Source of the DNA: Escherichia coli
Lineage (GTDB): Bacteria > Pseudomonadota > Gammaproteobacteria > Enterobacterales > Enterobacteriaceae
Reading direction: 5' to 3' (one strand)
NCBI RefSeq assembly: GCF_003334815.1
Contig: NZ_QOWO01000026.1
Length of the DNA: 62,123 nucleotides
The translations under genes were made by a program, and so were the position numbers. How positions within the stretch are numbered: the first letter of the stretch is position 1; every line of letters begins with the position of its first letter. The notes beneath the pieces were generated by a model. It ran no database searches and was not told where the DNA came from. It saw nothing but the letters and a program-made list of their open reading frames with translations. Positions 1 through 62,123 of this stretch are shown one piece after another.

Positions 1-9692: not shown

Positions 9693-12566
9693 ATGACACA
9701 GACGTTAAGCCAGCTTGAAAACAGCGGCGCTTTTATTGAACGCCATATCGGACCGGACGCCGCGCAACAGCAAGAAATGCTGAATGCCGTTGGTGCACAA
9801 TCGTTAAACGCGCTGACCGGCCAGATTGTGCCGAAAGATATTCAACTTGCGACACCACCGCAGGTTGGCGCACCGGCGACCGAATACGCCGCACTGGCAG
9901 AACTCAAGGCTATTGCCAGTCGCAATAAACGCTTCACGTCTTACATCGGCATGGGTTACACCGCCGTGCAGCTACCGCCGGTTATCCTGCGTAACATGCT
10001 GGAAAATCCGGGCTGGTATACCGCGTACACTCCGTATCAACCTGAAGTCTCCCAGGGCCGCCTTGAAGCACTGCTCAACTTCCAGCAGGTAACGCTGGAT
10101 TTGACTGGACTGGATATGGCCTCTGCTTCTCTTCTGGACGAGGCCACCGCTGCCGCCGAAGCAATGGCGATGGCGAAACGCGTCAGCAAACTGAAAAATG
10201 CCAACCGCTTCTTCGTGGCTTCCGATGTGCATCCGCAAACGCTGGATGTGGTCCGTACTCGTGCCGAAACCTTTGGTTTTGAAGTGATTGTCGATGACGC
10301 GCAAAAAGTGCTCGACCATCAGGACGTCTTCGGCGTGCTGTTACAGCAGGTAGGCACTACCGGTGAAATTCACGACTACACTGCGCTTATTAGCGAACTG
10401 AAATCACGCAAAATTGTGGTCAGCGTTGCCGCCGATATTATGGCGCTGGTGCTGTTAACTGCGCCGGGTAAACAGGGCGCGGATATTGTTTTTGGTTCGG
10501 CGCAACGCTTCGGCGTGCCGATGGGCTACGGTGGCCCACACGCGGCATTCTTTGCGGCGAAAGATGAATACAAACGCTCAATGCCGGGCCGTATTATCGG
10601 TGTATCGAAAGATGCAGCTGGCAATACCGCGCTGCGCATGGCGATGCAGACTCGCGAGCAACATATCCGCCGTGAGAAAGCGAACTCCAACATTTGTACT
10701 TCCCAGGTACTGCTGGCAAACATCGCCAGCCTGTATGCCGTTTATCACGGCCCGGTTGGCCTGAAACGTATCGCTAACCGCATTCACCGTCTGACCGATA
10801 TCCTGGCGGCGGGCCTGCAACAAAAAGGTCTGAAACTGCGCCATGCGCACTATTTCGACACCTTGTGTGTGGAAGTGGCCGACAAAGCGGGCGTACTGAC
10901 GCGTGCCGAAGCGGCTGAAATCAACCTGCGTAGCGATATTCTGAACGCGGTTGGGATCACCCTTGATGAAACAACCACGCGTGAAAACGTAATGCAGCTT
11001 TTCAACGTGCTGCTGGGCGATAACCACGGCCTGGACATCGACACGCTGGACAAAGACGTGGCTCACGACAGCCGCTCTATCCAGCCTGCGATGCTGCGCG
11101 ACGACGAAATCCTCACCCATCCGGTGTTTAATCGCTACCACAGCGAAACCGAAATGATGCGCTATATGCACTCGCTGGAGCGTAAAGATCTGGCGCTGAA
11201 TCAGGCGATGATCCCGCTGGGTTCCTGCACCATGAAACTGAACGCCGCCGCCGAGATGATCCCAATCACCTGGCCGGAATTTGCCGAACTGCACCCGTTC
11301 TGCCCGCCGGAGCAGGCCGAAGGTTATCAGCAGATGATTGCGCAGCTGGCTGACTGGCTGGTGAAACTGACCGGTTACGACGCCGTTTGTATGCAGCCGA
11401 ACTCTGGCGCACAGGGCGAATACGCGGGCCTGCTGGCGATTCGTCATTATCATGAAAGCCGCAACGAAGGGCATCGCGATATCTGCCTGATCCCGGCTTC
11501 TGCGCACGGAACTAACCCCGCTTCTGCACATATGGCAGGAATGCAGGTGGTGGTTGTGGCGTGTGATAAAAACGGCAACATCGATCTGACTGATCTGCGC
11601 GCGAAAGCGGAACAGGCGGGCGATAACCTCTCCTGTATCATGGTGACTTATCCTTCTACCCACGGCGTGTATGAAGAAACGATCCGTGAAGTGTGTGAAG
11701 TCGTGCATCAGTTCGGCGGTCAGGTTTACCTTGATGGCGCGAACATGAACGCCCAGGTTGGCATCACCTCGCCGGGCTTTATTGGTGCGGACGTTTCACA
11801 CCTTAACCTACATAAAACTTTCTGCATTCCGCACGGCGGTGGTGGTCCGGGTATGGGACCGATCGGCGTGAAAGCGCATTTGGCACCGTTTGTACCGGGT
11901 CATAGCGTGGTGCAAATCGAAGGCATGTTAACCCGTCAGGGCGCGGTTTCTGCGGCACCGTTCGGTAGCGCCTCTATCCTGCCAATCAGCTGGATGTACA
12001 TCCGCATGATGGGCGCAGAAGGGCTGAAAAAAGCAAGCCAGGTGGCAATCCTCAACGCCAACTATATTGCCAGCCGCCTGCAGGATGCCTTCCCGGTGCT
12101 GTATACCGGTCGCGACGGTCGCGTGGCGCACGAATGTATTCTCGATATTCGCCCGCTGAAAGAAGAAACCGGCATCAGCGAGCTGGATATTGCCAAGCGC
12201 CTGATCGACTACGGTTTCCACGCGCCGACGATGTCGTTCCCGGTGGCGGGTACGCTGATGGTTGAACCGACTGAATCTGAAAGCAAAGTGGAACTGGATC
12301 GCTTTATCGACGCGATGCTGGCTATCCGCGCAGAAATTGACCAGGTGAAAGCCGGTGTCTGGCCGCTGGAAGATAACCCGCTGGTGAACGCGCCGCACAT
12401 CCAGAGCGAACTGGTCGCCGAGTGGGCGCATCCGTACAGCCGTGAAGTTGCGGTATTCCCGGCAGGTGTGGCAGACAAATACTGGCCGACAGTGAAACGT
12501 CTGGATGATGTTTACGGCGACCGTAACCTGTTCTGCTCCTGCGTACCGATTAGCGAATACCAGTAA
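9693..12566 (+). CDS. gcvP: Glycine dehydrogenase (decarboxylating), P protein
   Basis: 957-aa ORF; PLP-lysine region [16 protein letters not shown]. Confidence 0.98.
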
Positions 12567-12588
12567 TTCACTGATTCGACTATTTTCT

Positions 12589-12612
12589 AAAGGCGCTTCG
12601 GCGCCTTTTTAG
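12589..12612 (+). terminator. Rho-independent terminator of gcvTHP
   Basis: aaaggcgc-ttcg-gcgccttt hairpin plus a T-run. Confidence 0.85.
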
Positions 12613-12643
12613 TCAGATGACAAAGTACAAAAGTGCTCAGACA

Positions 12644-12747
12644 GTCCCCTCGCCCCTTTGGGGAGAGGGTTAGGGTGAGGGGAACAGGCCGGCACTGGCG
12701 CGAATATTTACCCTCACCCCGGCCCTCTCCCTGAAAGGGCGAGGGGG
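12644..12747. repeat. Pair of inverted boxC-like GC-rich repeats
   Basis: cccctcgcccctttggggagagggttagggtgagggg and its imperfect reverse complement ccctcaccccggccctctccctgaaagggcgaggggg; this repeat type is common in E. coli intergenic DNA. Confidence 0.55.
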
Positions 12748-12832
12748 AAAAGCGTGCCAACATTGAAGATTGAGCCAGTTTGTTAGCAATCTCAAAGATA
12801 CGTCAACGAATTAATTTTTCTCGGAAAAACAA

Positions 12833-13576
12833 ATGGCTATAGCACTTGTGACTGGTGGCAGTCGCGGCATCGGGCGGGCAACTGCATTACTGTTGGCGCA
12901 AGAAGGGTATACGGTGGCGGTTAATTATCAGCAAAACCTCCACGCGGCGCAGGAAGTGATGAACTTAATAACGCAAGCCGGTGGCAAAGCATTCGTGCTC
13001 CAGGCGGATATCAGCGACGAAAACCAGGTCGTTGCGATGTTTACAGCAATCGATCAGCACGATGAACCGCTAGCAGCGCTGGTCAATAACGCCGGGATCT
13101 TGTTTACCCAGTGCACCGTTGAAAACCTTACCGCAGAGCGAATCAACCGAGTACTTTCCACCAACGTGACGGGATATTTTCTCTGCTGCCGCGAGGCGGT
13201 AAAACGCATGGCGCTTAAAAATGGTGGCAGTGGCGGCGCTATCGTCAATGTCTCTTCGGTGGCCTCACGGTTGGGTTCGCCAGGGGAATATGTTGATTAC
13301 GCGGCATCGAAAGGGGCGATTGATACGTTAACCACCGGACTATCGCTGGAAGTCGCCGCGCAGGGGATCCGCGTTAACTGCGTGCGGCCAGGGTTTATTT
13401 ATACCGAAATGCACGCCAGCGGCGGCGAGCCTGGACGCGTCGATCGCGTTAAGTCGAACATCCCCATGCAGCGTGGTGGACAGGCAGAAGAGGTCGCGCA
13501 GGCCATTGTCTGGCTACTAAGTGATAAAGCCTCTTACGTCACGGGAAGTTTTATCGATTTGGCGGGCGGGAAATAA
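12833..13576 (+). CDS. ygfF: Short-chain dehydrogenase/reductase family oxidoreductase
   Basis: 247 aa; TGGSRGIG cofactor motif and YAASK catalytic motif. Confidence 0.93.
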   Translation: MAIALVTGGSRGIGRATALLLAQEGYTVAVNYQQNLHAAQEVMNLITQAGGKAFVLQADISDENQVVAMFTAIDQHDEPLAALVNNAGILFTQCTVENLTAERINRVLSTNVTGYFLCCREAVKRMALKNGGSGGAIVNVSSVASRLGSPGEYVDYAASKGAIDTLTTGLSLEVAAQGIRVNCVRPGFIYTEMHASGGEPGRVDRVKSNIPMQRGGQAEEVAQAIVWLLSDKASYVTGSFIDLAGGK

Positions 13577-13593
13577 AACAGGGAAGTTGTCTG

Positions 13594-13621
13594 ACCGGAT
13601 GCAACAAGTATTGCATCCGGT
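13594..13621. terminator. Bidirectional terminator hairpin between ygfF and bglA
   Basis: accggatgcaa-N6-ttgcatccggt, an 11-bp perfect stem between convergent genes. Confidence 0.7.
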
Positions 13622-13632
13622 ACTTCATCGAC

Positions 13633-15093
<1,461 letters not shown>

Positions 15094-15110
15094 TTACAGG
15101 AAATAGTACC

Positions 15111-15422
15111 ATGCAGCCAAACGACATCACTTTTTTTCAACGTTTCCAGGATGACATTCTGGCTGGGCGTAAAACCATCACCATCCGCGACGAGTCTGAA
15201 TCGCACTTCAAAACGGGTGATGTGCTTCGTGTCGGACGTTTTGAAGATGACGGTTATTTTTGCACGATTGAAGTCACCGCAACCTCAACCGTAACGCTGG
15301 ATACGCTGACTGAAAAACATGCAGAGCAGGAAAATATGACCCTGACTGAACTGAAAAAAGTCATTGCTGACATCTATCCCGGTCAGACACAATTTTATGT
15401 GATTGAATTTAAATGTCTTTAA
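15111..15422 (+). CDS. yqfB: ASCH-domain protein YqfB (N4-acetylcytidine amidohydrolase)
   Basis: 103-aa [30 protein letters not shown]. Confidence 0.93.
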
Positions 15423-15582
15423 ATTGAACTCACGCCTGTTAGTTGAAATTTCGCATTTAATTTCATGATTTTTAGGAGATTAGTCTCAAATCAGAATTTA
15501 TTTTAGCTAACAGGTGTTCACTGGAACTATTCTCAGTTACGCTGGAGAGGTATACATGTGCGTGTACGTTTCTCCGGAGTAA

Positions 15583-16245
<663 letters not shown>

Positions 16246-16252
16246 TGGGTAT

Positions 16253-16431
16253 GCCTTTGTAGGCCTGATAAGACGCGCCAGCGTCGCATCAGGCATCGGA
16301 GCACAACTGCCGGATTCGGCGTGAACGCCTTATCCGATCTACGGGCCTCGTCCCTGTTGTGATAAAGGCATCAAATCCCAGACATGATAAGACGCGCCAG
16401 CGTCGCATCAGGCGATAAATGCCTGATGCGA
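16253..16431. repeat. BIME/REP cluster (three REP units)
   Basis: gcctgataagacgcgccagcgtcgcatcaggc-type REP sequences in alternating orientation downstream of yqfA and ygfZ. Confidence 0.9.
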
Positions 16432-16440
16432 TAAAGAGAT

Positions 16441-17421
16441 TTACTCTTCGAGCGAATACGGCAGCGGCTCGATATGCAATGTATTCGCATCGTCGCGTAC
16501 GCGGAAGATGCTATCCGGTTCCATATCGTTATTCATGACGACCTGTACCACGACCTGACCATCTTCCAGTTTTACCGCAGCCAGTACCGTACCGGTACGA
16601 CGCCAGTTCTCGCCCATTTTCAGCTCTAAGTCTTCACCAGCTTCCGGCAGTCGGCTGGCGCTACCTGCCAGCAACCAGAGCGCACGTTTATTGGCACCAC
16701 GGAATTTTGCTCGCGCCACCATCTCTTGTCCGGTATAACAGCCTTTCTTAAAGCTGATACCGCCCAGCGCCTGGAGATTGGTCGCCTGTGGGATAAACTG
16801 CCCGCTGTTGGCGGCATCAATCACCGGGAAACCCGCTTCAATGTTTAATGCCAGCCACTGTTGGCTATTGTTCAGTTCCGCTTCACCGCGCAGTTTATCG
16901 GTCAGCATATTAGCAGTAGCTTCATCGGTTACGATCAGGAAACGTTCTGCCGGGTGTTCAAACCATAGCAAAGTGGTCGCGCCTTCTTTGACTACCTGTT
17001 TTTCTTTCGAAGGCAGTTCGCTAAAGAGATTTGCCAGCGCGGCGCGCGCCTGAAAACCGGCAACACCAAGCAGCACACGCTCGTCGTCTGGCGCGATGGT
17101 CACTTTAGAGAATACCGCATATTTTTTCAGTTCAGTCAGCTGCGGTTCACGCACGCTGCGCCGTTCAATCCATGCAAAGCCATCGCCGTCGCGGAACAGA
17201 CGTAAATTGCTCCACATTTTACCTTTGGCGTCGCAATGGGCGGCGAGCAGGTGCTGATCTTCTGCCATCTGGCTGACATCTGCTGTCACCTGACCCTGCA
17301 TATATTTTTCGCTGTCCGCGCCAGTAATGGTGGCAAGCGCCCAGTCATCAAGCGTCATCAGCGTCAGCGGTAAACGGGCAGAAGCCGTAGGCTGACGGGG
17401 AGGAAAAGGTGTAAAAGCCAT
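16441..17421 (-). CDS. ygfZ: Folate-binding Fe-S cluster repair protein YgfZ
   Basis: 326 aa; GcvT-like fold; KGCYTGQE motif. Confidence 0.96.
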
Positions 17422-17651
17422 AATAGAGTCCTGAGTTGCTTAACGGCGTATTAATGACTAATGGTAAAAGAGCTATGAGGCAATGCAAGTGCTTTCACTA
17501 CGCGATCTGTGCCTTCTGCGAGGCGACTTCCAAAAAAATGAAGCCATTGAATTGTTGTGAATTAATTTCGCGATCGCGATGGTGTTTACTGATATTCCCG
17601 TAAAAGAAGGCGAAAAACACGTTACAATAGCCGGGTACTGGATTTTCGTGA

Positions 17652-18318
<667 letters not shown>

Positions 18319-18321
18319 AGA

Positions 18322-18351
18322 TGACGGCAAAGCATATGCGCTAAGCCGTCA
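18322..18351. terminator. Hairpin between convergent ygfX and fldB
   Basis: tgacggc-N16-gccgtca. Confidence 0.5.
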
Positions 18352-18357
18352 GTGAGA

Positions 18358-18879
18358 TCAGGCGTAATGCTCTGCCATTTCGTTGAGGATTTGCTCGCAC
18401 CAGCTCTGAATACGCTCGTCGCTAAGGTCATACTGGTTAGTTTCATCCAGCGCCAGACCCACGAACAGTTGCCCGTCAGCAATCACCGGTTTCGGGCTGG
18501 TAAATTCATATCCTTCCGTTGGCCAGTAGCCGACGAACTTCACGCCTTTGGTCGAGAGTTTGTCATGCAGCATACCGAGCGCATCGAGGAACCACTCGCC
18601 GTATCCCAGTTGATCGCCAAGCCCATACAGCGCAACAATTTTACCTTCAAGGTTCAGGTCGTCGAGCTGATCCCAGACGGCTTCCCAGTCTTCCTGGATT
18701 TCACCAAAATCCCAGGTCGGGATACCCAGAATGAGCACATCGTACTGCTCCATTAATTTCGGGGAGTCGTCCTTGAGGTTATGTAAGGTCACCAGTTCTG
18801 GGCCGATAATATCGCGGATTTTTTCTGCCGCCATTTCGGTGTAACAGGTGCTGGAACCGTAAAAAAGACCCATATTCAT
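18358..18879 (-). CDS. fldB: Flavodoxin 2
   Basis: 173-aa [24 protein letters not shown]; long-chain flavodoxin. Confidence 0.97.
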
Positions 18880-18990
18880 AACGTAAGCTTCTCGATTCTG
18901 CTGTGGCTTTTGCGGCTAGTGTATCAGAATCGCTTTAGTCACGGCACAATAAGGCATAATGGATCAAATGAGTGACCATAAGGGGCGCAA

Positions 18991-19887
18991 GTGAAACAGG
19001 ATCTGGCACGCATCGAGCAGTTTCTTGATGCTCTGTGGCTGGAAAAAAATCTGGCTGAAAATACGTTGAACGCTTACCGTCGCGATCTGTCAATGATGGT
19101 GGAGTGGTTGCATCACCGCGGGTTGACGCTGGCGACGGCGCAAAGTGACGATTTGCAGGCATTACTGGCAGAACGGCTGGAGGGCGGGTATAAAGCCACC
19201 AGCTCAGCGCGTTTGCTGAGTGCAGTGCGCCGATTGTTCCAGTATCTTTATCGCGAAAAGTTTCGTGAAGACGATCCCAGTGCGCATCTCGCTTCACCGA
19301 AATTGCCCCAGCGTTTGCCAAAAGATTTAAGCGAAGCGCAGGTCGAACGTTTATTACAGGCACCATTAATCGATCAGCCACTGGAGCTACGCGATAAAGC
19401 CATGCTTGAAGTGTTGTATGCTACCGGGCTGCGTGTCTCTGAACTGGTCGGACTGACAATGAGTGATATCAGCCTGCGTCAGGGCGTGGTACGGGTCATT
19501 GGTAAAGGCAACAAAGAGCGTCTGGTGCCGTTAGGTGAAGAGGCGGTTTACTGGCTGGAAACCTATCTGGAACATGGGCGTCCGTGGCTGCTGAATGGTG
19601 TGTCAATTGACGTGTTGTTTCCCAGCCAGCGTGCGCAGCAGATGACGCGACAGACCTTCTGGCACCGTATTAAACATTATGCTGTGCTGGCGGGTATCGA
19701 CAGCGAAAAGCTGTCACCGCATGTGTTGCGTCACGCTTTTGCCACTCATTTATTAAATCATGGTGCGGATTTACGCGTGGTGCAGATGCTACTGGGCCAC
19801 AGCGATCTCTCCACCACGCAAATTTATACGCATGTCGCTACCGAGCGTCTGCGGCAACTTCATCAACAGCATCACCCGCGGGCGTGA
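18991..19887 (+). CDS. xerD: Site-specific tyrosine recombinase XerD
   Basis: 298 aa with a GTG start; catalytic HVLRHAFATHLL and GHSDLSTTQIYTH. Confidence 0.97.
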   Translation: MKQDLARIEQFLDALWLEKNLAENTLNAYRRDLSMMVEWLHHRGLTLATAQSDDLQALLAERLEGGYKATSSARLLSAVRRLFQYLYREKFREDDPSAHLASPKLPQRLPKDLSEAQVERLLQAPLIDQPLELRDKAMLEVLYATGLRVSELVGLTMSDISLRQGVVRVIGKGNKERLVPLGEEAVYWLETYLEHGRPWLLNGVSIDVLFPSQRAQQMTRQTFWHRIKHYAVLAGIDSEKLSPHVLRHAFATHLLNHGADLRVVQMLLGHSDLSTTQIYTHVATERLRQLHQQHHPRA

Positions 19888-19911
19888 TGTCTGAAAAGAA
19901 CGGGAAGATTT

Positions 19912-20622
19912 ATGAAGAAAGGTTTTATGTTGTTTACTTTGTTAGCGGCGTTTTCAGGCTTTGCTCAGGCTGATGACGCGGCAATTCAACAAACGTTAGC
20001 CAAAATGGGCATCAAAAGCAGCGATATTCAGCCCGCGCCTGTAGCTGGCATGAAGACAGTTCTGACTAACAGCGGCGTGTTGTACATCACCGATGATGGT
20101 AAACATATCATTCAGGGGCCAATGTATGACGTTAGTGGCACGGCTCCGGTCAATGTCACCAATAAGATGCTGTTAAAGCAGTTGAATGCGCTTGAAAAAG
20201 AGATGATCGTTTATAAAGCGCCGCAGGAAAAACACGTCATCACCGTGTTTACTGATATTACCTGTGGTTACTGCCACAAACTGCATGAGCAAATGGCAGA
20301 CTACAACGCGCTGGGGATCACCGTGCGTTATCTTGCTTTCCCGCGCCAGGGGCTGGACAGCGATGCAGAGAAAGAAATGAAAGCTATCTGGTGTGCGAAA
20401 GATAAAAACAAAGCGTTTGATGATGTGATGGCAGGTAAAAGCGTCGCACCAGCCAGTTGCGACGTGGATATTGCCGACCATTACGCACTTGGCGTCCAGC
20501 TTGGCGTTAGCGGTACTCCGGCAGTTGTGCTGAGCAATGGCACACTTGTTCCGGGTTACCAGCCGCCGAAAGAGATGAAAGAATTCCTCGACGAACACCA
20601 AAAAATGACCAGCGGTAAATAA
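19912..20622 (+). CDS. dsbC: Periplasmic disulfide isomerase DsbC
   Basis: 236 aa; signal peptide; CGYC active site. Confidence 0.97.
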   Translation: MKKGFMLFTLLAAFSGFAQADDAAIQQTLAKMGIKSSDIQPAPVAGMKTVLTNSGVLYITDDGKHIIQGPMYDVSGTAPVNVTNKMLLKQLNALEKEMIVYKAPQEKHVITVFTDITCGYCHKLHEQMADYNALGITVRYLAFPRQGLDSDAEKEMKAIWCAKDKNKAFDDVMAGKSVAPASCDVDIADHYALGVQLGVSGTPAVVLSNGTLVPGYQPPKEMKEFLDEHQKMTSGK

Positions 20623-20627
20623 TTCGC

Positions 20628-22361
20628 GTGAAACAACAGATACAACTTCGTCGCCGTGAAGTCGATGAAACGGCAGACTTGCCCGCTGAATTGCCTCCCT
20701 TGCTGCGCCGTTTATACGCCAGCCGGGGAGTACGCAGTGCGCAAGAACTGGAACGCAGTGTTAAAGGTATGCTGCCCTGGCAGCAACTGAGCGGCGTCGA
20801 AAAGGCCGTTGAGATCCTTTACAACGCTTTTCGCGAAGGAACGCGGATTATTGTGGTCGGTGATTTCGACGCCGACGGCGCGACCAGCACGGCTCTAAGC
20901 GTGCTGGCGATGCGCTCGCTTGGTTGCAGCAATATCGACTACCTGGTACCAAACCGTTTCGAAGACGGTTACGGCTTAAGCCCGGAAGTGGTCGATCAGG
21001 CCCATGCCCGTGGCGCGCAGTTAATTGTCACGGTGGATAACGGTATTTCCTCCCATGCGGGGGTTGAGCACGCTCGCTCGTTGGGCATCCCGGTTATTGT
21101 TACCGATCACCATTTGCCAGGCGACACATTACCCGCAGCGGAAGCGATCATTAACCCTAACTTGCGCGACTGTAATTTCCCGTCGAAATCACTGGCAGGC
21201 GTGGGTGTGGCGTTTTATCTGATGCTGGCGCTGCGCACCTTTTTGCGCGATCAGGGCTGGTTTGATGAGCGTAACATCGCAATTCCTAACCTGGCAGAAC
21301 TGCTGGATCTGGTCGCGCTGGGGACAGTGGCGGACGTCGTGCCGCTGGACGCTAATAATCGCATTCTGACCTGGCAGGGGATGAGTCGCATCCGAGCCGG
21401 AAAGTGCCGTCCGGGGATTAAAGCGCTGCTTGAAGTGGCAAACCGTGATGCACAAAAACTCGCCGCCAGCGATTTAGGTTTTGCGCTGGGGCCACGTCTC
21501 AATGCTGCCGGACGACTGGACGATATGTCCGTCGGTGTGGCGCTGTTGTTGTGCGACAACATCGGCGAAGCGCGCGTGCTGGCAAATGAACTCGATGCGC
21601 TAAACCAGACGCGAAAAGAGATCGAACAAGGAATGCAAATTGAAGCCCTGACCCTGTGCGAGAAACTGGAGCGCAGCCGTGACACGCTACCCGGCGGGCT
21701 GGCAATGTATCACCCCGAATGGCATCAGGGCGTTGTCGGTATTCTGGCTTCGCGCATCAAAGAGCGTTTTCACCGTCCGGTTATCGCGTTTGCGCCAGCA
21801 GGTGACGGTACGCTGAAAGGTTCCGGTCGCTCCATTCAGGGGCTGCATATGCGTGATGCGCTGGAGCGATTAGACACACTCTACCCTGGCATGATGCTGA
21901 AGTTTGGCGGTCATGCGATGGCGGCGGGTTTGTCGCTGGAAGAGGATAAATTCAAACTCTTTCAACAACGGTTTGGCGAACTGGTTACTGAGTGGCTGGA
22001 CCCTTCGCTATTGCAAGGCGAAGTGGTATCAGACGGTCCGTTAAGCCCGGCCGAAATGACCATGGAAGTGGCGCAGCTGCTGCGCGATGCTGGCCCGTGG
22101 GGGCAGATGTTCCCGGAGCCGCTGTTTGACGGTCATTTCCGTCTGCTGCAACAGCGGCTGGTGGGCGAACGTCATTTGAAGGTGATGGTCGAACCGGTCG
22201 GCGGCGGTCCACTGCTGGATGGTATTGCTTTTAATGTCGATACCGCCCTCTGGCCGGATAACGGCGTGCGCGAAGTGCAACTGGCTTATAAGCTCGATAT
22301 CAACGAGTTTCGCGGCAACCGCAGCCTGCAAATTATCATCGACAATATCTGGCCAATTTAG
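20628..22361 (+). CDS. recJ: Single-stranded-DNA-specific 5'-3' exonuclease RecJ
   Basis: 577 aa with a GTG start; DHH motifs (GDFDADG, VTDHH). Confidence 0.97.
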   Translation: MKQQIQLRRREVDETADLPAELPPLLRRLYASRGVRSAQELERSVKGMLPWQQLSGVEKAVEILYNAFREGTRIIVVGDFDADGATSTALSVLAMRSLGCSNIDYLVPNRFEDGYGLSPEVVDQAHARGAQLIVTVDNGISSHAGVEHARSLGIPVIVTDHHLPGDTLPAAEAIINPNLRDCNFPSKSLAGVGVAFYLMLALRTFLRDQGWFDERNIAIPNLAELLDLVALGTVADVVPLDANNRILTWQGMSRIRAGKCRPGIKALLEVANRDAQKLAASDLGFALGPRLNAAGRLDDMSVGVALLLCDNIGEARVLANELDALNQTRKEIEQGMQIEALTLCEKLERSRDTLPGGLAMYHPEWHQGVVGILASRIKERFHRPVIAFAPAGDGTLKGSGRSIQGLHMRDALERLDTLYPGMMLKFGGHAMAAGLSLEEDKFKLFQQRFGELVTEWLDPSLLQGEVVSDGPLSPAEMTMEVAQLLRDAGPWGQMFPEPLFDGHFRLLQQRLVGERHLKVMVEPVGGGPLLDGIAFNVDTALWPDNGVREVQLAYKLDINEFRGNRSLQIIIDNIWPI

Positions 22362-22451
22362 CGTCATCTTCTCTATAAAAAAGAGCGTGGATTGGGTACA
22401 ATCCCGCTCTTATCACCGCATTTTGACTAGCTCAATAAAAGAAATCAGACC

Positions 22452-23550
22452 ATGTTTGAAATTAATCCGGTAAATAATCGCATTCAGGACCTCACGGAAC
22501 GCTCCGACGTTCTTAGGGGGTATCTTTGACTACGACGCCAAGAAAGAGCGTCTGGAAGAAGTAAACGCCGAGCTGGAACAGCCGGATGTCTGGAACGAAC
22601 CCGAACGCGCACAGGCGCTGGGTAAAGAGCGTTCCTCCCTCGAAGCCGTTGTCGACACCCTCGACCAAATGAAACAGGGGCTGGAAGATGTTTCTGGTCT
22701 GCTGGAACTGGCTGTAGAAGCTGACGACGAAGAAACCTTTAACGAAGCCGTTGCTGAACTCGACGCCCTGGAAGAAAAACTGGCGCAGCTTGAGTTCCGC
22801 CGTATGTTCTCTGGCGAATATGACAGCGCCGACTGCTACCTCGATATTCAGGCGGGGTCTGGCGGTACGGAAGCACAGGACTGGGCGAGCATGCTTGAGC
22901 GTATGTATCTGCGCTGGGCAGAATCGCGTGGTTTCAAAACTGAAATCATCGAAGAGTCGGAAGGTGAAGTGGCGGGTATTAAATCCGTGACGATCAAAAT
23001 CTCCGGCGATTACGCTTACGGCTGGCTGCGTACAGAAACCGGCGTTCACCGCCTGGTGCGTAAAAGCCCGTTTGACTCCGGCGGTCGTCGCCACACGTCG
23101 TTCAGCTCCGCGTTTGTTTATCCGGAAGTTGATGATGATATTGATATCGAAATCAACCCGGCGGATCTGCGCATTGACGTTTATCGCGCGTCCGGCGCGG
23201 GCGGTCAGCACGTTAACCGTACCGAATCTGCGGTGCGTATTACCCACATCCCGACCGGGATCGTGACCCAGTGCCAGAACGACCGTTCCCAGCACAAGAA
23301 CAAAGATCAGGCCATGAAGCAGATGAAAGCGAAGCTTTATGAACTGGAGATGCAGAAGAAAAATGCCGAGAAACAGGCGATGGAAGATAACAAATCCGAC
23401 ATCGGCTGGGGCAGCCAGATTCGTTCTTATGTCCTTGATGACTCCCGCATTAAAGATCTGCGCACCGGGGTAGAAACCCGCAACACGCAGGCCGTGCTGG
23501 ACGGCAGCCTGGATCAATTTATCGAAGCAAGTTTGAAAGCAGGGTTATGA
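22452..23550 (+). CDS. prfB: Peptide chain release factor 2, made by a programmed +1 frameshift (join 22452..22526, 22528..23550; 365 aa)
   Basis: Frame 0 reads [25 protein letters not shown] then UGA at 22527. The +1 frame continues [12 protein letters not shown]... into the 293-aa track ORF. SPF and GGQ motifs are present, and residue 246 is Ala (YRASGAGGQ). Confidence 0.97.
22515..22530 (+). promoter_or_regulatory. prfB autoregulatory +1 frameshift site
   Basis: AGG GGG UAU CUU UGA C: an internal SD-like AGGGGG three nt upstream of the slippery CUU-UGA-C. Confidence 0.97.
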
Positions 23551-23559
23551 GGAACCAAC

Positions 23560-25077
23560 ATGTCTGAACAACACGCACAGGGCGCTGACGCGGTAGTCGA
23601 TCTTAACAATGAACTGAAAACGCGTCGTGAGAAGCTGGCGAACCTGCGCGAGCAGGGGATTGCCTTCCCGAACGATTTCCGTCGCGATCATACCTCTGAC
23701 CAATTGCACGCAGAATTCGACGGCAAAGAGAACGAAGAACTGGAAGCGCTGAACATCGAAGTCGCCGTTGCTGGCCGCATGATGACCCGTCGTATTATGG
23801 GTAAAGCGTCTTTCGTTACCCTGCAGGACGTTGGCGGTCGCATTCAGCTGTACGTTGCCCGTGACGATCTCCCGGAAGGCGTTTATAACGAGCAGTTCAA
23901 AAAATGGGACCTCGGCGACATCCTCGGCGCGAAAGGTAAGCTGTTCAAAACCAAAACCGGCGAACTGTCTATCCACTGCACCGAGTTGCGTCTGCTGACC
24001 AAAGCACTGCGTCCGCTGCCGGATAAATTCCACGGCTTGCAGGATCAGGAAGCGCGCTATCGTCAGCGTTATCTCGATCTCATCTCCAACGATGAATCCC
24101 GCAACACCTTTAAAGTGCGCTCGCAGATCCTCTCTGGTATTCGCCAGTTCATGGTGAACCGCGGCTTTATGGAAGTTGAAACGCCGATGATGCAGGTGAT
24201 CCCTGGCGGTGCCGCTGCGCGTCCGTTTATCACCCACCATAACGCGCTGGATCTCGACATGTACCTGCGTATCGCGCCGGAACTGTACCTCAAGCGTCTG
24301 GTGGTTGGTGGCTTCGAGCGTGTATTCGAAATCAACCGTAACTTCCGTAACGAAGGTATTTCCGTACGTCATAACCCAGAGTTCACCATGATGGAACTCT
24401 ACATGGCTTACGCAGATTACAAAGATCTGATCGAGCTGACCGAATCGCTGTTCCGTACTCTGGCACAGGATATTCTCGGTAAGACGGAAGTGACCTACGG
24501 CGACGTGACGCTGGACTTCGGTAAACCGTTCGAAAAACTGACCATGCGTGAAGCGATCAAGAAATATCGCCCGGAAACCGACATGGCGGATCTGGACAAC
24601 TTCGACTCTGCGAAAGCAATTGCTGAATCTATCGGCATCCACGTTGAGAAGAGCTGGGGTCTGGGCCGTATCGTTACCGAGATCTTCGAAGAAGTGGCAG
24701 AAGCACATCTGATTCAGCCGACCTTCATTACTGAATATCCGGCAGAAGTTTCTCCGCTGGCGCGTCGTAACGACGTTAACCCGGAAATCACAGACCGCTT
24801 TGAGTTCTTCATTGGTGGTCGTGAAATCGGTAACGGCTTTAGCGAGCTGAATGACGCGGAAGATCAGGCGCAACGCTTCCTGGATCAGGTTGCCGCGAAA
24901 GACGCAGGTGACGACGAAGCGATGTTCTACGATGAAGATTACGTCACCGCACTGGAACATGGCTTACCGCCGACAGCAGGTCTGGGAATTGGTATCGACC
25001 GTATGGTAATGCTGTTCACCAACAGCCATACCATCCGCGACGTTATTCTGTTCCCGGCGATGCGTCCGGTAAAATAA
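23560..25077 (+). CDS. lysS: Lysine--tRNA ligase (constitutive)
   Basis: 505 aa; class II aaRS motifs; translationally close to prfB. Confidence 0.98.
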
Positions 25078-25095
25078 GCATTACGTTATGCTCAC

Positions 25096-25122
25096 AACCC
25101 CGGCAAATGTCGGGGTTTTTTT
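25096..25122. terminator. Terminator after lysS, overlapping the idi stop codon
   Basis: aaccccg-gcaaatgt-cggggtt followed by TTTTTTT. Confidence 0.85.
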
Positions 25123-25669
25123 ATTTAAGCTGGGTAAATGCAGATAATCGTTTTCTGGCTTCGCGATTTGTCGCCTGCATCACCATCCACGGACTGAACG
25201 CCCACGGCGTGGCATCAATACCGTGTAATACATCTGCTAAATCACACCATTGATAATCCATCACTTCATCATCATTGATCTGTAACGCACTAGTGGTGCG
25301 TGCGGCAAATACCGGACACACTTCATTTTCCACAATGCCACTCGGATCGGTGGCGCGGTAGCGAAAGTCAGGATAGATAGATTCAGGAGGCGTAATTTCC
25401 ACGCCAAGCTCATAACGGCAACGGCGGATCACTGCGTCTTCGTTGCTTTCTCCCAGTTGTGGGTGCCCACAAACCGAGTTAGTCCACACGCCAGGCCATG
25501 CTTTTTTGCTCAGTGCGCGGCGGGTAACTAATAATTGTCCTTTGGCATTAAACAGCCAACTGGAGAACGCGAGATGTAAGCGGGTGTCTGCCGTGTGTGC
25601 GGCATACTTTTCCAGCGTACCCGTGGGAACTCCCTGTGCATTCAATAAAATGACGTGTTCCGTTTGCAT
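25121..25669 (-). CDS. idi: Isopentenyl-diphosphate delta-isomerase (type 1)
   Basis: 182-aa [28 protein letters not shown]; Nudix-like fold. Confidence 0.97.
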
Positions 25670-25791
25670 AATTTCTCACATGTAATTCTGATCACTCATC
25701 ATTATAGATAATTGAAGAGTGAAATGATTAACCAAGTGAGCGTTTATCGACAACCGCCCGTTTTGAGCGGATGCCGACAGGTAAAAACCAT

Positions 25792-25917
25792 TTAAAAAAG
25801 TAGCATCATATATTTGAAGCGACTTTCAATGGCCATTGCAACACAGTCAGAAATGACAGGAATAGAGAGAGTAAAAAGCAACAACAGACTGAATATAGCG
25901 CGCATTAAAAAATTCAT
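25792..25917 (-). CDS. yqfG: Small hydrophobic protein, 41 aa (MNFLMRAIFSLLLLFTLSIPVISDCVAMAIESRFKYMMLLF)
   Basis: Hand translation. The ATG lies 2 nt after the uacT stop and the N-terminus looks like a signal peptide or lipoprotein signal. I recall a K-12 small ORF yqfG at this position, but I cannot verify that it is coding. Confidence 0.45.
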   Translation of the reverse strand: MNFLMRAIFSLLLLFTLSIPVISDCVAMAIESRFKYMMLLF

Positions 25918-25918
25918 A

Positions 25919-27367
25919 TTATTCTCCATGCTCATTTTTCTTCAGCTTGCGCATCAGAAGCCACATACGTACTGTCCTGACTTTTAAATCTTTATCAGAG
26001 ACGGATTCCTTCACCAGGTCAGCATGATGCTGATAGCCATTAAAGAAGACGTTCAGCACAACGGCGCTAAGGGTTGCGAGCATAATGCCGCTATGTAGCA
26101 GCGGTTGCAGTACGGCCGGTAACTTAGAAAAGAAATCGTGAGAGAGCGTCGGAGTCATGCCAACGCCGAGACTGATCGCCACAATATAGAGGTTGTAACG
26201 GTTGGTGGTGTAGTTACAGCGCGACAGAATTCGAATCCCTGTCGCCAGTACCATGCCGAACATCACTAGACCAGCGCCGCCCAGCACAAATTGCGGAATG
26301 GAGGCTACCAGCACCGCCATTTTTGGCACCATGCCAAACAGGATTAATATAATTCCCGAAGAAATACACACCCAGCGGCTATGAACGCGCGTCACGCTAA
26401 CCAGGCCAACGTTTTGAGAAAATGACGTGTGGGGGAAGCTGTTAAACGTGCCGCCTATCATTGTCCCTACGCCATCGACACGCAGCCCGCGAATAATATC
26501 GTGCGAAGAGAGTTTACGACCGACTATTTCACCCAGTGCCAGGAACATCCCCATCGACTCGATAAACACGATGATTAACACGGCAGTCATGGTCAGAATG
26601 GAAACGGGATCGAAAATCGGCATACCAAACGACATCGGCGTAACAATCGCAAACCATGAAGCATCATGTAGCCCGGATAAATTGACTTCATTCATCATCC
26701 ACGAAAGTAAAAAGCCAAATACAATCCCCAGTAATACGGCGACGTTGGACATAAATCCTTTCGCATAGCGAGTAATGAGCAAGATAAAAATTAAGACGGC
26801 AAAGGAGATACCTAAATAAACGGGATTACCATATTGCGGATTCCCTTTACCTCCGGCGGCCCAGTCAATACCCACCTGAATGATGCTAAGCCCGATAGAA
26901 GTAATAACCACACCGGTAACCAGTGGCGGGAATAAAGGCATCAAGCGACCGATAAGTGGCGCTAATAATGTGGTGATAAAACCCGCGGCGATAGTGGCAC
27001 CAAATATCCCCAGCAGGCCGATATCCGGGTTCATCCCAATGGCTATCATTGGTGTTACAGCAGCAAAGGTCACCGACATAATCACCGGCAGGCGGATCCC
27101 CATAAAGCGGCCGATACCGATACATTGCAATAATGTGACGATCCCGCAGCAAAAGAGATCCGAGCTAATGAGCATCGCAATAGCTTCTTTTGAGAGGCCC
27201 AGTCGGTCACCAATCATAAGAGGAACAGCGACTGCACCTGCGTACATGACAAGGACGTGTTGCAGACCGAGTATGATCAGCTTTCCTGGTGATAATATGC
27301 GGTCAACCTCATCAGTTGGGCGGTCTTGCCCAGAAGATGAGGGAAGTTGGGAATCTATGGCGCTCAT
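25919..27367 (-). CDS. uacT: Uric acid:H+ symporter (NCS2/NAT family)
   Basis: 482 aa from MSAIDSQLPSSSGQDRP; multi-TM; NAT signature region; the track ORF has 43 extra N-terminal codons. Confidence 0.95.
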   Translation of the reverse strand: MSAIDSQLPSSSGQDRPTDEVDRILSPGKLIILGLQHVLVMYAGAVAVPLMIGDRLGLSKEAIAMLISSDLFCCGIVTLLQCIGIGRFMGIRLPVIMSVTFAAVTPMIAIGMNPDIGLLGIFGATIAAGFITTLLAPLIGRLMPLFPPLVTGVVITSIGLSIIQVGIDWAAGGKGNPQYGNPVYLGISFAVLIFILLITRYAKGFMSNVAVLLGIVFGFLLSWMMNEVNLSGLHDASWFAIVTPMSFGMPIFDPVSILTMTAVLIIVFIESMGMFLALGEIVGRKLSSHDIIRGLRVDGVGTMIGGTFNSFPHTSFSQNVGLVSVTRVHSRWVCISSGIILILFGMVPKMAVLVASIPQFVLGGAGLVMFGMVLATGIRILSRCNYTTNRYNLYIVAISLGVGMTPTLSHDFFSKLPAVLQPLLHSGIMLATLSAVVLNVFFNGYQHHADLVKESVSDKDLKVRTVRMWLLMRKLKKNEHGE

Positions 27368-27435
27368 CAGTGTTTCTCCTTTCGCCCGCCAGAGTAAAAA
27401 GCAACCGTTTACGTTAATGAAACTGTCTAAACACA

Positions 27436-27451
27436 TGCTCGTGGAGTGCCA
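27436..27451 (-). promoter_or_regulatory. Candidate sigma54 promoter upstream of uacT
   Basis: Minus strand reads TGGCACTCCACGAGCA. GG-N10-GC spacing is correct and the -24 element TGGCAC is perfect, but the -12 element is GAGC rather than TTGC. It lies about 70 nt upstream of the ATG. Confidence 0.35.
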
Positions 27452-27802
27452 GTTTTTGCGAGGAAGGGGAGTTAGAGACAGGAATTGCGGAGGCAATCAC
27501 ATAATCGTGGTTAAACCACGAAAATGAGAATAGAACCTGACAATGGAATTATCTGTAATTTTCTCATATTGATATTTCATTAATCATTCTGGCATGTCGC
27601 ACTCTCGCATTTAATCGTTTTTATCTGGATAGCGCTCTTTTGATCGGCAATGTTGAAATAATGAAAGCGGCATAGATTGAGGGGCAATAATTTGAACTCA
27701 GTCGCAAAATTATAATTAAAACGGTCATGCTACCTAATATATGCCCGTTTATTGCATCGCGAAATTTGAGAAGACATAACTCATTAAATGAAAGGGATGC
27801 AA

Positions 27803-29722
27803 ATGAATAAGTTTATTGCTGCTGAAGCTGCGGAATGTATAGGCTGTCATGCTTGTGAAATTGCCTGTGCGGTGGCACACAATCAAGAAAACTGGCCGCT
27901 GAGTCACAGTGACTTTCGACCGCGTATCCACGTTGTAGGGAAAGGCCAGGCTGCGAATCCGGTGGCCTGCCATCACTGCAACAATGCCCCTTGCGTTACG
28001 GCTTGTCCGGTTAATGCTCTGACTTTCCAGTCCGATAGCGTACAACTGGACGAGCAAAAATGTATTGGTTGTAAAAGATGCGCAATCGCTTGCCCCTTTG
28101 GCGTCGTTGAGATGGTCGATACGATTGCGCAGAAATGCGACCTTTGTAACCAGCGCAGTTCCGGCACGCAAGCCTGTATTGAAGTTTGCCCAACACAGGC
28201 GTTACGACTGATGGACGATAAAGGGTTGCAGCAGATAAAGGTGGCCCGCCAGCGCAAAACGGCAGCAGGAAAAGCGTCATCAGACGCTCAGCCATCTCGC
28301 AGTGCAGCGTTGCTCCCCGTTAACTCGCGTAAAGGCGCAGATAAAATTTCAGCGAGTGAACGGAAAACCCACTTTGGCGAAATATATTGCGGGCTGGATC
28401 CACAACAAGCGACTTATGAGAGTGACCGCTGTGTTTATTGTGCCGAAAAAGCTAACTGCAACTGGCATTGCCCGCTGCATAACGCTATTCCGGATTACAT
28501 CCGTCTGGTACAGGAAGGAAAGATTATTGAAGCGGCAGAACTTTGCCACCAGACCAGTTCCTTACCAGAAATTTGCGGCAGGGTATGTCCACAGGACCGT
28601 CTTTGTGAAGGCGCATGTACTTTGAAAGATCACTCGGGCGCAGTCTCTATCGGTAATCTGGAACGCTACATCACCGATACCGCGCTGGCGATGGGCTGGC
28701 GTCCCGATGTCAGCAAAGTTGTTCCCCGTAGCGAAAAAGTGGCGGTGATTGGCGCTGGGCCTGCAGGGTTAGGGTGTGCTGATATTCTGGCGCGCGCAGG
28801 AGTTCAGGTCGATGTCTTTGATCGCCATCCAGAAATTGGCGGTATGCTGACTTTTGGCATTCCTCCTTTCAAACTCGATAAAACGGTATTAAGCCAGCGG
28901 CGAGAGATATTCACCGCAATGGGAATCGACTTTCATCTTAACTGTGAAATTGGCCGCGATATTACCTTTAGCGATTTAACTTCTGAATATGATGCAGTTT
29001 TCATCGGCGTGGGGACTTACGGGATGATGCGAGCAGATCTGCCGCATGAAGATGCGCCCGGTGTCATTCAGGCTCTACCGTTCCTGACTGCCCATACCCG
29101 CCAGCTCATGGGATTGCCGGAGTCTGAAGAGTATCCGCTGACGGACGTGGAAGGTAAGCGAGTCGTGGTATTGGGCGGTGGCGATACGACAATGGATTGT
29201 TTGCGGACTTCCATCCGCCTCAATGCCGCCAGCGTGACCTGCGCGTATCGTCGTGATGAAGTCAGTATGCCGGGCTCGCGCAAAGAGGTGGTTAATGCGC
29301 GCGAGGAAGGTGTCGAGTTTCAGTTCAATGTTCAACCGCAATATATCGCTTGTGACGAAGATGGGCGTTTAACTGCGGTGGGCCTGATTCGTACCGCCAT
29401 GGGTGAGCCGGGGCCGGATGGTCGCCGTCGTCCTCGTCCGGTAGCGGGTTCAGAGTTTGAATTGCCCGCCGATGTTCTGATTATGGCCTTTGGTTTCCAG
29501 GCGCATGCCATGCCGTGGTTGCAGGGCAGCGGAATTAAACTCGATAAATGGGGCCTGATTCAAACCGGTGACGTCGGGTATTTACCTACCCAGACGCATC
29601 TGAAAAAAGTCTTTGCTGGTGGTGATGCAGTTCATGGCGCGGATCTGGTTGTCACTGCAATGGCCGCAGGAAGGCAGGCGGCGCGCGATATGTTAACTCT
29701 GTTTGATACGAAGGCATCGTGA
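27803..29722 (+). CDS. ygfT: Fe-S plus NAD(P)/FAD-binding oxidoreductase (GltD/AegA-like)
   Basis: 639 aa from [18 protein letters not shown]; N-terminal 4Fe-4S ferredoxin Cys clusters; [11 protein letters not shown] dinucleotide fold. Confidence 0.93.
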
Positions 29723-30210
29723 TGAAATCGTTAATTATCGTTAATCCGGCTGACTGTATTGGCTGCCGTACTTGTGAAGTAGCCTGTGTGGTCGCTCACC
29801 CTTCAGAACAGGAGTTGAATGCCGATGTCTTTTTACCCCGGCTGAAGGTACAGCGACTGGACAGCATCAGTGCGCCGGTGATGTGCCATCAGTGTGAAAA
29901 CGCCCCTTGTGTTGGCGCTTGCCCCGTGGGGGCGCTGACGATGGGCGAGCAGGTGGTGCAGACCAATTCTGCCCGTTGTATTGGCTGTCAGAGTTGCGTC
30001 AGTGCGTGCCCGTTTGGAATGATCACCATTCAGTCGTTGCCGGGGGATACCCGACAACAAATTGTGAAATGCGATCTCTGTGAACAGCGGGAAGAGGGGC
30101 CAGCCTGCGTTGAATCTTGCCCAACACAGGCGCTGCAGTTGCTTACTGAAAGAGAACTCAGGCGAGTCCGCCAGCAGCGTATTGTTGCCAGCGGTGAGAA
30201 TCCTCTCTGA
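29722..30210 (+). CDS. ygfS: 4Fe-4S ferredoxin-type electron transfer protein
   Basis: 162 aa; four CxxCxxCxxxCP-type clusters; the ATG overlaps the ygfT TGA (TGATG). Confidence 0.92.
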
Positions 30211-30245
30211 AAGAAATCTCCGCGCTGAAAGGCGCGGAGAATCTA

Positions 30246-31613
30246 TTAGATTGCCCAACCACCCGCGTAAAATGCGACCAGTGCGGCAGTAATGATCACC
30301 GTACCAATATTCAGCTTTTGCCATTCGCGTGCAAAGACGCGGCCTACGACCAGTGTCACAAAGCCCAGCATAATACCGGTAACGATATTACAAGTCAGAA
30401 CGATGAACACGGCACACACCAGGCCAGCCATAGCGTCAATAAAATCATTGAAATCCAGCTTCGAGACGTTACTTAACATCAGCAAACCTACGTACATCAG
30501 AGCGGGTGCAGTGGCGTAACCAGGGATCAAAAATGACAGCGGTGATAAAAACAGAATTAACAGGAATAACGCCCCCACTACGGTTGCGGTTAAACCTGTT
30601 TTACCCCCGGCGGCGGTTCCTGCCGCTGATTCGATATAAACCGCTGCGGGCGCTGCGCCCACCAGGCCGGAGAATATTGAACTTACTGAGTCACTGGTCA
30701 GGGCTTTGCCGCCGTTGATGATCTGGTTGTCTTTATCCAACAAATTCGCCTGACCGGCGACGGCACGGATGGTGCCAGTAGCGTCGAACACTGCGGTCAT
30801 CACCAATGCCAGTACACTCGGAAGTACAGTTGGCTGGAGTGCACCCATAATATCGAGGCTGAAAATCAGAGACTTACCATCTTCGCCAGTCAGGCTTGGC
30901 ATCGCCACCAGACCGTGGTATTTCACCGCTGGGTCAAAGATTAAGCCGATGATCGAAATTGCAATAATCACCAACAAGATCCCGCCGGGTACGCGACACT
31001 TCTCCAGGCCGAAGATGACCGCCAGCCCCAGCAAGCTCATCATCACCGGGAAGGAGGTAAACGCACCGAGCGCCACTGGCAAGCCTTCAATCGGGTTTTT
31101 GATAACCATACCCACACCGTTAGCAGCAATCAGCAGCAGAAACAGCCCGATACCGATACCTGTACCGTGAGCGATACCCATCGGCAAATTACGTAAGATC
31201 CAGGTACGCACACCGGTTACGGAAATGGCGGTGAAGATGACGCCCATCAGAAATACCGCGCCCAGTGCGACAGGAACGCTAATTTGTTGCCCGAGTACCA
31301 GACTGAATGCGGTAAACGCCGTCAAGGAAATCGCGCAACCAATCGCCATTGGCAAATTAGCCCATAATCCCATCAGCAACGAGCCGAAGCCCGCGACCAG
31401 ACAGGTGGCAACAAACACAGCTGCGGGAGGAAAACCTGCTTTGCCCAGCATTCCCGGAACGACGATAACGGAATAAACCATGGCCAGAAAGGTCGTTAAG
31501 CCAGCCAGTACTTCCTGACGAACGGTACTGCCACGAGCGGTAATTTTAAAATAATTATCCAGCGCGCCCTGTGGCTTTGGTGCGTCCGGTGTTTGTAGGA
31601 TGTCTCCAGACAT
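30246..31613 (-). CDS. ghxQ: Guanine/hypoxanthine permease (AzgA/NCS2 family)
   Basis: 455-aa multi-TM ORF. Confidence 0.94.
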
Positions 31614-31648
31614 AATGATGTCCTCACGAGGATGTTAAAGTTTTATTA

Positions 31649-32968
31649 TTAGTTGCGTTCGTACACCAGACGACCATCAACGTAGGTGCGGTAGATCGAA
31701 CGGTCATCGCCCAACGTCATCATCACGAACAATTTGTCGACTAAAGAAACAGAGTTGTCATAGCGCAGCTGCTGTAGCGGAGTGGCGGTGGGTTCCATCA
31801 CCACGAAATCAGCCTCTTTGCCAGGTAAAAAGTTGCCAATCAAATCGTCAAGGCCCAGAGATTTCGCTCCGCCGAGCGTGGCCAGGTAAAACGCTTCATA
31901 TGCCGAGAGGCGATAGCCTTGTAATTGCAATACTTTGTAGGCTTCGTTCAGCGTTTGCAGCATGTTGAAAGTGGTTCCGGCACCGATATCCGTTCCCATG
32001 CCCACTTTAACTTTCTTCTGCCATGCTTTTTTCAAGTTGAATAAGCCGCTGCCGAGGTAAAGGTTGGAGGTCGGACAGAAAGCAATGCTGGATTTGGTTT
32101 CGCTGAGACGATCCCACTCTTTTTCTTCGAGATGGACGCAGTGAGCAAAGACACAGTTTTTACCGGTCAGGCCGTACTGATGGTAAACATCCAGATAACC
32201 ATCATGGTCAGGATAAAGCGATTTCACCCAGGCAATTTCATCTTTGTTTTCACAGAGATGGGTATGTACCCACGTATCCGGATATTCTTCTTTCAGGCGT
32301 TGCGCCATCGCCATCTGTTCAGGAGATGAGGTCGGGGCGAAGCGTGGCGTAATCGCATATAGCAGACGACCATTTTTGTGCCAGCGTTCGATCAGTTCTT
32401 TGCTTTGGTGATAGCTGCTTTCGGCAGTGTCGAGCAGATAATCCGGTGCGTTGCGGTCCATCATCACCTTACCGGCAATCATACGCATATTGATATGACT
32501 GGCGGCTTCAAACAGCGCATCAACAGATTGCGGATGAACAGTGCCAAACACCAGCGCCGTGGTGGTTCCGTTACGTAAAAGCTGCTTGATGAAGAACGCC
32601 GACATTTCGCGGGCGTACTCTAAATCCTCATAACGACGTTCAGTAGGGAAGGTGTGTTTATTCAACCACTCCAGCAATTGCTCACCATAGGCCCCCACCA
32701 TTTCACTTTGCGGATAATGGATATGTGTATCGACAAAGCCCGGTACTATCAGTTTGCCGCGATAGTCGCGCACGCGAATGGTGTCAGGAATTTGATGCTT
32801 TCCGTTTTCCCATTCGCCAAACCATTCCACTTTTCCCTGTTTAATGAGTAATAAACCATCCTCAATAAACCGCAGCGCAGAGGCAATCTCTTCCGGGTTA
32901 TCGATCGTACGGGTGACATCAATAAAACTGCCTCGTACCGCTTTTAACGTGTGTTCTCCTGACATCAT
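31649..32968 (-). CDS. guaD: Guanine deaminase
   Basis: 439 aa from MMSGEHTLKAVRGSF; amidohydrolase motif FVDTHIHYPQ; the track ORF is 40 codons too long. Confidence 0.96.
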   Translation of the reverse strand: MMSGEHTLKAVRGSFIDVTRTIDNPEEIASALRFIEDGLLLIKQGKVEWFGEWENGKHQIPDTIRVRDYRGKLIVPGFVDTHIHYPQSEMVGAYGEQLLEWLNKHTFPTERRYEDLEYAREMSAFFIKQLLRNGTTTALVFGTVHPQSVDALFEAASHINMRMIAGKVMMDRNAPDYLLDTAESSYHQSKELIERWHKNGRLLYAITPRFAPTSSPEQMAMAQRLKEEYPDTWVHTHLCENKDEIAWVKSLYPDHDGYLDVYHQYGLTGKNCVFAHCVHLEEKEWDRLSETKSSIAFCPTSNLYLGSGLFNLKKAWQKKVKVGMGTDIGAGTTFNMLQTLNEAYKVLQLQGYRLSAYEAFYLATLGGAKSLGLDDLIGNFLPGKEADFVVMEPTATPLQQLRYDNSVSLVDKLFVMMTLGDDRSIYRTYVDGRLVYERN

Positions 32969-32982
32969 TGACTCCTTTACTG

Positions 32983-34383
32983 TTAATCCATCTCTTCCGC
33001 TGAGGTAATACCAGGCAGAACGTTTTCCTGTCGGTAGCCACCAGGGAGGATAATATTTAATAAAATCGCAGTTAACCCGCCAGCACAAATAGGGTTTTCA
33101 ACTAATACATAAATAGAGGCTGGCAATATTTTAAAAATTTCGGGATCGTAGGAGACGCCAAGCCCTAAACCTAAAGAAGTGGCGACAATAAGTGTTTCAC
33201 GGCGCTTTAAACCGTTGGTGATGATGATGCGAATCCCTGCGATGGCAATCATGGAAAACATCAACGTCATTGCGCCTCCCAGAACTGCCGAGGGAATGGT
33301 CGTGAAGAAGCCGCCAATCATCGGAAATAAGCCGAGGATAACCAGCATTACCGCGATGGTTCGCCCGACATAACGTGAAGCGACGCCAGTCATCTGAATA
33401 ACCCCATTATTTTGCGCAAACGTGGTTAATGGTAATGAACCGACAGCGGAGGCGATAACAGAAACCAGACCATCTGCCAGCACGCCGCCTTTCAGCCGGG
33501 ACTGATACTCTTCCCCCTGAATGGGGCGGCGGGAAACCATTGCCGTGGCGGTGATATCGCCGACTGCTTCCAGCACGCTAAGCAGATAAATCGTGCCAAC
33601 CACCAGGAACTGATGGAAGCTAAAACTAAAGCCGTATTTGAACGGATGCGGGATGGTGATTAACGGCAAATTGCGCATACTGCTGAAATCCACCATGCCC
33701 AGGCATAACGATGCGATATAGCCGACACATAGCCCAATGGCGATCCCTCCCATGCGTAGCAACGGACTGCGACAGCAGTTAAAGCCGATCACCACAATTA
33801 AAACCAATAAACCAACGCCGAGATGTTCGTAATTGCCGAACGTACCGCTGCTTTTGGCTGCAAATCCTCCACCAAAATCGATAATGCCGACTTTAATCAG
33901 GCTTAAGCCGATCATCAGTACCACAATACCGCTGACGGTAGGCGTAATAACCCGACGTAAATAGGGCAAGATAAATGAAGATCCGACAACCAGAAATGCG
34001 CCAACGAAGGAGACGCCGAGAAGCGACGACATGATTAACTCTTCGTGAAAACCGTCGCTTTTCATGCTGCTGCCCAGCGCAATCATGACCGTAACAAATG
34101 AAAAATTGACTGACTGAATTGAGAGTAGGCCAGAACCGACGATGCCGTAGCGGTTTACTTGTAACCAGGTACCAATACCAGAGGCGATCATCGCCATAGA
34201 AACAAGATAGGCAGTTGTTTCAGCGGAAAGCTGTAAGGCCGCACCCACGATTAACGCGGGGGTTACCATCGGAACGAAAATTGCCAACAGATGGGTAATG
34301 GCACCAACGAGAGCCTGATGAAAGGGAGGGCGATCCTCCAGTTCAAATATAAGGTCAGAACCTGCATGGTTTATATCAGACAT
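32983..34383 (-). CDS. xanQ: Xanthine:H+ symporter (NAT family)
   Basis: 466 aa from MSDINHAGSDLIFELEDRPPF. Confidence 0.96.
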   Translation of the reverse strand: MSDINHAGSDLIFELEDRPPFHQALVGAITHLLAIFVPMVTPALIVGAALQLSAETTAYLVSMAMIASGIGTWLQVNRYGIVGSGLLSIQSVNFSFVTVMIALGSSMKSDGFHEELIMSSLLGVSFVGAFLVVGSSFILPYLRRVITPTVSGIVVLMIGLSLIKVGIIDFGGGFAAKSSGTFGNYEHLGVGLLVLIVVIGFNCCRSPLLRMGGIAIGLCVGYIASLCLGMVDFSSMRNLPLITIPHPFKYGFSFSFHQFLVVGTIYLLSVLEAVGDITATAMVSRRPIQGEEYQSRLKGGVLADGLVSVIASAVGSLPLTTFAQNNGVIQMTGVASRYVGRTIAVMLVILGLFPMIGGFFTTIPSAVLGGAMTLMFSMIAIAGIRIIITNGLKRRETLIVATSLGLGLGVSYDPEIFKILPASIYVLVENPICAGGLTAILLNIILPGGYRQENVLPGITSAEEMD

Positions 34384-34522
34384 CCCTTCACTCCTTTTAA
34401 AGTAAATTTGATCATCTGAATTAGTAAAATAAATTCCCACGAATTTGGGGCGCAGGACGCCTTGAGAACGGCTTATCTCATTTTCGCAGTCACTATTTAG
34501 TCATCGTTCAAACAGAGAAACA

Positions 34523-34538
34523 GGCCGCCGAAGCGGCC
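34523..34538 (-). terminator. Hairpin (possible attenuator or partial terminator) between xdhD and xanQ
   Basis: Minus strand ggccgc-ttcg-gcggcc followed by a U-rich tgtttctctgttt. Confidence 0.45.
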
Positions 34539-34547
34539 ATTTATTAT

Positions 34548-44494: not shown

Positions 44495-46120
44495 ATGAAT
44501 ATTTTCACAGAGGCTGCAAAACTCGAAGAGCAAAATTGTCCGTTTGCTATGGCGCAAATTGTTGATAGCCGAGGCTCGACTCCCCGCCATTCTGCACAAA
44601 TGTTAGTGCGCGCCGATGGTTCTATCGTCGGTACAATTGGTGGCGGAATGGTTGAGCGGAAGGTGATTGAAGAGTCGCTTCAGGCATTGCAGGAACGTAA
44701 GCCGCGATTATTCCATGGACGTATGGCTCGTAACGGTGCGGATGCTGTCGGGTCAGATTGTGGAGGTGCAATGTCAGTATTTATCAGCGCCCATGGTATG
44801 CGTCCACGTCTGGTGTTGATTGGCGCGGGGCATGTCAACCGGGCGATAGCCCAGAGTGCGGCGCTATTAGGATTTGATATTGCCGTTGCTGATATTTATC
44901 GCGAAAGCCTCAATCCTGAACTATTCCCACCATCAACCACGCTTCTCCATGCTGAGTCGTTTGGTGCGGCAGTGGAAGCACTGGATATTCGCCCTGATAA
45001 TTTTGTCCTGATTGCCACGAATAATCAGGATCGTGAAGCCCTCGACAAACTCATTGAACAGCCCATTGCATGGTTGGGGTTGCTGGCAAGTCGTCGCAAG
45101 GTTCAGCTTTTCCTGCGTCAATTGCGTGAGAAAGGCGTGGCTGAAGAACATATTGCCCGTTTACATGCGCCCGTTGGTTACAACATAGGTGCGGAAACGC
45201 CGCAGGAGATCGCCATCAGCGTGCTGGCAGAAATATTACAGGTGAAAAATAACGCGCCGGGTGGGCTGATGATGAAACCTTCTCATCCTTCCGGACACCA
45301 GCTGGTGGTGATTCGCGGTGCGGGAGATATCGCCAGTGGTGTGGCGCTACGTCTGTATCATGCGGGTTTTAAAGTGATCATGCTGGAAGTGGAAAAACCG
45401 ACAGTGATTCGTTGTACCGTGGCGTTTGCCCAGGCCGTGTTCGATGGCGAAATGACGGTCGAAGGCGTCACTGCTCGCCTGGCAACCAGCTCTGCGGAAG
45501 CGATGAAACTTACCGAACGCGGATTCATTCCTGTGATGGTAGATCCCGCCTGTTCATTGCTTGATGAACTGAAACCGCTTTGCGTGGTGGACGCTATTCT
45601 GGCGAAACAGAATTTGGGAACGCGGGCAGATATGGCACCAGTAACAATCGCGCTTGGGCCGGGCTTTACTGCTGGGAAGGATTGTCATGCGGTAATTGAA
45701 ACAAATCGCGGGCACTGGCTCGGTCAGGTGATTTACTCTGGTTGTGCGCAGGAGAATACCGGTGTTCCTGGCAATATTATGGGGCATACCACCCGACGGG
45801 TGATCCGTGCTCCTGCTGCAGGCATTATGCGATCCAACGTGAAATTAGGCGATCTGGTGAAAGAGGGCGATGTGATTGCCTGGATTGGTGAGCATGAAAT
45901 TAAAGCACCGTTGACGGGGATGGTGCGTGGCTTGTTGAACGACGGCCTGGCAGTGGTTGGTGGTTTTAAAATTGGTGATATCGATCCTCGTGGTGAAACC
46001 GCTGATTTCACCAGCGTTTCTGATAAAGCCCGGGCGATTGGCGGCGGCGTACTTGAGGCGTTAATGATGTTGATGCATCAGGGCGTGAAAGCGACAAAAG
46101 AAGTGCTGGAAGTGGCTTAA
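44495..46120 (+). CDS. yqeB: XdhC/CoxI-family molybdenum-hydroxylase maturation protein YqeB
   Basis: 541 aa; XdhC N-terminal and Rossmann-like domains. Confidence 0.9.
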   Translation: MNIFTEAAKLEEQNCPFAMAQIVDSRGSTPRHSAQMLVRADGSIVGTIGGGMVERKVIEESLQALQERKPRLFHGRMARNGADAVGSDCGGAMSVFISAHGMRPRLVLIGAGHVNRAIAQSAALLGFDIAVADIYRESLNPELFPPSTTLLHAESFGAAVEALDIRPDNFVLIATNNQDREALDKLIEQPIAWLGLLASRRKVQLFLRQLREKGVAEEHIARLHAPVGYNIGAETPQEIAISVLAEILQVKNNAPGGLMMKPSHPSGHQLVVIRGAGDIASGVALRLYHAGFKVIMLEVEKPTVIRCTVAFAQAVFDGEMTVEGVTARLATSSAEAMKLTERGFIPVMVDPACSLLDELKPLCVVDAILAKQNLGTRADMAPVTIALGPGFTAGKDCHAVIETNRGHWLGQVIYSGCAQENTGVPGNIMGHTTRRVIRAPAAGIMRSNVKLGDLVKEGDVIAWIGEHEIKAPLTGMVRGLLNDGLAVVGGFKIGDIDPRGETADFTSVSDKARAIGGGVLEALMMLMHQGVKATKEVLEVA

Positions 46121-46127
46121 ATGAAAA

Positions 46128-46335
46128 TGGCCGGATGGTATTACCCACCCGGCCTGAGACTGATGACAAACGCCAAATTGCCTGATGCGCTACGCTTATC
46201 AGGCCTACAAGTGCATTGCAATCTATTGAATTTGCGATGTTTTGTAGGACGGATAAGGCGCTCGCGCCGCATCCGGCATCAACAAAGCGCACTTACTTGA
46301 CAATCTTTGGCCGGATGGTATTACCCACCCGGCCT
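46128..46335. repeat. 28-bp perfect direct repeat (a hairpin-forming, terminator-like unit) flanking a two-REP BIME
   Basis: tggccggatggtattacccacccggcct occurs at 46128-46155 and again at 46308-46335. REP units gcctgatgcgctacgcttatcaggcctac and taggacggataaggcgctcgcgccgcatccggca lie at about 46179-46280. Confidence 0.85.
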
Positions 46336-46340
46336 TTAAA

Positions 46341-47273
46341 TTACTGACAAATCACCGTTCCTGTTTTGCCTTCAATCCCTTCTTTCGCTTTGCTCAATAC
46401 GGTAATCAGTGCTTCACGACCTGCGCGAGAGCGAGCAAACGAGGCGGCAGCTTCCACTTTAGGCAGCATAGAACCTTTCGCAAAATGACCTTCTTCGATA
46501 AAGCGTTCAGCATCACTTAATGACAGGCGATCGAGCCACTGTTCATTCTCTTTACCGAAGTTAATGGCCACTTTTTCTACCGCAGTCAGAATGATCAGCA
46601 TATCGGCATCAATCATTTCTGCTAAACGGGCGCTGGCCCAGTCTTTATCGATAACCGCGCTGGCACCACGCAGATGGTTACCTTCACGAATAACAGGGAT
46701 ACCACCACCGCCAACGGTGATCACCACCTGACCTGCATCTACCAGAGCTTTAACCGTTTCTTTTTCAATGATATCAACCGGTTTTGGCGAGGCAACAACA
46801 CGGCGATAGCCGCGACCAGCATCTTCTTTCAGAGTGTAACCCTGTTTTGTCAGTTGCTCTGCTTCTTGCTCGGTAAAGAACGAACCGATCGGCTTGGTCG
46901 GGTTGAGGAATGCCGGATCGTTAGCGTCGACTTCGACCTGAGTAACCAGCGTTGCTACAGGTTTATTAATGCCCCGAGAAAGCAGTTCTTCTCTTAAAGC
47001 GTTTTGTAGATCGTAACCAATATAACCCTGGCTTAATGCAACACAGACAGACATCGGCAGCATTGGCGAGTGCGCTTCAGTTTTTGCGGCAGCTTCAAAG
47101 GCCTGGTTAATCATGCCCACCTGCGGCCCGTTACCATGAGTGACGATAACTTCATGTCCCTGGGCAATTAAATCAACAATTGCCTGAGAAGTAATTTTTA
47201 CCGCTTTCATTTGCCCGGCCAGGTCATCGCCCAGCGCATTCCCGCCCAGGGCGAGAACAATTTTCTTACTCAT
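46341..47273 (-). CDS. yqeA: Carbamate kinase-like protein
   Basis: 310 aa; amino-acid kinase fold (LGGNAL, THGNGPQVG). Confidence 0.93.
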   Translation of the reverse strand: MSKKIVLALGGNALGDDLAGQMKAVKITSQAIVDLIAQGHEVIVTHGNGPQVGMINQAFEAAAKTEAHSPMLPMSVCVALSQGYIGYDLQNALREELLSRGINKPVATLVTQVEVDANDPAFLNPTKPIGSFFTEQEAEQLTKQGYTLKEDAGRGYRRVVASPKPVDIIEKETVKALVDAGQVVITVGGGGIPVIREGNHLRGASAVIDKDWASARLAEMIDADMLIILTAVEKVAINFGKENEQWLDRLSLSDAERFIEEGHFAKGSMLPKVEAAASFARSRAGREALITVLSKAKEGIEGKTGTVICQ

Positions 47274-47320
47274 TTTTCCTCACTCATCATTCTTGATTGT
47301 GTATAGATCCCTGGCAGTGG

Positions 47321-48706
47321 TTAGAGCACGGGAGGGACAAACGGTTTGCGTCGCAGGAAACGACCTCGCCCGGCTTTGCCTGTAAAGGTGCCGTCACAGA
47401 AAATCGTTTCACCACGGGATAAGGTTCTGACAATCGCGCCCTGACAGGTAAAACCCTCCCATGGCGAGTAGTCGGCGTTGTCGTGGAGATGGCGATGCTG
47501 AATTTGTTGGCTCTGACGTGGGTCGATAATCACCACGTCGCCGTCGGAACCGGGCGCTAATAATCCTTTTTGCGGCCACAGGCCAAACAACCTGGCGGGC
47601 ATTGCGCTGGTTAATTCAACAAAGCGTTCCGGTGTTATACGTCCCGTCATCACGCCACTGGAAAACAGTAACTGCATGCGGTTTTCCACACCGGGTAAGC
47701 CATTTGGGCAGCGACTGAAATCGCCTTTAGAAATTTGCAGGCGTTGAGCCATCGAGAAGGTGCAGTGATCGGTTGCCACCACGTCAATCGCACCATCGCT
47801 GATGCCACACCACAGTTTGTCCTGCTCGCGTACGTTACGCAGCGGTGGGCTAAGAATGAACTTCATGCCATCTTCTGTATCGTAACTGCGTTCGTCCAAC
47901 AGGAGATATTGTGGGCAGGTTTCAACCCAGACTGGCTGGTGATTCGCACGGGCAAGACGCAGATAATCCAGACCTAAGCCGTTAGACAGGTGCACGATAT
48001 AGAGCGGGGCGTTACCGGCAATTTGTGCCAGGTTAATCATGCGGGCGATGGCTTCCGCTTCGCATTCCAGAGGGCGACTCAAGGCATGATAGCGCGGCGC
48101 GGTTAACCCTGCGGCGATAAATTCCGCCCGCTTGCTGGCGATAGCCGCATCATTTTCCGGGTGCACGGTGGTCAGCGCGCCGGATTCATGCAAGCGGCGT
48201 AATGCCTGCAAAACCTCGTCATCGTTGAGTTTGTATTGATAGGTTAAATAGAGTTTAAAACTGCTCAGTCCTTCCTCGACCATCATCGGGATTTCGTCGA
48301 GGATTGCGTGATTAATGTGCTGGATCACACCGTGAAAGCTGTAATCGATGACCGCTTTATGGGCGGCATAACCACGATAAACCTCCAGTTGATGGCGTAA
48401 CCGACAGCCGTTTGGGCCAAATCCCATATGGTCAATAATGGTTGTTGTACCGCCACACGCAGCTGCGCGGGTACCGGTAAAAAAATCATCACAACTGCGC
48501 GCGATGCCGACATCAATATTGAAATGCGTATGGACATCCACGCCGCCAGGGAAAACGTAACAGCCAGTGGCATCAATTTCTTCATACGGGAGCTGCGGCG
48601 AAATATTGTTGCCCAACTGGCGAACAATCCCGCTTTCAATCAGCAAATCCTGTTTGGCTTGTCCATCTGCGTTAACGACAGTGCCGTTTTTGATCAATAC
48701 GCGCAT
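47321..48706 (-). CDS. hyuA: D-phenylhydantoinase / dihydropyrimidinase-family amidohydrolase
   Basis: 461 aa from MRVLIKNGTVVNADG; GGVDVHTHF metal motif. Confidence 0.94.
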   Translation of the reverse strand: MRVLIKNGTVVNADGQAKQDLLIESGIVRQLGNNISPQLPYEEIDATGCYVFPGGVDVHTHFNIDVGIARSCDDFFTGTRAAACGGTTTIIDHMGFGPNGCRLRHQLEVYRGYAAHKAVIDYSFHGVIQHINHAILDEIPMMVEEGLSSFKLYLTYQYKLNDDEVLQALRRLHESGALTTVHPENDAAIASKRAEFIAAGLTAPRYHALSRPLECEAEAIARMINLAQIAGNAPLYIVHLSNGLGLDYLRLARANHQPVWVETCPQYLLLDERSYDTEDGMKFILSPPLRNVREQDKLWCGISDGAIDVVATDHCTFSMAQRLQISKGDFSRCPNGLPGVENRMQLLFSSGVMTGRITPERFVELTSAMPARLFGLWPQKGLLAPGSDGDVVIIDPRQSQQIQHRHLHDNADYSPWEGFTCQGAIVRTLSRGETIFCDGTFTGKAGRGRFLRRKPFVPPVL

Positions 48707-48758
48707 AGCAAACTCCAAAAACCCTCCGGCGAACCGGAGGGGAATAAGTGAAGAGTAA

Positions 48759-49970
48759 TTACTCTGTTGCCAGCCAGCTTAACGGGATTGCAGCGTACAT
48801 CGCGGCACAGGTCACCAGGTGAGATTTCCAGGTTTTTTCGTTAGGTGCATGCGCTTCAGGTTCTTTACCCGGGCCAAAGCCGATCACCGGAATGCCGTGA
48901 CGGCCCATGATAGATACGCCGTTAGTTGAGAAGGTCCACTTATCAACAACCGGCGCTTTGCCAAACAGCCCTTCGTAGGCATTCACCAGTGCTTTAACGG
49001 TGAAGTGATCTTCTTCCACTTTCCAGGTCGGGAAGTAGCATTCGGTTGGGTAAACCAGGCCAGTCCAGGACGGACGGTCGTAGTTGTACATAGAAACAAC
49101 CGCGTTAGCTTTCTGTACTGCAGGCAGGGCGCGGATTTCGTCCAGCGCGCCTTCCCAGGTTTCGCCCCAGGTCAGACGACGGTCGATTGAAACTGCGCAG
49201 CTGTCTGCTACAGCGCAACGGCTTGGGGATGTGAAGAAGATTTCAGAAACGGTGAGGGTGCCTTTGCCGAGGAATTCGTCATAACCCAGACGTTGGGAGA
49301 GTTCTTGTAATTCGCCAAGAATCGGACCCATTTTGAAAATGGCGTTATCACCGCGTTCTGGTGCAGAACCGTGGCAGCTAACACCCTGAACATCAATACG
49401 AATTTCCATACGACCGCGCTGACCACGGTATACCTGGCAGTCGGTTGGTTCGGTACTGACCACAAATTCCGGGCGAATGCCGGATTGTTCAATAATGTAC
49501 TGCCAGCACAGACCGTCGCAGTCTTCTTCCTGCACCGTACCGGTAACCAGCAGGGTATATTCATCTTCCAGACCGAGGTCTTTAATGATTTTACCGGCAT
49601 AAACCATAGAGGCCATGCCACCTTCCTGGTCGGAAGTACCGCGACCACCAATCAGTTCATCAGTTTCCATGCCTTCGTACGGATCGAAGTCCCAGTTTTT
49701 GATGTTGCCAATGCCGACGGTATCGATATGAGCGTCCATTGCCACCAGACGCGGGCCGTGGCCGATATAACCGAGAACGTTGCCCATCGGGTCGATTTCA
49801 ACTTTATCGAAGCCGACTTTTTCCATCTCTTCTTTAATACGATGTACTACGCGTTTCTCGTCGCAGCTTTCACTGGGAATAGCAACCATGTCGCGCAGGA
49901 AGCGAGTCATATCCGCCTGGTAATCTTTTGCTTTTTCAAGAATCAGTTTGAATGGAATATTCTTAGCCAT
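48759..49970 (-). CDS. ygeY: M20-family peptidase/deacylase YgeY
   Basis: 403 aa; ArgE/DapE/ACY1 family motifs. Confidence 0.92.
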
Positions 49971-50027
49971 TATTTTTCTCCAGATTTTTTACTCCCCGTT
50001 TTGCAGGGAGCAGTTCCAATAGGGTGA

Positions 50028-51224
50028 TTAAGGTGCTACAGCGTGTTTGCCTTCCCAGACAACTTCGCGGTAGTGCTTCACGTCGGTGTCGCCTTCAGTG
50101 CTGATAACCAGCACCACGGCATCTTTGTTCAGCGCCAGTTTTTCCATCAGGCTTTGACGTTGCGGGTGATAATGAACCGCTGCGAGAACGCCCAAACCGA
50201 CAGCGCCGGATTCACCGGAGATGATGCGCGGGTCGTTGCCGTACGGATTACCCAGCACGCGCATACCTAATGCGGCAACGCTGTCCTGGCAGGAGATGAA
50301 TTGGGTGGCGCAGTTACGTAGGATTTCCCAGCCCAGCGGGTTAGGTTCGCCACAGGCCAGGCCTGCCATGATGGTGGCCATATCACCGCCAACGTTGACG
50401 ATGTCGCCTTTGACGCCGGAGCGATAAATACAGTCAGCTTTGTCAGGTTCAACAATAATGCTGTGCAGATTTTGCGGGCTATAGACGTCGACCAGATAAC
50501 CCAGCACACCACCGGCCATTGCTCCGACACCGGCTTGCAGCAGAACGTGCGTCGGGGTTACGCCCATTTCACGCATTTGCTCGACGGCTTCATCTGCCAG
50601 GGTTGCGTAGCCTTGCATGATCCAGGTTGGGATTTTGGTGTAACCTTCCCATGCCGTGTCCTGTACCACTTCCCAGCCGTGCTGCTGCGCGTGTTGCATG
50701 GTCAGGCGAACGGTATCGTCATAGTTCATATCCGTGACGATGCACTCGGCACCGAGGTTCAGAATGGCGTCAACGCGTTCCTGAGCAGAACCTTTCGGCA
50801 TGTAAATCACCGCATTCTGTCCGAGTTGCTGTGCTGCCCACGCCACACCGCGCCCGTGGTTGCCGTCGGTGGTGGTCGCGAAAGTCATTTTTTCGCCGAT
50901 GGCATTTTTCAGGTGCTCAAATGACAGCGTTTCGATATCAAGATGATATTTTTCACACAATAATTGAGCGATGGCGTACGCACCGCCAAGCATTTTGAAG
51001 GCGTTCAGACCGAATCGTTTTGATTCGTCTTTGACGAGAATTTTCTTCACACCAAAAAGGTTTGCGAGATCGTCCAGCGCACAAAGCGGTGTTGGGCGAT
51101 AACCAGCTATTTTCTGGTGGAACTGGCGCGCCAGTTTGGCCTGGCTTTGCGAAAAGAGCGGTGATGTTTCGCCGTTGAAAAATTTGTTATCGGCGATATC
51201 AATCTTCAATGAGAAAACGGACAT
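50028..51224 (-). CDS. dpaL: Diaminopropionate ammonia-lyase (PLP-dependent)
   Basis: 398 aa; PLP-lysine region DESKRFGLNAFK. Confidence 0.93.
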   Translation of the reverse strand: MSVFSLKIDIADNKFFNGETSPLFSQSQAKLARQFHQKIAGYRPTPLCALDDLANLFGVKKILVKDESKRFGLNAFKMLGGAYAIAQLLCEKYHLDIETLSFEHLKNAIGEKMTFATTTDGNHGRGVAWAAQQLGQNAVIYMPKGSAQERVDAILNLGAECIVTDMNYDDTVRLTMQHAQQHGWEVVQDTAWEGYTKIPTWIMQGYATLADEAVEQMREMGVTPTHVLLQAGVGAMAGGVLGYLVDVYSPQNLHSIIVEPDKADCIYRSGVKGDIVNVGGDMATIMAGLACGEPNPLGWEILRNCATQFISCQDSVAALGMRVLGNPYGNDPRIISGESGAVGLGVLAAVHYHPQRQSLMEKLALNKDAVVLVISTEGDTDVKHYREVVWEGKHAVAP

Positions 51225-51253
51225 ATCCTATCCTTTTGGCCTCTGGAAATAGA

Positions 51254-51275
51254 GGGCCGACCAGCTGATCGGCCC
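51254..51275 (-). terminator. Hairpin between ygeW and dpaL (attenuator or partial terminator)
   Basis: Minus strand gggccga-tcagctgg-tcggccc followed by tctatttcc. Confidence 0.4.
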
Positions 51276-51281
51276 GAGGGG

Positions 51282-52472
51282 TTATTTCACGCGTTCTTGC
51301 GCTTCTTTCAGCAGTTGCTCGAGCAGTGCACCTGGTTTGGCGTATTTACGGGACAGGATCATCGCGGCGATGATATAAGGCTTCCAGCTGGCTTCTTTGT
51401 AGGTAGCGATACGGTATTTTTCGAATACGCCTTCAGTCACTTCACCTTCTTTACAGGATACGCCGCTGATATCAGCTGGCAGGCAGTGCATGTACAGGGC
51501 TTCGCCATCACGGGTCAGTTCCATCATCTCTTCAGTACAATGCCAGTCTTTGTGTTGCGCGTTCTGTGCCAGACACTGTTTTTCCAGTGCTTTTAAGCCT
51601 TCGTGATCGTTCGCACGCAGCAATTCAGTACGCTCTTCCATCACTTTGTAAGGTGCCCATGACTTCGGATAAACGATGTCTGCGTCTTTGAAGGCTTCTT
51701 CCATGCTGGTGACCTGACGGAAGCTACCACCGGAGGCTTTAGCATTGTTTTTCGCCACTTCAACCACATCCGGGATCAGGTCGTAGCCTTCCGGATGGGC
51801 CAGGGTGACATCCATACCGAAGCGAGTCATCAGACCGATGATGCCTTGTGGTACAGAGAGCGGTTTGCCATAGCTTGGAGAGTAGGCCCAGGTCATGGCG
51901 ATTTTTTTACCTTTCAGGTTTTCCAGTGAACCAAAGTGTTCACGTAACCACGCGAGGTCAGCCATTGACTGAGTCGGGTGGTCAATATCGCATTGCAGGT
52001 TCACTAAAGCCGGACGCTGTGGCAGTACACCCTGCTTGTAACCGTCATCAAGTGCAGCGCCAACTTCACGCATATAGGCGTTGCCTGCGCCCAGATACAT
52101 ATCGTCGCGAATACCAATAGCGTCGGCGCAGAAGGAGATCATATTGGCGGTTTCACGCACGGTTTCGCCGTGAGCGATTTGTGATTTGCCTTCGTCGAGA
52201 TCTTGTTGTGCAAGGCCGAGCAGGTTAAGCGCGGAAGCATAAGAGAAGCGGGTACGGGTGGAGTTGTCGCGGAATACGGAAATACCTAATCCACTATTAA
52301 AGACTTTGGTTGAGATGTTTTCAGCACGCAGTGCTTTTAATGCTGCGGCAACGTCCAGTACTTGTTTCAGTTCATCTGGCGTCTGTTCCCACGTTAACAA
52401 AAAATCTTTCTCGTGAAGGTGAGAGGTCAGCGAATTGATATCCTTAATCAGCTCATTAACAGTTTTCATCAT
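51282..52472 (-). CDS. ygeW: Carbamoyltransferase of unknown substrate (ATCase/OTCase family)
   Basis: 396 aa; STRTR carbamoyl-phosphate motif (DNSTRTRFS) and HCLP motif (MHCLPA). Confidence 0.94.
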   Translation of the reverse strand: MMKTVNELIKDINSLTSHLHEKDFLLTWEQTPDELKQVLDVAAALKALRAENISTKVFNSGLGISVFRDNSTRTRFSYASALNLLGLAQQDLDEGKSQIAHGETVRETANMISFCADAIGIRDDMYLGAGNAYMREVGAALDDGYKQGVLPQRPALVNLQCDIDHPTQSMADLAWLREHFGSLENLKGKKIAMTWAYSPSYGKPLSVPQGIIGLMTRFGMDVTLAHPEGYDLIPDVVEVAKNNAKASGGSFRQVTSMEEAFKDADIVYPKSWAPYKVMEERTELLRANDHEGLKALEKQCLAQNAQHKDWHCTEEMMELTRDGEALYMHCLPADISGVSCKEGEVTEGVFEKYRIATYKEASWKPYIIAAMILSRKYAKPGALLEQLLKEAQERVK

Positions 52473-52563
52473 AAAGTCCCGGTAGTGGAATGACAGGCAA
52501 AGTGGTTTATTTCACTGTGACTTGCCAAAGTGATTGGTGTTTTCACAGCTATACCTGGGACTA

Positions 52564-52578
52564 ACAATAAGTGTGCCA
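52564..52578 (-). promoter_or_regulatory. Candidate sigma54 promoter of the ygeW operon
   Basis: Minus strand reads TGGCACACTTATTGT: the -24 element TGGCAC is perfect, spacing is correct, and the -12 element is TTGT instead of TTGC. About 95 nt upstream of the ygeW ATG, next to the sigma54 activator gene ygeV. Confidence 0.5.
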
Positions 52579-52947
52579 GAATTATCCGCGCGGCTGCAAA
52601 AGACTAATTTGACGGATAATGTGTGGGGTTGATCACAAATTGATGCCAGCTTCTGGTTGTTTGTAAAATACGAAAACGTTTGGCTTTTTTTATCGCGTTA
52701 TTTATTTGCTGCTAAGTATCAGAAATAAGATAAAGGGGCAGGCTATCTCTCTTCAGTTTGATAAACTCACCGCCGTAATTCTCATATTGATATAGAAATG
52801 TGATATCTCTTCCATAATTTCATTAGAAAATGATAAAAATCTTATGTTTTTATCAAAGCCAATTTCGCCTGAGTTAATATCATCATGATCTGTGAACCAT
52901 CAACGTCTTCAATGATCGACTTTTAAGTAAGTCTGGAAGGTAAAGCT

Positions 52948-54726
52948 ATGGAGCTTGCTACTACGCAGTCAGTATTGATGCAAATTCAACCGACAATTCA
53001 GCGTTTTGCCAGAATGCTTGCCAGCGTTTTGCAGCTTGAGGTTGAGATCGTTGATGAAAACTTGTGTCGCGTTGCCGGAACGGGCGCGTATGGGAAGTTT
53101 CTTGGTCGCCAGTTGAGCGGCAACTCACGCCTGCTCCGCCACGTCCTGGAAACGAAAACTGAAAAAGTTGTGACACAGTCTCGCTTCGATCCCCTTTGCG
53201 AAGGTTGCGATAGTAAAGAAAATTGCCGCGAAAAAGCATTTCTGGGTACGCCTGTCATTTTACAGGATCGTTGTGTTGGGGTGATAAGTTTGATTGCCGT
53301 TACCCACGAGCAACAAGAGCATATCAGTGATAATTTACGCGAATTTTCTGATTATGTTCGCCATATATCCACCATTTTTGTTTCGAAACTTCTGGAGGAT
53401 CAGGGGCCAGGAGATAACATCAGTAAAATATTTGCGACCATGATCGATAATATGGATCAGGGCGTATTAGTTGTAGATGATGAAAATCGGGTTCAGTTTG
53501 TTAATCAGACTGCCTTAAAAACACTTGGTGTTGTGCAAAATAATATTATTGGGAAACCTATCCGTTTCAGACCATTAACATTTGAGAGTAATTTTACCCA
53601 TGGACATATGCAGCATATTGTTTCATGGGACGATAAAAGTGAATTAATCATTGGTCAATTGCATAACATTCAGGGCCGACAATTATTTTTAATGGCGTTT
53701 CACCAATCGCATACCAGTTTTTCTGTAGCAAATGCACCTGATGAACCGCATATTGAACAATTGGTTGGCGAGTGCCGTGTTATGCGGCAATTAAAACGAC
53801 TCATTAGCCGTATTGCACCCAGCCCATCCAGCGTTATGGTGGTTGGTGAAAGCGGCACGGGTAAAGAAGTCGTCGCCCGTGCAATCCATAAGTTGAGCGG
53901 AAGACGGAATAAACCCTTTATTGCTATCAACTGTGCCGCGATTCCGGAGCAGCTTCTGGAGAGCGAACTGTTCGGTTATGTTAAAGGTGCATTTACTGGC
54001 GCTTCTGCCAACGGTAAAACAGGGTTGATTCAGGCGGCGAATACGGGCACGCTGTTTCTCGATGAAATAGGTGATATGCCATTAATGTTGCAGGCTAAAT
54101 TACTGCGCGCTATTGAGGCACGTGAAATTCTGCCGATTGGTGCCAGTAGCCCAATACAAGTCGACATTCGCATCATTTCTGCAACTAATCAGAATTTGGC
54201 CCAGTTCATTGCCGAAGGTAAATTCCGCGAAGATCTCTTCTACCGACTTAATGTTATCCCGATAACTCTGCCACCGCTGCGTGAACGTCAGGAAGATATT
54301 GAACTATTGGTGCATTACTTTTTACATCTGCATACCCGTCGTCTGGGATCGGTTTATCCTGGCATTGCTCCCGATGTCGTCGAAATATTGCGTAAGCATC
54401 GTTGGCCCGGAAACCTGCGCGAGTTAAGCAATTTGATGGAATATCTGGTTAACGTGGTTCCTTCAGGTGAAGTTATCGACAGCACGCTATTGCCGCCAAA
54501 TCTGCTGAATAATGGCACAACGGAGCAAAGTGATGTAACAGAGGTCAGTGAGGCGCACCTGTCACTCGATGATGCGGGCGGCACGGCGCTGGAGGAGATG
54601 GAAAAGCAAATGATCCGCGAGGCGCTTTCACGTCATAACAGCAAGAAGCAAGTTGCTGATGAACTGGGCATCGGCATTGCTACGCTCTATCGCAAGATTA
54701 AGAAATATGAGTTGTTAAACACATAA
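52948..54726 (+). CDS. ygeV: Sigma54-dependent transcriptional activator (bacterial enhancer-binding protein)
   Basis: 592 aa; AAA+ Walker A GESGTGKE; sigma54-contact GAFTGA motif; C-terminal Fis-type HTH; N-terminal sensory domains. Confidence 0.95.
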   Translation: MELATTQSVLMQIQPTIQRFARMLASVLQLEVEIVDENLCRVAGTGAYGKFLGRQLSGNSRLLRHVLETKTEKVVTQSRFDPLCEGCDSKENCREKAFLGTPVILQDRCVGVISLIAVTHEQQEHISDNLREFSDYVRHISTIFVSKLLEDQGPGDNISKIFATMIDNMDQGVLVVDDENRVQFVNQTALKTLGVVQNNIIGKPIRFRPLTFESNFTHGHMQHIVSWDDKSELIIGQLHNIQGRQLFLMAFHQSHTSFSVANAPDEPHIEQLVGECRVMRQLKRLISRIAPSPSSVMVVGESGTGKEVVARAIHKLSGRRNKPFIAINCAAIPEQLLESELFGYVKGAFTGASANGKTGLIQAANTGTLFLDEIGDMPLMLQAKLLRAIEAREILPIGASSPIQVDIRIISATNQNLAQFIAEGKFREDLFYRLNVIPITLPPLRERQEDIELLVHYFLHLHTRRLGSVYPGIAPDVVEILRKHRWPGNLRELSNLMEYLVNVVPSGEVIDSTLLPPNLLNNGTTEQSDVTEVSEAHLSLDDAGGTALEEMEKQMIREALSRHNSKKQVADELGIGIATLYRKIKKYELLNT

Positions 54727-54735
54727 CCTCAGTGA

Positions 54736-54759
54736 ATCCGGCCTGAATTCAGGCCGGAT
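54736..54759. terminator. Perfect 24-bp palindrome between convergent ygeV and xdhC
   Basis: atccggcctgaattcaggccggat. Confidence 0.7.
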
Positions 54760-54765
54760 ATCCTT

Positions 54766-55245
54766 TTACTTCGTTTTCTCGCAATCCAGAACTGTATTTA
54801 CAATCATCTGATACCCCGTGCAGCGACAAAGATTTCCCGCCAGTCCGCGACGAATTTCCGTAATGGTTAATGGCTTCTCGCGTGGTTTCGCCAGCATTGC
54901 CGTGGTAGCCATAATCAGGCCAGGCGTACAAAACCCGCACTGCACTGCGCCGGATTTCGCATAAGCCTGCTGAACATGAGAAAGTTTTCCGCCTTTCGCT
55001 TCACCTTCCAGCGTGCGGATCTCTTTTCCTTCAGCCCAGGCGGCAAGGTATAAGCAACTGTCTATTGCTGTGCCGTCGACCAACACCGTACAGGCACCAC
55101 ATTCACCCACGCAGCACCCTTGTTTGACACTTAGCAGTCCTTGTTCGCGGAGTAATTCCGAGAGCGGCGTGCCTGGTGCGGCGTGAAGCTGAAAAGGCAT
55201 CCCGTTAATGGTGCATTCGATGGTAATTGTTTCGCTGTGATTCAT
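54766..55245 (-). CDS. xdhC: Xanthine dehydrogenase, 2Fe-2S subunit
   Basis: 159 aa; CxxGxCGACTV and CGFCTPG cluster motifs. Confidence 0.96.
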
Positions 55246-56120
55246 TGCAATTTTCCCCCCGCCGCGGCGACGGCTTCGCTAATCACTTTTTTGGTCATCG
55301 TCTGGATGAGATGCAGACGAAACTCTTTACTGGCCCGCCATGAAGAACGCGGGGCGACATCTTGCAGGACAGATTCGCTGATAGCTTCCAGCGTTTGCAG
55401 GTTTAATGGCGCATTTTGTGCAGTCTGTTCGGCATGTTGGCAGCGAATCGGCGTTGGCGCGGCAACACCAAATGCCAGGCGTAATTCGCTGAAATTGCCG
55501 TTATCCAGTCGGCAATGTGCGGCGCAGCCAATCGTTGAAATATCCATTGCGTCGCGCATGGCATATTTAAAATGCGCGCTGCCCGCGTGTTCTTTCGGCT
55601 GTGGCGGAAAATGAAAGGCGACGAGGATTTCGTCATGCTCAAGAGACACTTTGCCCGGCCCGGTGTGAAAGCCATTAATCGGGACGAAACGAACACCGCG
55701 CGGGGAGTGGATCTCCAGTTTCGCGTCATAAATTAGCGTTGGCGTGGCAGAATCTGCGCTGGTGGCACCGTTGCAAATATTTCCACCGTAGGTAGCGACG
55801 TTACGGATCTGCGGTCCAGCAATGGACGTGGCCGCAGCACATAACGCCGGGAGATGACGTTGAGTTATAGGATCTTCTATTAGCTGGGTAAATGTCGTTG
55901 CAGAGCCGATACGTAGCGAGCCATCTTCCGCCAGCGTAATTCCCCGCAGCTCCGCCAGATTATGAATATCAACAATATGGCGATAACGGTCATTGTGATG
56001 GTGGAGCTGAATCAGTACGTCAGTGCCACCGGCGAGCAGTTTGGCCTGCGGGTTGTCAGCCAGCAGGTTGATGGCATCGGCAAGGGTTGCTGCGCGATGG
56101 TAAGAAGCAAAATCAAACAT
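55242..56120 (-). CDS. xdhB: Xanthine dehydrogenase, FAD-binding subunit
   Basis: 292 aa; LAGGTDV FAD motif; 4-nt overlap with xdhC. Confidence 0.96.
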
Positions 56121-56130
56121 GATGTTATCC

Positions 56131-58389
56131 TCAAATCAATCCTGCCAGATGGAACTCTTCATATAACCGTTTTGGCGTCAGCGGCAGTGTATTGATTGCA
56201 ACACCGGTAGCCATCTTCACCGCGTTACGAATAGCAGCGGCAACAGGAATTATTGGTGGCTCACCCAGTGACTTATGTCCGTATGCGGATTGCGGCTCAT
56301 TGATTTCGACGAACGCGCTTTCCAGTTGTGGCAGATCCGGCATGGTCGGCATTTTGTAATCCAGCAGATTGGGGTTACGGACCACGCCGCTTTTAGCATC
56401 GATGATCATCTCTTCAAATAGCGCCCAGCCAATGCCCATTCCCATTCCGCCGTGTACCTGACCTTCTGCCAGCAGTGGATTAAGAATATGCCCTGAATCA
56501 TGAACGTTGAGGATGCGGTTGATGGTGACTTTGCACAGCGCAATATCGACCGTCAGATCAACAAAGGTACAGCCAAACGCCGGTGGGTTAGTGGTGGTTT
56601 TGATGGAGCTTTCAGCAGAGAGCTGCCCGCCGCGTTCAGGGTGGTAGAAAGCGTCCATCGCCAAATCTTTTAACGACATTAACGGCTCTTCCGGTCGTTC
56701 AACCAGCACGATATGGCCTTTTATCAGGGTCAGATTCATCGCTGACTGATGTAGCATGACTGCGGCGTGAGCGATGATTTTCTCTTTTAATAATAGTGCC
56801 GCACTGCGCAGCGCAGGCGCGGCAACATAGCTCTGGCGTGAGGCAAATGCGCCGGGATCGAACGGCGTAACGTCGGTATCTTGAGTTGAAATAACGCGAA
56901 CGTCGCTGACCGGAACCCCCACGGTTTCTGCCACCATTTGCGAGAAGACGGTGTCGGCACCCTGACCGATTTCCGTCGCGCCGCTTTGCACGTTGATGGT
57001 TCCATCCTGATTCATCAGAAGGCGCGCGCCTGCTATTTCTACGCCGACAGGCCAGGTGTTAGAGGTGTAGCTAAAACAGGCGACGCCAACGCCGCGGCGC
57101 AAATTGCCTTGCTGGTTCTGGCATTCTGCACGGCGTTTTTCCCATTCAAAGATTTTCCGGCCTTTTTCAAGACACTCCGGCAACCCTGCGCTGTAAATAC
57201 GTTTGCCCGTGAGCGGATTAGCATCTCCTTCGCGGGCGGCGTTGCGTAAACGAATTTCAACAGGATCAATACCTAACGCTGTCGCGGCGTCATCAAGCAT
57301 AGACTCAACGGCAAATACGACTTGTGGCGCGCCATAACCACGCATCGCACCAGCCGAGGGGAGGTTGGTATAGCAGGTCTTTGAACTGTAAGCGTAGGCA
57401 CAACGAGGATAAAGGTAAGCGACTTTATTCCCCCCCGCAGAAGCGATGGAGTGCCCGTGAGATGCATAAGCGCCGGTGTTAGACAGAACATCCAGACTAT
57501 AACCTTTCAATGTTCCGTCGCGGTTCACGCCCATTTGCCCGTCAATGGTAAAAGCGTGGCGGGTACGGGTTGCGAGGAAACACTCTTCACGGCTAAGGGA
57601 AACTTTCACCGGAATGCCGCCAAGCTTGCTGGTCAGGAATGCCGCCATTGGCTCTTCCAGTACATCCTGTTTATTACCAAAACCGCCACCGACAAATGGT
57701 TTGATGACTCGTACGCATGACCAGGGAATATCCAGCGCCTGACCAACCACGCGGCGAACAATGTGCGGGATCTGGGTGCTGGAAACGATGGTAATTCGCG
57801 AGTCATCCTCCATCCACGCCAGCGATGTTACGCTTTCCATGTGACAATGTTGAATAACGGGGGTCTGATAGTGCCCCTGTACCTGGTAGTCGGCGGCATC
57901 GATTGTTTGTTGGACATTACCCGTCGACATCGTGCTTTGTTTCAGTAAATTGCCACCGTTATGGATTGGTGCAGCGTCTTCTGCCAGCGCCGCTTCTGGC
58001 GTGGTGATAACGGGTAATTCTTGCCACTCAATGCTGACCAATTGCGCCGCTTTTTCTGCCGTGAGTTCATCGCGGGCCACGACGATGGCAACGGCGTCAC
58101 CATGATGACGAACATGGCGAGTTAGCAGTGCGCGATCGGCGGTATCGCGCTTGTTTTCGTCAAGTGTCCAGGCATGCCCAGCTGTAGCGAATGGAATATC
58201 AGGCACATCTTCCCAGGTAAAAATCGCCAGTACGCCCGGCAAACTTCTGGCTTGTTCATCATTAATACTTACGGCATAACCATGTGCGATAGGGCTACGT
58301 ACATATTTCGCATAACACATGCCCGCCATAACATAATCGTCAGTATATCGTGCCCGCCCGGTGACCTTAGCAATGGCATCGACGCGCAT
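56131..58389 (-). CDS. xdhA: Xanthine dehydrogenase, molybdenum-binding subunit
   Basis: 752 aa from MRVDAIAKVTGRARYTDD (K-12 start). An in-frame ATG 13 codons upstream at 58428 is an alternative. Confidence 0.95.
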   Translation of the reverse strand: MRVDAIAKVTGRARYTDDYVMAGMCYAKYVRSPIAHGYAVSINDEQARSLPGVLAIFTWEDVPDIPFATAGHAWTLDENKRDTADRALLTRHVRHHGDAVAIVVARDELTAEKAAQLVSIEWQELPVITTPEAALAEDAAPIHNGGNLLKQSTMSTGNVQQTIDAADYQVQGHYQTPVIQHCHMESVTSLAWMEDDSRITIVSSTQIPHIVRRVVGQALDIPWSCVRVIKPFVGGGFGNKQDVLEEPMAAFLTSKLGGIPVKVSLSREECFLATRTRHAFTIDGQMGVNRDGTLKGYSLDVLSNTGAYASHGHSIASAGGNKVAYLYPRCAYAYSSKTCYTNLPSAGAMRGYGAPQVVFAVESMLDDAATALGIDPVEIRLRNAAREGDANPLTGKRIYSAGLPECLEKGRKIFEWEKRRAECQNQQGNLRRGVGVACFSYTSNTWPVGVEIAGARLLMNQDGTINVQSGATEIGQGADTVFSQMVAETVGVPVSDVRVISTQDTDVTPFDPGAFASRQSYVAAPALRSAALLLKEKIIAHAAVMLHQSAMNLTLIKGHIVLVERPEEPLMSLKDLAMDAFYHPERGGQLSAESSIKTTTNPPAFGCTFVDLTVDIALCKVTINRILNVHDSGHILNPLLAEGQVHGGMGMGIGWALFEEMIIDAKSGVVRNPNLLDYKMPTMPDLPQLESAFVEINEPQSAYGHKSLGEPPIIPVAAAIRNAVKMATGVAINTLPLTPKRLYEEFHLAGLI

Positions 58390-58484
58390 GCATGATTCAC
58401 CCGTAGCGGTTGCTTCCCGCGCTTCCATAGAAATCCCCTCGATTTGAACATTTGGTTCTTATGGCAAAGATTTAGTCTAAGCAG

Positions 58485-58499
58485 GCAAGATTTACGCCA
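58485..58499 (-). promoter_or_regulatory. Candidate sigma54 promoter of xdhABC
   Basis: Minus strand reads TGGCGTAAATCTTGC: TGGC-N7-TTGC with exact GG-N10-GC spacing, about 95 nt upstream of the xdhA ATG. Confidence 0.6.
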
Positions 58500-58842
58500 G
58501 AAACGACGATAAGCGTTAGGGGAGGTAGGAAGTGTGATGACGTTAAAAAAACACAGATATGATACGAAACAGGACTCTGAATAGGGGCAGTGATACGTAT
58601 CAATATGAGTGGCGATAAAATCAATGTGATAAATTGGGATTATTACGCATCAGGATGGGAAATAGGGTAAAAAGTCAGGAAGTTCGATACCTCTACAGCG
58701 AATATTTTGCTGATGATACTTCCCTTTGCCAAATGAAATTAACCTCTTTCTCTATTACCACGTTTTTCCAGAAGCAAGAGATTGGGTATCAAGAGGCTGG
58801 CTGCTATGATAAGGCGTCTTGTTTTTTAAGCGAGGAAAGATT

Positions 58843-59598
58843 TTGAGTGCGGGACGCCTGAATAAAAAATCTCTGGGTATCGTGATGTTGTTATCGGTTG
58901 GACTGCTTTTGGCGGGCTGTTCGGGTAGCAAATCATCCGATACAGGAACGTATTCCGGCTCCGTTTACACCGTGAAACGGGGGGATACGCTATATCGTAT
59001 TTCGCGCACCACGGGAACCAGCGTAAAAGAACTGGCGCGACTGAACGGCATTTCCCCCCCTTACACCATTGAAGTTGGTCAGAAACTAAAACTGGGTGGG
59101 GCGAAAAGTAGCAGTATTACACGTAAATCAACCGCCAAATCAACGACCAAAACCGCATCGGTTACACCGTCATCAGCGGTACCGAAATCATCCTGGCCGC
59201 CAGTAGGGCAACGTTGTTGGTTATGGCCAACGACAGGGAAAGTTATCATGCCGTATTCGACAGCAGATGGCGGCAATAAAGGGATTGATATCTCAGCTCC
59301 ACGGGGTACACCTATTTACGCCGCGGGTGCAGGAAAGGTGGTGTATGTGGGCAACCAGCTGCGTGGCTACGGTAATCTCATCATGATTAAACACAGTGAA
59401 GATTACATTACGGCTTACGCCCATAATGACACGATGCTGGTAAATAATGGGCAAAGCGTGAAGGCTGGGCAAAAAATCGCCACTATGGGGAGCACGGATG
59501 CGGCATCTGTTCGCCTGCATTTCCAGATTCGTTACCGTGCAACGGCAATTGATCCGCTACGTTACTTGCCGCCTCAGGGCAGCAAGCCAAAATGCTGA
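58843..59598 (+). CDS. ygeR: LysM-domain M23-peptidase-family lipoprotein (divisome amidase activator-like)
   Basis: 251 aa from a TTG at 58843, preceded by a GAGGAAAG SD; lipobox LLLAGCSG; LysM YTVKRGDTLYRISR; M23 domain HNDTMLV...HFQIR. The track ORF starts 8 codons earlier. Confidence 0.9.
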   Translation: MSAGRLNKKSLGIVMLLSVGLLLAGCSGSKSSDTGTYSGSVYTVKRGDTLYRISRTTGTSVKELARLNGISPPYTIEVGQKLKLGGAKSSSITRKSTAKSTTKTASVTPSSAVPKSSWPPVGQRCWLWPTTGKVIMPYSTADGGNKGIDISAPRGTPIYAAGAGKVVYVGNQLRGYGNLIMIKHSEDYITAYAHNDTMLVNNGQSVKAGQKIATMGSTDAASVRLHFQIRYRATAIDPLRYLPPQGSKPKC

Positions 59599-59631
59599 TG
59601 GCGAATTAATCAGCAGTCAGCAGCGTGGCAC

Positions 59632-59659
59632 TTGCTAAGGAGAGCGTAAGGTTTATAAT
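59632..59659 (+). promoter_or_regulatory. glyU promoter
   Basis: TTGCTA, a 16-bp spacer, then a perfect TATAAT (59654-59659), followed by a GC-rich discriminator GCCTTACGC; the mature tRNA starts about 18 nt after the -10. Confidence 0.7.
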
Positions 59660-59676
59660 GCCTTACGCATCTCGAA

Positions 59677-59750
59677 GCGGGCGTAGTTCAATGGTAGAAC
59701 GAGAGCTTCCCAAGCTCTATACGAGGGTTCGATTCCCTTCGCCCGCTCCA
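59677..59750 (+). tRNA. glyU: tRNA-Gly (anticodon CCC)
   Basis: 74-nt cloverleaf GCGGGCGTAGTTCAATGGTAGAACGAGAGCTTCCCAAGCTCTATACGAGGGTTCGATTCCCTTCGCCCGCTCCA with encoded CCA; acceptor stem GCGGGCG/CGCCCGC; anticodon loop CUUCCCAAG. Confidence 0.97.
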
Positions 59751-59864
59751 TGACACTTCTTAAAGTATTCCAACTTACTGAATCCTAAGGGATATGGCTT
59801 AACGCCTCCTTGCAGAGTTACTTACTGTAACCCACTGTGTAACCCTCTCAGGGCATACAGACAT

Positions 59865-61511
59865 ATGATTCAGCTATCCAGCAGTCACAAACTTCCAGCC
59901 GTCTCCTATCTCTACCAGCGTAACGGCGTCTACTACTTCCGTCTTCGGGTCAGACAATCAAACAATGATAGAATGACCTCAATATCATTACGGACCAAGG
60001 ATAGACGCACCGCTATGGCTCACTCAAGGCACATCAAGGCAGCACTCAAGGCAATACACGCAGACAGACCCAACGCTACCTATGAGGAAATGAGGGAGCA
60101 CCTTAAGGACATCGCTGAGTGTGAACTGTCTATGGGCCGTTCAGATCTCTTTGAGCCTGACATGAGGGATATCTACCGGGACCAATACGGAGAACTTGGT
60201 GAGAGCCTTACCGATGCTCTGGCTAGTGAGCCGCTAAGTATTGACCAGCATCGTTACATCAATGAGGCCCTGAAGGTGCTAAAAGCCTGCATGAGGCGTA
60301 TCGAAGCGGGAGACAGTCAGCCTCTGATAGATTACGTCGATCATTTTAATGATATTGATAGGCAAGATAGCCAAGTAGCCTCTGTGTCCCTATCTGTTAA
60401 TGCTCCAGAAGTAAAACCAGAAGTAAAACCAGAAGTAAAACTAGAAGTAAAACCAGAAGTTACGCCTAGCATTACCATAGCGAGCCTCTTTGAGCAATAC
60501 GAAGCGGAGAATTATCAGAACTGGAAGCCTGCAACCTTAAGGGAAAACAAGGCGTCACACGCTGCGTTAATCGAAATATTCGACCATCTGGGTCTCAATG
60601 CAGACGCTAACAGGGCTGACATGCTTAAGGTCCGTGATGTGCTCCAGCAGTTACCTAGGAACCGTAAGCAGCGCTTCAAGGATGCCCCACTTGCTGACCT
60701 GTTGAGCCGTGAAGATAAGACAGATTGTCTGGATGTCGTTACCATCAACAACAAGTATCTTATTAAGATGGCTGCTGTCTTTAGGTGGGCTGTGCGCAAT
60801 GACTTGATTAAAAAGAACATGACTGAGGGTCTGGAGCTTAAAGTCCCTCAGCGTAAAGCCTCAGGGGCCCGTAACGCCTTCTCTACGGAGCAGGTGGGGC
60901 AACTACTGGTCGCAGCTAAGGCATACTCTCAGAAGACCTCTGGTAAGCCCTACCACTATTACGTTACGGCTTTGGCTGCTATCACTGGGGCGAGACTCAA
61001 TGAAATAGCCCAACTACAGGTCAAAGACGTCAGGACCACTGAGGCGGGAACCGTTTATATTCATATCAATGAAGACGATAGTAGTCTACCCGGTAAGAGC
61101 ATCAAGAACGCTCATAGTGACCGCTGTGTGCCTCTGGTCGATGGGGCCTATGGTTTTATATTGGCTGACTTTATGAGGTTGGTTGAGACCCGTAGAGGCG
61201 CTGATGGTGATGACGCTATGGTGTTCGATGGTCTTCGCCTCATGAAGAACGGTTACGGTGAGCAGGTGAGTAAATGGTTTAATCGGACGTTGTTGCCTAA
61301 AGTCCTCGCAGATCGTAGCGGCTTAGCGTTTCACTCGTTTAGACATACAGTTGCGACCCAGTTAAAACAACATGGGGTCGAGTTGGCGTATGCACAGGCG
61401 ATCATGGGGCATAGTTCAGGGTCTATTACTTACGACCGTTATGCTAAAGAGGTTGAGGTTGATAGGCTGGTCAATGTGATGGCTGATGTTTATAAGGAGA
61501 TTGTGGGGTAA
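59865..61511 (+). CDS. Tyrosine recombinase / phage-type integrase (548 aa)
   Basis: C-terminal catalytic signature: GARLNEIAQL (Arg), HSFRHTVATQL (His-x-x-Arg), GHSSGSITYDRY (His...Tyr nucleophile). N-terminal YLYQRNGVYYFRLRV arm-type domain. Adjacent to the tRNA. Confidence 0.9.
   Translation: MIQLSSSHKLPAVSYLYQRNGVYYFRLRVRQSNNDRMTSISLRTKDRRTAMAHSRHIKAALKAIHADRPNATYEEMREHLKDIAECELSMGRSDLFEPDMRDIYRDQYGELGESLTDALASEPLSIDQHRYINEALKVLKACMRRIEAGDSQPLIDYVDHFNDIDRQDSQVASVSLSVNAPEVKPEVKPEVKLEVKPEVTPSITIASLFEQYEAENYQNWKPATLRENKASHAALIEIFDHLGLNADANRADMLKVRDVLQQLPRNRKQRFKDAPLADLLSREDKTDCLDVVTINNKYLIKMAAVFRWAVRNDLIKKNMTEGLELKVPQRKASGARNAFSTEQVGQLLVAAKAYSQKTSGKPYHYYVTALAAITGARLNEIAQLQVKDVRTTEAGTVYIHINEDDSSLPGKSIKNAHSDRCVPLVDGAYGFILADFMRLVETRRGADGDDAMVFDGLRLMKNGYGEQVSKWFNRTLLPKVLADRSGLAFHSFRHTVATQLKQHGVELAYAQAIMGHSSGSITYDRYAKEVEVDRLVNVMADVYKEIVG
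60380..60399 (+). other. 20-nt match to the T7 terminal-repeat end plus the concatemer-junction class II pause signal (CTCTGTGTCCCT|ATCTGTTA)
   Basis: Compared with my recollection of the T7 left end (...GAGTGTCTCTCTGTGTCCCTATCTGTTACAGTCTCC...). Contains the conserved ATCTGTT heptamer at 60392-60398. Lies in frame inside the integrase linker region. Confidence 0.55.
60405..60464 (+). repeat. In-frame 12-bp tandem repeat x5 encoding PEVK-PEVK-PEVK-LEVK-PEVT
   Basis: ccagaagtaaaa x3, ctagaagtaaaa, ccagaagttacg read directly. Confidence 0.95.
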
Positions 61512-61631
61512 CCAAGCTGTCCACCCCCGGGGAGATTTGCCTTGAGGATGACCATAGTCGATGACCATATTGCTACAGGCCTGTGTGGTCATGTTTTTGA
61601 CTCACGGTTTTCACTACTTGTCAAGGATTTC

Positions 61632-61654
61632 TAATACGACTCACTATAGAGAGA
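61632..61654 (+). promoter_or_regulatory. Bacteriophage T7 RNA polymerase promoter (22/23 match to consensus)
   Basis: TAATACGACTCACTATAGAGAGA versus the consensus TAATACGACTCACTATAGGGAGA. All of -17..-1 is identical, +1 G falls at 61649, and the only mismatch is at +2. Confidence 0.85.
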
Positions 61655-61769
61655 AGGGACACAAAAAGTTTTCTCTCTTTCTCTCTCTTCTAGGACACTT
61701 GCTACTACTACTACAGGCCTGTGTGGTCATGTTTTTGACTCACAGTTTTCACTACTTGTCAAGGATTTC

Positions 61770-61792
61770 TAATGCGACTCACTATAGAGAGA
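61770..61792 (+). promoter_or_regulatory. Second T7 RNA polymerase promoter (21/23 match)
   Basis: TAATGCGACTCACTATAGAGAGA: A-to-G at -13 and G-to-A at +2; +1 G at 61787. Confidence 0.8.
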
Positions 61793-61860
61793 AGGGACAC
61801 AAAAAGTTTTCTCTCTTTCTCTCTCTTCTAGGACACTTGCTACTACTACTACAGGTAGCT

Positions 61861-61896
61861 CTAACTCTAACTCTAACTCTAACTCTAACCGTAACT
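61861..61896 (+). repeat. Hexanucleotide microsatellite (CTAACT)4 plus two degenerate units
   Basis: ctaact x4, then ctaacc and gtaact, read directly immediately after the 138-bp repeats. Confidence 0.95.
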
Positions 61897-62046
61897 TATC
61901 GCATCCTTTCAGGGGCGGGATGACCAATTACAGACACCAAGCGTTCTACTTAAAGTGAATGCTTCCTGTGTGCTCTGGGTCAGTCGATAAGTGAATAGCA
62001 ATAGACATCATATTAAATATGGTCTCTACCCTACAGGGGCTTAACT

Positions 62047-62123
62047 CTGATGAATCCCCTAATGATTTTGGTAAAAATCATTAAGTTAAGGTGGATACAC
62101 ATCTTGTCATATGATCAAATGGT
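62047..62123 (+). mobile_element. IS10 outside end (first 77 bp; the element continues past the window)
   Basis: CTGATGAATCCCCTAATGATTTTGGTAAAAATCATTAAGTTAAGGTGGATACACATCTTGTCATATGATCAAATGGT matches the IS10/Tn10 outside terminus, including the pIN region with its dam GATC (62113-62116). The flanking 9 bp GGCTTAACT resembles the NGCTNAGCN target hotspot. Confidence 0.9.

Follow-up and report, generated by a model that had tools for sequence, protein, structure and literature searches.

Classical upstream activator site (UAS) arrangements at sigma-54 promoters include those of NtrC at glnAp2, NifA with its TGT-N10-ACA motif, and PspF at pspA/pspF. In the pspF<>pspA region, the UAS overlaps the promoter of the regulator gene itself, which leads to autorepression. 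For clostridia, a UAS motif of the regulator 'DioR', TTATCA-N3-TGATAA / TTCTCg-N3-TGAgAA, was predicted computationally by Nie et al. 2019 (BMC Genomics 20:565), with a regulon consisting of ygeW-ygfK-ssnA-ygeY, dpaL (ygeX), yqeB, xdhABC, and pbuX; the typical UAS distance was reported as 100–250 bp. In E. coli, the ChIP-seq set of Bonocora et al. 2015 and the gSELEX set of Shimada et al. 2021 include the ygeW (OS30), xdhA, ygfK, ygfT, and yqeC-internal sites. These sets mapped sigma-54 alone; neither an activator nor a UAS was assigned to these promoters, and the yqeB promoter was left without an obvious regulator. YgeV has been termed an orphan regulator (PMC9426417). According to published reports, ygfT expression is reduced in a ygeV mutant and the operons of the cluster are co-expressed. 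No footprint, EMSA, or ChIP of YgeV could be found in the searchable literature, in which a docking site of YgeV in E. coli has not been described previously.

The window, that is, the whole stretch of E. coli DNA analysed here (62,123 nt), was found to be the xdhA–uacT purine/urate cluster. The 12-mer CTCATATTGATA in the spacer between ygeW and ygeV most likely represents the core of a UAS dyad for YgeV, the predicted binder, at the sigma-54 promoters of anaerobic purine/urate catabolism. The features on which this reading is based are collected in Table 1. The preliminary description had placed the 12-mer at 52781–52792, where it was indeed present on the plus strand, and it also occurs at 58598–58609 (minus strand). 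A third exact copy, absent from that description, was located at 27563–27574 (plus strand) in the uacT/ygfT divergent spacer, and all three copies fall in spacers of one regulon. Approximately 10 unrelated 12-mers occurred three times in the window, and at least one did so in 98 of 100 Markov simulations; triple occurrence per se was thus dropped as a sign of significance. Because such triplets are common over the whole window, a test restricted to intergenic DNA was adopted, which revealed CTCATATTGATA as the sole 12-mer found in at least three of the 41 intergenic regions (null, 8 of 2000).

Table 1. Positions of the genes, predicted dyads, and promoters considered in the window.
Feature	Position	Strand	Sequence	Basis or remark
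ygeW	51282..52472	-		first gene of the operon under the ygeW sigma-54 promoter
ygeV (isrR)	52948..54726	+		PAS / sigma-54 AAA+ / HTH_8 enhancer-binding protein (Pfam domains); presumed dyad binder
ygeW sigma-54 promoter	52563..52578	-	TGGCAC-ACTTA-TTGTT	ChIP-seq site OS30, gSELEX peak, conservation
CRP-like site	52622..52637		TGTGG-ggttga-TCACA	9/10 consensus positions; ~-77.5, between dyads and promoter
Second, weaker ygeW dyad	52750..52764		TCTTCA-GTT-TGATAA	29 bp from main dyad; 7.8 bits
Main YgeV-type UAS dyad (predicted)	52779..52793		TTCTCA-TAT-TGATAT	contains 12-mer; clostridial matrix, conservation
9-mer region	52797..52814	+		TGTGA 5 bp past main dyad, then N6 and nnnCA
xdhA sigma-54 promoter	58484..58499	-	TGGCGTAAATCTTGCC	ChIP-seq OS29; invariant in 7 genera
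xdhA dyad 1	58596..58610	-	aCTCA-TAT-TGATAc	second 12-mer copy; centre ~-130
xdhA dyad 2	58618..58632	-	TTATCA-CAT-TGATTT	22 bp from dyad 1; contains 9-mer reverse complement; 10.4-10.7 bits
uacT/ygfT dyad	27561..27575		TTCTCATATTGATAT	third 12-mer copy; 18.7 bits
ygfT sigma-54 site	27740..27756	+	TATGCCCGTTTATTGCA	ChIP-seq
ygfK sigma-54 promoter	42747..42762	-	TGGTGCGATTGTTGCT	ChIP-seq OS31
ygfK dyad	42931..42945		TTATCA-TTA-TGATAA	top match in window, 21.8-22.2 bits; 178 bp upstream of ygfK -24
Intragenic sigma-54 promoter for yqeB	44078..44094	+		validated experimentally, Bonocora et al. 2015 site IS34
yqeC-internal dyad	44321..44335		TTCTCA-ATG-TGAGAA	18.4 bits

A matrix was built from 22 clostridial DioR sites only, with the lowest training score, 13.5 bits, as the cut-off. 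Exactly four matches at or above this value were present in the window (52779, 27561, 42931, and 44321), all of them inside the cluster and close to sigma-54 sites mapped by ChIP, with 18.7 bits for the main ygeW dyad. Simulations gave a mean of 0.77 matches, and four matches of at least 18 bits were obtained in 0 of 300. Below the cut-off were the second ygeW dyad (7.8 bits), xdhA dyad 2 (10.4 bits), and the xdhA copy of the 12-mer, which received only 2.7 bits because its outer TT/AA are missing. The xdhA copy belongs to a conserved dyad pair: in 7 genera, the arms of dyad 1 were conserved around a free spacer, and the arms TATCA...TGA of dyad 2 were conserved as well. The preliminary description had interpreted the clustered TGATA/TATCA half-sites as those expected for a UAS of an enhancer-binding protein or for a co-regulator; the comparative evidence strongly backs the UAS, with YgeV as the putative protein.

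Conservation was evaluated in 27 distinct ygeW<>ygeV spacers of Gammaproteobacteria (26 metagenomic and one from Photobacterium; 28 aligned), in which the N-terminal domain of YgeV was 48–89% identical to that of E. coli, together with 6 named genera, giving 33 others in total. The metagenome contigs were scanned using the N-terminal domain of the Photobacterium YgeV homologue. A contig scan with full-length YgeV gave 6 useful loci and was dominated by generic sigma-54 activators through their FLDEIGDM-type peptide. All 120 matches listed for E. coli YgeV in a protein search were near-identical E. coli proteins, and the named genera were reached by a protein search from an 80%-identical YgeV orthologue; the cross-genus loci ended at ygfJ. 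Comparative alignment, which the preliminary description had put forward as a check, revealed that the dyad is kept at a near-fixed distance from the promoter while the flanks diverge. The main dyad was invariant in 8 diverse E. coli and could be recognized in 28/28 aligned spacers, with scores of 10.5–23.5 bits. Its distance to the -24 element was 209–215 bp in most enteric relatives, and the identical 15-mer was present in the 6 other named genera at 210–211 bp. The columns of the second dyad were kept across the 28 spacers as CA-N3-TGATA, and in six genera this dyad was located 181–182 bp from the -24 element. Conservation in the 27 distinct spacers was concentrated in three main islands, namely the promoter and the two dyads. 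An Rfam search of the ygeV/ygeW spacer gave no match.

The sigma-54 -24 element noted earlier ahead of ygeW, TGGCACACTTATTGT (52564–52578, minus strand), is that of the ygeW promoter, which had already been mapped before this analysis by ChIP-seq (site OS30, CTGGCACACTTATTGTT, with a fold-above-threshold score of 3; PMC4591121) and by genomic SELEX, with an RpoN peak in the ygeV/ygeW spacer at 53–55% (PMC8743547). This promoter probably serves the ygeW-ygeX-ygeY-hyuA-yqeA operon. Its -24 element is canonical, with GG within TGGCAC (52573–52578, minus strand). At -12, the sequence TTGT retains the G and carries T in place of the consensus C, and therefore lacks the GC of the TTGCW pattern ten bases from GG. 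The arrangement TGGCA[C/T]-N5-TTG[T/A/G] was kept in 34/34 orthologous spacers (28 aligned and 6 named genera), where the -12 element was TTGT, TTGA, or TTGG and never TTGC, unlike the xdhA, ygfK, and ygfT promoters, which carry TTGC. The -24/-12 pattern was not enriched in the window, with 7 matches against 6.6 expected when one mismatch was allowed.

The dyad centres were located 106–210 bp upstream of the -24 element at xdhA, uacT, ygfK, and ygeW, the ygeW dyads (~180–210 bp) being farther from their promoter than the xdhA dyads. The centre of the main ygeW dyad was 210 bp upstream of the -24 G, or at ~-234 from the inferred start. The uacT/ygfT dyad precedes the ygfT sigma-54 site, whose -24 element is poor, by ~175 bp and a candidate uacT site by 119 bp; no sigma-54 ChIP peak for uacT is reported in the published ChIP-seq set (PMC4591121). 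The yqeC dyad departs from this pattern: relative to the intragenic yqeB promoter it is located ~235 bp downstream, which is unusual for a UAS, and the yqeB start follows the dyad at 160 bp. No second sigma-54 promoter could be found between this dyad and the yqeB start. In 7 genera, the dyad showed invariant arms and a free spacer amid poorly conserved coding sequence, and the block of the intragenic promoter, in which AG replaces GG, was likewise invariant. The occurrence of the same dyad at the promoters of xdhABC, ygfK-ssnA-ygfM-xdhD, ygfT, perhaps uacT, and yqeB thus outlines a putative YgeV regulon of anaerobic purine/urate catabolism. No dyad was found upstream of ybiY, a member of the YgeV iModulon, and ybiY is therefore probably regulated indirectly.

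The resemblance to the clostridial system extends to the motif and the targets and probably to the regulator. The E. coli dyads share TT[A/C]TCA-N3-TGA[T/G]AA with the DioR motif, and the C. difficile DioR site AATTCTCGTATTGATAAAA almost equals AATTCTCATATTGATATAG of E. coli. DioR (CBO2889, CD3186), the presumed counterpart of YgeV, likewise has a Fis-type HTH and a sigma-54 AAA+ domain. The targets overlap in ygeW, ygeX/dpaL, ygeY, ygfK, ssnA, yqeB, xdhABC, and purine permeases, and the sites lie 100–250 bp upstream of sigma-54 promoters, often in several copies. In four Firmicutes loci with full-length YgeV homologues, clusters of related dyads were observed 90–250 bp upstream of canonical sigma-54 promoters, spaced 21 bp apart in one of the loci. 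The homologues of these four loci were 35–40% identical to YgeV and adjoined homologues of ygeX or xdhABC; full-length homologues in Firmicutes as a whole showed 33–40% identity and were encoded next to ygeX, xdhABC, and genes for xanthine permeases. E. coli YgeV, whose C-terminal HTH domain comprises about residues 520–592, shares its HTH helix LGIGIATLYRKI with the Photobacterium protein and with two of the homologues from Firmicutes.

The two systems differ in host, as E. coli belongs to the Gammaproteobacteria and not to the Clostridiales, and both motifs are predictions. Moreover, several promoters of the E. coli cluster depart from the sigma-54 consensus (TTGT at -12 of ygeW, the poor -24 element of ygfT, and AG for GG at the yqeC site), the yqeC dyad is downstream of its promoter, and the xdhA sites, without the outer TT/AA, remain under the clostridial training scores. 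Tentatively, YgeV/DioR and its TCA-N3-TGA site may be a single pair that has stayed intact across Firmicutes and Gammaproteobacteria and has moved together with selenium-dependent purine/urate genes, while the yqeB enhancer inside yqeC, ~235 bp downstream of its promoter, the avoidance of C at the ygeW -12, and the CRP-type sites in the place of IHF would be enteric gains; this scenario is possible rather than favoured.

The main dyad precedes the ygeV start by ~155 bp and shares bases with a -35-like TTGATA. The 12-mer could be chiefly a sigma-70 promoter/operator of ygeV, with CATAAT (52812–52817) as the -10 hexamer, kept for the expression or autorepression of ygeV, although this was considered unlikely. 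TTGATA agrees with TTGACA at 5/6 positions and enteric relatives keep a CATAWT hexamer downstream, but the spacer between the hexamers would be 19 bp and the pair is not called by a consensus promoter scan. The dyad is oriented towards ygeV, and IS1 lies right downstream in some E. coli strains (52824–52832); however, the dyad also occurs at xdhA, ygfK, uacT/ygfT, and inside yqeC without a divergent regulator gene, as well as upstream of sigma-54 promoters in Firmicutes. In the sigma-70 consensus scan, sites were no more numerous than in shuffles. Inspection of the plus strand by eye between 52793 and 52947 revealed no sigma-54 promoter for ygeV, the sole GG/GC pair being wrongly spaced. A role in ygeV expression can coexist with the UAS as autoregulation and does not replace it, and the geometry would allow YgeV to regulate its own gene via the dyad.

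Recognition of the dyad by a global regulator, namely FNR (TTGAT-N4-ATCAA), CRP, or Fur, for anaerobic or catabolite control is less plausible still. The pathway is anaerobic and glucose-repressed, which would suit such control, but the conserved TCA-N3-TGA with its free spacer misfits the consensus of all three, and the motif accompanies ygeV homologues into Firmicutes. The xdhA copy TTGATacgtATCAc matches 9/10 positions of the FNR consensus, whereas the second half is missing from the other two copies of the 12-mer, and the xdhA regions of other genera have lost the match, to the point of reading TATGAT in place of TTGAT. An FNR site was thus rejected for the 12-mer, as the fit is confined to the xdhA copy of E. 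coli and is not conserved. CRP gSELEX peaks are reported in the ygeV<>ygeW and ygfT<>ygfU spacers, the exact position within the former not being given, and a 'native Crp-binding site' is mentioned (PMC12507026). Given these peaks, another protein may bind near the dyads in both spacers; better CRP-type sites, distinct from the dyads, are available at 52622–52637 and as TGTGA at 58533. The CRP-like site at 52622–52637 was invariant in E. coli and was present as TGyGA-N6-TCACr in enteric relatives. By eye, IHF was also discarded, as the IHF consensus includes a TTR that is missing from TATCAA-TATG-AGn, and so was Fur, as the arms of the ygfK palindrome are in reverse order relative to the Fur box.

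The 9-mer AATGTGATA was present at 52797–52805 and 58623–58631, both on the plus strand, as the preliminary description had indicated, but its proposed status as a second element shared by the two regions was not retained. Two copies against 0.71 expected, a count equalled in 14/100 shuffles, are not above chance, and the contexts differ. The 12-mer and the 9-mer lie on opposite strands at xdhA, and their relative orientation therefore differs between the ygeW and xdhA regions. At xdhA, the 9-mer represents the TATCA arm and spacer of the second dyad, and of these two parts the arm alone is kept in other genera. At ygeW, conservation is limited to TGTGA, a block that does not correspond to a dyad arm and that was kept in 26/28 spacers, including the Photobacterium locus. 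The stretch TGTGA-tatctc-TTCCA fits the CRP consensus at 8/10 positions, with conservation of only TGTGA and the final CA, and could represent a weak half-site of CRP type or a piece of the ygeV promoter.

That the repeat is a functionless coincidence of AT-rich intergenic DNA is highly improbable: triple 12-mers are frequent in the window and the 9-mer is at chance level, but the intergenic test (8/2000), the recovery of the dyad by an independently trained matrix, and above all a promoter distance fixed across many genera while the flanks diverge effectively refute it.

With the dyads taken as a UAS of YgeV, a course of activation can be proposed on the sigma-54 paradigm. Sigma-54 RNA polymerase would sit at the ygeW promoter TGGCACACTTATTGT as a closed complex, and the main and weaker dyads, 29 bp apart, would together form the UAS for YgeV, encoded next door. 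YgeV dimers would occupy the dyads at ~-205 and ~-234. Upon activation, perhaps by a urate- or purine-related signal under anaerobiosis, YgeV would assemble into an ATPase ring and contact the promoter through DNA looping, possibly aided by the CRP-like site at ~-77, and would then hydrolyse ATP to convert the closed complex into an open one. The parts assigned to YgeV as the binder, to looping, and to CRP are each putative. This arrangement resembles the classical systems in having dyads 100–250 bp upstream of a -24/-12 promoter, in the pairing of sites at a spacing of some two to three helical turns, and in the presumed activation through DNA looping and ATP hydrolysis; the divergence of ygeV from ygeW further resembles that of pspF from pspA. 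It differs in the recognition sequence, which here consists of TCA-N3-TGA arms, in the CRP-like site at the place usually taken by IHF, and in YgeV itself, which has a PAS-type sensory domain and is without a known cognate kinase.

The cluster of YgeV/IsrR has been tied to anaerobic removal of uric acid by gut bacteria and to gout-oriented engineering of probiotics, and YgeV has also been connected with the control of virulence in EHEC and Citrobacter rodentium. The predicted 15-bp operator and the five-promoter regulon map make the activating signal of YgeV testable, and the map offers a candidate activator for the intragenic yqeB promoter. For the reported effect of YgeV on the LEE virulence genes to be direct, these genes would need a dyad together with a sigma-54 promoter. 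For engineers rewiring the ygeV-ygeW spacer, the map marks the bases to retain or delete.

The gene set of the window is a purine and uric-acid catabolic cluster, the order of which was taken in window coordinates from the K-12 annotation (table). The 801 bases around the ygeW/ygeV spacer matched more than 5,100 complete E. coli genomes, in which they are annotated as ygeW and ygeV, and an MG1655-derived strain carries the identical spacer. The promoter element, the 12-mer and the 9-mer quoted in the preliminary description could all be located where it had placed them, and a third exact copy of the 12-mer was found at 27563–27574 in the uacT/ygfT spacer. Triple 12-mers are unremarkable in 62 kb, with about ten unrelated ones in the window and at least one in 98 of 100 simulated windows; CTCATATTGATA was the sole 12-mer common to at least three of the 41 intergenic regions (null 8/2000). 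The 9-mer did not hold up as a second shared element, its two copies being at chance level (0.71 expected; equalled in 14 of 100 shuffles). At xdhA it consists of the TATCA arm and spacer of a partner dyad, while at ygeW its conserved portion is TGTGA with no dyad arm, and the common word is thus a coincidence of two different elements. Since at xdhA the two words lie on opposite strands, the 12-mer on minus and the 9-mer on plus, their relative orientation also differs between the xdhA and ygeW regions.

Genes and sequence elements of the cluster in window coordinates
Feature	Position	Strand	Basis or remark
xdhA, xdhB, xdhC	58389 down to 54766	minus	K-12 annotation
ygeV	52948–54726	plus	K-12 annotation
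ygeW-ygeX-ygeY-hyuA-yqeA	from 52472	minus	K-12 annotation
yqeC-yqeB		plus	K-12 annotation
ygfJ and ygfK-ssnA-ygfM-xdhD		minus	K-12 annotation
xanQ, guaD, ghxQ, ygfS, ygfT	from 27803	plus	K-12 annotation
uacT	from 27367	minus	K-12 annotation
ygeW promoter, TGGCA[C/T]-N5-TTG[T/A/G]	52564–52578	minus	conserved island, 28-spacer alignment
Second dyad, CA-N3-TGATA	52750–52764		conserved island, 28-spacer alignment
Main dyad, TT[C/A]TCA-N3-TGATA	52779–52793		conserved island, 28-spacer alignment
TGTGA	five bases past main dyad		conserved island, 28-spacer alignment
Two TATCA-containing blocks nearer ygeV	~52852, ~52878		conserved island, 28-spacer alignment
CRP-type TGTGG-ggttga-TCACA	52622–52637		~-77.5 at ygeW, between dyads and promoter; conserved island (TGyGA-N6-TCACr) in enteric relatives only
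CRP-type TGTGA-tgacgt-TAAAA	58533–58548		~-67 at xdhA, between dyads and promoter; conserved
Matrix match, ygfK upstream	42931
Matrix match, main dyad (ygeW/ygeV)	52779
Matrix match, uacT/ygfT	27561
Matrix match, within yqeC	44321
Candidate uacT sigma-54 promoter TGGCACTCCACGAGCA	27436–27451	minus	sequence; 64 bp upstream of uacT start

In the ygeW/ygeV spacer the 12-mer is contained in a dyad (TTCTCA-TAT-TGATAT, the main dyad) that is accompanied by a second dyad (TCTTCA-GTT-TGATAA), and two independent routes, the loci of YgeV homologues and the literature, led to one motif. Photobacterium pectinilyticum (YgeV 57% and YgeW 84% identical) has an otherwise unalignable ygeW/ygeV spacer, which holds ATCATATTGATAT followed 5 bp on by TGTGA, exactly the E. 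coli arrangement, as well as TGGCACAGTTATTGAT on the ygeW strand. Four Firmicutes loci, with full-length YgeV homologues (35–40% identity) beside homologues of ygeX, xdhABC or the xanthine permease, carried two or three TATCA-N3-TGATA dyads 90–250 bp upstream of canonical sigma-54 promoters, with a dyad spacing of exactly 21 bp at one locus. Nie et al. (2019) predicted the motif TTATCA-N3-TGATAA / TTCTCg-N3-TGAgAA by comparative genomics and assigned it to the clostridial activator DioR, with dpaL(ygeX), ygeW-ygfK-ssnA-ygeY, yqeB, xdhABC and pbuX as its regulon and 100–250 bp as the typical site distance. The E. coli dyad belongs to the same motif family as this computationally predicted DioR motif of Clostridiales. 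A weight matrix built from 22 clostridial sites of Nie et al. only, with the lowest training score (13.5 bits) as threshold, gave exactly four matches at or above it in the whole window (table), against a null mean of 0.77; none of 300 simulations produced four matches scoring 18 bits or more. All four matches lie near ChIP-mapped sigma-54 sites, and dyad centres are 106–210 bp upstream of the -24 elements. The recovery of the main dyad by this matrix and the like dyads at homologue loci support the earlier proposal of the 12-mer as a predicted enhancer-binding-protein upstream activator site. What appears to be new is the five-promoter map, together with the dyad's assignment to YgeV of E. 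coli and its conservation across Gammaproteobacteria.

A metagenome scan using the N-terminal domain of the Photobacterium YgeV homologue as query returned 54 loci, and the divergent ygeW/ygeV layout was present in all 50 with a placeable full-length ygeW match. These yielded 26 distinct spacers, which together with those of Photobacterium and E. coli made an alignment of 28; among the relatives, identity to the E. coli YgeV N-terminal domain ranged from 48 to 89%. The distance from the main dyad to the -24 G was 209–215 bp in most enteric relatives, 201–230 bp in four others and 161–184 bp in a Photobacterium-like group. A second protein search revealed named orthologues in Atlantibacter, Pluralibacter, Citrobacter amalonaticus, Trabulsiella, Pseudocitrobacter and one Salmonella enterica isolate, and in these six loci the same 15-mer as in E. 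coli, TTCTCATATTGATAT, lay 210–211 bp and the second dyad 181–182 bp from the -24 element, with a CRP-like site at 54–55 bp in four of them. Salmonella had been assumed to be without the cluster, yet one assembly labelled Salmonella enterica (L151, GCA_016412205.1) contained the entire cluster from ygfJ to xdhA, and the dyads there were the same. In a set of eight diverse E. coli, a 45-bp invariant stretch enclosed the main dyad and had polymorphisms clustered in its flanks, which taken alone would be weak evidence.

The ygeW sigma-54 promoter is already known: the -24 element described before ygeW is real, CTGGCACACTTATTGTT being sigma-54 ChIP-seq site OS30 (Bonocora et al. 2015, PMC4591121), and an RpoN gSELEX peak falls within the ygeV/ygeW spacer (Shimada et al. 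2021, PMC8743547). Bonocora et al. further reported sites at xdhA (CTGGCGTAAATCTTGCC), ygfK (GTGGTGCGATTGTTGCT) and ygfT (TATGCCCGTTTATTGCA), together with a validated promoter within the yqeC gene that drives yqeB; all five could be located in the window. The ygeW promoter lacks one defining sigma-54 feature, C at -12, and is still occupied by sigma-54 in vivo. In E. coli its -12 element (52563–52567) reads TTGT; 34 of 34 orthologous promoters examined had TTGT, TTGA or TTGG, never TTGC. The other promoters of the cluster retain TTGC. Avoidance of C at this position appears conserved. The published ChIP-seq list has no uacT site, although uacT is a member of the published YgeV iModulon, and TGGCACTCCACGAGCA, 119 bp from the shared uacT/ygfT dyad, is a plausible sigma-54 promoter for it.

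Upstream of xdhA, seven genera kept a pair of dyads separated by about 22 bp, the arms of which were invariant and the spacers free, together with a T-run, a TCACA block and the sigma-54 promoter. This conservation marks the 12-mer copy at xdhA as a real site; the three spacer bases matching the other E. coli copies are incidental. Dyad 1, which holds this copy, is without the outer TT/AA and scored 2.7 bits on the clostridial matrix, while its partner scored 10.4 bits. The strong dyad within the yqeC coding sequence (TTCTCA-ATG-TGAGAA, 44321–44335) lies about 235 bp downstream of the validated intragenic promoter for yqeB (44078–44094), and in seven genera its arms were invariant while the 3-bp spacer was free and neighbouring codons diverged. 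It looks like a downstream enhancer of the yqeB promoter, whose activator was previously unassigned.

The standard enhancer-binding-protein scheme would best explain the dyads and the sigma-54 promoter. YgeV (IsrR), which has PAS, sigma-54 AAA+ and HTH_8 domains, would bind the dyads and oligomerise, then contact the sigma-54 closed complex by DNA looping and use ATP for its opening. The HTH helix LGIGIATLYRKI is common to YgeV, its Photobacterium homologue and two Firmicutes homologues. Contextual support comes from PRECISE-1K, in which the operons of the YgeV iModulon are the dyad-bearing operons except for ybiY, which has no dyad upstream in K-12 (L088 7513–7642) and whose co-expression is probably indirect; a drop in ygfT expression upon ygeV mutation is among the findings cited in the PRECISE-1K paper. 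No YgeV binding site is reported in the literature searched, and the IsrR paper does not settle which targets are direct. Autoregulation of ygeV is possible, as the main dyad overlaps TTGATA, a -35-like hexamer with a conserved CATAAT downstream; this pair was not called by a consensus promoter scan.

CRP-type sites lie between dyads and promoter at ygeW and xdhA, the position usually occupied by IHF at sigma-54 promoters, and in our reading the one at ygeW may serve to bend the DNA between enhancer and promoter. CRP gSELEX peaks in the ygeV/ygeW and ygfT/ygfU spacers, and a 2025 engineering paper (PMC12507026) that mentions glucose repression and a native Crp site between ygeV and ygeW, fit such a conserved site. 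In some E. coli strains (e.g. EC24, CFS3273 and G5), IS1 has inserted at 52824–52832, between the main dyad and ygeV, duplicating 9 bp of the target; this leaves the ygeW enhancer arrangement intact and cuts ygeV from its upstream region. In the same spacer, ACGAAAACGTTTGGCT (52671–52686) agrees with the PurR operator palindrome at 13 of 16 positions; its conservation is limited to the closest relatives, those whose YgeV N-terminal domains are at least 80% identical. Further conserved blocks with TATCAA and TATCAT (52852–52857 and 52878–52889), 60–95 bp upstream of the ygeV start, include a perfect core dyad, ATCATCATGAT, that reached only 6 bits on the matrix; such blocks may belong to the ygeV promoter or bind YgeV with low affinity. 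Unrelated to these elements, a k-mer count revealed short tandem repeats at 60405–60460 and 61859–61882, with CCAGAAGTAAAA as a 12-bp unit (three to four copies) and CTCTAA (four copies).

Follow-up and report, generated by a model that had tools for sequence, protein, structure and literature searches.

What controls the transcription of xdhABC in Escherichia coli, and is this control shared with the neighbouring genes for purine and urate? The DNA analysed for this question (the window, 62,123 nucleotides) was identified as the xdh/yge/ygf purine-urate cluster of E. coli from the order and sizes of its open reading frames and from coordinates in the literature, and the cluster is reversed in the window relative to K-12. 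Uric acid is removed in humans by a pathway of gut bacteria, and this cluster is its E. coli form; the promoters of the cluster are being engineered for anti-gout probiotics. Of 5426 complete E. coli genomes, 5412 contain the intergenic region between xdhA and ygeR. The genes, promoters and candidate control sites are collected in Table 1.

Table 1. Coordinates of genes, sigma-54 promoters and candidate control sites in the window.
Feature	Position	Strand	Sequence	Remarks
uacT	25919-27367	-
Exact motif, uacT/ygfT intergenic region	27562-27574		TCTCATATTGATA	about -199 from the ygfT sigma-54 start
ygfT sigma-54 promoter	27740-27756	+	TATGCCCGTTTATTGCA	ChIP site OS32 (Bonocora et al., 2015)
ygfT	27788-29722	+		then ygfS, ghxQ, guaD, xanQ, xdhD, ygfM, ssnA
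ygfK	39576-42674	-		then mocA, yqeC, yqeB, yqeA, hyuA, ygeY, ygeX
ygfK sigma-54 promoter	42747-42763	-	GTGGTGCGATTGTTGCT	ChIP site OS31 (Bonocora et al., 2015)
Perfect palindrome upstream of ygfK	42932-42944		TATCATTATGATA	0 mismatches; about -202 from the start
Intragenic sigma-54 promoter in yqeC, for yqeB	44078-44094	+		mutation-validated (Bonocora et al., 2015)
Perfect palindrome inside yqeC	44322-44334		TCTCAATGTGAGA	about 220 bp downstream of the yqeB sigma-54 promoter
ygeW	51282-52472	-
ygeW sigma-54 promoter	52563-52579	-	CTGGCACACTTATTGTT	ChIP site OS30 (Bonocora et al., 2015)
Exact motif, ygeV/ygeW intergenic region	52780-52792		TCTCATATTGATA	about -234 from the ygeW sigma-54 start
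ygeV	52948-54726	+		presumed activator gene
xdhCBA	54766-58428	-
xdhA 5' leader	58426-58473	-		about 45 nt; Shine-Dalgarno GAGGGG 58435-58440; ATG 58426-58428
xdhA sigma-54 promoter, -24/-12 element	58484-58500	-	CTGGCGTAAATCTTGCC	identical to ChIP-seq site OS29
CRP-like core	58533-58548		TGTGATGACGTTAAAA	2 mismatches; downstream of the UAS pair and upstream of the promoter; centre about -67.5
FNR-like site	58590-58603	-	TTGATACGTATCAC	contains GATACGTATC; one mismatch to TTGAT-N4-ATCAA; overlaps UAS-1
UAS-1	58598-58610		TATCAATATGAGT	holds the 12-mer; one mismatch to TMTCA-N3-TGAKA; centre about -131
UAS-2	58619-58631		AATCAATGTGATA	one mismatch to TMTCA-N3-TGAKA; centre about -152
ygeR/actS	from 58843	+
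tRNA-Gly	59677-59750

The sigma-54 promoter of xdhA

A first-pass annotation of this DNA had placed a sigma-54 promoter upstream of xdhABC. The coordinates were right, and the site matches ChIP-seq site OS29 and a published rpoN-responsive expression. The sequence TGGCGTAAATCTTGC was found on the minus strand at 58485-58499, with GG at 58498-58497 and GC at 58486-58485, i.e., in the canonical GG-N10-GC spacing. It carries the -24/-12 pattern TGGCAC-N5-TTGCW and faces xdhA, its GC lying 57 nt ahead of the xdhA ATG on the xdhA strand. The start of transcription is predicted at about 58473.

This promoter is already published and experimentally mapped. In the sigma-54 ChIP-seq study of Bonocora et al. 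(2015), OS29 lies upstream of xdhA with a FAT of 11 and a PSSM score of 10.9, and it carries the EcoCyc 'C' (experimentally confirmed) flag in their table. The same promoter sequence was given in a microarray study, where the expression of xdhA changed +4.9-fold with sigma-54 overexpression and -2.1-fold in the rpoN deletion (Zhao et al., 2010). For xdhABC and for ygeWXY, PRECISE-1K likewise refers to sigma-54 promoters (Lamoureux et al., 2023).

Our own sigma-54 matrix was trained on 38 ChIP-seq motifs from other parts of the genome, with training scores of 7.9-20.9. The xdhA promoter scored 12.0 on this matrix and several intragenic positions scored equally; therefore, the sequence of the promoter would not convince by itself. 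The whole window contained two exact matches to TGGC-N7-TTGC. The site had also been described as the strongest sigma-54 match, and this was found to depend on the measure. By the published PSSM it is the strongest (10.9, against 10.1, 9.8, and 4.5 at the other sites of the cluster), but by our own matrix ygeW is stronger (16.0 vs. 12.0 for xdhA), and by ChIP occupancy ygfK exceeds it (FAT of 26 vs. 11).

RefSeq starts xdhA at the ATG at 58428. The leader ahead of it gave no match in an Rfam scan at E ≤ 1, and its folding z-score was 0.12, so that it folded no better than shuffled sequence. A riboswitch or structured leader at xdhA was excluded by these two results.

Paired inverted repeats upstream of the promoter

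The plus strand at 58590-58634 reads gTGATACGTATCAATATGAGTGGcgataaaATCAATGTGATaaatt. It was confirmed to contain, at 58598-58609, the reverse complement of the 12-mer CTCATATTGATA, 100-111 bp upstream of the -24 GG, which agrees with the distance of about 100-110 bp claimed earlier, and the second ATCA-N3-TGAT site is also present (ATCAATGTGAT at 58620-58630). Exactly three copies of the 12-mer were found in the window (27563+, 52781+, and 58598-), and all three sit in intergenic regions with ChIP-mapped sigma-54 sites. In each simulated window about 1-2 triple 12-mers are expected by chance, and this DNA has about ten others that are not tandem. The triple occurrence alone is therefore not significant, and the signal of the 12-mer is its location.

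The 12-mer is the shared part of three predicted operators, which contain a 13-bp inverted repeat, T(A/C)TCA-N3-TGA(T/G)A. Five exact matches to this motif (TMTCA-N3-TGAKA) were found in the window against 0.22 expected, all within the cluster. The exact sites are at ygeW, ygfK, ygfT, and yqeC, and both xdhA repeats are one mismatch off the motif. The xdhA pair is the weakest and the most promoter-proximal of the E. coli sites. The promoter inside yqeC, which serves yqeB, is the fifth sigma-54 promoter of the cluster. The two xdhA repeats, UAS-1 and UAS-2, are 21 bp apart and hence would face the same side of the helix. When the 390-bp intergenic region of xdhA was shuffled 2000 times, 2 shuffles had as many matches with at most one mismatch as the real sequence (two). 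AT-rich motifs of this kind are favoured by AT-rich intergenic DNA, and the half-sites of the motif resemble those of Fur and FNR.

The same kind of inverted repeat has been predicted in Clostridiales. Nie, Dong and Yang (2019; BMC Genomics 20:565) predicted the UAS of DioR as TTATCA-N3-TGATAA / TTCTCA-N3-TGAGAA, with sites (e.g., ATTTATCATAATGATAAGG, TATTATCATTTTGATAATA, and ATTTCCCAATATGAGAATT) located 100-250 bp upstream of -24/-12 elements. Their predicted targets were dpaL (ygeX), ygeW-ygfK-ssnA-ygeY, yqeC-ygfJ-yqeB-xdhC, and xdhABC. DioR was predicted for Clostridiales alone, and it is still called uncharacterised in the literature. We built a symmetric matrix from 19 DioR sites only and scanned the 62-kb window with it. 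The uacT/ygfT site ranked first (20.7), followed by ygeV/ygeW and ygfK at the second and third ranks, respectively, and the yqeC palindrome ranked fifth. The UAS-2 of xdhA ranked sixth in the whole 62-kb window with a score of 12.9, and the best clostridial-matrix score at xdhA was reached in 35 of 2000 shuffles. UAS-2, the second ATCA-N3-TGAT site of the earlier annotation, thus outscored UAS-1, which scored below 4 on this flank-inclusive matrix and fell outside the top 40 matches because its flanks are GC-rich. The 17-mer TTATCATAATGATAAGG at ygfK is identical to a DioR site of C. botulinum (ygeW), and CAATATGAGAATT at E. coli ygeW is identical to the dpaL site of C. difficile. The xdhA repeats occur in more than one copy at -131 and -152, i.e., inside the range of 100-250 bp upstream of a sigma-54 promoter predicted for such sites. 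The core of the earlier reading holds, with candidate enhancer-binding-protein sites at about 100-150 bp from the promoter, and the comparative evidence speaks for the 12-mer being part of an activator site.

A metagenome scan with the N-terminal domain of YgeV yielded Escherichia-like loci only, of which L155, L158, and L159 were divergent enough for footprinting. Their coding DNA is only 85-91% identical to the window, and they were therefore taken as other species. The xdhA intergenic DNA of these three loci was 73-82% identical, with indels. Both xdhA repeats were unchanged in L158 and L159, and L155 differed solely at the last base of UAS-1. The -24/-12 element was unchanged in the three loci except for one spacer base. 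In the alignment (A1), the conserved islands were TTTATCACAWTGATTTT (UAS-2), CTCATATTGATAC (UAS-1), GTTTTWTTAAC..CATCACACTTCC, the -24/-12 element, and the leader; the DNA between them was scrambled, and downstream of the xdhA ATG the changes were synonymous only. UAS-1 was present in 55 of the 57 loci that contain the xdhA start, and its spacing to UAS-2 was 21 bp in all 55 scorable loci. Locus L091 has a natural duplication of 12 bp, which suggests that whole helical turns can be inserted without harm. The ygeV/ygeW repeat was likewise invariant in a second alignment (A2). By these alignments, the promoter, both repeats, and their spacing are under clear purifying selection.

The palindrome GATACGTATC, noted earlier in the same stretch, is perfect (58592-58601), but its right half is not kept in the relatives from other species. 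It was not conserved in L155, L158, and L159 and was dropped as a functional element.

A CRP-like core (TGTGA-N6-TCACA) with an adjoining T7 tract was found within a conserved block of A1. The core was equalled in 133 of 5000 shuffles; its TGTGA half is invariant and its other half is weak. The other three promoters also have a CRP-like core between them and their repeat; that of ygfK has 0 mismatches and is the one perfect core of the window, that of ygeW has 1 mismatch, and that of ygfT has 2. It is possible that the xdhA core is a DNA-bending or catabolite-control site. Glucose repression and a CRP site in the ygeV/ygeW spacer have been published, and the cores would fit this repression, though the connection is speculative. 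No IHF consensus (WATCAANNNNTTR, at most one mismatch) was found in 58501-58597, and the only one in 58474-58700 coincides with UAS-2.

YgeV as candidate activator and the alternative readings

In the Pfam scan, the N-terminal part of YgeV (about 160 amino acids) had no match, followed by a PAS domain, a sigma-54 AAA+ domain (Sigma54_activat, E = 8e-71), and a Fis-type HTH (HTH_8); the C-terminal HTH domain covers about residues 530-592. A receiver domain was absent, and YgeV is therefore probably ligand-controlled. In the NCBIfam scan every match fell under its cut-off, i.e., no dedicated model was found for YgeV. The gene lies 3.7 kb from the xdhA promoter. The protein that binds the xdhA repeats is most likely YgeV, as the sequence comparisons suggest. 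In the searchable literature, we found no report of YgeV bound to the repeats or of ygeV-dependent expression of xdhA, and no paper giving an operator motif of E. coli YgeV.

The distant relatives of YgeV point in the same direction. The full-length relatives used were those of Photobacterium and Firmicutes, with no Klebsiella or Citrobacter loci among the matches listed. The full-length relatives among the matches listed (33-57% identity) adjoin homologues of ygeX, ygeY, hyuA, or xdhABC. The YgeV of Photobacterium pectinilyticum is 57% identical, its gene is divergent from ygeW-X-Y-hyuA-yqeA, and the spacer between ygeV and ygeW contains TGGCACAGTTATTGA with TATCAATATGATA about 180 bp ahead of it. 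In a Clostridium MAG, xdhABC directly follows the ygeV-like gene. At least five Firmicute loci (L002-L006) contained exact or near-exact repeats upstream of strong -24/-12 matches beside ygeV-like genes, and in these loci, among the matches listed, the repeats were often paired and 18-21 bp apart. We infer from these loci that DioR is the clostridial counterpart of YgeV. The DNA-reading helix of YgeV hardly changes between E. coli and Clostridium, and E. coli and Photobacterium share the HTH segment LGIGIATLYRKI without any change with the Clostridium MAG and a Tissierellaceae MAG, which would explain why the operator is kept across phyla.

The gene set of the YgeV regulon proposed in the first-pass annotation (xdhABC, ygeW-yqeA, ygfK-xdhD with downstream genes, and uacT) was found to be that of the published YgeV iModulon, and uacT belongs to this iModulon as well (PRECISE-1K; Lamoureux et al., 2023). 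The assignment of the fourth region to uacT did not stand, since the ChIP-mapped sigma-54 site in the uacT/ygfT spacer faces ygfT; for uacT, a weak GG-N10-GC candidate alone was found (CTGGCACTCCACGAGCA at 27436-27452). The gene ygeV itself is missing from the iModulon, which includes ybiY, and the activity reported for the iModulon was with ethanol in baeR/cpxR knockouts (Lamoureux et al., 2023). This activity pattern has no obvious link to purines.

Very probably, xdhABC is controlled by a sigma-54 promoter and by YgeV acting at the two repeats, as part of one regulon for the urate/purine cluster. The occupancy of 58484-58500 by sigma-54 was shown by published ChIP-seq (Bonocora et al., 2015), and at this site the sigma-54 RNA polymerase would wait in a closed complex. 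YgeV dimers would bind the inverted repeats at -131 and -152, and the AAA+ ring assembled on them would loop to the promoter and open it with ATP. Transcription would then begin near 58473 and yield an unstructured leader of 45 nt before the ATG. The same operator, about 200 bp upstream, would serve the ygeW, ygfK, and ygfT promoters, and because it is found at these three promoters and at xdhA, the cluster is expected to be switched as one regulon. The CRP-like site and the T-tract would probably provide the DNA bend and a glucose control in place of IHF, which is speculative.

Two other readings are improbable. In the first, the repeats are operators of another regulator (FNR, another member of the CRP/FNR family, or Fur) and YgeV binds elsewhere. 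The pathway is anaerobic, and the FNR-like sequence TTGATACGTATCAC, one mismatch from the core and overlapping UAS-1, was present in 53 of 57 loci (E. coli). L155, L158, and L159 lack its second half-site, while the TMTCA-N3-TGAKA repeats stay in these loci, and since the right half is not conserved a function of this sequence is doubtful. A literature search for FNR or CRP ChIP data at xdhA found nothing relevant. The ygfK site ATAATGATAA also resembles a Fur box, matching by eye ten consecutive bases of its consensus. Against these likenesses, the motif accompanies ygeV orthologues and the conserved HTH across phyla, Firmicutes included, and it is always located 100-250 bp upstream of a -24/-12 element, which is the geometry of an enhancer and not that of FNR or Fur sites.

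In the second reading, which we judge equally hard to sustain, the sigma-54 site is bound but minor, most transcripts of xdhABC come from a sigma-70 promoter that has escaped recognition, and the repeats are there by accident. In the literature, many of the sites bound by sigma-54 in ChIP are reported not to be productive promoters, and the ChIP occupancy at xdhA is modest (FAT of 11). Our scan for sigma-70 promoters upstream of xdhA gave one weak match, at 58732-58704. This number is at the level of chance (1 vs. 0.8 expected), the match lies in a non-conserved stretch, and the candidate was rejected. The sigma-70 reading is also at odds with the effect of rpoN dosage on the expression of xdhA (Zhao et al., 2010), with the co-variation of xdhABC with other sigma-54 operons in the YgeV iModulon, and with the clear purifying selection on the promoter, the repeats, and their spacing.

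That the shared 12-mer is a functionless chance repeat in AT-rich intergenic DNA, which the frequency of triple 12-mers in simulated windows and the ten or so unrelated ones here would allow, is highly improbable, because its copies are invariant across species (A1 and A2) and its sites match a motif derived independently in Clostridiales; all three copies also lie upstream of ChIP-mapped sigma-54 promoters, and the same sequence recurs in the orthologous ygeV/ygeW spacer of Photobacterium.

Control by YgeV from the two repeats is thus the reading that we prefer, and most of it is a rediscovery, because the promoter, the regulon, and the clostridial motif are all published. The idea of the regulon and the YgeV iModulon are already in the literature. 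The new part is a predicted operator motif for E. coli YgeV with its positions at five promoters, which is a modest addition. The published proposals on the role of YgeV (ethanol and indole) conflict, and a mapped predicted operator makes its targets and its inducer, perhaps a purine intermediate, directly testable; the gain is incremental.

A wider reading, in which three proposals are taken together, is offered as a tentative suggestion that we rather doubt. YgeV/DioR, T(A/C)TCA-N3-TGA(T/G)A, and -24/-12 promoters may form a portable module of Firmicutes and Enterobacteria; each E. coli promoter may have gained a CRP-type site that replaced IHF and wired glucose repression into the looping; and the yqeC operator may be an enhancer that acts from inside the transcribed region.

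Comparison with known systems

The promoter described here has the same sequence and the same position as E. coli xdhAp (EcoCyc; OS29; Zhao et al., 2010). The papers on xdhAp named neither an activator nor its binding sites (Zhao et al., 2010; Bonocora et al., 2015). YgeV was likewise treated as a sigma-54 activator in the iModulon study (Lamoureux et al., 2023) and in the work on IsrR (Kumar et al., 2022), but these studies gave no DNA motif, and they linked YgeV to ethanol or indole and not to purines.

The closest likeness was found with the DioR system of Clostridiales. The inverted repeat is the same, several sites are present per promoter, and the targets are the same, including xdhABC; the DioR activator is a YgeV-like protein with PAS, AAA+, and HTH_8 domains. 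The E. coli sites differ from the clostridial DioR sites in being hybrid (TATCA...TGAGA).

In glnAp2/NtrC, nifH/NifA, and hyc/FhlA, tandem dyad sites likewise share one helical face and stand over 100 bp away from a GG-N10-GC promoter, on its upstream side. The xdhA region differs from these systems in that no IHF site lies between the repeats and the promoter, and a CRP-like site with a T-tract is found there instead.

CRP-like cores and the leaders of xdhA and ygeW

Each of the cluster's four sigma-54 promoters had a CRP-like core (TGTGA-N6-TCACA) located between the activator site, a 13-bp inverted repeat, and the -24/-12 element. The perfect core was present only at the ygfK site within the 62-kb window. 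These cores may substitute for IHF and mediate glucose repression. In the E. coli-like metagenomic locus L091 (15433-15935, aligned to window ~58550-58560), the spacer that separates the xdhA promoter from its activator sites carried a 12-bp duplication, TCTGTGTTTTTT, and was thereby longer by roughly one turn of the helix.

Annotations of the xdhA translation start disagree (window 58389-58428). Table 1 of Bonocora et al. (2015) gives an 84-nt distance from TSS to start, implying a start at 58389, whereas RefSeq chooses the upstream ATG at 58428 (765 aa). The ATG at 58428 was favoured over 58389 because it is preceded by a strong GAGGGG ribosome-binding site and, beyond it, the metagenomic loci of other species showed synonymous changes only.

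The ygeW 5' leader was near-invariant among loci whose coding DNA was only 85-91% identical, and contained an inverted repeat, CTGTGA-N22-TCACAG. Its rare substitutions mapped to loops of the predicted structure. The leader had zero matches in Rfam and showed no covariation among the compared loci.

Further sigma-54 and activator-type motifs

The uacT candidate preceded the uacT ATG by ~70-85 nt; its score was low (7.5), and the lists published for sigma-54 ChIP do not include it. Possibly it is a weak uacT promoter that shares the activator site at 27562-27574 with ygfT. The match CTGTCGCGATTTTTGCA, upstream of a 364-aa ORF at 8067 that we infer from gene order to be gcvT, is probably not a sigma-54 site, because it lacks the essential GG.

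Activator-type motifs were also found inside genes. The yqeC palindrome was present ~220 bp downstream of the intragenic yqeB sigma-54 promoter (44078-44094), which has been validated by experiment; it could mark a second promoter, or else serve as an enhancer located inside the transcribed region. The ygeX motif was found 280 bp into the coding sequence, with a low flank score against the clostridial matrix (built only from DioR sites predicted by Nie et al., 2019).

Features and their coordinates in the window
Feature	Position	Strand	Details
Sigma-54 matrix match CTGTCGCGATTTTTGCA	7867-7883	plus	score 15.1
uacT sigma-54 candidate CTGGCACTCCACGAGCA	27436-27452	minus	GG-N10-GC, perfect TGGCAC
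CRP-like core, ygfT	27691-27706		2 mismatches
CRP-like core, ygfK	42826-42841		0 mismatches
Perfect activator-type palindrome TCTCAATGTGAGA	44322-44334		inside yqeC
Exact motif match TATCAAGATGATA	50936-50948		inside ygeX
ygeW 5' UTR	52473-52552	minus	sigma-54 start to ATG, 80 nt
CRP-like core, ygeW	52622-52637		1 mismatch
CRP-like core, xdhA	58533-58548		2 mismatches
tRNA-Gly(CCC)	59677-59750
548-aa ORF	59865-61511		after tRNA-Gly(CCC)
12-bp tandem repeats	60405-60450		within 548-aa ORF
6-bp CTCTAA repeats	61859-61880

The tRNA-Gly end of the window

The tRNA-Gly(CCC) gene was followed by a 548-aa ORF; of two sets of short repeats, one lay within this ORF and one beyond it. In a strain whose xdhA intergenic region is identical, the corresponding place, matched by position alone, was occupied by a site-specific integrase gene. 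The region 59677-62123 has the appearance of an island that inserted at glyU.

Follow-up and report, generated by a model that had tools for sequence, protein, structure and literature searches.

The window studied here, a stretch of 62,123 nucleotides of Escherichia coli DNA, ends in a small integrative element, of which it shows the left 2.3 kb in a copy interrupted by IS10. We consider it fairly probable that this element, IS10-interrupted in its window copy, parasitises phages of the T7 supergroup (Studiervirinae) through a proposed mechanism of borrowed signals. Its T7-type promoters, origin-like segment and junction signal, together with the capsid protein that complete relatives encode for themselves, mark it as probably a previously undescribed satellite of strictly lytic phages; from these sequence features we infer excision, replication and packaging of the element by a T7-group phage. 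T7 and its relatives are textbook examples of self-sufficient lytic phages and serve as workhorses of phage therapy (for instance the Przondovirus phages of Klebsiella). Were the proposal true, virulent phages of T7 type could carry RAZR and other defence genes, along with chromosomal DNA, among Enterobacterales, and RAZR (PD-T7-4), a gene studied so far in isolation, would gain a natural context. From the promoter array one could read to which phages each strain's element has adapted, the six-gene element would define a very small tool set for taking over a tailed phage, and the promoter/origin/junction cassette with its small capsid protein would offer natural parts for T7-dependent DNA delivery. 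The original prediction, of a T7-dependent satellite or a T7-sensing element, is supported by co-oriented, lineage-specific promoters, a constrained junction, an origin-like block, an HK97-fold capsid protein and RAZR. Its remark that it knew of no described satellite of T7 in E. coli also held, in that the literature searched yielded no description of a satellite of T7-group phages.

The integration target is glyU, the gene for tRNA-Gly(CCC), at 59,677–59,750 on the + strand (called by ARAGORN); it is the sole match in an Rfam scan, and in most genera, too, the element lies beside this tRNA. The 23-bp attL core TTCGATTCCCTTCGCCCGCTCCA (59,728–59,750, + strand) coincides with the tRNA's 3' end. 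The attR of the window's own copy lies beyond the window; in complete relatives attR was found, as foreseen, as a direct repeat of the glyU 3' end, identical to the attL core over 23 bp (for instance at 4133/8409 in L003, and in L009, L012, L026 and others). Next comes the left arm of the element (TGACNTTTCTTAAAGTAYTCCAACYTACTGAATCCTAAGG..., 59,751–59,864, + strand), recognized by arm alignment and kept across genera. The integrase ORF (59,865–61,511, + strand) starts 114 nt past the tRNA and encodes a tyrosine integrase of 548 aa with a DUF6538 N-terminal region and a catalytic domain (Pfam Phage_integrase, E 2e-18), which bears out the initial reading of an intact tRNA-Gly(CCC) followed by an integrase of that length. 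An integrase homologue, 65–98% identical, heads every element of the family. Within int, a repeat with a 12-nt unit (60,405–60,464, + strand) codes for (PEVK)n, and its copy number differs between strains. Between 61,512 and the insertion sequence there is no convincing gene, again as originally supposed: the sole long ORF (61,561–61,923, 120 aa) runs through a tandem repeat and measures 63–69 aa in relatives. The suggestion that the visible cargo of the island consists of cis-acting signals needs qualifying; the signals are real, but complete relatives have 4–6 genes, one of them a capsid gene.

The T7 concatemer-junction-like 20-mer reported earlier, CTCTGTGTCCCTATCTGTTA (60,380–60,399, + strand), is also real and matches T7 nt 149–168 at 20 of 20 positions. 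It sits inside int, in the codons A-S-V-S-L-S-V, and joins the final 12 bp of the terminal repeat to ATCTGTT, the class II pause signal of T7 RNAP. Its place within the integrase ORF, upstream of the promoters, had not been noted before. Of 629 matching records of T7-group phages, many conserve an overlapping 20-mer (T7 148–167); the record of K11 labels the site 'concatemeric junction'. The class II pause signal is known as a strict heptamer, ATCTGTT, on the non-template strand, which is orientation-dependent and lies beside the terminal repeat at its right end; the candidate signal in the element, the exact 20-mer with ATCTGTT, shares its strand with the promoters and has the orientation that such a signal needs. 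All 6–7 four-fold degenerate sites in the motif are invariant, compared with 55–59% identity at such sites elsewhere in int. Judged by this conservation of synonymous sites, the motif is under constraint at the nucleotide level. Mini forms of the element have a variant motif for which there is no phage counterpart. Since the junction lies upstream of the promoters, a polymerase driven from them would reach it only on a circle or concatemer, by reading through the terminator.

The two tandem T7 RNAP promoters of the original prediction were recovered on the + strand, where none is expected (0 in 100 shuffles of the window). Relative to the T7 class III consensus (TAATACGACTCACTATAGGGAGA, 23 nt, −17 to +6), promoter 1 (TAATACGACTCACTATAGAGAGA, 61,632–61,654, + strand) has one mismatch, G>A at +2, a position at which T7 phi1.1A likewise has A. 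Promoter 2 (TAATGCGACTCACTATAGAGAGA, 61,770–61,792, + strand) has two, A>G at −13 and G>A at +2; the −13 G variant recurs in L011. These one or two substitutions per promoter, and the cutting of the element by IS10, are observations that speak against a satellite. Each promoter belongs to one unit of a tandem duplication of 2 × 138 bp (61,568–61,843, + strand; units 61,568–61,705 and 61,706–61,843, 97% identical), and relatives hold 1–3 copies of this unit. Relatives also contain perfect 26-nt matches to T7 phi6.5, phi10, phi13 and phiOR. The promoter core CACTATAGG is strictly strand-biased: 91 kb of element sequence has 28 copies on the + strand and none on the −, and 196 kb of flanking DNA has no copy at all. 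The specificity region of the promoters varies with element lineage, being of T7, K11, KP32, K1F or ICP3 type. Thus Klebsiella-type elements have exact K11 phi9, phi10 and phi13 promoters plus one T7-type promoter, the copy in E. coli 22F46 (L009) has a KP32-type promoter as well, the Proteus element matches ICP3/N4 promoters at 30 of 30 positions, a second element family of E. coli and Shigella has Kayfunavirus-type promoters, and Pectobacterium elements have a CACTATTGGGAGA core. Single elements combine promoters for several different phage polymerases. When the non-coding region was compared with 50,697 phage genomes by blastn, only the promoters matched, with no longer homology.

Because TAATACGACTCACTATAG is ubiquitous in cloning vectors, the T7-like segment might be a laboratory artefact or an engineered insertion, for example of vector-derived T7 promoters, a possibility that the original prediction had itself raised. 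Its probability is negligible. The element is native, att-bounded and diverged, with copies in 365 natural E. coli genomes and 16 further species representatives of other genera; K11, ICP3 and K1F promoter types, not used in vectors, are among its variants; and no vector match flanks the segment. Natural distribution and diversity, as read from these genomes, already refute the engineered origin.

Past the duplication the window has a (TAACTC)n microsatellite (61,856–61,897, + strand) that is particular to this copy and missing in L001 and L003, and then, 3' of the promoters, a non-repetitive stretch (…CGCATCCTTTCAGGGGCGGGATGACC…CCTACAGGGGCTTAACT, 61,898–62,046, + strand) that is kept in L001, L003, L006, L008 and L009 and matches no Rfam family. 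From this stretch the relatives continue into an AT-rich, origin-like block. In the window, homology with uninterrupted relatives ends at 62,046, and the end of an IS10-type insertion sequence takes up 62,047–62,123 (+ strand). The last 75 nt (from 62,049) match the terminus of the IS10-type element in plasmid R100 at 100% identity, confirming the interruption reported earlier; the IS end CTGATGAATCCCC was placed at 62,047 by eye. The point of insertion is the exact start of the AT-rich, T7-origin-like block of intact relatives. Since IS10 parts the promoters from this block, the window copy is probably crippled.

Origins of T7 type consist of one or more T7 promoters followed by an AT-rich region (phi1.1A/B, phiOL, phiOR). 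Relatives show this layout of promoters and then AT-rich block, with IS10 intervening between the two in the window. Compared with the primary origin of T7 and with its phiOL region, the block scored 43–48, as against 18–21 ± 3.5 in shuffles (0 of 500 reached the observed values), and GC content falls to a minimum of 17–27% at 200–350 bp past the promoters. T7 primase sites (TGGTC, GGGTC) were rejected as evidence: they are 5–8-fold enriched, yet other pentamers are more so, and the enrichment comes from arrays that repeat those sites. The similarity of the elements to the inverted repeat downstream of phiOR (GGTGAT…ATCACC) is only modest for T7 (30 versus 19.3 ± 2.2) and not significant for K11, and was likewise set aside as evidence. 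The operon has few sigma-70-like promoters.

The survey of E. coli genomes proposed at the outset was run and revealed a natural and widespread family that includes uninterrupted relatives: 365 of 5,426 complete E. coli genomes have related elements, as do 16 further species representatives from other Enterobacterales genera. Complete units of about 6.3–6.45 kb are bounded by perfect att repeats, and mini forms measure about 4.3 kb. Among the strains with intact elements are K. pneumoniae ATCC 13883 (L012), E. coli 22F46 (L009) and, with an element of L001 type, E. coli 21AR0133 and LR-64-1. The att repeats, perfect in many genera, are 17–23 bp long; two different tRNA-Gly targets are used, and one tandem pair was found. 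All genes and signals are co-oriented. The order is int with its junction mimic, an optional RAZR gene, one to four phage-RNAP promoters, the AT-rich block, and then genes for a DNA-binding protein (Rha/KilA-N/Bro type), a small protein, a DUF6971 protein and an HK97-fold capsid protein, with a hairpin terminator and attR at the end. Elements hold 4–7 ORFs, with the capsid protein as the sole structural one. Mini forms keep the promoters, the KilA-N protein and a membrane protein and have no capsid gene; many E. coli copies are either such mini forms or IS-disrupted.

Like phage satellites in general, these are integrated mobile elements with their own integrase and att sites. Scans that included Pfam, PHROGs and PADLOC detected no excisionase, portal, tail, terminase, polymerase or replication genes in them, and the same three found none of the genes of P4-like elements or classical PICIs (primase/replicase, repressor, sid/psu/delta, cpm/terS). 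The full gene set for virion, lysis and replication is lacking, and the elements would therefore depend on a helper. Other observations stand against a satellite, namely the position of the junction upstream of the promoters, the lack of an excisionase, portal, terminase or replication gene, and the disruption of many E. coli copies.

Could the elements instead be decayed temperate T7-like (Autographiviridae) prophages that have kept an integrase, some promoters, a genome-end sequence and a capsid gene? The integrase at a tRNA, the T7-type promoters, the junction sequence, the HK97 capsid gene and the IS elements in many copies would all fit. At least seven genera, however, share the same order over about 6.4 kb, ORFs intact and att repeats perfect, which is not expected from random decay, and there is no vestige of RNAP, DNAP, portal, tail or terminase genes (specifically, neither a single-subunit RNAP nor a DNAP, nor portal, capsid or tail genes of T7 type). 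Moreover, the capsid protein has neither a sequence relationship to T7 gp10 nor a phage-genome match, and single elements unite promoter types of several phage polymerases. We regard this origin as very improbable.

The capsid protein was identified by structure prediction in complete relatives, its gene being outside the window. The AF2 model (pLDDT 70, pTM 0.64) gave 113 PDB and 133 BFVD matches in Foldseek at E ≤ 0.001, with probability 1.00 to phage capsid proteins; among the best 50 matches per library, nearly all are phage capsid or head proteins or encapsulins, at probability 1.00. On the strength of this model, complete elements encode a predicted HK97-fold capsid protein. It has no tblastn match in 50,697 phage genomes and no sequence similarity to T7 gp10 (hhalign E 0.39). 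This lack of similarity to gp10, which makes a fit to the helper portal putative, is a further point against a satellite. DUF6971 corresponds to the uncharacterised structure PDB 5EUR, and no literature on it was found; that it might be a scaffolding or assembly partner of the capsid protein is a guess. The small protein, F2, was considered as an excisionase and rejected, since its confident model has no fold match and it has no PDB or Pfam match.

RAZR (PD-T7-4) is encoded in L009, L012, L018–L020, L029 and L030 (PADLOC E 4e-99), by a gene that abuts or overlaps int and lies outside the promoter-driven operon. It is absent from L001 and from the window copy, in which the int stop at 61,511 leads straight into the promoter array. 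RAZR is a zinc-finger and DUF4145 (HEPN) protein, known as the neighbour of an integrase, that binds or senses the T7 portal and aborts T7 infection (PMC9519451, PMC13017515). This abortive effect on T7 is seemingly at odds with exploiting it, and as such is an observation against a satellite.

The presence of this proven anti-T7 gene in many members favours another explanation: a defence island triggered by phage RNAP and not transferred by the phage, its promoters acting as infection sensors that drive a toxic or interfering operon. The capsid-like protein would then poison helper head assembly, the junction and origin-like DNA would be decoys for polymerase, replisome and terminase, and the island would spread by other routes. 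Mini forms fit such an island, with their promoters, KilA-N protein (itself a weak PADLOC match) and membrane protein and no capsid gene, and so does the failure to detect a free or packaged form. The exact attP 37-mer is absent from viral and metagenome contigs, and the left-arm pattern found 25 further contigs (21 metagenome, 4 IMG/VR), all of them integrated copies, including tandem ones, with no attP or free circle; this result, too, weighs against a satellite. Two contigs were rejected as free units: Logan contig L029, of about 6.4 kb, represents an integrated copy that was broken at the att repeats, and L030 starts in unrelated flanking sequence and not at an att site. A pure sensor, however, needs neither a packaging junction that is correctly oriented and constrained at the nucleotide level nor an origin-like block, and for it a full-length conserved HK97 capsid protein with terminator and a tight unit length across genera would be superfluous. 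RAZR, besides, is outside the promoter-driven operon and missing in the window copy and L001. We hold defence without transfer to be unlikely, if clearly less so than prophage decay; as known satellites combine interference with transfer, it overlaps with the satellite explanation.

The helpers of such a satellite would be phages of the T7 supergroup, which are strictly lytic, silence host transcription and break down the host chromosome. The element would be silent until a phage of T7 type makes its own RNA polymerase. This polymerase would fire the promoters, whose specificity region fits certain types of T7-group phage, and so express the operon; as at a T7 origin, which pairs a promoter with an AT-rich region, transcription would also give the phage replisome its primer for replication. 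The integrase would release the element. Once it is circular or concatemeric, the phage terminase would use the junction motif (ATCTGTT with the terminal-repeat end) to cut and package it, either into small capsids of the element's own protein on the helper portal or as multimers as long as a phage genome. A further point against a satellite is that T7 breaks down host DNA at an early stage of infection, which would leave little time for excision. The chances seem about even that this is the first satellite family of T7-supergroup phages and that it acts almost entirely by mimicry of helper DNA signals; in that evenly balanced reading the exchangeable promoter array sets the triggering phages, the T7-like origin recruits the replisome, the junction embedded in int recruits the terminase, and the element's own capsid is sized for the 6.4-kb unit.

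Plasmids with a T7 origin and the concatemer junction are reportedly sufficiently equipped for replication and packaging by T7 (Chung and Hinkle 1990). The elements have the same cis set, of T7 promoter(s), AT-rich origin-like region and concatemer junction; unlike those laboratory constructs, they are natural, integrate, carry genes and combine promoters for several polymerases. The cf-PICIs are about 14 kb long, encode capsid, portal, protease, adaptors and small terminase, have temperate helpers and steal only tails. The elements resemble them in having an HK97-fold capsid protein of their own instead of merely remodelling that of the helper, but differ in that the complete head module is missing and only the capsid protein (possibly with a DUF6971 partner) was found, and in that the presumed helpers are lytic phages of T7 type.

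The RAZR/PD-T7-4 loci described previously have the same gene in the same position at the integrase; the papers treat the protein and not the surrounding element, in which RAZR is optional cargo (PMC9519451, PMC13017515). PICMIs of Vibrionaceae, of about 6 kb and located beside fis, have integrase, AlpA and primase and no capsid gene, and are packaged as concatemers of helper-genome length, the characterised helper Phi115 having a genome of 47.9 kb (PMC10803314). They share with our elements a very small size, integration, a minimal gene set, defence cargo and strictly virulent phages (presumed in our case) (PMC10803314). In contrast to PICMIs, for which neither phage-RNAP promoters nor a junction mimic is reported, the elements target tRNA-Gly and not fis, have no detected AlpA, primase or other replication protein, seem to borrow the origin logic of the helper and, in the 6.4-kb form, have an HK97 capsid protein. 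The precedent of PICMI packaging fits the unit sizes found here, since 6 × 6.4 kb and 9 × 4.3 kb each give about 38.5 kb.

Host DNA in the window belongs to the E. coli chromosome, with the genes xdhABC, actS and glyU. The element adjoins a tRNA-Gly(CCC) gene (59677-59750) and opens with a tyrosine integrase ORF of 548 aa (59865-61511), which begins 114 nt after the tRNA and matches Pfam Phage_integrase (E 2e-18) and also DUF6538. Both this arrangement and the two tandem T7 promoters were claimed in the original prediction, and both are confirmed: a 138-bp tandem duplication (61568-61843, units 97% identical) contains one T7-type promoter per unit, TAATACGACTCACTATAGAGAGA at 61632 and TAATGCGACTCACTATAGAGAGA at 61770, both on the + strand, and 100 shuffles indicate that no T7-promoter matches are expected by chance in the window. 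The predicted T7 concatemer-junction-like 20-mer, CTCTGTGTCCCTATCTGTTA (60380-60399, on the promoter strand and inside the integrase ORF), proved to be identical to T7 nt 149-168 at 20/20 positions. On the 3' side of the duplication is a (TAACTC)n microsatellite (61856-61897) that is peculiar to this copy, followed by a conserved stretch of ~150 nt. This microsatellite and a CT-rich expansion at 61660-61700 account for a promoter unit of 138 bp, versus 118-121 bp in relatives. Homology to the relatives ends at 62046. From 62049 on, the 75 nt that close the window match the terminus of the IS10-type element in plasmid R100 with 100% identity, and inspection by eye puts the boundary of the IS at 62047. 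The insertion point is the exact start of an AT-rich origin-like block. Because its promoters are mutated and IS10 splits them from this block, the window copy is probably inactive.

Promoters of the relatives match T7 phi6.5, phi10, phi13 and phiOR perfectly over 26 nt and are present as one, two or three tandem units. In 15 complete elements (91 kb) their core CACTATAGG was counted 28 times on the + strand and zero times on the − strand; it is absent from 196 kb of flanking DNA and from the 59.7 kb of chromosome in the window. The specificity region (-17 to -8) varies by element lineage. Klebsiella-type elements have a T7-type promoter plus AATTAGGGCACACTATAGGGAGA, identical to the promoter that is annotated as phi9, phi10 and phi13 in phage K11. 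E. coli 22F46 adds to this pair a third type, which matches KP32-like phages (10-13 sites per phage genome). The Proteus promoter is identical at 30/30 positions to promoters present in 13-17 copies per genome in ICP3 and N4, two T7-like vibriophages, and the Pectobacterium jejuense core is CACTATTGGGAGA. E. coli and Shigella also have a second family, with a 72% identical integrase, whose promoter type matches that of Kayfunavirus and of phages with Citrobacter and Enterobacter hosts. Since different promoter types are mixed in one element, and since E. coli is not known to have a polymerase for T7-type promoters, such arrays argue for selection on the element to be transcribed by T7-group phages during infection. 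The short (mini) forms of the element (L002, L003, L004 and L011; for example, L003 6893-6918) share, 5' of their KilA-N gene, a conserved but degenerate sequence that looks like a promoter, AATCAATACGACTTACTAATAGGAGA; it is similar to T7 phi1.1A apart from one substitution and one inserted base.

T7 nt 149-168 take in the final 12 bp of the terminal repeat, which is 160 bp long, and ATCTGTT. Read on the non-template strand, this heptamer is the class II pause and termination signal of T7 RNAP, strictly sequence-specific and orientation-dependent, and its natural site is the T7 concatemer junction. Mutants of T7 RNAP that do not respond to the signal are reportedly defective in concatemer processing (work attributed to Lyakhov, 1997, and to Zhang and Studier). 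With T7 nt 131-180 as query, 629 phage records were matched (hosts Klebsiella, Escherichia, Yersinia, Salmonella, Dickeya and others); in many of these the match consists of T7 148-167, an exact 20-mer, and the K11 record labels the site "concatemeric junction". Within the integrase the motif encodes A-S-V-S-L-S-V. Among relatives with 81-89% protein identity, all six to seven four-fold degenerate sites inside the motif are identical, versus 55-59% in the rest of the gene, and as this constancy extends to three lineages or more (the Klebsiella type, L030, Pectobacterium), codon comparison indicates that the junction sequence is maintained as DNA. Distant clades have variants at the same integrase position, such as CCCTATCTGTAT and CTTATCTGTTA; that of the mini forms has no phage match. 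The motif is upstream of the promoters, and on a circular path a terminator lies between them. Directly after the motif the window integrase has a 12-nt coding repeat, (PEVK)n (60405-60464), whose copy number varies among strains and is higher here than in E. coli 21AR0133 (L001).

A T7 origin consists of a T7 promoter and an AT-rich region. Intact relatives have, 200-350 bp 3' of the promoters, a block of 17-27% GC with "CTTAAAG"-type words. Compared with the AT-rich part of the T7 primary origin (after phi1.1B) the block scores 43-47 (shuffles 18-20 ± 3.5; 0/500 reach the score). Against the T7 region after phiOL, the E. coli types L001 and L003 score 48 (shuffles 20-21.5 ± 3.6; 0/500) and 22F46 scores 28 (shuffles 18.5 ± 3.1; 7/500). 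No replication protein is encoded by the element. An inverted repeat, GGTGAT(N)ATCACC, is found 3' of the block (L003 6700-6730, L009 11885-11925) and also after phiOR in T7 (39330-39362) and in K11 (~40610-40640), a similarity that is statistically modest.

By megablast, relatives comprising the integrase and downstream sequence are present in 365 of 5,426 complete E. coli genomes, every one chromosomal. In a scan of one genome per species the integrase was found, besides E. coli ECMA0423, in 16 further species representatives: Klebsiella, Lonsdalea, Pectobacterium (two species), Rouxiella, the unclassified Enterobacteriaceae isolate RIT691, Morganella, Enterobacter, Buttiauxella (two), Citrobacter, Shigella, Shimwellia, Proteus, Serratia and Edaphovirga. 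Most copies adjoin tRNA-Gly(CCC); two IMG/VR contigs show an alternative site, the tRNA-Gly(TCC) gene. In E. coli FT130 (L003) a perfect 23-bp repeat of the glyU 3' end delimits a mini-form unit of 4,276 bp, and the mini form of RIT691 (L016) measures 4,379 bp. Other att-bounded units are of 6,288 bp (P. jejuense, L014), 6,385 bp (a Buttiauxella MAG, L021), 6,403 bp (Buttiauxella gaviniae, L020), 6,413 bp (22F46), 6,429 bp (Logan contig L029), 6,435 bp (Klebsiella pneumoniae ATCC 13883, L012), 6,447 bp (Enterobacter sp., L019) and 6,160 bp (Proteus cibi, L026). Lengths are tightly grouped at 6.29-6.45 kb and 4.28-4.38 kb. Six copies of the 6.4-kb form or nine of the 4.3-kb form make ~38-39 kb, near T7-group genome length, which could reflect concatemer packaging or small-capsid capacity. 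Neither an attP junction nor a free form was found in viral and metagenome contigs. The glyU site is a place where elements pile up in tandem: Morganella psychrotolerans (L018, 7859-13420) has two related elements in tandem, and in 21AR0133 an unrelated island with a 650-aa integrase lies directly downstream (27432-29384). The possibility that the T7-like segment is an engineered insertion, raised in the original prediction, is excluded by this natural diversity of genera, tRNA targets and unit sizes, and by the tandem pair.

All genes of the 6.4-kb form are co-oriented, in the order int, an optional gene, the promoters and arrays, a variable DNA-binding protein (Rha, KilA-N, Bro-N or other), F2 (58-76 aa), DUF6971, F1 (326-375 aa) and attR. 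F1 is, by its AF2 model (pLDDT 70.4, pTM 0.64), an HK97-fold major capsid protein. Foldseek returned 113 PDB and 133 viral matches at E ≤ 0.001, including the T7-like phages HRP29, PhiM1 and Kp9 and the SaPIbov5 procapsid, and the top-ranked matches are nearly all capsid proteins or encapsulins. Sequence similarity between F1 and T7 gp10 is undetectable, tblastn against 50,697 phage genomes gave no match to F1, and all homologue clusters that bear an organism name are from Enterobacterales. DUF6971 corresponds to the uncharacterised protein of PDB 5EUR; a role in capsid assembly is a guess, made from the charged coiled coil at its C-terminus and from the location of its gene 5' of the capsid gene. 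F2 has a confident fold prediction that matches nothing, and no excisionase was found in the elements. The strongest hairpin terminator of the K. pneumoniae element is directly 3' of the capsid gene, and sigma-70-like promoters are depleted in that element (1 observed vs 6.4±2.4 expected). The mini forms have a KilA-N protein and a small membrane protein, and no capsid gene. The second family (L023 from ECMA0423 and L024 from Shigella flexneri; int 8001-9593) shares the gene order, capsid gene included, and after int has a different gene, of 139 aa, with a weak HEPN match.

PD-T7-4 (PADLOC E 4e-99) fills the optional slot between int and the promoters; it is located in 22F46 (L009) at 10763-11395, equivalently placed in L012, L018-L020, L029 and L030, and missing from the window copy and L001. 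PD-T7-4 came from a selection for T7 resistance and was noted to "often overlap an integrase gene"; now named RAZR, it is an abortive-infection HEPN RNase activated by assembly around the T7/T3 portal ring (PMC9519451, PMC13017515). The literature searched gives no account of the element hosting it, and its natural genetic context is apparently undescribed. Abortive action seems to conflict with exploitation of T7, and the promoters and RAZR would suit a defence island that is triggered by phage RNAP and not transferred by phage. We consider this the main rival and an unlikely one, as it leaves unexplained the constrained junction motif, the origin-like block, the capsid gene and the conserved unit length.

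For a satellite of T7-type phages, integration at tRNA-Gly is the one step of the mechanism directly observed; those that follow are proposed as the most likely. Relying on phage-RNAP promoters, the element would be silent without phage, with which the sigma-70-like depletion in L012 is consistent. The RNAP of an infecting phage would fire the promoter array and so express the operon, and transcription into the AT-rich block would let the phage replisome start replication in T7-origin fashion. Excision would require the integrase and some helper factor, and on circles or concatemers the junction motif would be a pause and cut site for the phage terminase. Packaging might use small capsids of the element's own capsid protein on the helper portal, if the two are compatible, which would explain the tight 6.3-6.45-kb unit length; alternatively, multimers of helper-genome length might be packaged, as in PICMI, both 6 x 6.4 kb and 9 x 4.3 kb being ~38.5 kb. 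RAZR and the other variable genes would be defence cargo, as in other satellites.

In its way of working the element comes closest to PICMI, a satellite of virulent phages with minimal content whose DNA is packaged in concatemers (PMC10803314). [quoted passage not shown] The nearest precedent for its cis-logic is the laboratory T7 plasmid-transduction system. Elements are often hit by insertion sequences (IS10, IS1, IS2, IS3, IS100, IS66 and ISEc68 in L001-L011; window 62047-62123), so that many E. coli copies are disrupted.

Follow-up and report, generated by a model that had tools for sequence, protein, structure and literature searches.

In a 62,123-nucleotide stretch of Escherichia coli DNA (hereafter, the window), the integrase gene of a tRNA-Gly island contains a 20-mer, CTCTGTGTCCCTATCTGTTA, that is identical to the sequence at which the terminal repeat of phage T7 ends. 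We consider it probable, at roughly 0.6, that this 20-mer is a functional DNA-level mimic of the T7-group concatemer junction (CJ), located in a tolerant linker of the integrase reading frame, and that the island exploits virulent phages. The identity with the T7 junction is beyond chance and, as far as the compared genes indicate, is not accounted for by protein constraint alone. The features of the window on which the analysis is based are presented in Table 1.

Table 1. Features of the tRNA-Gly island in the window.
Feature	Position	Strand	Sequence or basis
tRNA-Gly(CCC), integration target	59677..59750	+	ARAGORN
att core, last 23 nt of tRNA-Gly	59728-59750	+	TTCGATTCCCTTCGCCCGCTCCA; second copy at the distal end of related islands
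Tyrosine integrase ORF, 548 aa	59865..61511	+	DUF6538-like N-terminus and Phage_integrase catalytic domain
Junction 20-mer	60380-60399	+	CTCTGTGTCCCTATCTGTTA; identical over 20/20 bases to T7 NC_001604 nt 149-168
12-nt copy of the T7/K11 terminal-repeat end	60380..60391	+	CTCTGTGTCCCT; 12/12 identity with T7 nt 149-160
Class II pause/termination heptamer ATCTGTT (+A), preceded by T	60392..60399	+	identical to T7 nt 161-168
12-nt tandem repeat, 4.7 copies	60405..60460	+	CCAGAAGTAAAA; TRF; encodes (PEVK)n; starts 5 nt after the 20-mer
138-bp tandem duplication, 2.1 copies, 98% identical	61573..61855	+	TRF, sequence; a T7 promoter in each copy
T7 RNAP promoter, -17 to +6, +2 = A not G	61632..61654	+	TAATACGACTCACTATAGAGAGA; exact 18-nt consensus match
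Second copy of the T7 promoter, A to G at -13	61770..61792	+	TAATGCGACTCACTATAGAGAGA; sequence match
Insertion-sequence end, interrupts the island	62047..62123	+	genome match counts with versus without the stretch

The junction sequence and its setting in the island

The 20-mer corresponds to the final 12 nt of the T7 terminal repeat followed by the class II pause heptamer ATCTGTT. A preliminary description of the window had given both the 20-nt identity and the position of the heptamer at the repeat boundary, and NC_001604 agrees with it exactly: all 20 bases are the same, the repeat ends at nt 160, and the heptamer comes next. It had also deemed a chance match unlikely, and in 100 dinucleotide-preserving shuffles of the window no match to the 20-mer was found even with up to three mismatches. 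When the island was compared with ten phage left ends by local blastn, the T7 match had an E-value of 1.3e-5, and the alignment to T7 and other T7-group left ends that the description had proposed gave exact matches at the terminal-repeat boundary of 20 nt for T7, 19 nt for K11 and Whistle, and 17 nt for T3. The 12-nt block CTCTGTGTCCCT, which corresponds to the mature right genome end of T7/K11, is also present in K11 and Whistle and, in a close version, in T3; among related islands it is kept exactly in L003, L004, L005, L008, L010 and L012 despite diverged flanks.

Class II function needs HATCTGTT (i.e., A, C or T before the heptamer) and depends on orientation (bioRxiv 10.64898/2026.02.12.705533; 10.1101/2021.01.11.426313). 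Any base change is reported to abolish class II recognition by T7 RNA polymerase (RNAP), and the 12 nt upstream of the heptamer lie outside the strictly conserved class II motif (bioRxiv 10.64898/2026.02.12.705533 or 10.1101/2021.01.11.426313). In the window, positions 60391-60398 read TATCTGTT, in agreement with HATCTGTT, and the heptamer is on the non-template strand for transcription from the island's T7 promoters. As the preliminary description stated, these promoters are on the same strand as the 20-mer and downstream of it, the distance being about 1.23 kb, an orientation and position from which T7 RNAP could reach the 20-mer only on a circular or concatemeric form of the island. The promoter at 61632..61654 matches promoter regions of many Teseptimaviruses.

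The similarity to phage ends is confined to short elements. When four islands were compared with ten phage left ends by blastn-short, only the 15-20-nt core and the promoters matched, with no terminal-repeat-like similarity elsewhere, and no direct terminal repeat of 160-230 bp beginning TCTCACAG/TCTCATAG precedes the 20-mer in these four islands. The general left-end motif (TCTCACAG) was looked for in the islands and was not found. A candidate left end, GACTCACAGTTTTCACTACTTG, lies about 35 nt upstream of each window promoter and resembles the phage left end (15/20 to K11 and Whistle), but it was rejected as a general feature, being present in the E. coli T7-type subgroup only.

The integrase matches Pfam PF00589 (E=2e-18, 67.1 bits against a cut-off of 27.1) and PHROG_1 (E=2e-45), while its match to DUF6538, with 25.8 bits, is slightly below the cut-off of 27. 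Its homologues are spread across Enterobacterales. The protein is mosaic, and a breakpoint falls at the interdomain linker in which the 20-mer is located. The placement of the 20-mer in frame (A-S-V-S-L-S-V-N) in a variable linker, directly before a PEVK repeat, was likewise described correctly at the outset. The copy number of the CCAGAAGTAAAA repeat differs between islands, and the repeat is similar to the short CCTNARG(T) repeats found after the junction of T7-group phages (T7, T3, K11, Kayfunavirus); junction and repeats together are similar to the left ends of Klebsiella Przondovirus phages over 59 nt at about 75% (blastn). CCNNARG is enriched 7.6-fold in the 60 nt after the junction in comparison with the rest of int, for a motif that was defined after inspection and coincides with the P-E-V peptide. 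Similarly, CCAGAAGT is present 4-5 times in the window and related words are present in 21 of 24 islands, this motif also being post hoc and overlapping the P-E-V peptide.

The host element is a tRNA-Gly island of about 6.5 kb with five or six genes, in the order integrase, an optional RAZR/PD-T7-4, phage-RNAP promoters, a Rha/Bro-like gene, DUF6971, and an HK97-fold capsid-like protein. In L043, a 6.4-kb island is flanked by direct copies of the 23-nt att core, and 18-22-nt repeats bound about 6.3-6.7 kb in L075, L078, L088 and L093. In the window itself, the island is interrupted by an insertion sequence, presumably with an IS10 terminus, and truncated by the window end; the cargo genes described here are those of relatives. 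A query including 62047-62123 yielded matches in 2097 of 5426 E. coli genomes and at 2123 places on plasmids, versus 363 genomes and no plasmid without the insertion-sequence end; a related integrase is hence present in about 7% of complete E. coli genomes (363/5426), and related islands are found in many Enterobacterales. Strains that bear such an island include E. coli 21AR0133 (NZ_CM132251), E. coli 22F46 (NZ_CP147032) and K. pneumoniae ATCC 13883. The L044 contig has an exact terminal overlap of 141 bp; closed at this overlap, it would form a circle of 6487 bp that runs operon, att, int(CJ), and L045 and L046 present the same permuted order. The circular assembly of L044 could also reflect tandem copies of the island in the chromosome.

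No portal or terminase was recognized in the islands with Pfam, PHROG and NCBIfam profiles, and the only plausible structural genes are those of the HK97-fold protein, 375 aa long, and of DUF6971, represented by PDB 5EUR. A scan of IMG/VR with the capsid alignment returned only relatives at 30-33%, all from isolate genomes. In terms of satellite traits, the islands present an integrase and att repeats bounding a small element, together with a helper's cis signals (phage promoters and CJ core) and less than a full set of morphogenesis genes. A hairpin after the capsid-like gene in L044 resembled T7 Tphi and was dropped, given that the terminator scan did not call it.

Conservation and variation of the junction among relatives

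Computation shows that the sequence identity is accompanied by deep conservation at synonymous sites of the motif. The core [C/T]TATCTGT keeps its position even in integrases with as little as about 30% amino-acid identity, and almost every relative has TATCTGT at the corresponding site. An intact copy of the 20-mer is present in islands of E. coli, Klebsiella, Pectobacterium and Enterobacteriaceae RIT691 whose integrases are only about 79-94% identical to that of the window (protein, tblastn). Environmental relatives, with integrases 28-36% identical in amino acids, retain CTATCTGT at about 455-490 nt into int, and L084 has 18 nt identical to T7. The Leu-Ser of the motif is always encoded CTA/TTA-TCT, although in motif-bearing genes CTA accounts for 2-11% of Leu codons (13% in the partial L093 ORF) and TCT for 12-30% of Ser codons. 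Were the peptide the only constraint, the chance of such codon invariance would be roughly 1e-11, considering six lineages at most 50% identical to each other. Within the Enterobacterales set, codon entropy at the motif columns is low but not unique, which is only suggestive; hence the distant environmental relatives are needed to make the case. The idea that no word of the integrase gene is better conserved than the CJ core was rejected, since several Trp/Met-rich words are common to more sequences.

In the divergent L044/L045 integrase (528 aa), the motif is present as ATGTGTCCCTATCTGTTA, of which 19 nt match T3 exactly; it lies a mere 52 nt from the start of the ORF and corresponds to residues 16-21. 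The presence of junction DNA at the integrase N-terminus rather than in the linker counts against a protein-only or scar reading. Two homologues are devoid of the motif, L023 lacking it and L013 having TACCTGT instead, an observation that weighs against a mimic and also suggests that the integrase can do without the motif. The peptide S-L-S-V is itself conserved, and it could conceivably have some protein-level role as well.

In the preliminary description, presence of the motif in all unrelated integrase homologues for protein-coding reasons was named as grounds for abandoning the idea. The motif is indeed nearly universal in the integrase family, yet the evidence favours selection at the DNA level, given the invariant rare codons (among lineages at most 50% identical), the N-terminal relocation, and the flanks that match helper junction variants. 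The homologues all sit in islands of the same kind, with phage promoters.

The junction flanks follow the helper variants (T7/T3/K11, Kayfunavirus, gh-1) and match the promoter types on the same islands, as is also shown by computation. Islands with T7/K11-type promoters have a junction reading ...GTGTCCCTATCTGTT[A/G], and islands with promoters matching Kayfunavirus phages one reading ...GTCTCCCTATCTGTAT(CA); the Kayfunavirus junctions themselves read ...GAGTC[C/T]CTATCTGTAT[C/A]A, like the islands with Kayfunavirus-type promoters. The variant TATCTGTAAGT, like that of gh-1, is found in some islands with gh-1/T3-like promoter repeats (L084), and also in L078 and in the Proteus island L025, where no gh-1/T3-like promoter repeat was seen. 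L004 and L008 present T7-, K11- and KP32-type promoters but one CJ, which fits because the 19-nt CJ core is common to those phages. Many relatives carry ATCTGTA rather than ATCTGTT, and these are compatible with a mimic only if their own helpers, with the same junction variant, tolerate the change. For the Citrobacter-type variant CGTCTCCCTATCTGTA, a search at phage ends in IMG/VR gave only the islands themselves and unrelated sequence, and blastn of its region against phage records gave chance matches only.

Proposed function and rival explanations

Given the preferred reading, we infer pausing, cleavage, packaging and transfer of the island DNA. During infection, the phage RNAP would fire the island's phage-type promoters and express the rightward operon of Rha/Bro-like protein, DUF6971 and HK97-fold capsid-like protein; the promoters would probably also prime replication by the phage replisome, as at T7 origins. 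On an excised circle or concatemer, transcription of the operon would read through the att junction, enter the 5' region of int and reach HATCTGTT, where the phage RNAP is expected to pause 6-8 nt downstream of the heptamer, as at the T7 CJ. The adjacent right-end copy CTCTGTGTCCCT would then let the helper's maturation/terminase machinery cut and start packaging island DNA, with the maturation end expected at ...GTGTCCCT|ATCTGTT. The 12 nt upstream are conserved though outside the class II motif, which points to end formation and not pausing alone. Cutting at the CJ would split int in two, and restoring the gene would then call for redundancy in the packaged DNA or for the packaging of concatemers. 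Similarity to phage ends is limited to the CJ core and the promoters, which counts against a mimic; T7 phagemids are reported to need the terminal repeat.

That the site acts on transcription only, with no packaging role, seems to us rather unlikely. The class II site would in that case pause or terminate the phage RNAP, and possibly the host RNAP, at the start of int, whether to end the operon on the circle, to prevent endless rolling transcription and transcription-replication conflicts, or to throttle integrase expression. This would agree with correctly oriented HATCTGTT being the most invariant part of the motif, with the CJ being the first phage-like signal past the operon on the circular map, and with the termination of both T7 and E. 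coli RNAP at class II sites in vivo (preprint: bioRxiv 10.64898/2026.02.12.705533 or 10.1101/2021.01.11.426313). However, the 12 nt from the terminal-repeat end are unnecessary for class II function, yet they are conserved and track helper variants; the site has no downstream U-run of the termination-favouring kind, and the island has no other phage-end similarity. A capsid-like gene in an island with no terminase gene further argues that a packaging signal is needed somewhere on it. A role in defence is less probable still: as a decoy, the junction mimic would titrate or misdirect the helper's complex of paused RNAP and terminase, sabotaging phage maturation in an anti-T7 island instead of aiding the transfer of the island itself. 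Interference with helpers is common among known satellites, and related islands carry RAZR/PD-T7-4, described in passages of PMC13017515 and PMC9519451 as a proven, portal-triggered abortive-infection RNase against T7/T3. A decoy, however, has no need to stay at one place beside att on a mobile circle, mobility is indicated by the conserved integrase, the att repeats, the capsid-like gene and the circular assembly, and RAZR is absent from many islands, that of the window included.

We give very little weight to an internal sigma-70 promoter within the 20-mer, which would drive an N-terminally truncated integrase or downstream transcripts. The sigma-70 scan detects nothing at the 20-mer, the downstream hexamer (TAATGC or TAGTGC) is poor, and TGnTA is missing from the many TATCTGTAT and TATCTGTAA variants, although E. 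coli RNAP is reported to use the T7 CJ as a promoter of the extended -10 (TGnTA) type and the window 20-mer contains TGTTA. The promoter activity of the CJ is reported as 25% of that of a standard promoter (preprint: bioRxiv 10.64898/2026.02.12.705533 or 10.1101/2021.01.11.426313). Hardly credible, finally, is the explanation that the 20-mer has no cis function and reflects coincidence, constraint on the S-V-S-L-S-V peptide, or an inert scar of recombination with a phage. The conserved SLSV, the mosaic breakpoint at the linker and the non-unique codon entropy of the Enterobacterales set are in its favour, but it is at odds with an identity of 20 nt not expected by chance, with rare codons invariant among lineages at about 30% amino-acid identity, with the relocation of the motif in L044, with its variation alongside helper junction variants, and with the two homologues that lack it.

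The CJ mimic can be extended into a wider proposal, which we put forward tentatively and at somewhat less than even odds for all of its parts jointly. The 20-mer would be the packaging-initiation site of widespread, previously undescribed, capsid-encoding mini-satellites of about 6.5 kb that depend on virulent T7-group phages. These would sense infection via phage-RNAP promoter arrays of several specificities and rely on helper enzymes for replication and transcription, and a junction mimic concealed within the integrase ORF would be their site of maturation, with junction and promoter variants co-evolving with Teseptimavirus/Teetrevirus/Przondovirus, Kayfunavirus and gh-1-like helpers.

T7 serves as the standard example of a virulent phage, and the expression system in widest use derives from it. 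The searchable literature, its scope excluding most subscription journals, held no description of T7-promoter islands or T7 satellites, and no report of a natural satellite of T7-like phages was found in the literature searched; a family of mini-elements exploiting T7-like phages is apparently undescribed so far. If true, the mimic would represent a new hijack of a lytic phage, through its promoters and its RNAP-pause/genome-end signal, and would define in nature the minimum of the T7-group maturation signal, for which about 20 nt are conserved across genera. It would also be relevant to an old problem, the coupling of RNAP pausing to the processing of T7 concatemers, account for the genomic context of the RAZR/PD-T7-4 defence gene, and exemplify clearly how a DNA signal acting in cis can be overprinted on coding sequence. 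Given that a related integrase is present in about 7% of E. coli genomes and islands in many Enterobacterales, the islands could affect T7-like phage therapy and gene flow mediated by T7-like phages.

Comparison with known systems

The island shares with the T7 CJ the same 20 nt (the last 12 nt of the repeat plus ATCTGTTA) in the same orientation to phage-RNAP transcription, and the words after its junction resemble the short CCNNARG-type repeats of T7, T3, K11 and Kayfunavirus, as judged with a motif defined after inspection. The island copy differs in being inside a protein-coding gene of a chromosomal island, with neither a 160-230 bp terminal repeat nor left-end sequence.

P4 (P2 cos site), cos-type SaPIs such as SaPIbov5, and PICIs carry their helper's packaging site. 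Like them, the island has an integrase, att and a copy of a helper maturation signal, with a proposed dependence on helper packaging proteins. Unlike them, its proposed helpers are virulent T7-like podophages, its signal is an RNAP pause plus right-end motif in an ORF rather than cos or a TerS-recognised pac, and its induction would go via phage-RNAP promoters and not derepression. The cf-PICIs are larger and encode, in addition to a capsid, a portal, head-tail connectors and a terminase small subunit, whereas no portal, connector or terminase genes were recognized in the islands of about 6.5 kb.

PICMIs are minimalist elements that package concatemers, according to passages of PMC10803314. 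PICMIs and PLEs resemble the islands in being small integrative elements that exploit strictly lytic helpers, and differ in gene content and hosts; mimicry of phage-RNAP promoters or of the CJ is not reported for them in the material consulted. T7 packages plasmids with a T7 origin, a pac site and the terminal repeat (a passage of PMC13236587, citing Chung & Hinkle 1990). Engineered T7 phagemids are similar to the island in combining T7 promoter/origin-type elements and junction sequence on a small circle, a combination through which T7 replicates and packages the phagemids, the island having both kinds of element, but they contain the full terminal repeat and a defined pac region, in comparison with only the 20-nt core in the island.

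With regard to RAZR/PD-T7-4, no RAZR gene is present in the window's island as far as the window shows, and the searched passages of PMC13017515 and PMC9519451 make no mention of the promoters, the junction motif or the capsid-like gene. One such passage states that PD-T7-4 "often overlaps an integrase gene" (PMC9519451), in agreement with the layout of the related islands L004, L008, L016, L041, L043 and L048, in which RAZR directly follows or overlaps the integrase.

Identity with the T7-group concatemer junction

The 20 nt at 60380-60399 on the + strand (CTCTGTGTCCCTATCTGTTA) are identical, 20/20, to nt 149-168 of T7 (NC_001604). The preliminary description had stated both this identity and the make-up of the T7 site, and both statements were exact: given the T7 terminal repeat ends at nt 160, the match comprises the final 12 nt of the repeat followed by ATCTGTTA. 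As it had also maintained, such an identity is not expected by chance, with 0/100 dinucleotide-preserving shuffles of the window matching when up to 3 mismatches were allowed. In a local blastn search against ten phage left ends, the T7 match of the island has E=1.3e-5, and the exact stretch is 19 nt with K11 and Whistle and 17 nt with T3, all at the terminal-repeat boundary.

The setting is also as had been described. The 20-mer is in frame, encoding A-S-V-S-L-S-V-N in the integrase (int) ORF, and a 12-nt tandem repeat (CCAGAAGTAAAA x4.7), the repeat linker, starts 5 nt downstream. Given xdhA and actS lie upstream, the locus is E. coli glyU. Two T7 promoters lie on the same strand, about 1.23 kb downstream (1.25 kb had been stated). 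In the integrated state, phage RNAP would move from these promoters without meeting the junction, which could be reached only on a circle or concatemer.

The proposed comparison with other T7-group left ends revealed a common boundary architecture in every left end fetched, with short CCTNARG(T)-type repeats 3' of the junction in each of these phages. Hence, the window 20-mer coincides with a phage-conserved block. The K11 record labels this spot 'concatemeric junction', and window positions 60340-60440, compared with phage records by blastn, share a 59-nt match, spanning the junction and repeats, with the left ends of Klebsiella Przondovirus. The class II pause signal is a strictly conserved, orientation-dependent ATCTGTT that follows an A, C or T and lies on the non-template strand; T7 RNAP halts 6-8 nt 3' of it (bioRxiv 10.64898/2026.02.12.705533; 10.1101/2021.01.11.426313).

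Junctions at the left ends of T7-group phages
Phage	Junction
T7	...CTCTGTGTCCC TATCTGT TACAG
T3	...CTATGTGTCCC TATCTGT TAGCC
K11 and Whistle	...CTCTGTGTCCC TATCTGT TGG
Kayfunaviruses K1F, SH4, Dev2, EV136_1	...CTGAGTC[C/T]C TATCTGT AT[C/A]A
gh-1	...CCC TATCTGT AAGTCC
SP6	...GGGC TATCTGT TCG

Conservation of the motif among integrases

The exact 20-mer is retained, with diverged flanks, in the E. coli glyU islands L003 (94% DNA identity), L004 (84%) and L005. Twenty further integrase homologues, with 65-86% amino acid identity in the best tblastn segment, were obtained from Klebsiella, Pectobacterium, Lonsdalea, Rouxiella, Morganella, Enterobacter, Citrobacter, Buttiauxella, Shimwellia, Kluyvera, Proteus, Serratia, Edaphovirga and Shigella. 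The preliminary description had raised the question of whether homologues lack the motif: nearly all 20 have a junction-like motif at the same position, while L023 is without it and L013 reads TACCTGT, which suggests the protein can dispense with it. Neighbouring unrelated integrases of the DUF6538 type are without the motif at the corresponding position.

Around the motif, the linker of these homologues is otherwise hypervariable. In all motif-bearing homologues the leucine codon is CTA or TTA and the next serine codon is TCT. Synonymous-site entropy in this set is low at the motif, yet not unique within the gene, so synonymous conservation alone is only suggestive.

Environmental relatives were found by a metagenome scan with the capsid-like protein of the islands. 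Their integrases are 28-36% identical to that of the window and mostly at most 50% identical to one another. CTATCTGT is kept in 9 of the 12, about 455-490 nt into int and in an unchanged frame, and two more have CATCTGTA or AATCTGTA; the motif of L084 is CTCTGTGTCCCTATCTGT, 18 nt of which are identical to T7. Given CTA accounts for 2-11% of leucine codons and TCT for 12-30% of serine codons in the full-length environmental int genes, the probability that peptide-only constraint would produce such codons in six independent lineages is about 1e-11.

The motif is also relocated: in the metagenome contig L044 and in L045, a divergent 528-aa integrase ORF has it only 52 nt from the start, at residues 16-21 rather than about 173, as ATGTGTCCCTATCTGTTA, of which 19 nt are identical to T3. 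Where the promoters are of T7 or K11 type, the island motif is GTGTCCC followed by TATCTGTT[A/G]. The Citrobacter/Buttiauxella/Shimwellia/Shigella/Enterobacter clade, whose promoters match Kayfunavirus promoters (up to 94% over 36 nt), has the Kayfunavirus flavour, GTCTCCC TATCTGT AT(CA). TATCTGTAAGT, as in gh-1, is the form in some islands whose promoter repeats are gh-1/T3-like (L084); L078 and the Proteus island L025 have it too, but showed no repeat of this kind. At the sequence level, deep conservation, relocation and co-variation with helper type make the case that the motif is selected as DNA.

A related integrase was found by blast in 363 of 5426 complete E. coli genomes, and some genome sets match the int query only at positions 41-556, others only at 622-1640. 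The alignment breakpoints fall exactly at the junction and repeat linker; int is therefore mosaic there, which suggests its N- and C-terminal modules recombine at this point.

Island organization and phage-like elements

Features of the window and of related islands
Feature	Location	Remarks
tRNA-Gly(CCC)	59677-59750	directly 5' of integrase gene
Tyrosine integrase, 548 aa	59865-61511 (+)	ORF; Pfam and PHROG matches
Tandem duplication, 138 bp, 98% identical	61573-61855	one T7 promoter per copy
GACTCAC[G/A]GTTTTCACTACTTG	61598-61620 and 61736-61758	about 35 nt upstream of each T7 promoter
Perfect (CTCTAA)x5.2 hexamer array	61859-61889	immediately after promoter duplication; shorter in L006, L007
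Four phage promoters, three specificities (K11-like, T7, KP32-like)	L004 14392-14981	E. coli
Four phage promoters, three specificities (K11-like, T7, KP32-like)	L008 12262-12840	K. pneumoniae ATCC 13883
ACTCACAGTC-CTCTGTGTCTCC	L008 about 12770-12800; L004 about 14916-14950	just upstream of K11/KP32-type promoter
RAZR/PD-T7-4 (DUF4145)	L008 11624-12256	PADLOC E=8e-99; directly after/overlapping integrase stop
DUF6971 protein	L008 14194-14607	

The window ends inside the island, which is broken about 250 bp past the promoter repeats by an insertion-sequence end (62047-62123, from CTGATGAATCCCCTAATGATTTTGG on) that looks like an IS10 terminus. Queries with this stretch gave thousands of matches, many on plasmids, which were gone when it was left out. 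The whole element is about 6.4 kb in the related island L043, where it lies between two 23-nt copies of the tRNA 3' end. In relatives, the integrase is followed by an optional DUF4145 gene, a non-coding stretch of about 1 kb bearing one to four phage-type promoters, a Rha/Bro/KilA-N-like gene, a small ORF, DUF6971 and a conserved protein of about 375 aa. All island genes, promoters and the junction are on one strand. At glyU in strain 21AR0133, the T7-promoter island, which has an IS5 insertion, is directly followed by another integrase island (L003 27423-29375) unrelated to it; this site therefore accumulates tandem elements.

The RAZR/PD-T7-4 gene, absent from the island of the window, is likewise next to or overlapping the int stop in L004, L016, L041, L043 and L048, and therefore travels on this island family. 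RAZR is a published abortive-infection RNase activated by T7 and T3 portal rings (PMC13017515), and of the context of PD-T7-4 Vassallo et al. noted no more than that it 'often overlaps an integrase gene' (PMC9519451). In both length and sequence, the DUF6971 protein is nearly the same as PDB 5EUR, named there as an 'uncharacterized protein' (E=7e-51). The C-terminal third of the protein is helix-like and highly charged, and the protein may have a scaffold-like role.

The two ends of L044 (ENA ERZ27247387 k141_403532) overlap exactly over 141 bp, which implies a 6487-bp circle, ordered operon, att region, int with junction. This permuted order recurs in L045 and L046, which come from other samples and have the capsid-like gene 5' of int. 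The circular contig could alternatively derive from tandem copies.

The first T7 promoter of the window has A for G at +2, and the second has this change plus A to G at -13. Downstream of each lies TTTCTCTC x2.6, a tract rich in pyrimidines. To us, these tandem phage promoters are reminiscent of the T7 primary origin (phi1.1A/1.1B). The word upstream of them, present only in the E. coli T7-type island subgroup, equals the K11/Whistle left genome end (TCTCACAGTTTACACTTTTGG) at 15/20 positions. The multi-specificity arrays suggest one element may respond to several helper genera. L004 and L008 have T7-, K11- and KP32-type promoters together, yet a single junction, which fits these phages differing in promoter specificity while having 19 nt of junction in common. 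The compound word near their K11/KP32-type promoter reads like left-end and right-end words joined directly, a junction in miniature that lacks the interior of the repeat. The environmental relatives L075, L084, L093, L094 and L077 have recurring words 3' of int, among them AAAACCCTCACTA, ATTAACCCTCACC and CCCTCACTAAGGC, that resemble gh-1/T3-type phage promoters; the family range therefore probably includes hosts of other T7-like genera. Other than promoters and the junction core, local blastn against ten phage left ends found no phage-like cis elements in the islands.

Proposed role of the junction and comparison with known systems

With a probability of roughly 0.6, we read the 20-mer as the island's copy of a helper maturation signal. 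On an excised circle or concatemer, the junction would be the first phage signal reached after the operon. Phage RNAP would pause at its HATCTGTT, and the right-end sequence beside the heptamer would let the helper terminase cut the island DNA and package it, perhaps in shells that include the island's own HK97-fold protein. Lyakhov et al. in 1997 and Zhang and Studier in 2004 are said to have tied RNAP pausing at the junction to concatemer processing. According to PMC13236587, citing Chung & Hinkle 1990, T7 replicates, packages and transduces plasmids with a T7 origin, pac site and terminal repeat. It is from these precedents, and from the place of the junction on the circle, that a maturation signal is proposed. 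Against it, blastn against the ten phage left ends found no terminal-repeat or left-end similarity in the islands, and cutting at the junction would bisect int. The ATCTGTA variants also depart from the strict T7 consensus, although the presumed helpers have this variant as well, and the circular contig, if it derives from tandem copies, would not show an excised form.

A transcription-only insulator or attenuator is unlikely: the 12 nt upstream of the heptamer are conserved though class II function requires none of them, which favours end formation over pausing alone. We give still less credence to a decoy that would sabotage the helper. A sigma-70 extended -10 promoter is very improbable, given it had no support in a sigma-70 scan and the extended -10 is not conserved. 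Hardest to credit is coincidence, protein-only constraint or a scar, the shuffles speaking against chance and the codon shares against the peptide.

A full-text literature search, covering literature outside most subscription journals, found no description of such islands; set against that literature, they would appear to be an undescribed family of satellite-like islands. The island is not a cf-PICI, because it is without portal and terminase genes, and its gene content differs from that reported for PICMI and PLE in abstracts. P4, cos-SaPIs and PICIs bear the cos or pac site of their helper, and the same logic is proposed here. Unlike in those satellites, however, the helper group would be virulent T7-like phages, induction would go by promoter mimicry, and the signal would be an RNAP-pause and genome-end motif overprinted on an ORF. 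Set beside the engineered T7 phagemid, the natural gene set of the island resembles a stripped-down version.

Follow-up and report, generated by a model that had tools for sequence, protein, structure and literature searches.

What are two near-perfect promoters for the RNA polymerase of bacteriophage T7 doing in the chromosome of Escherichia coli? T7 promoters are silent without the phage RNA polymerase. We followed up a first-pass annotation of 62,123 nucleotides of E. coli DNA (contig NZ_QOWO01000026.1, one strand; hereafter the window). Our analyses suggest that the promoters are probably cis-acting parts of an integrative element at tRNA-Gly, and that this element is one of a family of satellites whose helpers would be virulent T7-like phages (Studiervirinae).

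The promoters and the element around them

Searching the window for the 23-bp class III type consensus TAATACGACTCACTATAGGGAGA (-17 to +6, with CGACT as specificity bases) at up to 3 mismatches returned exactly two sites, both on the plus strand. Copy 1 (TAATACGACTCACTATAGAGAGA, 61632-61654) matches at 22 of 23 positions, with a G>A change at +2 as its sole mismatch and a predicted start at G 61649; copy 2 (TAATGCGACTCACTATAGAGAGA, 61770-61792) matches at 21 of 23 (-13 A>G, +2 G>A), with a predicted start at G 61787. Both have CGACT at -12 to -8 and belong to the class. No such sites appeared in 100 shuffled versions of the window at the same threshold, and the analytic expectation for sites with at most 2 mismatches is 4e-6. 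Eleven of 17 T7 promoters are further from the consensus than either copy, and the A at +2 is also present in T7 phi1.1A and phi4c. Tandem Repeats Finder placed the two promoters in about 2.1 tandem copies of a 138-bp unit (61573-61855, plus strand, 98% matches), whose two full copies differ at exactly 2 positions, 61606 (G/A) and 61636 (A/G). Each unit contains CTGTGTGGTCAT, a TTGAC...GTCAA inverted repeat, the promoter, AGGGACACAAAAAG, a CT-rich tract and CTA repeats. The first-pass annotation had described two near-perfect promoters with T7-type specificity bases, lying in register within a 138-bp tandem duplication with two differences and both firing rightward, and the search recovered each of these features.

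The promoters lie within an element that, in the window, consists of attL, a tyrosine integrase gene and a noncoding region of about 1 kb at tRNA-Gly(CCC), interrupted by an IS10-family element. The tRNA gene (59677-59750, plus strand, ARAGORN) ends in the 23 bases that form the attL core (59728-59750, TTCGATTCCCTTCGCCCGCTCCA), and a perfect direct repeat of this 23-mer, attR, follows at a distance of 2.8-6.6 kb in family loci L001-L005, L010, L030-L035, L040 and L049. The integrase ORF (59865-61511, plus strand, 548 aa) is intact and matched Pfam Phage_integrase (2e-18), DUF6538 and PHROG 1 integrase (2e-45). Homologues of it head the family members whose fetched DNA includes an integrase, with 77-100% identity (31% for the Yersinia locus). 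Within the gene, a 12-bp tandem repeat found by Tandem Repeats Finder (CCAGAAGTAAAA, 4.7 copies, 60405-60460, plus strand) encodes PEVK repeats and varies in copy number between relatives. Two GATGACCATA(G/T) direct repeats (61547-61570, plus strand) separate the integrase stop from the first promoter unit; the copy number in relatives is 2-4, and every copy has TGGTC on its minus strand.

Downstream of the promoters, Tandem Repeats Finder detected a CTCTAA hexamer repeat (5.2 copies, 61859-61889, plus strand), whose length differs by strain (compared with L001, L002 and L049). Next comes a noncoding block (61887-61999, plus strand, AACCGTAACTTATCGCATCCTTTCAGGGGCGGGATG ... GGTCAGTCGATAAGTGAATAGC) that is better conserved than any other in the family. 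It is predicted to be transcribed from the promoters and could form a structured element at the RNA or DNA level. Exact matches to a 25-26-nt anchor of the block came from 23 metagenome loci and from L046. In Klebsiella, its outer stem reads ACTCATCG/CGATGAGT in place of ACTTATCG/CGATAAGT, with double changes in 7 of 20 predicted pairs; the single-sequence fold of the block with its flanks (61787-62047) gave a z-score of only -1.9, and Rfam had no match in the noncoding and cargo regions.

The window stops inside an insertion sequence of the IS10/ISVsa5 family, whose outer end (62047-62123, plus strand) is 100% identical to ends adjoining genes annotated 'IS4-like element ISVsa5 family transposase'. 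The insertion point is the exact start of an AT-rich TTAAAG-repeat region in relatives, where this region (19-26% GC) lies 250-450 bp downstream of the promoters; in the window it is cut off by the insertion sequence. L049 represents the lineage of the window without the insertion sequence, and there the sequence runs on into ...GGGGCTTAACTTAAAGTTAAC. This closest insertion-free relative has no cargo genes downstream of the promoters, and the left-boundary signal described below is absent from the lineage. Judged by its sequence, the window copy is a decayed member of the family, with one or two substitutions per promoter, an IS10-family insertion, and cargo and left boundary lost in its closest relative. 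The window copy is without half of the proposed satellite machinery, which counts against the satellite reading. The insertion, the element boundaries, the packaging signals and the degenerate state of this copy are features beyond those noted in the first-pass annotation.

Promoter exchange among relatives

Intact relatives occur in E. coli, Klebsiella, Pectobacterium and Yersinia, among them L002 (13227-17395, E. coli NT1N31) and L010 (Klebsiella ATCC 13883), and those recovered with both att repeats are 4.1-6.6 kb long; across all relatives, discrete elements bounded by perfect 23-bp att repeats span 2.8-6.6 kb. They carry 1-4 promoters after the integrase, and homologous promoter units are present in 1-3 copies. 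Specifically, the promoters of relatives are the exact class III consensus of T7-like phages of the respective host, being of T7, K11, KP32 or Pectobacterium MA6 type; the Pectobacterium element has a promoter that matches phages MA6 and MA1A of this genus. In six diverged E. coli loci, the position equivalent to that in the window holds a perfect 23/23 T7 consensus. The canonical promoter of the family equals T7 phiOR, itself a perfect class III consensus. When 14 distinct promoter units were aligned, variable columns numbered 22 of 57 upstream of the promoter and 2 of 23 within it, and the variation within the promoter came only from the window copies and one L002 copy. Promoters of T7, K11 and KP32 type, a hybrid of the T7 and T3 types and T7-like variants that differ at -17 to -13 occupy fixed positions relative to a conserved anchor, and K11 and KP32 types are exchanged within near-identical flanks. 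The phages themselves hold exact copies of their own type (6 in T7, 3 in K11, 5 in KP32) and none of the other types.

The element combines an integrase and att repeats with a size far below that of the helper and an incomplete set of phage genes, as phage satellites do. No T7-like core genes (RNA polymerase, DNA polymerase, primase/helicase, portal, terminase) were present in the family loci examined; no element has a full set of virion genes, and none has T7-like replication genes. Searches of 50,697 phage genomes by BLAST with the 548-bp promoter region and with a 1.1-kb region of a relative matched only the promoter 23-mers, and therefore the promoter region is not phage DNA.

The first-pass annotation had also pointed out a likeness to the T7 primary origin (phi1.1A and phi1.1B followed by an AT-rich segment). 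The arrangement may be origin-like, with tandem T7 promoters firing towards an AT-rich region in relatives, but the likeness does not extend to homology: the T7 primary origin and the phiOR-terminal repeat region showed no sequence similarity to the element past the promoters. Moreover, phi1.1A and phi1.1B are separated by 75 bp, and the AT-rich region of the element lies about 250 bp downstream, not immediately after the promoters, which vary in number from 1 to 4. YTAAAG repeats are strand-biased in the element and likewise at the T7 left end. T7 primase sites are enriched in the element, but we gave this little weight as evidence of an origin because tandem arrays produce the enrichment and the actual T7 origin shows none.

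Putative packaging signals, cargo and a proposed mechanism

Each boundary of the T7/K11 terminal repeat has its mimic in the elements. The right boundary, or concatemer junction, is matched at 60380-60399 on the plus strand (CTCTGTGTCCCT directly followed by ATCTGTTA), inside the integrase linker, about 650 bp after attL and directly before the PEVK-encoding repeat. This 20-mer is identical at 20 of 20 positions to T7 nt 149-168 and at 19 of 19 to K11 170-188 and KP32 167-185, with a chance expectation of 1.7e-4; the K11 record labels the site 'concatemeric junction'. It includes ATCTGTT, the class II pause/termination signal of T7 RNA polymerase that is present at the T7 junction (bioRxiv 10.1101/2021.01.11.426313). 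About 20 of the roughly 30 family loci spanning this part of the integrase have the exact 20-mer, and nearly all others retain the core TATCTGTTA despite diverged, indel-bearing flanks on both sides. The left boundary, corresponding to the left-end cut region, is matched over 38 nt (84% identity, E=2e-5) in 19 loci, at a constant distance of about 260 bp before attR; aligning six sequences gave 28 invariant columns, including a C-run about 25 nt into the genome end. A putative packaging signal matched to the helper is present on the right side in the window and nearly all relatives, and on the left side in 19 relatives. Both mimics lie on the promoter strand, and they take the T7 order only once the element is circularised. 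As the two signals are split by the attachment site, and one of them lies within the integrase coding sequence, the element would become a packaging substrate only after excision. Beyond these short signals, the element showed no homology to T7 origin or pac DNA, which counts against the satellite reading. So do the length of the predicted pseudo terminal repeat, about 0.9 kb compared with 160-180 bp in T7 and K11, and the direction of the promoters, which point away from the integrase in the integrated state.

Genes for DNA-binding regulators (KilA-N, Rha or Bro-N) lie downstream of the promoters in all intact members. Optional modules of relatives comprise an HK97-fold capsid-like protein with DUF6971, a homologue of T7 gp16 and the abortive-infection RNase RAZR. 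The capsid-like protein (375-402 aa) was identified by fold search alone: sequence searches of Pfam, PHROG, NCBIfam and PDB gave no matches. The confidence of its model, only moderate (pLDDT 63), and a profile comparison with T7 gp10 that gave nothing count against the satellite reading. The gp16 homologue is restricted to the Yersinia variant (43% identity over 1389 aa). No scanned cargo protein matched a replication-initiator or terminase family. RAZR, a zinc-finger plus DUF4145/HEPN protein also known as PD-T7-4 (match 8e-99), is encoded in L010 and about 18 other family loci, in many of them between the integrase and the promoters; its gene is absent from the window, L001-L009 and L049. 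The discovery paper states that PD-T7-4 'often overlaps an integrase gene' (PMC9519451), and the triggers of RAZR include the portal proteins of T7 and T3 (PMC13017515). Term searches of the main text in these two papers turned up neither natural T7 promoters nor terminal-repeat mimics, nor any passage presenting the locus as a satellite.

Taken together, these features suggest the following course of events. Upon infection, the phage RNA polymerase would fire the promoters of the element, leading to expression of the KilA-N/Rha/Bro-N-type regulator and of small genes, possibly including an excision factor. Transcription may also open the AT-rich region for the phage replisome, as at T7 origins. 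Excision and concatemer formation would then join the two boundary mimics into the pseudo terminal repeat across attP; polymerase started at the promoters would pause at ATCTGTT, whereupon the phage terminase would cut and package the DNA. Packaged concatemers are predicted to end at TCTAATAGT... and ...CTCTGTGTCCCT, with the repeat of about 0.9 kb duplicated. Full-size heads would take up the minimal 4-kb forms as multimers, and forms with their own capsid-like gene could use smaller heads. In full, this amounts to a so far undescribed Enterobacterales family of minimal satellites that depend on strictly virulent T7-like phages. The single-subunit RNA polymerase of the helper would induce them in cis through interchangeable promoter cassettes (T7, K11, KP32 and others), their packaging would rely on a pseudo terminal repeat that the att site divides, and some members would build or resize capsids with their own HK97-fold protein, while some carry RAZR; we put the chances of this complete scheme at about even. 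Of the two hypotheses in the first-pass annotation, an origin mimic and an infection-triggered switch, the shared notion of an island exploiting the machinery of T7-type phages is strongly supported by the relatives, but the driving of downstream cargo does not apply to the lineage of the window, because L049 has no cargo genes there. Titration of T7 RNA polymerase had been suggested as well, and we found no evidence for it.

Among known systems, engineered phagemids are one of the closest. T7 replicates, packages and transduces plasmids of 3.5-9.7 kb that have a T7 origin, a pac site and a terminal repeat (PMC13236587, citing Chung & Hinkle 1990). The elements have the same three kinds of cis signal in the same size range, and to judge from these signals they look like natural T7 phagemids. 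Unlike such phagemids, they are natural and chromosomally integrated with their own integrase, their repeat boundaries are about 0.9 kb apart with an att site in between, they hold promoters for several phage polymerases, and their only T7 DNA consists of the promoters and the two boundary motifs. PICMI (phage-inducible chromosomal minimalist islands) of Vibrionaceae are described as tiny, gene-poor satellites with virulent helper phages, packaged as concatemers and without capsid-remodelling genes (PMC10803314). The scheme proposed for the 4-kb E. coli forms resembles this description; the present family differs in its host group and in the capsid-fold gene of some members, and the PICMI abstract names neither promoters for the helper polymerase nor terminal-repeat mimicry.

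In PICIs, a temperate helper brings about induction by protein-protein derepression, and the islands have replication and terminase-small-subunit genes of their own. Induction of the present element, unlike that of SaPI, PICI or cf-PICI, is proposed to occur in cis through helper promoters. Our search of the literature on satellites and T7-like phages found no description of this element family and no described satellite of T7-like phages. T7-like phages are the textbook example of a strictly lytic life cycle, and they lead the candidates for phage therapy of E. coli and Klebsiella. If the proposed scheme is true, it would add a new route by which satellites sense their helper, promoter mimicry with exchangeable specificity, and a new way of concealing a packaging site, which is split by an att site and overlaps coding sequence. 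It would also imply a natural route of gene transfer by phages thought to be non-transducing, give the anti-T7 defence RAZR a setting that is mobile and exploits phages, and make natural T7, K11 and KP32 phagemid parts available to engineering. Furthermore, constructs for T7-based expression or for phage therapy could trigger a response in wild E. coli and Klebsiella strains whose T7 or K11 promoters are perfect.

Alternative readings and natural occurrence

The strongest alternative is that the element is a defence island only, in which the promoters sense infection and switch on toxic or regulatory cargo without any packaging or transfer by phages; the promoters and the junction mimic may in addition serve as decoys to which phage RNA polymerase or terminase is lost. 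The silence of the promoters without phage polymerase fits this reading, as do the regulator genes after the promoters in all intact members and the presence of the validated anti-T7 defence RAZR/PD-T7-4 in many. RAZR in several members would kill the very cell that a satellite needs, which counts against the satellite reading, though satellite-borne defences are common. Moreover, no packaged or excised form was observed: excised, circular, tandem or concatemeric junctions were absent from the loci with two att sites, and the 23 metagenome and 3 viral-collection loci were all integrated. However, the RAZR gene lies upstream of the promoters and, according to PMC13017515, works from its own promoter. 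A sensor has no need of both terminal-repeat boundaries, contiguous only upon excision, and a capsid-fold protein and a gp16 homologue would be superfluous for it; besides, the elements are clearly mobile between genera, with intact att sites. We consider the defence-only explanation unlikely.

More doubtful still is descent from a temperate T7-like phage integrated at tRNA-Gly, with the promoters and ends as functionless leftovers. Integrase-bearing T7-like phages are known, e.g. LUZ100 (PMC10134795), and the T7-like end motifs, the gp16 gene in Yersinia and the visible decay of many E. coli copies agree with such an origin. However, RNA polymerase, DNA polymerase, primase and other core T7 genes, which would define an Autographiviridae prophage, occur in no member, and gp16 is present only in the Yersinia variant. 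Promoters for three different polymerases are combined within single elements, as in no phage; conservation of the promoters and boundary signals far exceeds that of their flanks; and sizes are tightly clustered, with perfect att repeats in several genera.

The locus is a natural part of bacterial chromosomes. In the window, the context is the E. coli chromosome (ygeV, xdhABC, actS and tRNA-Gly), and homologous loci were found in 92 of 5426 complete E. coli genomes, every one of them chromosomal. The carriers are natural isolates from animals, humans and water, and the locus also occurs in metagenomes. Scans of viral contigs yielded three loci only, which look like bacterial chromosome or prophage DNA with IS elements and not like free virions. 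Across 185,579 species-representative genomes, exact T7 promoters numbered only 9, and the sole one on a large chromosome belongs to a homologous element in Klebsiella. A laboratory artefact, in the form of cloning-vector or expression-strain DNA or assembly contamination, would be suggested by the ubiquity of the T7 promoter in vectors, by most other exact matches in species genomes lying on short, possibly contaminating contigs and by the IS10-family end adjoining the promoter site, but it is effectively refuted by these natural chromosomes and metagenomes, by flanks that consist of a tRNA-linked integrase and family-specific repeats with no vector backbone or polylinker, and by the K11- and KP32-type promoters at the same positions in Klebsiella. 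The first-pass annotation, which had placed the promoters in a host chromosome with flanks unlike cloning vectors and had named a laboratory construct as the origin that would overturn its account, was right on this point. Membership of the ETT2 secretion island was also considered for the element and ruled out, because attR precedes the start of ETT2.

T7-type promoters and their chromosomal setting

In this analysis, a search of the 62-kb window with the T7 consensus returned exactly two sites, both on the plus strand: copy 1 at 61632-61654, with one mismatch (+2 G>A), and copy 2 at 61770-61792, with two (-13 A>G and +2 G>A). None was found in 100 shuffles searched with the same consensus, and the analytic expectation for such matches is ~4e-6. 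Both promoters lie in register within a 138-bp tandem duplication (61573-61855), whose two full copies differ only at 61606 and 61636. These results confirmed the near-perfect tandem promoters and the in-register duplication, with two differing positions, that the first-pass annotation had read from the sequence. Eleven of the 17 promoters of T7 itself are farther from the consensus than either window copy, and the +2 A is also found in T7 phi1.1A and phi4c. Judged by sequence, T7 RNA polymerase should be able to use both sites. In addition, a TTGAC...GTCAA inverted repeat stands upstream of the promoters in the E. coli-type units (window 61594-61626 and 61732-61764); it also occurs in the Klebsiella ATCC 13883 locus (L010 3030-3050), preceding K11/KP32-type promoters in Klebsiella elements, and may be a regulator binding site or a host promoter element.

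Comparison with annotated genomes identified the window as E. coli chromosome with ygeW, ygeV, xdhABC and actS. A tRNA-Gly(CCC) gene (59677-59750) is followed by an intact tyrosine integrase gene (59865-61511, 548 aa), which stops 120 bp before the promoters. In E. coli, Klebsiella and metagenome loci, the 3'-terminal 23 bases of this tRNA gene are repeated perfectly and in direct orientation 2.8-6.6 kb further downstream, indicating that the promoters are part of a discrete integrative element; their assignment to the adjacent ETT2 secretion island was rejected because the second repeat (attR) lies ahead of ETT2. An IS10/ISVsa5-family element, of which the outer end occupies 62047-62123, interrupts the window copy at the exact start of its AT-rich repeat region and, as the window stops within the IS, the remaining part of the element is not visible in it. 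Elements of the same kind were also seen in two related loci (L008 3758 and L009 1834) beside a different tRNA-like att sequence, TTCGATTCCCGCTGCCCGCTCCA, in surroundings resembling a lambdoid prophage region, and prophage-borne tRNA genes may be targeted as well.

Promoter types across the family

Among diverged E. coli loci, six had one or two perfect 23/23 T7 promoters. When 14 distinct promoter units were aligned, variation was seen in 22 of 57 upstream columns versus 2 of 23 within the promoter, the latter confined to the window copies and one copy of L002, the intact element of strain NT1N31. Among 185,579 species, each represented by a single genome, the exact T7 promoter was found only nine times. 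The only match on a large chromosome belonged to Klebsiella pneumoniae ATCC 13883, where promoters of the K11 type, the T7 type, again the K11 type and a third type are clustered downstream of a homologous integrase gene. A further 23 metagenome loci were found through a conserved noncoding anchor.

Five promoter types are combined differently among members, at fixed distances from this anchor: the T7 type (TAATACGACTCACTATAGGGAGA), the K11 type (AATTAGGGCACACTATAGGGAGA), a third type that is that of KP32-like Klebsiella phages (AATTAGGTAGCACTATAGGGAGA), a T7/T3 hybrid (CAATACGACTCACTAAAGGGAGA) and T7-like variants that differ at -17 to -13. The K11 and third types interchange at one homologous position with nearly identical flanks. 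Phage KP32 has five exact copies of the third type, ten of its core and none of the K11 type, while K11 and T7 hold three and six exact copies of their own types, respectively. The promoter of the Pectobacterium member, AATTAACCCTCACTATAGGGAGA, best matches Pectobacterium phages MA6 and MA1A. One element can thus combine promoters for as many as three distinct phage polymerases, which no phage is known to do. Such mixed specificities argue that the elements are selected for responsiveness to any infecting T7-like phage.

Boundary mimics and noncoding DNA

The 20-mer CTCTGTGTCCCTATCTGTTA (60380-60399), located within the integrase gene and on the promoter strand, matches T7 nt 149-168 at every position; that T7 segment comprises the final 12 bases of the 160-bp terminal repeat followed by ATCTGTTA. 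The chance expectation of such a 20-mer is 1.7e-4. K11 and KP32 carry the identical sequence at the corresponding place, annotated in the K11 record as the concatemeric junction. The heptamer ATCTGTT, known from the concatemer junction of T7, serves T7 RNA polymerase as a class II pause/termination signal (bioRxiv 10.1101/2021.01.11.426313). Family members keep the 20-mer, or failing that its core TATCTGTTA, within an integrase linker that otherwise diverges and has indels, which indicates constraint at the DNA level. Directly after this right-boundary mimic, a 12-bp tandem repeat (CCAGAAGTAAAA x4.7, window 60405-60460) codes PEVK repeats in the linker and varies in copy number between relatives.

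A mimic of the left boundary was found in 19 loci, lying on the promoter strand ~260 bp before attR in intact elements. In relatives it is exemplified by TTTAAAATTTCCCACAAAAATCTCAGCGTCTA meeting TCTAATAGT, and it shows 84% identity over 38 nt (E=2e-5) with the T7 left-end cut between TTTAAAATATACCATAAAAATCTGAGTGACTA and TCTCACAGT. An alignment of six sequences has 28 columns without any variation, among them a run of C ~25 nt inside the genome end, which T7 and K11 also possess. Once the element is circular or concatemeric, its promoters are followed by the cargo, the left boundary, attP, the 5' part of the integrase gene and then the right boundary, an arrangement that reproduces the T7 order. 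The pseudo terminal repeat from the joined mimics is ~0.92 kb, whereas that of T7 is much shorter (160 bp), a weak point of the mechanism proposed below.

Downstream of the promoters lies a highly conserved noncoding block of ~113 nt (61887-61999), for which an Rfam search gave no match. Its outer stem has a compensatory change, ACTTATCG/CGATAAGT in E. coli versus ACTCATCG/CGATGAGT in Klebsiella, and this covariation together with the inner hairpins suggests a structured RNA or DNA element. The block is followed by an AT-rich region (19-26% GC) composed of strand-biased YTAAAG repeats, which the T7 left end has too. T7 primase pentamers (GGGTC, TGGTC, GTGTC) were observed in tandem arrays at window 61547-61600, L002 15040-15100 and 15740-15770, and the related locus L006 6630-6760 (AGGGTCTCTCT x10, for example); although their frequency exceeds that in shuffled sequence, the arrays are repetitive and the actual origin of T7 has no comparable excess.

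Cargo, proposed cycle and decay

The cargo is modular, with a KilA-N, Rha or Bro-N type regulator in intact members. First, many members have the anti-T7 defence gene RAZR/PD-T7-4 (8e-99) between integrase and promoters, at L010 2319-2951 and ~18 other family loci. PMC13017515 describes RAZR as an RNase of the abortive-infection kind that is set off by, among other triggers, the portal proteins of T7 and T3, and the discovery paper remarked only that the gene 'often overlaps an integrase gene' (PMC9519451); term searches of both main texts returned no natural T7 promoters, satellite description or mobile-element context. Second, a cargo protein of 373-393 aa without Pfam match is predicted to have the HK97 capsid fold (L010 5405-6532; L006 9935-11056; Yersinia locus L046 8001-9182; related locus L048 8001-9146). 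Its gene is always preceded by that of a DUF6971 protein, which has a charged C-terminal part rich in lysine, arginine and glutamate and may be a scaffold. Third, Yersinia members encode a full-length protein homologous to gp16, an internal virion protein of T7 (43% identity over 1389 aa). In Yersinia enterocolitica this homologue and an HNH gene occupy L046 9503-13600, and the element is seemingly inserted between pntB and pntA, not at a tRNA.

From this observed anatomy, we infer a cycle in which the phage RNA polymerase would fire the promoters on infection. Transcription would express the regulator and small genes and open the AT-rich region for the phage replisome; excision and concatemer formation would assemble the pseudo terminal repeat; and the polymerase would pause at ATCTGTT, after which terminase would cut and package the DNA, as multimers in full-size heads or perhaps, in forms with the capsid-fold gene, in smaller heads. 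The promoters are directed away from the integrase, a weak point as regards the excision trigger, and a search for excised or packaged forms found none. According to PMC13236587, which cites Chung & Hinkle 1990, plasmids of 3.5-9.7 kb are replicated, packaged and transduced by T7 when they carry its origin, its pac site and its terminal repeat; the element looks like a naturally occurring phagemid of this sort.

The promoters and the RAZR gene can be accounted for by a pure defence switch or decoy, which leaves the two boundary mimics, the capsid-fold protein and the gp16 gene unexplained. Against a dead T7-like prophage stand the lack of any core T7 gene in the family loci examined, the mixture of promoter specificities and the way in which conservation is distributed. 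Occurrence in wild isolates rules out a laboratory artefact: among 5426 complete E. coli genomes, 92 have homologous DNA, in every case on the chromosome at tRNA-Gly(CCC). The literature covered, incomplete for journals, contained no account of a satellite of T7-like phages, nor of T7-type promoters occurring naturally in islands of this kind; most similar are PICMI, PICI and cf-PICI, together with engineered T7 phagemids. We rate the family as probable phage satellites, a known kind, with an apparently new cis-acting logic.

The closest relative of the window element, L049 9864-12722 (GCA_018427835.1), shares its integrase protein and both imperfect promoters but lacks the IS. It spans only 2.84 kb (integrase, promoters, conserved block and AT-rich repeats), with neither cargo gene nor left-boundary mimic. 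Judging from this stripped relative, the window lineage is a decayed member of the family, additionally struck by the IS10-family insertion, and relaxed selection would fit as the source of its promoter substitutions. The CTA microsatellite of L049 is enlarged to ~20 copies. Moreover, the E. coli genome matches H91-H111, among them an O103:H2 isolate (H104), cover only 16-34% of the query, from ~base 343, downstream of both promoters; such partial coverage would point to decay of the element beside ETT2 in many strains.
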